Below are positions 1-21,614 of a stretch of DNA of 21,614 bases, one piece after another. The notes below the pieces were generated by a model, which did not search any database, had not been told where the DNA came from, and saw only the letters and a program-made list of their open reading frames with translations. Every line of letters begins with the position of its first letter. The stretch's first letter is position 1. Location: positions 1 through 21,614 of the forward strand of contig JBAXOY010000046.1 of the NCBI GenBank assembly GCA_037133055.1. Reading direction: 5' to 3'. Source of the DNA: Chlamydiota bacterium. GTDB lineage: Bacteria > Auribacterota > Tritonobacteria > UBA1439. A program made the position numbers and the translations under genes.

Positions 1-402
1 CGGCATGCCTGCCGCCTCCGCGACCCGCGCGATCCTCTCTCCCACGTGGCCGCCGCCGAATATGATCAGCGGGGCGTGCCCTCTGATCACGTCGATGAAT
101 ATCTCCATCTCGCCCCCGCAGCACATCCGTATATTCTCGGGGTTCTCCGGATCCAGGCTGTAGGAGAGCTTGACCGGGCTGCCGGACGCGAGCGCCTTTT
201 TGGCTTCGCCGATCACGAGCGCCTCGAGGACGCCCCCGCCTATCGTCCCCTCGATCGAGCCGTCCGCGTACACAAGCATGCGGGCGCCGGCCTTTCGCGG
301 AGACGATTCCCGGGTCGCCACGACGACGGCGAGCGCCACGGGCCTGCCCCGCCGGACCGATTCCGCCAGCGCGCTGAACACCGCGTATTCCTCCGTGGAC
401 AT
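1..402 (-). CDS. xdhC: XdhC/CoxI family molybdoenzyme maturation factor, N-terminal part (runs off the left edge)
   Basis: Absent from the ORF track. Read by hand from ATG at 402 (RBS GGAGGGGG upstream): MSTEEYAVFSALAESVRRGRPVALAVVVATRESSPRKAGARMLVYADGSIEGTIGGGVLE...MCCGGEMEIFID...LIIFGGGHVG. The SPRxxGARM, GTIGGG, CGG and IFGGGHV motifs are typical of XdhC. Lies next to a mocA-like gene. Confidence 0.9.
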   Translation of the reverse strand, partial: MSTEEYAVFSALAESVRRGRPVALAVVVATRESSPRKAGARMLVYADGSIEGTIGGGVLEALVIGEAKKALASGSPVKLSYSLDPENPENIRMCCGGEMEIFIDVIRGHAPLIIFGGGHVGERIARVAEAAGMP

Positions 403-426
403 ATCCCCCTCCCGCTCTCAAAAAGC

Positions 427-565
427 GTTCAAGCAGTTCAAACGGTTCAAACGGTTCAATCCGCGAGACGTTTTCTTCGTGTCCTTCGTGGTGAGGCAGT
501 ACGTTATAGTTGTTCAAGCCGTCTGACCGGTTGAACCGTTTAAACGGCTTGAACCGTTTGAACCA
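427..565. repeat. Two arrays of a 9-bp repeat (GTTCAAACG-like) in largely opposite orientation
   Basis: 427-462 gttcaagca gttcaaacg gttcaaacg gttcaatcc. 512-565 gttcaagcc gtctgaccg gttgaaccg tttaaacgg cttgaaccg tttgaacca. Between them lies cttcgtgtc cttcgtggt (475-492). Confidence 0.8.
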
Positions 566-1133
566 GTTTCTTGTAGTCCTCCGGCGTGTCGATATCCGCG
601 ACGATACCCGGGTCGTCGAACGGGACCCTCCTGACGCGCGAGGGGTCTTTCCTCACCACCGCCCGCGCCCCCCCGCCCCGCGGCGCCGAGAACAGCTCGT
701 CAAACACCGCCCGGGGGAACACGACCGGGTGCCCCCCCCTGCCCCGGTACTCAGCGACGAAAATAAGATCGGGGGCCTTCCGGCCTGCGTCCCGCAACCC
801 CCGGTAGGTGGAGGCCTCGATGAGCGGATGATCCACCAGTGTCACGAGCGCCGCGCCCGTATCGGGCGACAAGGAGCGCAGCCCGCACTGGAGCGAGGAG
901 AGCTGCCCGTCCAGATATGCCTCGTTGACCACGATCCGCGCGCGGGGGATCACGCCCGCGTCACGAACTGCTTCCGCGTGCGCGCCGAGCACGACGACCA
1001 GTTCGTCCGCCCCCGCCGCAGCGAGACGCCCGCAGATGACGGAGAGGAAGGTGCCCCGCCCGAGGGGCAGGAGCGCCTTCGGGGTTCCCATCCTCGCGGA
1101 TTCGCCCGCGGCAAGCACGAGTGCGGAGATCAT
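540..1133 (-). CDS. mocA: MocA/MobA-like nucleotidyltransferase (probable molybdenum cofactor cytidylyltransferase)
   Basis: LAAGESARMGTPKALL, GQLSSL, LVDHP, RGGHPVVF, GGGAR and DIDTPEDY motifs; adjacent to xdhC. Confidence 0.85.
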   Translation of the reverse strand: MISALVLAAGESARMGTPKALLPLGRGTFLSVICGRLAAAGADELVVVLGAHAEAVRDAGVIPRARIVVNEAYLDGQLSSLQCGLRSLSPDTGAALVTLVDHPLIEASTYRGLRDAGRKAPDLIFVAEYRGRGGHPVVFPRAVFDELFSAPRGGGARAVVRKDPSRVRRVPFDDPGIVADIDTPEDYKKLVQTVQAV

Positions 1134-1163
1134 AACCGATATTCACCACGGTGGATTCAGTCC

Positions 1164-1787
1164 TCATTCCATCCCGAAAAGCCTGTCGCCCGCGTCGCCG
1201 ATGCCCGGAAGGATGTAGGCGTTCCGGTTGAGCCGCTCGTCCACGGCGGCGATGAAGACGCGGACATCCGGGTGGCGCCGCTCCACCTCCCGCACCCCCT
1301 CGGGGGCCGCCAGAAGGGTGACCGCCCGGATGTCGGAGGCCCGGCATTTTTTGAGAATGGCGATGCTCGCGACAAGCGACCCCCCCGTGGCGAGCATCGG
1401 GTCGAGGATGACGGTGACGCGGCCGGCGAGTGAGCGCGGGAGCGACCGGTAGTATTCGTGCGGCTCGAACGTCCGATCGTCCCTGCGGAGACCGATGACG
1501 CCCACGGCCGCCCCGGGCATGAGATCCAGGAATCCCCCCAGCATGCCGAGGCCCGCCCTGAGCACCGGCACCGCGACCACCGGAAGCCCGGCGAGGACCC
1601 TCCCCTTCACGGCGGCGAGGGGTGTTCTGATTGACGAGGTCTTCAGGGGCAGATCACGCAGCGCCTCGCACGAGAGCAGCAGCGCCGCCCGCCGCATGAG
1701 CCGCCGGAACTCGGGCGGCGTCGTGCGCCTGTCGCGCAGCCGCGAGAGCGCGTCCGCGAGTATCGGGTGTACGACTTCGATGATCAT
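1164..1787 (-). CDS. upp: Uracil phosphoribosyltransferase
   Basis: HP..LRD..T...FR, VPVLRAGLGM, ILDPMLATGGS (PRPP loop), AYILPGIGDAGDRLFG. Start moved to ATG 1787 (MIIEVVHP), giving 207 aa. Confidence 0.96.
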   Translation of the reverse strand: MIIEVVHPILADALSRLRDRRTTPPEFRRLMRRAALLLSCEALRDLPLKTSSIRTPLAAVKGRVLAGLPVVAVPVLRAGLGMLGGFLDLMPGAAVGVIGLRRDDRTFEPHEYYRSLPRSLAGRVTVILDPMLATGGSLVASIAILKKCRASDIRAVTLLAAPEGVREVERRHPDVRVFIAAVDERLNRNAYILPGIGDAGDRLFGME

Positions 1788-1927
1788 GGGTATACGTTCT
1801 CGATGTTGAGCGCTCGCGCGACACAGCGCACCGGAAGGCGCACAGTTTAGCACCACGCGGGCCGGGATGCCAGCGGAAAACCACCGACCCCGGCCCGCAC
1901 GGGGCCGTCCCACAATCGGCCGTTCCA

Positions 1928-1984
1928 TAATTCTATGTAATTCTATGTAATTCTATTGCGGGTGCCATATATTGGGTATATACT
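1928..1984 (+). promoter_or_regulatory. Sigma70-type promoter of ino1 with three upstream 10-bp direct repeats
   Basis: TAATTCTATG TAATTCTATG TAATTCTATT (1928-1957) abutting TTGCGG (1956-1961), 17-nt spacer, TATACT (1979-1984); AT-rich island in GC-rich DNA. Confidence 0.6.
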
Positions 1985-2011
1985 TTGCACCCTGTGATAC
2001 GGGGGTATTCC

Positions 2012-3121
2012 TTGAAGCGTCCTATTCGCATCGCCATAGCCGGCGTGGGCAACTGCGCCAGCTCTCTCATACAGGGCATCGAGCACTACCGCCGCCGCGG
2101 GGGCGCGGCCGGCGAGGGCTCGATCGGCCTGATGCACTGGGATATCGGGGGGTACACCCCCGCGGACATCGAGGTGGTGGCGGCGTTCGACATCGACAGG
2201 CGGAAGGTCGGGCGGCCTCTCCACGAGGCCATTTTCGCCAAGCCGAACTGCACCAAGACGATCGTCGCCGACATGCCCGCGAGCCCCGTGATCGTGCAGC
2301 CGGGACCGGTCCTCGACGGGGTATCCCCCCACATGAAGGACTACGACAACGACAGGGTGTTCCTCCCCTGCGACCGCCCCCCGTGCGACGTCGGCAAGGT
2401 CCTCGCGGAGAGCGGCGCGGAAATATTCCTCAACTATCTCCCCGTGGGCTCGCAGAAGGCCGTCGAGTTCTACGCCGGATGCTGTCTCTCGACCGGGGTG
2501 AGTCTCGTCAACTGCATGCCGGTCTTCATCGTCTCGGACAAGGGGTGGGCGCGGAAGTTCTCCGAGAAGGGGATCCCGATCGTGGGGGACGACATAAAGG
2601 CGCAGGTGGGGGCTACGATCGTCCACCGGACCCTCGCCAGGCTCTTCGACGACCGCGGGGTCAAACTCGACCGGACCTACCAGCTCAACACCGGCGGCAA
2701 CACGGATTTTCTGAACATGCTGAACCAGGACCGCCTCAAGCTGAAGAGGATATCGAAGACCGAGGCGGTCCAGTCGCAGCTCTCCACGCCGCTCGATAAA
2801 GACGACATCCACATCGGCCCCTCGGACTACGTCCCCTGGCAGAAGGACAACAAGGTCTGCTTCATCAGGATGGAGGGGCGCGGGTTCGCGGGGGTGGCGA
2901 TGCACATCGAGCTGAGGCTTTCCGTCGAGGATTCCCCCAACAGCGGCGGCGTGTCGATCGACGCCATCCGCTGCTGCAGGGTCGCGCGGGAGAGAAAAAT
3001 CGGCGGCCCGCTCGACGCCGTCTGCGCCTACACGATGAAGCACCCGCCGAAACAGATGCCCGACACCCTGGCCCGCGAGCTCCTCCAGCGCTTTATCACC
3101 GGAGAGACGCCGGCGCGCTAG
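2012..3121 (+). CDS. ino1: Inositol-3-phosphate (myo-inositol-1-phosphate) synthase
   Basis: IAIAGVGNCASSLIQG, AAFDID.RKVG, NYLPVGS, GDDIKAQVGATI.HR, YQLNTGGNTDFLNM, HIGPSDYVPW, VEDSPNSGG, MKHPP. Likely TTG start at 2012 with GGGGG RBS. Confidence 0.96.
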   Translation: MKRPIRIAIAGVGNCASSLIQGIEHYRRRGGAAGEGSIGLMHWDIGGYTPADIEVVAAFDIDRRKVGRPLHEAIFAKPNCTKTIVADMPASPVIVQPGPVLDGVSPHMKDYDNDRVFLPCDRPPCDVGKVLAESGAEIFLNYLPVGSQKAVEFYAGCCLSTGVSLVNCMPVFIVSDKGWARKFSEKGIPIVGDDIKAQVGATIVHRTLARLFDDRGVKLDRTYQLNTGGNTDFLNMLNQDRLKLKRISKTEAVQSQLSTPLDKDDIHIGPSDYVPWQKDNKVCFIRMEGRGFAGVAMHIELRLSVEDSPNSGGVSIDAIRCCRVARERKIGGPLDAVCAYTMKHPPKQMPDTLARELLQRFITGETPAR

Positions 3122-3504
3122 GAGCCTGCCCGATAGCCCGCCATCGCCACGCGCACCGCCTCTGTGATTTTCTCTCCGTCCACGCCATCCTTGGAAAGAA
3201 ACCCCGCCGCCCCGAGCCGCACCGCCTCGCCGGCGAGCGCCCCGCCTTCTCCGCCCGAAAGCAGTATGACCGGAACGGCAGGGTGCGCGGCCGCGAGCCG
3301 TCTCAGCGTGTCGATCCCCCAGCTGTCCGGGAGCGTGAGGTCGAGCAGCACCGCGTCGACACCCCCCGCCGCGAGACGCGCGAGGGCCGCGGAGAGGCGG
3401 TCGACCCACTCAATATCGAGCGCGTGCGCCGCGAACTCCACGATGAGCCGCGCCTGAAGGCGGCTGTCCTCGACGAGGAGGACCCTCGGCCTTCGCGGGC
3501 TCAT
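3118..3504 (-). CDS. Single-domain response regulator (receiver)
   Basis: VLLVEDS, LLDLTLPDS.G, PVILLSG, GAAGFLSK receiver motifs; ATGA overlap with the upstream receiver gene. Confidence 0.9.
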   Translation of the reverse strand: MSPRRPRVLLVEDSRLQARLIVEFAAHALDIEWVDRLSAALARLAAGGVDAVLLDLTLPDSWGIDTLRRLAAAHPAVPVILLSGGEGGALAGEAVRLGAAGFLSKDGVDGEKITEAVRVAMAGYRAGS

Positions 3505-3950
3505 CCGCCCTCCCCCGCCATGCCGCCCCTGCCCGGAAGCCGCGCGATGCCGAGCCAGAACTCGGCGATGCCCCGCACCACGGCGACGAGCCCCTTGATG
3601 GTGGAGGGTTTTACGATGTAGCAGTTCGCGTGGAGCTCGTACGCCCGCTCAATATCCTCCTCGGCCTCCGAGCCGGTGAGCACGATGACCGGGATCCGCT
3701 TCAGCGCCACGTCGGCTTTCATCTCCGCGAGAAACTCCAGCCCGTTCTTCCGGGGCAGGTTGAGGTCGAGCAGGATCAGATCGGGGAGCGCCGCGCCCGC
3801 GGCGCGAAGGGAGGCGAGCGCCGCCGCCCCGTCCCCGGCCACGCGCAGGGACGCGGCGATCCGTTCCTCTTTCACGATCTCCATGAGGAGCCGCACATCG
3901 CCGGGATTGTCCTCCACGAGCAATAGGGTCACCGCCTGTTTCGCTCTCAT
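3501..3950 (-). CDS. Single-domain response regulator, Rcp1-like
   Basis: Start at ATG 3950 (MRAKQAVTLLLVEDNPGD), overlapping the kinase stop. PDLILLDLNLPRKNG, LKRIPVIVLTGS, AYELHANCYIVKP and FW motifs match Rcp1-type receivers. Confidence 0.92.
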   Translation of the reverse strand: MRAKQAVTLLLVEDNPGDVRLLMEIVKEERIAASLRVAGDGAAALASLRAAGAALPDLILLDLNLPRKNGLEFLAEMKADVALKRIPVIVLTGSEAEEDIERAYELHANCYIVKPSTIKGLVAVVRGIAEFWLGIARLPGRGGMAGEGG

Positions 3951-6900
3951 CCCGCCCCCCGCCCGTCGTACAAATCGCCCGCCCGATGTTCGGGCACGGT
4001 GAAGAAAAATGCCGCGCCGCGCCCCAGCTCCGACTCGACCCAGATCCTCCCCCCGTGCCGCTCGACGATCTTCTTGCAGAGGGCGAGGCCGATGCCGGTG
4101 CCGGGGTACTCCTCCCTGCCGTGCAGGCGCTGGAAGATCACAAATATCCTCTCGGCGAAGCGCGGCTCGATGCCGATCCCGTTGTCCCGGACCGAAAAGA
4201 GCCAGTCCTTTCCGGAGCGCGACGCGGAGAGATGGATGCGCGGCCACTCGGAGCTTCGGAACTTCAGGGCATTCCCGATCAGGTTCTGAAAGAGCTGGAC
4301 GAATTCCTGCTCGTCGATGCAGACGACCGGGAGCGGGTCATGGGTGACTGAGGCGCCGGACTCGGCGACCGCCACCGTGAGGTTCGCCAGCGCCCGTTCG
4401 AGGACCGCCTCGCAGTCGGTCGGCGCGAATGGCCTGGCGGTCGTCCCGAGCCGCGAGTACCCCAGGAGGTCGCTGATGAGGCTCTTCATGTGGCCCGCCC
4501 CCTCGACGGCGTAGCGGATGAACTCCGCCGCGTCCGCGCCGAGACGGTCCCGGTAGCGCTTCTCAAGGAGCTGCAGGAAGCTCGTCACCATCCTGAGCGG
4601 CTCCTGGAGGTCGTGGGAGGCGACATAGGCGAACTGCTCGAGCTCCTGGTTGGACCGTTTCAGGTCCCGGGCGGCCGTCCGGAGCTCCTCCTCGGCCCTG
4701 GACCTCGCCTCCTCGATCTCAAGCCCGTTGAGGGCGAACGCGATATCCCGGGCAAGCTCGCCGAAGAGCGCGCATTCCTCCTCGTCCGCGGCGAAGTCAG
4801 GGGGAAGCGCCACCGAAAGAAGGCCGTACACCCTGGCCCCGTGCCCGAGCCTTACGGTCATCGCCCCCTTCCGGTGGTAGCCTGATGCCATCCGGCATTC
4901 CGAACAGGAGGACGGGGGGTCCACGACGATAACCGGCTCGTGCCCCTCGAGCGCCCGCCGACCGCAATCGGGGAACTCGCCGCGCCTCATGCGCTCCACG
5001 AGCTCCCCAAAATCGCCGCCGACTCCCGACTCCGCGACCTCGCGGACCTCCCCCGAGTCGCTCAGCAGGGCAACCCAGGCGTTGATGTACCCCCGGTGCA
5101 TGACGAGGCTCTCGCACGCGCCCGCGATGAGCTTCGCGCGGTCCTTCTCGCGGGTGATGAGCTGGTCGACGCCGCGGATGGCGCGCAGCACGCGGGTGAG
5201 ATGCTCCATTCCCTTCTCCGCCCGCTTTCGCTCGGTGATGTCCACGTTGACCTCGGCGACGAGCCACTCGCCGCGCTCGTCGAGAAACGGCATGGTGGTG
5301 ACCTGCACGGGCCGGTTGCCCTCCCGCACCAGCGTCTCCTCGCTGACCACGGTCGTCTTTGACTTCAGCGCCCTCTGGATTCCGCATTCGGGGCAGGGTT
5401 CGCTCCGTCCCATGAAATAGTCGTAGCACTTCCGGCCGGCGGGATCCCCGTATGCCTTCTGCCATTCCGGGTCGATGTACTGGATGGTGTAGTCCGAGGC
5501 GATGATATCCAGGCCTGTCTTGGTCACGCCGAGGATGAACTCAATCTGCCGCTTCAGCCTGATGACCTCGTCTTCCGTGTGCTTCCTCTCGGTGATGTCG
5601 TCGAACAGGATGGCGAAGTGGCCCTTCCGAGGGCTGTAGGCGGAGATCGAGTACCACAGCCCCAGGAATTCGGAATAGCGCTCGACCCGCGCGGTCGCCC
5701 CCGTGAGCGCGACCCTTCCGTACAGGCCGATCCAGTCAAACTCCTCGCGCATGATCCCGGGCATCACCTCCGACGCCTTTCTCCCCACGATCGCGTCCCG
5801 TTGGAGCCGGGTGAGTTTCTCGAACACGCTGTTGACCTCGATGAAGACAAAATCGACCGCCTCCTCCTTCTCGTTCGTCACGATCCGGTGGTAGGCGAAG
5901 CCGGTGAGCATGTTGTCGAAGAGGGCGCGATAGTCCTCCTCGCTCCGCTTCACGACCTCCTGCGCCCGCTCCAGGGCGACGAGCATGCCGTTGATGGAGC
6001 CGGCGAGCCTCGACAGCTCGTCGCGCCCGCCGAGTATCACCCGCGACGAGAGATCGCCCGTGGTCCCGATGGCGTCGACCCGCGTGGTCAGCCGCCCGAG
6101 CGGCGAGAGGATAAGCCTCTCGATGATGATCAGGAACCCCGCGCTGAAGACGAGCCCCACCGCCAGCATCGACAGGACCAGATAGCGCAGCGTGTACAGC
6201 CCGCGCGTGTAGATGTCACGCGCGTTCTCGACGCGCAGGATGAGCGCGGGCTCGCCGAAAATATCGGGCAACGCCCGGTAGCCCGCCACCGCCCCCGCGC
6301 CCAGGGGCCGGATGAGATCCCCCGGAGAGCGGGCGAGCGACGCGCGGGCGAAGCGGAAATCCTCGGTGAGGCGCGGGGCCCGGAACGGCGTGAGCGAGAA
6401 CGCGACGTGCGTCAGGGATGAAAGGGCGCGCACCCTTTCGGGGTTGAGGGATCGCGCCATGAGGAGCGAGCCACGGATCGGGCCCTTCCCCTCGCCGCTG
6501 AGGATCGGTCGCGAGGCGAGGAGCACGGGACCGGAGGGAAGCATGACGATCCCCGCCACGCGGTCGCGGCCTGCGAGGTGGGCGGTCATGGGGCCGCCGC
6601 GGAGAAGGTGTTTCTCGAGCCCCTCGGGGAGCGGCGTCTTGACGCCGCGTGCCCTGTCGAACCCGGTCGCATAGAAGATCCGGCCCGAGGGTTCCGTGAA
6701 CACGATGGCGTCGATCTTGAGCGCGGCGAGGGTGACGTCGTTCAGGTTTTCCCGGGAGAACGCCTCGTTCCGGCCGCCGACGTACCCGCAGGTCTCGTCC
6801 CACCAGGCCCAGTCGCGGGTGACGAAATCGAGCTGCTCGACCTCGGCGGAGAGGGCATCCCGCACCCGGTTCAGATTCCTGACGACGCGCTCATCCTCGA

Positions 6901-7009
6901 TCCTGGCGAAGTTGCCGAGCAGGATGACGCGGGTGGCGACGTAGAAGACGGCTATCATGCAGATCAGCATGCCGCCGAAAACGGAGAGGACCTTCGCGCG
7001 CAGGGTCAT
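3947..7009 (-). CDS. Membrane sensor histidine kinase (TM-CHASE4-TM-HAMP-PAS-PAS-GAF-HisKA-HATPase)
   Basis: DWAWWDETC (CHASE4), GRDELSRLAGSINGML (HAMP), two DITERK PAS/PAC ends, GAF, FAYVASHDLQEPLR H-box, QLFQNLIGNALKF, DNGIGI, GTGIGLALCKKIVERHGG. Confidence 0.95.
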   Translation of the reverse strand: MTLRAKVLSVFGGMLICMIAVFYVATRVILLGNFARIEDERVVRNLNRVRDALSAEVEQLDFVTRDWAWWDETCGYVGGRNEAFSRENLNDVTLAALKIDAIVFTEPSGRIFYATGFDRARGVKTPLPEGLEKHLLRGGPMTAHLAGRDRVAGIVMLPSGPVLLASRPILSGEGKGPIRGSLLMARSLNPERVRALSSLTHVAFSLTPFRAPRLTEDFRFARASLARSPGDLIRPLGAGAVAGYRALPDIFGEPALILRVENARDIYTRGLYTLRYLVLSMLAVGLVFSAGFLIIIERLILSPLGRLTTRVDAIGTTGDLSSRVILGGRDELSRLAGSINGMLVALERAQEVVKRSEEDYRALFDNMLTGFAYHRIVTNEKEEAVDFVFIEVNSVFEKLTRLQRDAIVGRKASEVMPGIMREEFDWIGLYGRVALTGATARVERYSEFLGLWYSISAYSPRKGHFAILFDDITERKHTEDEVIRLKRQIEFILGVTKTGLDIIASDYTIQYIDPEWQKAYGDPAGRKCYDYFMGRSEPCPECGIQRALKSKTTVVSEETLVREGNRPVQVTTMPFLDERGEWLVAEVNVDITERKRAEKGMEHLTRVLRAIRGVDQLITREKDRAKLIAGACESLVMHRGYINAWVALLSDSGEVREVAESGVGGDFGELVERMRRGEFPDCGRRALEGHEPVIVVDPPSSCSECRMASGYHRKGAMTVRLGHGARVYGLLSVALPPDFAADEEECALFGELARDIAFALNGLEIEEARSRAEEELRTAARDLKRSNQELEQFAYVASHDLQEPLRMVTSFLQLLEKRYRDRLGADAAEFIRYAVEGAGHMKSLISDLLGYSRLGTTARPFAPTDCEAVLERALANLTVAVAESGASVTHDPLPVVCIDEQEFVQLFQNLIGNALKFRSSEWPRIHLSASRSGKDWLFSVRDNGIGIEPRFAERIFVIFQRLHGREEYPGTGIGLALCKKIVERHGGRIWVESELGRGAAFFFTVPEHRAGDLYDGRGAG

Positions 7010-7032
7010 GCGTGTGCCTCGGGGCCAGAGCC

Positions 7033-7061
7033 AGTATAGCGTGGTGATGAGGGGGAGTCAA
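7033..7061 (-). promoter_or_regulatory. Sigma70-type promoter of the kinase/receiver operon
   Basis: Minus strand TTGACT (7061-7056), 17 nt, TATACT (7038-7033). Confidence 0.7.
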
Positions 7062-7131
7062 CAGGCAGGCAGGCCCCCCCCAGGCAGGCCCACCCCACTG
7101 GCCATTCGTCTCTATCCTGTCGTCTCTATCC

Positions 7132-7160
7132 TTTACGCGCCACGCCGCCCGCGCTATACT
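7132..7160 (+). promoter_or_regulatory. Sigma70-type promoter of the CDP-alcohol phosphotransferase gene
   Basis: TTTACG (7132-7137), 17 nt, TATACT (7155-7160); ATG only 10 nt downstream and no Shine-Dalgarno. Confidence 0.6.
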
Positions 7161-7170
7161 GACCCCCGCC

Positions 7171-7884
7171 ATGATGACGTACACGGAGCTCGCGCGCCGC
7201 GGCGTGAACCGGTTCAAGGACTCGATCACGGGCATCCTCGTGCGCCGCGGGGTGTCCGCGAATGCCCTCACCCTCGCCGGGTTCGTCATCTCATGCCTCG
7301 CCGCCGCGTCTTTCTCCCTCGGATTGTTTCCCCTCGGCGGGATTCTGATCTTCTTCGCCGGGGCCTGCGACATCTTCGACGGGGCGGTGGCGAAGCGGAC
7401 GGGGCGGGTGACCGCCTTCGGGGGATTCTTCGACTCGTGCCTTGACCGCTATTCCGACGTCGTGCTGCTCGGGGGCGCGGGGCTCTACTACGCCGCGCAC
7501 GGCCCCCTGCGCAACACGGCGCTGGCGATCCTCGCCACCGGCGGCTCGATCCTCATAAGCTACTCGCGCGCCCGCGCGGAGAATATCGGGGTCTCCTGCG
7601 CGGTGGGATTCTGGGAGCGGTCCGAGCGCACGTTCATGATCATGATGGGGGGGCTGTTCTTCCGGATGCCGAGCATCCTGTGGGAGCTCGCACTCTTCGC
7701 GAACATCACCGCCGCGCACCGGATCCTGCACACCTGGCGGCGGATCGAGAATCCGTCGTGGCGGCCGCCGCGCATCCCGGTCCTCACCGACATCATCTTC
7801 TGGGAATATCCACGCTACTGCTGGCAGTACGACGTCTACGTGGGGCTCGGAATCATCGTGCCGCTGCTCCTGCCGATACGTTAG
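7171..7884 (+). CDS. CDP-alcohol phosphatidyltransferase, phosphatidylinositol-phosphate (PIP/AIP) synthase-like
   Basis: Signature DIFDGAVAKRTGRVTAFGGFFDSCLDRYSD. GVSANALT, SYSRARAE and VGFWERSER segments resemble PIP/archaetidylinositol-phosphate synthases. ino1 is nearby on the same strand. Confidence 0.85.
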   Translation: MMTYTELARRGVNRFKDSITGILVRRGVSANALTLAGFVISCLAAASFSLGLFPLGGILIFFAGACDIFDGAVAKRTGRVTAFGGFFDSCLDRYSDVVLLGGAGLYYAAHGPLRNTALAILATGGSILISYSRARAENIGVSCAVGFWERSERTFMIMMGGLFFRMPSILWELALFANITAAHRILHTWRRIENPSWRPPRIPVLTDIIFWEYPRYCWQYDVYVGLGIIVPLLLPIR

Positions 7885-14688: not shown

Positions 14689-17600
14689 TCAACGGGCGGT
14701 GTCGTGGAGGCGGGCGGCGCGGGCCTGGTGCATAAACGCCTCGAGCCGCGTGCTGTCGTCGATCCCCTTCTGGCCGTCGTAGGTCATGTTGAGCCAGGGA
14801 ATCTCCCTGAAATGCTCGCGGACCCTTTGCGAGACGGCGGCGGCGACCATCCCCGGCATGCAGGTGAACGGCATCGCGTTCACGATCCCCGTCGCCCCCC
14901 TCCGCATGTAATCGATCGCCTTGCCGATGGAGAGTATCGCCTCGCCCCCGAAGGTGTGGTGCAGGTAGGGGGCGCTCATGGCGAGCAGCTCCTCGATCCC
15001 CGTCTCGTGGAGGTTGAGGAGCATGCCGTCGAATATCCTGAGCAGCCGCGTCTCGTCGCGCTTCTGGACCTTCTGTTTGAGGTACCCCTTCACGAAGTCG
15101 ACGTGCCTTCCGGCGGCGAGGCTGTTCTCGAGATAGCGGTTCGTGGTGTAGAAAACCCACTCGGTGACCGGGGCGACCCACGCCTCGCCGCCGAGCCGCT
15201 CGATCAGGGCGACCAGGTCGTTATTGCAGAAGCGGTTGCTCCTGACGTAGATCTCACCCACCACTCCGATGACCGGCTTCCTCCCCCCGCGACGGTCGAT
15301 GCGGAGGGAGCGGAAGATATCGCACACCTCCTCCATCCGGGCGAAGATATGGTCCCCTCCCCCCTCGACCCCCTTCACCAACAGGCGGAGCGACTCCTCG
15401 AACGCGGCGTTCGTCTCGCCGGAGACGGTCTCGTAGGGGCGGTGCTCGCGCAGGAGTTTCTCCAGGATGTCCACGGAGAGGAGGCCGCGCCAGGCGAGGC
15501 GCCTGAACTCGTTCCCGTTGACCCCGATCGGCGAGGCGTACGAATTGCTTGACTCCGGGGCGACGATGGGGACATCTTTGAGCCCGAGGTCGTCGAGGAT
15601 CATGCGATGCATCTGGGCGTACTGCCCGAAGCGGCAGGGGCCGGTCGCCGTGGGCATGAAGAAGGCGGCCGTCCGGTGGTCGAAGCCCGGCTCGAAGAGC
15701 TTCTTCAGCATGTCGCCCGTCGTGGTGATGAAGGGCAGGCACTCCCTCCCCGAGGCGAACTGCCTCCCGATCTCGATCGTGCGCTCGTCCGACTCCGGCA
15801 GCGGCTCGGACGGGTACCCGAAGGCGCGCACGGCGGCGCTGAACGCGTGGGCGTGAAGCGACATCTGCGGGATATAGAGAACCCTCTTGTGCTTCGCCGC
15901 GACGTGCCGGAATTTCCAGTCGCGCGCCGGCGGGGCCGCGCGGTGGTTGGCGAGGCTGTCGAGGAACGCCTCGCAGCGTGTGATGATACCCGCGTCGGCG
16001 CTGTGCTCGTCGATCTCGAGCTGGAGGTAGGGCTTCCCCTCCATCTTGCTGCGGAAAAAGTGCTCGATGAACGAGTCGGGCCCGCATTTGAAGTTCGAGA
16101 GGTAGACCGCGAAGAGGCGCGGGTCGTTCCGCACGACATGGGCGGAGGAGAGGAGCCGCTGCCCGTACCGCCAGAACATGTTCGGGAACTGGTCATAGAT
16201 GTCCACCGTGTCCGTGTCGAGGAAGTCCTGGGGCAGCGGCGTCACCCCGAGCTCCCGGAGCTTCCGGGGCAGGTTGAGATTGACCCCCGCGTCGTAGTTG
16301 TTGTAGGGCCTCCCCAGGATGACCGTCGCCCGCTCCTCCGGGCCGAGCGCCGCGAGCGCCTTCTCTCCCCGCGCCCGCATCTCCCGCCTGAAGCGGTTCT
16401 GCGCATCCTCGGCGGCCGCGAGCGCCTCCCGCACCTGCCGGGATGATACCCCCATCGAACGCCCCATCGTCTTCAGGGACTTCTCGATGCTCCTCCTCCC
16501 CCGCAGGTACATGAGCGGGGGATCGAGGATCTTCACGCGGGCGCGATCGAGGTCAAGCGTGGAGCGGAGTATATACGGGATCGCCTGGACGAGCGGGCAG
16601 CAGTAGCTCTGGGATATGCGCGTCCGGGACCGCGCCATGCTGATCACGCTCGGGAGGAACAGGTAGTCGGGTTTCTCATCGAGGAGGCTCATCACGTGCC
16701 CGTGCACGATCTTGACGGGGAAACAGGTCTCCGTGGCCACCCTCTCCACAGAGGAGTGTATGATGCCGGGGTTGGTGCACTCCGAGAGCACCACCTCGAA
16801 GCCGAGCGCCCTGAAAAACCCCAGCCAGTACGGGAAGAAGTCGTACAGGTGCAAAACGCGGGGGATCCCGACACGCCCGCGCGGGGCCCCGGGAGGGGCA
16901 TAGCGGCGCACCGCGTCAAGCTCCTTCTGCGTCTCCCCCTCGCCCGCATCGAGGAGCAGCCGTTCCCGCGCGGCGAAATGGTCGGGGATGCCCCGGGCCC
17001 TCCGGTCGTCGTCCACCTCGTACCGCTCGCACCGCGCCCCGTAGTGGAGAGGGCGCTCGTCCCCGAATCTGACCCTCCTGATCTCGCAGAGGTTGTCGCA
17101 CCCCTTGCAGGTGAACGAGGTCGATTCACATACCCTCGCCGACAGGTCGAAGCCGTGGAATTTCTTCCCTCCCTCCCCCCTGGTCTCCCGCATCGCGAGA
17201 AGCGCGGCGCCGATCGCCCCGGTGACATCGTGGTGCGGGGGGACGATGATCCTCTTGCCGGTCACCTTCTCGAACGCCGCGACCACGCCCCGGTTCCAGG
17301 CGACCCCCCCCTGGAAGAAGATGACATCCCCGACCCGCCGGTCCCCGACGACCTTGTTCAGGTAGTTGTGCACGATGGAGTAGGCAAGCCCCGCCACGAG
17401 GTTCTTCTTGCTCAGGCCCTTCTGCTGGTGCGCCACGAGGTCGGACTCCATGAAGACCGTGCACCGGTCGCCGAACCGCCCGGGGTTTTCCGCCTGGAGG
17501 GCGAGCCGCCCGAACTCCTCTTCGATGCGTATGCCGAGCTTCTCGGCCTGCTCCTCGAGGAACGACCCCGTGCCCGCCGCGCAGACCTTGTTCATCTCGA

Positions 17601-18957
17601 AGTCCACGACGGCGCCGCGGTTCAGGCTGATGTACTTCGAGTCCTGGCCGCCGATCTCGAAGATGGTGTCGACGTCGGGGTTCAGATGGATCGCGGCGGT
17701 CGCCTGGGCGGTGATCTCGTTGCGGACCACGTCCGCGCCGATGTAATCGCCCGTGAGATGTCGGCCCGACCCGGTGGTCCCCACGCCGCAGACGCGGACG
17801 TTCCGCCCGATCTCGTCGCCCACTTCCTTCAGGCCCTGTCTCACCGCCTCCAGCGGCCTCCCCGCGGTGGGCAGGTAACGCCGGGCGAGCACGGCCCCCC
17901 CGGGGTCGATGACGACCACGTTCGTCGAGAGCGAGCCTATGTCGACCCCGACATAGGCCTCCGAAGGCTCCGCGGTGCACGCGGGGAGCCGCTTCACCGC
18001 GACATGGCCCGCCTCCTCCCGCGCATCGAGGCGCAACGGCTCGCTCCCGGCGCGCTCCGCGCGCGCTGACCCGAAATAGCTCGCGACCGCCTCATGCCCC
18101 CTGAAGCGGGCGGCGTTCTCGAAGCCCTGCTCCGCCGCGAAGAGCGCCGCGCCGATCGCCCCCATGGTCGCATGATGAAGAGGGACGATCATCTCCCCGC
18201 GCCGGAGCCCGAGCACGTCCTCGAACGCCCGCACCACGCCCGCGTTCGCCGCCACGCCGCCCTGGAAGACGATGGGCGGGGTGAATGTCCTCCCCTTCCC
18301 GACGTTGCTCCTGAAGCTGCGCGCGACGGCCCAGCAGAGCCCCGCGACGATATCGTAGTCGGGGGCGCCGATCTGCTGGAGGTGGATCATGTCCGACTTG
18401 GCGAAGACCGAGCACCGCCCGGCGATGCGCGGGGGGCGCTGCGACCTCAGGGCACATTCTCCGAACCCCTCCTCGATCGAGAGGCCGAGCCGGCTCGCCT
18501 GCTGGTCGAGGAACGACCCGGTGCCGGCCGCGCAGATGGTGTTCATCGAGAAGTCCTCGATGATCCCGCGGTTCGATGCGGGGTCATCGCGGACGAAGAT
18601 CAGCTTCGAGTCCTCCCCCCCCATCTCGATAATCGTTCGCGCGCCAGGGCAGAGCCGCGCCGCGCCGCGCGCCTGGGCGATGATCTCGTTCACGAAGTCC
18701 GCCCCGATGATCTCGCAGGCGAGCTTGCCCCCGGAGCCCGTTACGGCGAACGCCCGGATGCGCTCGATCGGGTGCTCCCGCAGAAGGTCGCGCAGCATCG
18801 TCTCCATCACGGAGAGCGGGTGTCCTCGGTGCCTGAGGTACCGGTCGCCGCGCAGCGCGCCTCGGGAATCGACGAGCGCCGTCTTCACGCTCACCGAACC
18901 CACGTCGATGCCGACGAAGAGAGTGTCCCCGTTCCGGTGCGCAGCCCCGGTGGTCAT
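14689..18957 (-). CDS. PlsA/Ger-type fused acyl-CoA dehydratase activase-reductase (plasmalogen synthase / glycerol ester reductase homologue), 1422 aa
   Basis: Start ATG 18957 with GGAG RBS. Two BcrAD/BadFG activase domains (GIDVGS..TGSG..GGEDSK..MNTICAAGTGSFL..RCSVF; GVDIGS..TGSG..GGQDSK..MNKVCAAGTGSFL..RCTVF), linker CKGCDNLC..CERY, DUF2229-like (GIPR, CFPVK, YCCP, FKCGPD, IDEH) and dehydratase-like C-terminus (ECLP, GPCRFGQY, VGEIYVR, PFTCMPG). Confidence 0.88.
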   Translation of the reverse strand: MTTGAAHRNGDTLFVGIDVGSVSVKTALVDSRGALRGDRYLRHRGHPLSVMETMLRDLLREHPIERIRAFAVTGSGGKLACEIIGADFVNEIIAQARGAARLCPGARTIIEMGGEDSKLIFVRDDPASNRGIIEDFSMNTICAAGTGSFLDQQASRLGLSIEEGFGECALRSQRPPRIAGRCSVFAKSDMIHLQQIGAPDYDIVAGLCWAVARSFRSNVGKGRTFTPPIVFQGGVAANAGVVRAFEDVLGLRRGEMIVPLHHATMGAIGAALFAAEQGFENAARFRGHEAVASYFGSARAERAGSEPLRLDAREEAGHVAVKRLPACTAEPSEAYVGVDIGSLSTNVVVIDPGGAVLARRYLPTAGRPLEAVRQGLKEVGDEIGRNVRVCGVGTTGSGRHLTGDYIGADVVRNEITAQATAAIHLNPDVDTIFEIGGQDSKYISLNRGAVVDFEMNKVCAAGTGSFLEEQAEKLGIRIEEEFGRLALQAENPGRFGDRCTVFMESDLVAHQQKGLSKKNLVAGLAYSIVHNYLNKVVGDRRVGDVIFFQGGVAWNRGVVAAFEKVTGKRIIVPPHHDVTGAIGAALLAMRETRGEGGKKFHGFDLSARVCESTSFTCKGCDNLCEIRRVRFGDERPLHYGARCERYEVDDDRRARGIPDHFAARERLLLDAGEGETQKELDAVRRYAPPGAPRGRVGIPRVLHLYDFFPYWLGFFRALGFEVVLSECTNPGIIHSSVERVATETCFPVKIVHGHVMSLLDEKPDYLFLPSVISMARSRTRISQSYCCPLVQAIPYILRSTLDLDRARVKILDPPLMYLRGRRSIEKSLKTMGRSMGVSSRQVREALAAAEDAQNRFRREMRARGEKALAALGPEERATVILGRPYNNYDAGVNLNLPRKLRELGVTPLPQDFLDTDTVDIYDQFPNMFWRYGQRLLSSAHVVRNDPRLFAVYLSNFKCGPDSFIEHFFRSKMEGKPYLQLEIDEHSADAGIITRCEAFLDSLANHRAAPPARDWKFRHVAAKHKRVLYIPQMSLHAHAFSAAVRAFGYPSEPLPESDERTIEIGRQFASGRECLPFITTTGDMLKKLFEPGFDHRTAAFFMPTATGPCRFGQYAQMHRMILDDLGLKDVPIVAPESSNSYASPIGVNGNEFRRLAWRGLLSVDILEKLLREHRPYETVSGETNAAFEESLRLLVKGVEGGGDHIFARMEEVCDIFRSLRIDRRGGRKPVIGVVGEIYVRSNRFCNNDLVALIERLGGEAWVAPVTEWVFYTTNRYLENSLAAGRHVDFVKGYLKQKVQKRDETRLLRIFDGMLLNLHETGIEELLAMSAPYLHHTFGGEAILSIGKAIDYMRRGATGIVNAMPFTCMPGMVAAAVSQRVREHFREIPWLNMTYDGQKGIDDSTRLEAFMHQARAARLHDTAR

Positions 18958-19790
18958 CTCCTGCTCCCCGTTGTTTTTGTGTGCCCCAGCGCCGCGTTGA
19001 GGCTCCCCATCCGGTACCCCTCGAGGTCGGCGGAGACCGAGTGGAAGCCCAGGCGCTTCAGTTCCCGCGACACCGGCCCCCTCAGGCGGGGGAAGAAGAG
19101 CCTTCCCACCTGGGCGGGGTCCACTTCGATCCTGGCCGTCCCGCCGTCCGCGCGCACGCGGACCCGCCTGAATCCCCGCGCCCGCAGCAGCTCCTCCGCC
19201 CGCTCGACGCGGCGCAAAATCCCGCGATCTATCGGCTGGCCGTAGGGCACGCGCGACGCGAGGCAGGCCATCGGCTCGCGGTCCCACCCGGGAAGGCCGA
19301 GCCGGCGAGAGAGAGCGCGGACGTCGCGCCGGGTGAACCCCGCGTCCCTGAGCGGGCTCACCGCGCGCATCTCCCGCGCGGCCCGCTCCCCGGGGCGGTA
19401 ATCGCCGAGGTCGTCCCGCTGCGACCCCAGGGCGATGCGGGCGATCCGTTCCCGGGCCGCGAGGGCCCGCAGCGCGCCGAGCAGTTCGCGCTTGCACCAG
19501 TAGCACCGGTCCGCGGGGTTGCGGGTGAACCGCGCATCATCGAGCTCAAAGGATTTGATGACGCGATGCCGGACTCCGAGCTTCCGCGCGAGGGCGCGCG
19601 CCTGTTTCCGCTCCGCGGCGGGGAATGTGGGGGAGTCGGCCGTCACGGCGAGCAGGCGCCGGCCGAGCACGGGGGCGGCGACCGCGAGCAGCAGCGTGCT
19701 GTCCACGCCGCCGGAGTAGGCGACGAGCAGGCTCCCGTAGGAGGAGATGATCCTTCTCAGCCGTTCATGTTTTTCGGTCAGCGTGATCAT
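18954..19790 (-). CDS. larE: LarE-like ATP-dependent sulfur transferase (PP-loop)
   Basis: AYSGGVDS, NPADRCYWCK, DDLGDYRPG, SPL, CLASRVPYG, VRVR, DLEGYRMGSLN. Start ATG 19790; ATGA overlap with the PlsA/Ger gene. Confidence 0.9.
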   Translation of the reverse strand: MITLTEKHERLRRIISSYGSLLVAYSGGVDSTLLLAVAAPVLGRRLLAVTADSPTFPAAERKQARALARKLGVRHRVIKSFELDDARFTRNPADRCYWCKRELLGALRALAARERIARIALGSQRDDLGDYRPGERAAREMRAVSPLRDAGFTRRDVRALSRRLGLPGWDREPMACLASRVPYGQPIDRGILRRVERAEELLRARGFRRVRVRADGGTARIEVDPAQVGRLFFPRLRGPVSRELKRLGFHSVSADLEGYRMGSLNAALGHTKTTGSRR

Positions 19791-19861
19791 GCGTGTATCC
19801 GCACGCGAAGCGTCGGGGGGGCGGATCTGCGGCCCGGGAAGGCGGGGATGCGCGCCCCCCC

Positions 19862-20491
19862 TCACCCGGCGCCGTCGAGGATCTGGATATTCAAGGCCGC
19901 GGGGTCGAGGAATTGCTCCCAGCTCACAAAGACCCCGCGCCTGAAGGCGATCTGGTTGAAGGGCGACCACCGGGGTTTCTTCGGCTGCCTCAGCAGGCCC
20001 ATGCCGGACATCTCGAGGGTCTTCTCGCCCTTCATGAGGTTGCACTCCACGCAGCTGCACACGATGTTCGTCCAGGTGGTCGTTCCCCCGAGTCGCCGGG
20101 GGACGACGTGGTCAAGGTTGAGCTCCTGCTCCCTGAAGGAGCGGCCGCAGTACTGGCAGGTGCTCCTGTCCCGGAGATAGATGTTCCTCCGGGTCAGCTT
20201 CACCTCCCTCGCGGGAAGGCGCTCGTAGGCGCGGAGGATGATGATCTCCGGAAGACGGATCCTCATCGTGACCGTGCCGATGAACGCCGCGCCGTTGCCG
20301 CCCCCCCACCGCATCTCCGTCCAGCGGGGGAAGTCGTACAGGTCGAACGAACCGTTCTCCCTGAAGACCACCTGTGCGGCGCCGCGGTACACGAGCGAAA
20401 ACGCCCTCCGCATCCCGCAGACGTGCACGGGCTGCCACAGGCGGTTCAACACAAGGACGCTTCGCGATAGGCCGGATTCATCCTGCTTCAT
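19862..20491 (-). CDS. HNH endonuclease (McrA-like, VLVLN-type)
   Basis: SVLVLN, LTRRNIYLRDRSTCQYCG, LNLDHVVPR..GG..TWTNIVCSCVECN..KG; start ATG 20491. Confidence 0.92.
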   Translation of the reverse strand: MKQDESGLSRSVLVLNRLWQPVHVCGMRRAFSLVYRGAAQVVFRENGSFDLYDFPRWTEMRWGGGNGAAFIGTVTMRIRLPEIIILRAYERLPAREVKLTRRNIYLRDRSTCQYCGRSFREQELNLDHVVPRRLGGTTTWTNIVCSCVECNLMKGEKTLEMSGMGLLRQPKKPRWSPFNQIAFRRGVFVSWEQFLDPAALNIQILDGAG

Positions 20492-20502
20492 AGGAGTGGC
20501 GT

Positions 20503-20532
20503 AGTATATCGCGGACGGAGGGTCGGAGTCAA
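20503..20532 (-). promoter_or_regulatory. Sigma70-type promoter upstream of the HNH gene (and possibly larE and plsA/ger)
   Basis: Minus strand TTGACT (20532-20527), 18 nt, TATACT (20508-20503); ATG 11 nt downstream and no Shine-Dalgarno. Confidence 0.6.
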
Positions 20533-20666
20533 ACGGATTCAAGACGAGCCCGGAACGCGGCCGGTTCCCGGAACCGCCGTGGAAGTCCGTTCGCCGGTCG
20601 GCGTGCCGCTTCCCCCGGGGGGAGAGCACCCGCCAGGGGAACCGGTGTCCGGTCGAGACGGGACGA

Positions 20667-20828
20667 CTACGCGCCTGACGCCGTCTCGCGATACGGCTCG
20701 GCGGAGTGCGCGCCCGAGGCGGTCTGCTTGTCGAGGCACCTGAGCAGCGTGCCCGCCGTCGGCCTGTACTCGCATCGGTCTTTCCTGATGCAATCCTCGC
20801 AATACTCGTGTGCCGCCTGCGCCGGCAT
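20667..20828 (-). CDS. Small Cys-rich hypothetical protein (53 aa)
   Basis: GGAGGGG RBS then ATG: MPAQAAHEYCEDCIRKDRCEYRPTAGTLLRCLDKQTASGAHSAEPYRETASGA*. CxxC-x5-C-x11-C pattern; same strand as neighbours; not in the ORF track. Confidence 0.55.
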   Translation of the reverse strand: MPAQAAHEYCEDCIRKDRCEYRPTAGTLLRCLDKQTASGAHSAEPYRETASGA

Positions 20829-20843
20829 CGTGCCCCTCCGGTT

Positions 20844-20892
20844 AAATCTCGGATTTCAGATCTCAAATCTCAGATCTCAAATCTGAAATCTC
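20844..20892. repeat. Heptamer tandem repeat (ARATCTC-like) x7
   Basis: aaatctc ggatttc agatctc aaatctc agatctc aaatctg aaatctc. Confidence 0.85.
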
Positions 20893-20935
20893 TCACCGGG
20901 CTATCATAGCTCACACCGCGGAGAAGTGAAAGGTT

Positions 20936-21412
20936 TTATTGCCTCCCGGCGGCGAGAAGGCCATACATCTCGTCAAGCGACTGGGGAGCGACCTTCGTCC
21001 CCGCCGTCACCGGCATGAAGTTGGTATCGCCCTGCCATCGCGGCACCACGTGGACGTGGACGTGGCCCGCGACGCCCGCGCCCGCGGCCTCCCCAAGGTT
21101 GATCCCGACGTTGAACCCCGCCGGGGAGAGCACGCGTTTCAGGAGCGCGACGGAATCCCTGACCATGACGATAAGCCCCTGGAGCTCCTCGACAGAAAGG
21201 TCCTCGATTCCGGCCGCATGCCTGAACGGGGCGACCATCAGGTGCCCGCCGTTATAGGGAAACCGGTTGAGCATCGAGAAGCAGGTCGCCGCCCGGGCGA
21301 TGATGTGGTTCGCGCGGTCGCCGCCGCCCCGGGGCTTGTCGCAGAAGATGCATCCCTCGGGCGCCCCCTGCCCGATATACGCGCTCCGCCACGGCGCCCA
21401 GAGATGTTCCAT
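20936..21412 (-). CDS. HIT family hydrolase (Fhit/Ap4A phosphorylase-like)
   Basis: LWAPWR, CIFC, LNRFPYNGGHLMVAP, GFNVGINLGEAAGAG, HVHVHVVPRW.GD.NFM. Confidence 0.94.
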   Translation of the reverse strand: MEHLWAPWRSAYIGQGAPEGCIFCDKPRGGGDRANHIIARAATCFSMLNRFPYNGGHLMVAPFRHAAGIEDLSVEELQGLIVMVRDSVALLKRVLSPAGFNVGINLGEAAGAGVAGHVHVHVVPRWQGDTNFMPVTAGTKVAPQSLDEMYGLLAAGRQ

Positions 21413-21429
21413 GGCCCCCCCCTTGTACT

Positions 21430-21471
21430 TAATCCCAGATCTGGGATCTGGGATTTTAAATCTGAGATCTG
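21430..21471. repeat. Heptamer tandem repeat (RGATCTG-like) x6
   Basis: taatccc agatctg ggatctg ggatttt aaatctg agatctg; same family as 20844-20892. Confidence 0.75.
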
Positions 21472-21511
21472 TCCCGCCATGCGGCGGGACAGCCCGCCTT
21501 TATGGCGGGCT
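21471..21511. repeat. Two adjacent REP-like palindromes (CCCGCC-N4/5-GGCGGG)
   Basis: gtcccgcc-atgc-ggcgggac (21471-21490) and agcccgcc-tttat-ggcgggct (21491-21511), each with an 8-bp perfect stem. Confidence 0.75.
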
Positions 21512-21520
21512 GAGATCCCG

Positions 21521-21613
21521 TCAATGCCCGCCGCACGTCCCGCACCGCCCCGGCGAGGGACGGCATCCGGCGCACCCCCCGCCCCCCGTCGATCCGCGAC
21601 GCATCGAGCCCGA
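21521..21613 (-). CDS. 3' end of a probable FmdB-like zinc-ribbon protein (runs off the right edge)
   Basis: Reads ...SGSMRRGSTGGGGCAGCRPSPGRCGTCGGH*. A Gly/Ser linker plus CxxC-x6-CxxC tail resembles FmdB-family C-termini; only 30 codons are visible. Confidence 0.4.
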   Translation of the reverse strand, partial: SGSMRRGSTGGGGCAGCRPSPGRCGTCGGH

Positions 21614-21614
21614 G

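Follow-up and report, generated by a model that had tools for sequence, protein, structure and literature searches.

A bacterial locus combining a Tes homologue, a PlsA/Ger-type reductase and a Lol-like module as a candidate pathway for membrane-spanning ether lipids

Branched GDGTs are widely used as temperature and pH proxies, but it is unsettled which organisms produce them in anoxic lake water and which enzymes are involved. The pocket of the archaeal enzyme MJ0619 binds bacterial phosphatidic acid and has been described as able to accept inositol head groups (PMC9433317). No experimentally confirmed bacterial Tes is described in PMC11868695 or in a 2026 preprint, and under strict thresholds Tes was found in no more than 3 of 14 Acidobacteria that produce iso-diabolic acid. 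For ether formation, no diagnostic sequence motif separates Ger, with its alkyl ether product, from PlsA, with its vinyl ether product (PMC13274423). The BBD architecture is common to alkyl-ether producers, and two planctomycete proteins of Ger-like architecture or thermodesulfobacterial homologues (T. geofontis, Ca. Kuenenia) gave no ethers in E. coli. A third activity, that of the GMGT synthase Gms, is encoded in bacterial clusters with tes or mss (PMC11214058). A two-headed lipid in a two-membrane cell also raises the question of its orientation and destination membrane, which was found unaddressed in the literature searched. Here we describe a compact gene set by which, judging from its sequence, an anaerobic diderm probably builds brGDGT-like membrane-spanning lipids, fatty-acid-based and ether-linked, and puts them in place; it names a non-acidobacterial freshwater candidate brGDGT producer.

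The Locus and Its Host

The window, meaning the whole 21,614-nucleotide stretch analysed, comes from an uncultured lake bacterium (genome 92% complete) whose nearest named relative is labelled Ca. Auribacterota. Auribacterota names were unmatched in the supplements of PMC11868695 and PMC11214058, the SI figures of the latter probably lying outside the search. The genes named in the initial annotation, namely Tes, a full-length PlsA/Ger, ino1, the transferase, a second radical SAM enzyme and the Lol-like/DedA genes, are real, and each of their reading frames is open and intact at its place (Table 1). Five co-oriented forward-strand genes (10635-14624) encode the lipoprotein, permease, ATPase, VTT/DedA protein and LolA, hereafter the module, and the hairpin that follows is likely a terminator, on a ViennaRNA value that carries no shuffle control. 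The gene order of the window is repeated in three relatives (G004, G006, and G008), which argues against misassembly, and contigs from another sample (run X2), taken in the study from which the window possibly stems, span the transferase/radical SAM/tes, tes/lipoprotein and lolA/plsA junctions. In this lake lineage, the complete set of Tes, PlsA, transferase, radical SAM and Lol-like genes stands in one locus. The two-component system (histidine kinase and response regulators) was rejected as a part of the cluster: G003 and G005 lack it at this place, and none was found near the block in G008.

Table 1. Features of the window; paired values are model score/cut-off in bits
Feature	Position	Strand	Evidence or remark
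ino1, myo-inositol-1-phosphate synthase	1985..3121	+	PF01658 E 2.5e-36; TIGR03450 418/638
Histidine kinase and two response regulators	3118-7009	-	Between ino1 and transferase; not mentioned in the initial annotation
CDP-alcohol phosphatidyltransferase, AIP/PIP-synthase subfamily	7171..7884	+	NF040950 142/180 (AIP synthase); NF045883 106/170 (PIP synthase)
Second radical SAM enzyme, 338 aa	7881..8897	-	PF04055
Tes/GDGT-MAS homologue	8894..10498	-	NF045702 above cut-off
LolA-fold lipoprotein, predicted LolB-like acceptor	10635..11480	+	Invariant Cys28; hhalign to LolA
MacB/FtsX/LolC-fold (Type VII) ABC permease	11477..12574	+	PF12704 + PF02687; TIGR02212 46/362
ABC ATPase, LolD/MacB type	12567..13238	+	PF00005; TIGR02211 213/308
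VTT/DedA-family membrane protein	13231..13917	+	PF09335
LolA-family periplasmic carrier	13914..14624	+	PF03548 E 1.8e-18
Long hairpin where lolA and plsA converge	14623..14690	.	ViennaRNA -35.3 kcal/mol
Fused PlsA/PlsR (Ger-type, BBD) reductase, 1422 aa	14689..18957	-	2x PF01869 + PF09989

Tail Coupling, Ether Formation and Head Group

The Tes homologue scores 573.6 bits against NF045702 (cut-off 450) and matches PDB 7TOL with an E-value of 4e-140. It keeps C38/C41/C62/H65, C104/C108/C111/H114, C129/C133/C136, C368/C485/C500 and M469, and carries the rubredoxin motif C-X2-C-X20-C-X2-H, the N-terminal Cys3His cluster, the radical SAM motif CX3CX2C and the C-terminal Cys plus Met439 signature. 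The three C-terminal cysteines are invariant, and we infer that they are metal ligands. Tyr459, which is strictly conserved among archaeal Tes, is replaced by Phe489 in the window and by Phe in 7/7 class members aligned, and Y459F MJ0619 is active in vitro (PMC9433317). The initial annotation proposed phylogeny as a check; in a tree that left out four loci whose ORF was not recovered, the window protein groups with acidobacterial Tes (SH-aLRT 95) and falls outside the archaeal clade of the characterised enzyme. The 92%-complete genome has no match to GGGP synthase (PF01884; control positive in 7 of 14), which makes an isoprenoid Tes substrate unlikely, and archaeal-type isoprenoid ether lipids were rejected on the same ground. 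Nor was a Mss-family gene found there, the best score against a profile of 120 Mss-like proteins being 63 bits, which together with the lack of a GGGP synthase leaves Tes as the sole tail-coupling candidate found in the genome. Tes is predicted to join lipid tails by a C-C bond, and its substrate is likely fatty-acyl.

The PlsA/Ger protein, single copy in the genome, has the two-activase BBD architecture and is predicted to be the ester-to-ether enzyme. The start of its gene overlaps the stop of larE, an unrelated gene. In a tree of uncharacterised homologues only, it groups with fused planctomycete PlsA (SH-aLRT 98), in a different clade from acidobacterial plsA, and the link between tes and plsA has therefore likely formed more than once.

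The best models for the transferase are those for AIP and PIP synthase, both of which it scores under cut-off; its PgsA score is only 32, and a separate PgsA above cut-off is found in the genome. Its best PDB matches are PIP synthases, and R93, S130, Y131, R133, R135, R150 and R153 align to the inositol-phosphate pocket of M. tuberculosis, while R184 is put at R195 by motif position only. The same pocket residues, however, are just as well found in 4/4 homologues from genomes without an ino1 match. The transferase is the predicted head-group enzyme, inositol being a probable acceptor. Its gene and that of the permease are no more than 10 kb apart in 13 of 57 Acidobacteriota. The ino1 gene directly adjoins the transferase gene in G003 and G005 and lies on another contig in the sister family (G008). 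Only 8 of the 21 Acidobacteriota with the close Tes clade have it, and 69 of 90 genomes carrying the same transferase have no match to it. It is a peripheral member, linked only within the family, and does not track the system, so the "inositol-headed" product of the initial annotation is not established.

The second radical SAM enzyme, with its extra C-terminal cysteines, is encoded by a gene that overlaps the tes stop and follows tes wherever that side assembled in the class. In Planctomycetota, orthologues stand directly after a Mss-family gene (G227) or beside a fused plsA (G288), and the enzyme is a candidate for lipid tailoring. Identity with Gms, defined by an AhbD-like core, an N-terminal extension of about 100 aa and a length of at least 400 aa, was rejected: the protein has 338 aa, no N-terminal extension and only 72 bits against the AhbD model, where a Gms-like gene after tes in G043 reaches 204 bits.

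The Lol-Like Module and Its Association with Tes

Cys28 of the lipoprotein is invariant after an N-terminal signal-like segment in 15/15 aligned homologues, and the protein aligns to LolA by hhalign (98%, E 2.8e-13). Part of its atlas neighbourhood belongs to DUF4292 (21-33% of members); PMC11885536 makes no mention of DUF4292, and equating that family with LolB is therefore unsupported. The permease falls far under the LolC/E cut-off and forms a distinct clade apart from the genome's own canonical LolC/E, which is encoded elsewhere and scores 401 bits against TIGR02212. It lacks the hook, the element to which LolA is recruited in E. coli: the LolC hook insertion, identified by alignment position and not by structure, is absent from 12/12 module permeases aligned and present in the genome's own LolC/E. 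The VTT/DedA protein, a predicted lipid flippase or scramblase, occupies the same slot in planctomycete modules (G043, G227, and G254), and a membrane protein of 100-150 aa takes that slot in Acidobacteriota. A LolA tree did not separate module from housekeeping copies (7 of 11 branches open), and PMC11713862 contains nothing on LolA-type lipid carriers.

The initial annotation took the co-location of these genes to suggest a lipid pathway. Synteny in relatives, which it proposed as a check, is present but uninformative: larE, HNH and HIT are kept equally well, and family- or class-level synteny was accordingly rejected as proof of co-function. Within the phylum of the host, 9 of 41 genomes carry both Tes and the permease, and the remaining 32 carry neither, bar one weak C-terminal permease match. 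Co-occurrence across phyla is the stronger evidence. Among 151 Acidobacteriota, the permease is present in 55/88 Tes-family carriers vs. 2/63 others, and PlsA/Ger in 20/21 carriers of the close Tes clade vs. 9/130 others, counts in which kin are not independent. Seven genomes with a mid Tes clade have neither permease nor PlsA. The permease is found in only one of four Tes-positive genomes among 121 Planctomycetota and was not found in a Methylomirabilis genome (G042). Two Tes-negative planctomycetes with the module carry a Mss-family gene instead, the label denoting a match to six described motif blocks, of which block I has Pro for Asn in the G227 protein.

Adjacency in other lineages points the same way, even if most bacterial tes genes stand alone (permease at 2/105 loci, transferase at 2/105, plsA at 5/105). 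The order tes-lipoprotein-permease-ATPase-TM-lolA is found in one orientation in G046, G047 and G048, and G041 has lipoprotein-ATPase-TM-lolA-plsA-plsR on one contig and transferase-tes-permease on a second. The distance from tes to the permease is below 10 kb in 8 of 55 genomes, from about three lineages. At 5 of 78 metagenome loci plsA adjoins tes, against about 0.3 expected, in three Tes clades, and it does so in G107 too. The flank controls larE, HNH, HIT, mocA and xdhC were found at 0 of 105 bacterial or metagenome tes loci, and the recurrent adjacency has different flanking genes in several lineages. Co-occurrence, together with adjacency in a second phylum, thus extends the linkage of Tes, PlsA/Ger and the export module beyond this lineage. 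An anaerobic lifestyle alone could explain the coupling of Tes to PlsA.

It is also conceivable, if rather unlikely, that the module serves general envelope trafficking, of lipoproteins or ordinary phospholipids, and that tes, plsA and the transferase cluster with it, as is common for envelope genes, with no dedicated hand-over. The window LolA is the only PF03548 match in four class genomes (G000, G002, G004, and G008) and may thus double as a general lipoprotein carrier, the module is widespread among Acidobacteriota (57 of 151) and mostly unlinked from tes, the block is broken between tes and the module in two same-genus genomes (G001 and G002), and kdsB, kdsA, msbA-like and lpxB-like genes, read from ORF starts, flank acidobacterial loci. 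Against this, the host encodes elsewhere a canonical LolC/E that passes the cut-off, the permease hardly occurs outside genomes with Tes or Mss, and a second, housekeeping LolA lies elsewhere in both Acidobacteriota checked (n = 2).

A Proposed Pathway and Its Relation to Described Systems

In the favoured reading, that of ether-linked membrane-spanning lipids, the transferase would add a head group to CDP-diacylglycerol, Ino1-derived inositol-1-phosphate being the likely acceptor in this lineage. PlsA/Ger would then reduce ester to ether, as judged from Ger of T. maritima and D. alkenivorans, and Tes, whose cofactor ligands are conserved, would use radical SAM chemistry to couple two lipids at their terminal carbons. 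More speculatively, the second radical SAM enzyme would modify the coupled lipid. A lipid made at the cytoplasmic face needs one of its head groups moved across, a task that would fall to the DedA protein. The permease and ATPase would then pull the lipid from the membrane and hand it via LolA to the LolB-like lipoprotein for delivery to the outer membrane, an export route suggested by homology and gene linkage. We offer more tentatively the fuller proposal that an undescribed, dedicated Lol-like pathway flips membrane-spanning lipids, delivers them to the outer membrane and travels with Tes or Mss, that the 338-aa radical SAM protein is a new tailoring enzyme, and that this lineage makes inositol-headed branched tetraethers. 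In genome surveys, the permease could mark producers of membrane-spanning lipids. The module is present in Terriglobia/Bryobacteraceae-type Acidobacteria, groups with cultured members, and is testable there.

An unlikely alternative is a course without tetraethers, in which Tes would form diacid lipids with ester linkages, PlsA would form plasmalogens or bilayer monoethers, and the module would serve the tail-coupled lipid. Ger and PlsA are indistinguishable by sequence, Bacillota that have both activities produce tetraesters as well as mixed or vinyl ethers, but no brGDGT (PMC13274423), and the long Tes paralogue has the permease with it in 36 of 60 genomes, only two of them having PlsA. On the other hand, PlsA follows the distribution of the close Tes clade and not that of the others, and its BBD architecture is that of alkyl-ether producers. 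Quite improbable is a bacterial Tes clade acting on another hydrophobic substrate, such as a specialised lipid or pigment, exported by the module as proposed for flexirubin LolA2/LolB2 (PMC11885536): Tes-like genes do turn up alongside LolA and an acyltransferase in other radical SAM clusters (L075) and Tyr459 is Phe in this class, but that substitution leaves MJ0619 active, the recurring partners are phospholipid enzymes, and a domain scan of the window found no fatty-acid, polyketide or acyltransferase genes.

Among described systems, archaeal Tes/GDGT-MAS (MJ0619; 7TOL/7TOM; PMC8941075, PMC9433317) shares with the window protein four metal sites and the labile Met, although the latter lies outside the archaeal clade (SH-aLRT 100, 10 archaeal rows) and has Phe in place of Tyr459. 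Ger (T. maritima Tmari_0479, D. alkenivorans) and PlsA/PlsR (PMC13159169) share with the window protein a fused form of about 1420 aa, two activase domains and DUF2229, a likeness of architecture, and the window gene stands in a cluster with Tes, not Mss. Gms (PMC11214058) resembles the second radical SAM enzyme in standing beside tes or a Mss-family gene, but the window enzyme is shorter, without the N-terminal extension and with a low AhbD score. As far as the accessible part of PMC10087280 goes, the diether-condensation route to brGDGT proposed for Solibacter usitatus Tes and PlsAR uses the same two enzyme types with no transporter proposed, whereas the window genes are clustered, belong to a PVC-group lineage and stand with head-group and transport genes. 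Finally, LolABCDE (PMC9457489) and LolA2/LolB2 share with the module a Type VII ABC fold, a LolA carrier and a LolA-fold lipoprotein; the window differs in its single hookless permease of a separate clade, in the DedA or small membrane protein of its operon, in the canonical LolC/E that its host has elsewhere, and in the linkage of the module to tail-coupling enzymes.

Layout of the locus and its host

The genes named in the initial annotation, which had described a set of lipid genes co-located in the window, are all open and intact according to ORF calls and domain and family profiles. Three junctions of the locus are bridged by contigs from a second sample, and the co-location itself is confirmed. 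The window represents one entire 21.6-kb contig of a 2.99-Mb genome (64% GC, 92% complete). It contains seven promoter-like sites, as compared with 1.6 +/- 1.4 in shuffled sequences, with sites upstream of tes, the transferase gene and the kinase gene.

Features of the locus in order along the window
Feature	Coordinates	Strand	Arrangement
ino1		+	Opens the layout, ahead of the two-component genes
Two single-domain response regulators and a CHASE4/HAMP/PAS/GAF histidine kinase	3118-7009	-	Between ino1 and the transferase gene
CDP-alcohol transferase		+	Convergent with the tes-radical SAM pair (-)
Module: lipoprotein, permease, ATPase, VTT protein, LolA		+	Five-gene run with 4-8 nt overlaps, divergent from tes
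Hairpin			Between module lolA and plsA
plsA		-	In the window, its start and the end of larE share 4 nt
larE, HNH nuclease gene, HIT-family gene	18954-21412		Upstream of plsA; kept across the class

The nearest named locus (L052) has the same gene order and a Tes that is 77% identical, and it is labeled Candidatus Auribacterota, which NCBI lists as a phylum of the PVC group; a homologue of the second radical SAM protein with 75% identity is labeled Ca. Aureabacteria. Auribacterota members are described as fermenters from anoxic lake water that possess an outer membrane (PMC9324843), and more than a quarter of the window is present in seven runs, which are freshwater or lake metagenomes from five studies and one of which may be the source. 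The kinase and response regulators are present in three relatives (G002, G004, G007) and absent in two (G003, G005). A upp gene lies at 1164-1928, and in two related Acidobacteriota (L261, L262) upp is also found 2-3 kb from tes, a proximity that is probably due to chance. The 3-Mb genome as a whole features 65 radical SAM matches, several of them clustered (contigs C9, C12 and C17), a phosphatidylcholine-synthase-like gene on C62 and a DUF1571 lipoprotein on C1.

Tes, PlsA/Ger and the predicted head-group genes

The window Tes scores 573.6 bits against NF045702 (cut-off 450) and matches MJ0619 with an E value of 4e-140. Its conserved sites include those of the rubredoxin, the N-terminal cluster and radical SAM, as well as the C-terminal cysteines and the equivalent of Met439. 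The position of Tyr459 is occupied by Phe in all seven class members aligned, and MJ0619 with a Tyr459-to-Phe change is reported to be still active (PMC9433317). A tree of 57 rows unites the 10 archaeal rows in one clade (SH-aLRT 100) and places the clade of the window Tes with acidobacterial and metagenomic Tes (SH-aLRT 95). The enzyme is likely to couple fatty-acyl lipid tails. Bacterial Tes homologues have been proposed to synthesize brGDGTs (PMC8941075), their activity is still called unconfirmed in two sources (PMC11868695; 10.64898/2026.06.23.733905), and clusters of the tes-gms and mss-gms types have been reported (PMC11214058).

Other tes copies were observed as well. A partial second copy in G007, one of the eight relatives (L352, G007:C111:1-1415), is 93% identical to the window tes at the DNA level, with neighbor genes at about 72%. 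It is located where a contig ends, next to a low-GC stretch that contains a transposase-like ORF; it reflects either a recent transfer between genera or a misassembly. In the planctomycete G043, a second copy is followed by a Gms-like gene that is AhbD-like and N-terminally extended (L305:8463-11976). In L038 (G006:C66) the alignments of tes and plsA each fall into two pieces, as a frameshift or an alignment gap would produce. A locus labeled Methylomirabilis (L075:6438-12236) holds genes for a B12 radical SAM protein, a lipid A-type acyltransferase, tes, lolA and a radical SAM/SPASM protein; the window-type permease was not found in its genome.

PlsA is a fused protein of 1422 aa, encoded by a single copy in the genome, with the BBD architecture common to alkyl-ether producers. 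Ger and PlsA are described as inseparable by sequence (PMC13274423). It is very likely that this protein makes some ether, and the prediction leans toward an alkyl ether. Neither a GGGP synthase nor an Mss-family gene was found in the 92%-complete genome, which also has one FabH-type match and a separate PgsA. Inositol is a possible head group of the coupled lipid, at somewhat less than even odds. A route through Tes and PlsAR has been proposed for S. usitatus (PMC10087280). In L205 (1448-11857), plsA/plsR diverge from tes, and three B12-binding radical SAM genes come next; this locus is a candidate methylation or cyclisation cluster, and contig C20 of the window's genome encodes one B12 radical SAM protein that shares 35% identity with the product of the gene following the L205 tes. 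In L339 (G149:C42), ino1 and a transferase gene lie within 4 kb of a long tes paralogue, near genes for an AMP-binding enzyme and a DAG-kinase-like protein, and similar blocks without ino1 occur in G052, G101 and G137.

Linkage in relatives and across phyla

Tes orthologues are present in 7/7 same-family genomes, 1/1 same-class genome and 0/32 other genomes of the phylum, and the permease has the same distribution, one weak C-terminal match elsewhere aside. In four of the eight relatives (G004, G006, G008 and, with its partial tes copy, G007) tes adjoins the module-plsA half; the block is split between tes and the module in two relatives of the same genus (G001, G002) and interrupted by contig ends in two. 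In G003 and G005, ino1 stands directly before the transferase gene, but in G008 it is on a separate contig. The conserved synteny that the initial annotation had proposed as a check is seen in relatives, but HIT, HNH and larE are retained to the same degree, and synteny at this range therefore does not show co-function.

More distant genomes are more informative. One set of 151 Acidobacteriota genomes was searched for Tes, the permease, PlsA/Ger, the transferase and ino1. With 13 permease and three PlsA candidates scored per genome, and with kin not independent, the Tes family was found in 88 genomes (21 close clade, 7 mid clade and 60 long paralogue, the last including G072, G095 and G192, flagged unpublished) and the permease in 57, of which 55 are Tes-positive (close 19/21, mid 0/7, long paralogue 36/60), compared with 2/63 Tes-negative genomes. 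A Tes-positive genome is the sister of one of these two; the other lacks the module and is an outlier. PlsA/Ger is present in 20/21 close-clade Tes genomes vs. 9/130 other Acidobacteriota, and the transferase in 90/151, with 56 of these among the 57 permease carriers (G095 is within both the permease and transferase counts). The long paralogue (about 650-750 aa; L263, L264, L265, L297, L316-L320), in which the N-terminal cluster cysteines are missing, is accompanied by PlsA in 2/60 genomes and is a candidate enzyme for making ester-linked iso-diabolic acid where Acidobacteria lack Mss.

In a distant acidobacterial class (G046, G047, G048), genes for Tes, lipoprotein, permease, ATPase, a small membrane protein and LolA run in one direction; a tes copy has the transferase gene immediately upstream in G041, G047, G048 and G049, and G041 features lipoprotein, ATPase, membrane protein, lolA, plsA and plsR as a single run. 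The permease is within 10 kb of tes in 8/55 genomes (about three lineages) and of the transferase in 13/57, G095 among them. In 5/78 non-family metagenome loci from three Tes clades, and also in G107, plsA adjoins tes, where about 0.3 would be expected by chance among the 78 loci assuming two copies per 4.5 Mb. The flank controls larE, HNH, HIT, mocA and xdhC were found in 0/105 non-family tes loci. Most tes genes are solitary (permease in 2/105 loci, transferase in 2/105, plsA in 5/105), and none of these partner genes was found at 46 archaeal tes loci. Among 121 Planctomycetota, Tes occurs in four and a strong permease orthologue in two; the sole overlap is G043, and the Tes-permease association is therefore not general.

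The initial interpretation, a lipid pathway combining tail coupling, ether formation, head group and trafficking, is partly supported: Tes, PlsA and the module are linked across phyla, whereas the relatives' synteny does not discriminate and ino1, present in 23/151 Acidobacteriota, occurs in 8 of the 21 close-clade Tes genomes. The window plsA branches with the fused plsA genes of planctomycetes (98) and not with the acidobacterial clade of split genes (100). The cluster therefore has the look of a mosaic, and the link is likely to have arisen more than once.

The Lol-like module and the second radical SAM protein

The module permease belongs to a separate clade (98) that excludes the genome's LolC/E and MacB-like proteins, and in alignment it lacks an insertion at the LolC hook position; a canonical LolC/E with ATPase is encoded on another contig of the same genome. 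The product of the first module gene is a protein of the LolA fold whose lipobox Cys is invariant. Across 32 permease loci, the lipoprotein was found in 25 and LolA in 26, using profiles built partly from those loci. A second LolA exists elsewhere in G045 and G047, while the module copy is the only one in the window's genome and in G002, G004 and G008, and because of this the window's LolA may also serve lipoproteins. That the module handles the coupled lipid is moderately probable. DedA proteins are described as flippases, and heterocyst glycolipids reportedly have a type VII-like ABC exporter, which offers a precedent. For flexirubin, a LolA/LolB pair specific to its pathway has been proposed (PMC11885536); PMC9457489, PMC6506517 and 10.1101/2025.10.20.683597 are also cited here.

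The second radical SAM protein has its three closest orthologues in the planctomycetes G043, G227 and G254, each with a permease-ATPase-VTT run. The gene immediately before it in G227 encodes a 455-aa radical SAM protein; the consensus of that protein's family matches the six motif blocks reported for Mss (PMC13159169), and G254 has two genes of this kind. Seven contigs that match in length between the two homologue lists hint that the pair recurs. In another planctomycete (G288), the second radical SAM gene adjoins a fused plsA. There is a slightly less than even chance that the protein acts on the coupled lipid.

The functions of the locus are predicted from genes rather than from biochemistry. 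In a search of openly accessible papers and preprint texts, no paper was found that connects a Lol-like transporter with either Tes or Mss, or that gives lipid genes for Auribacterota. Both the enzymes and the pathway proposed for them belong to known kinds. The novelty lies in a transporter module that tracks tail-coupling enzymes, in a putative tailoring enzyme and in the presence of a complete locus in a PVC-group lineage from fresh water.
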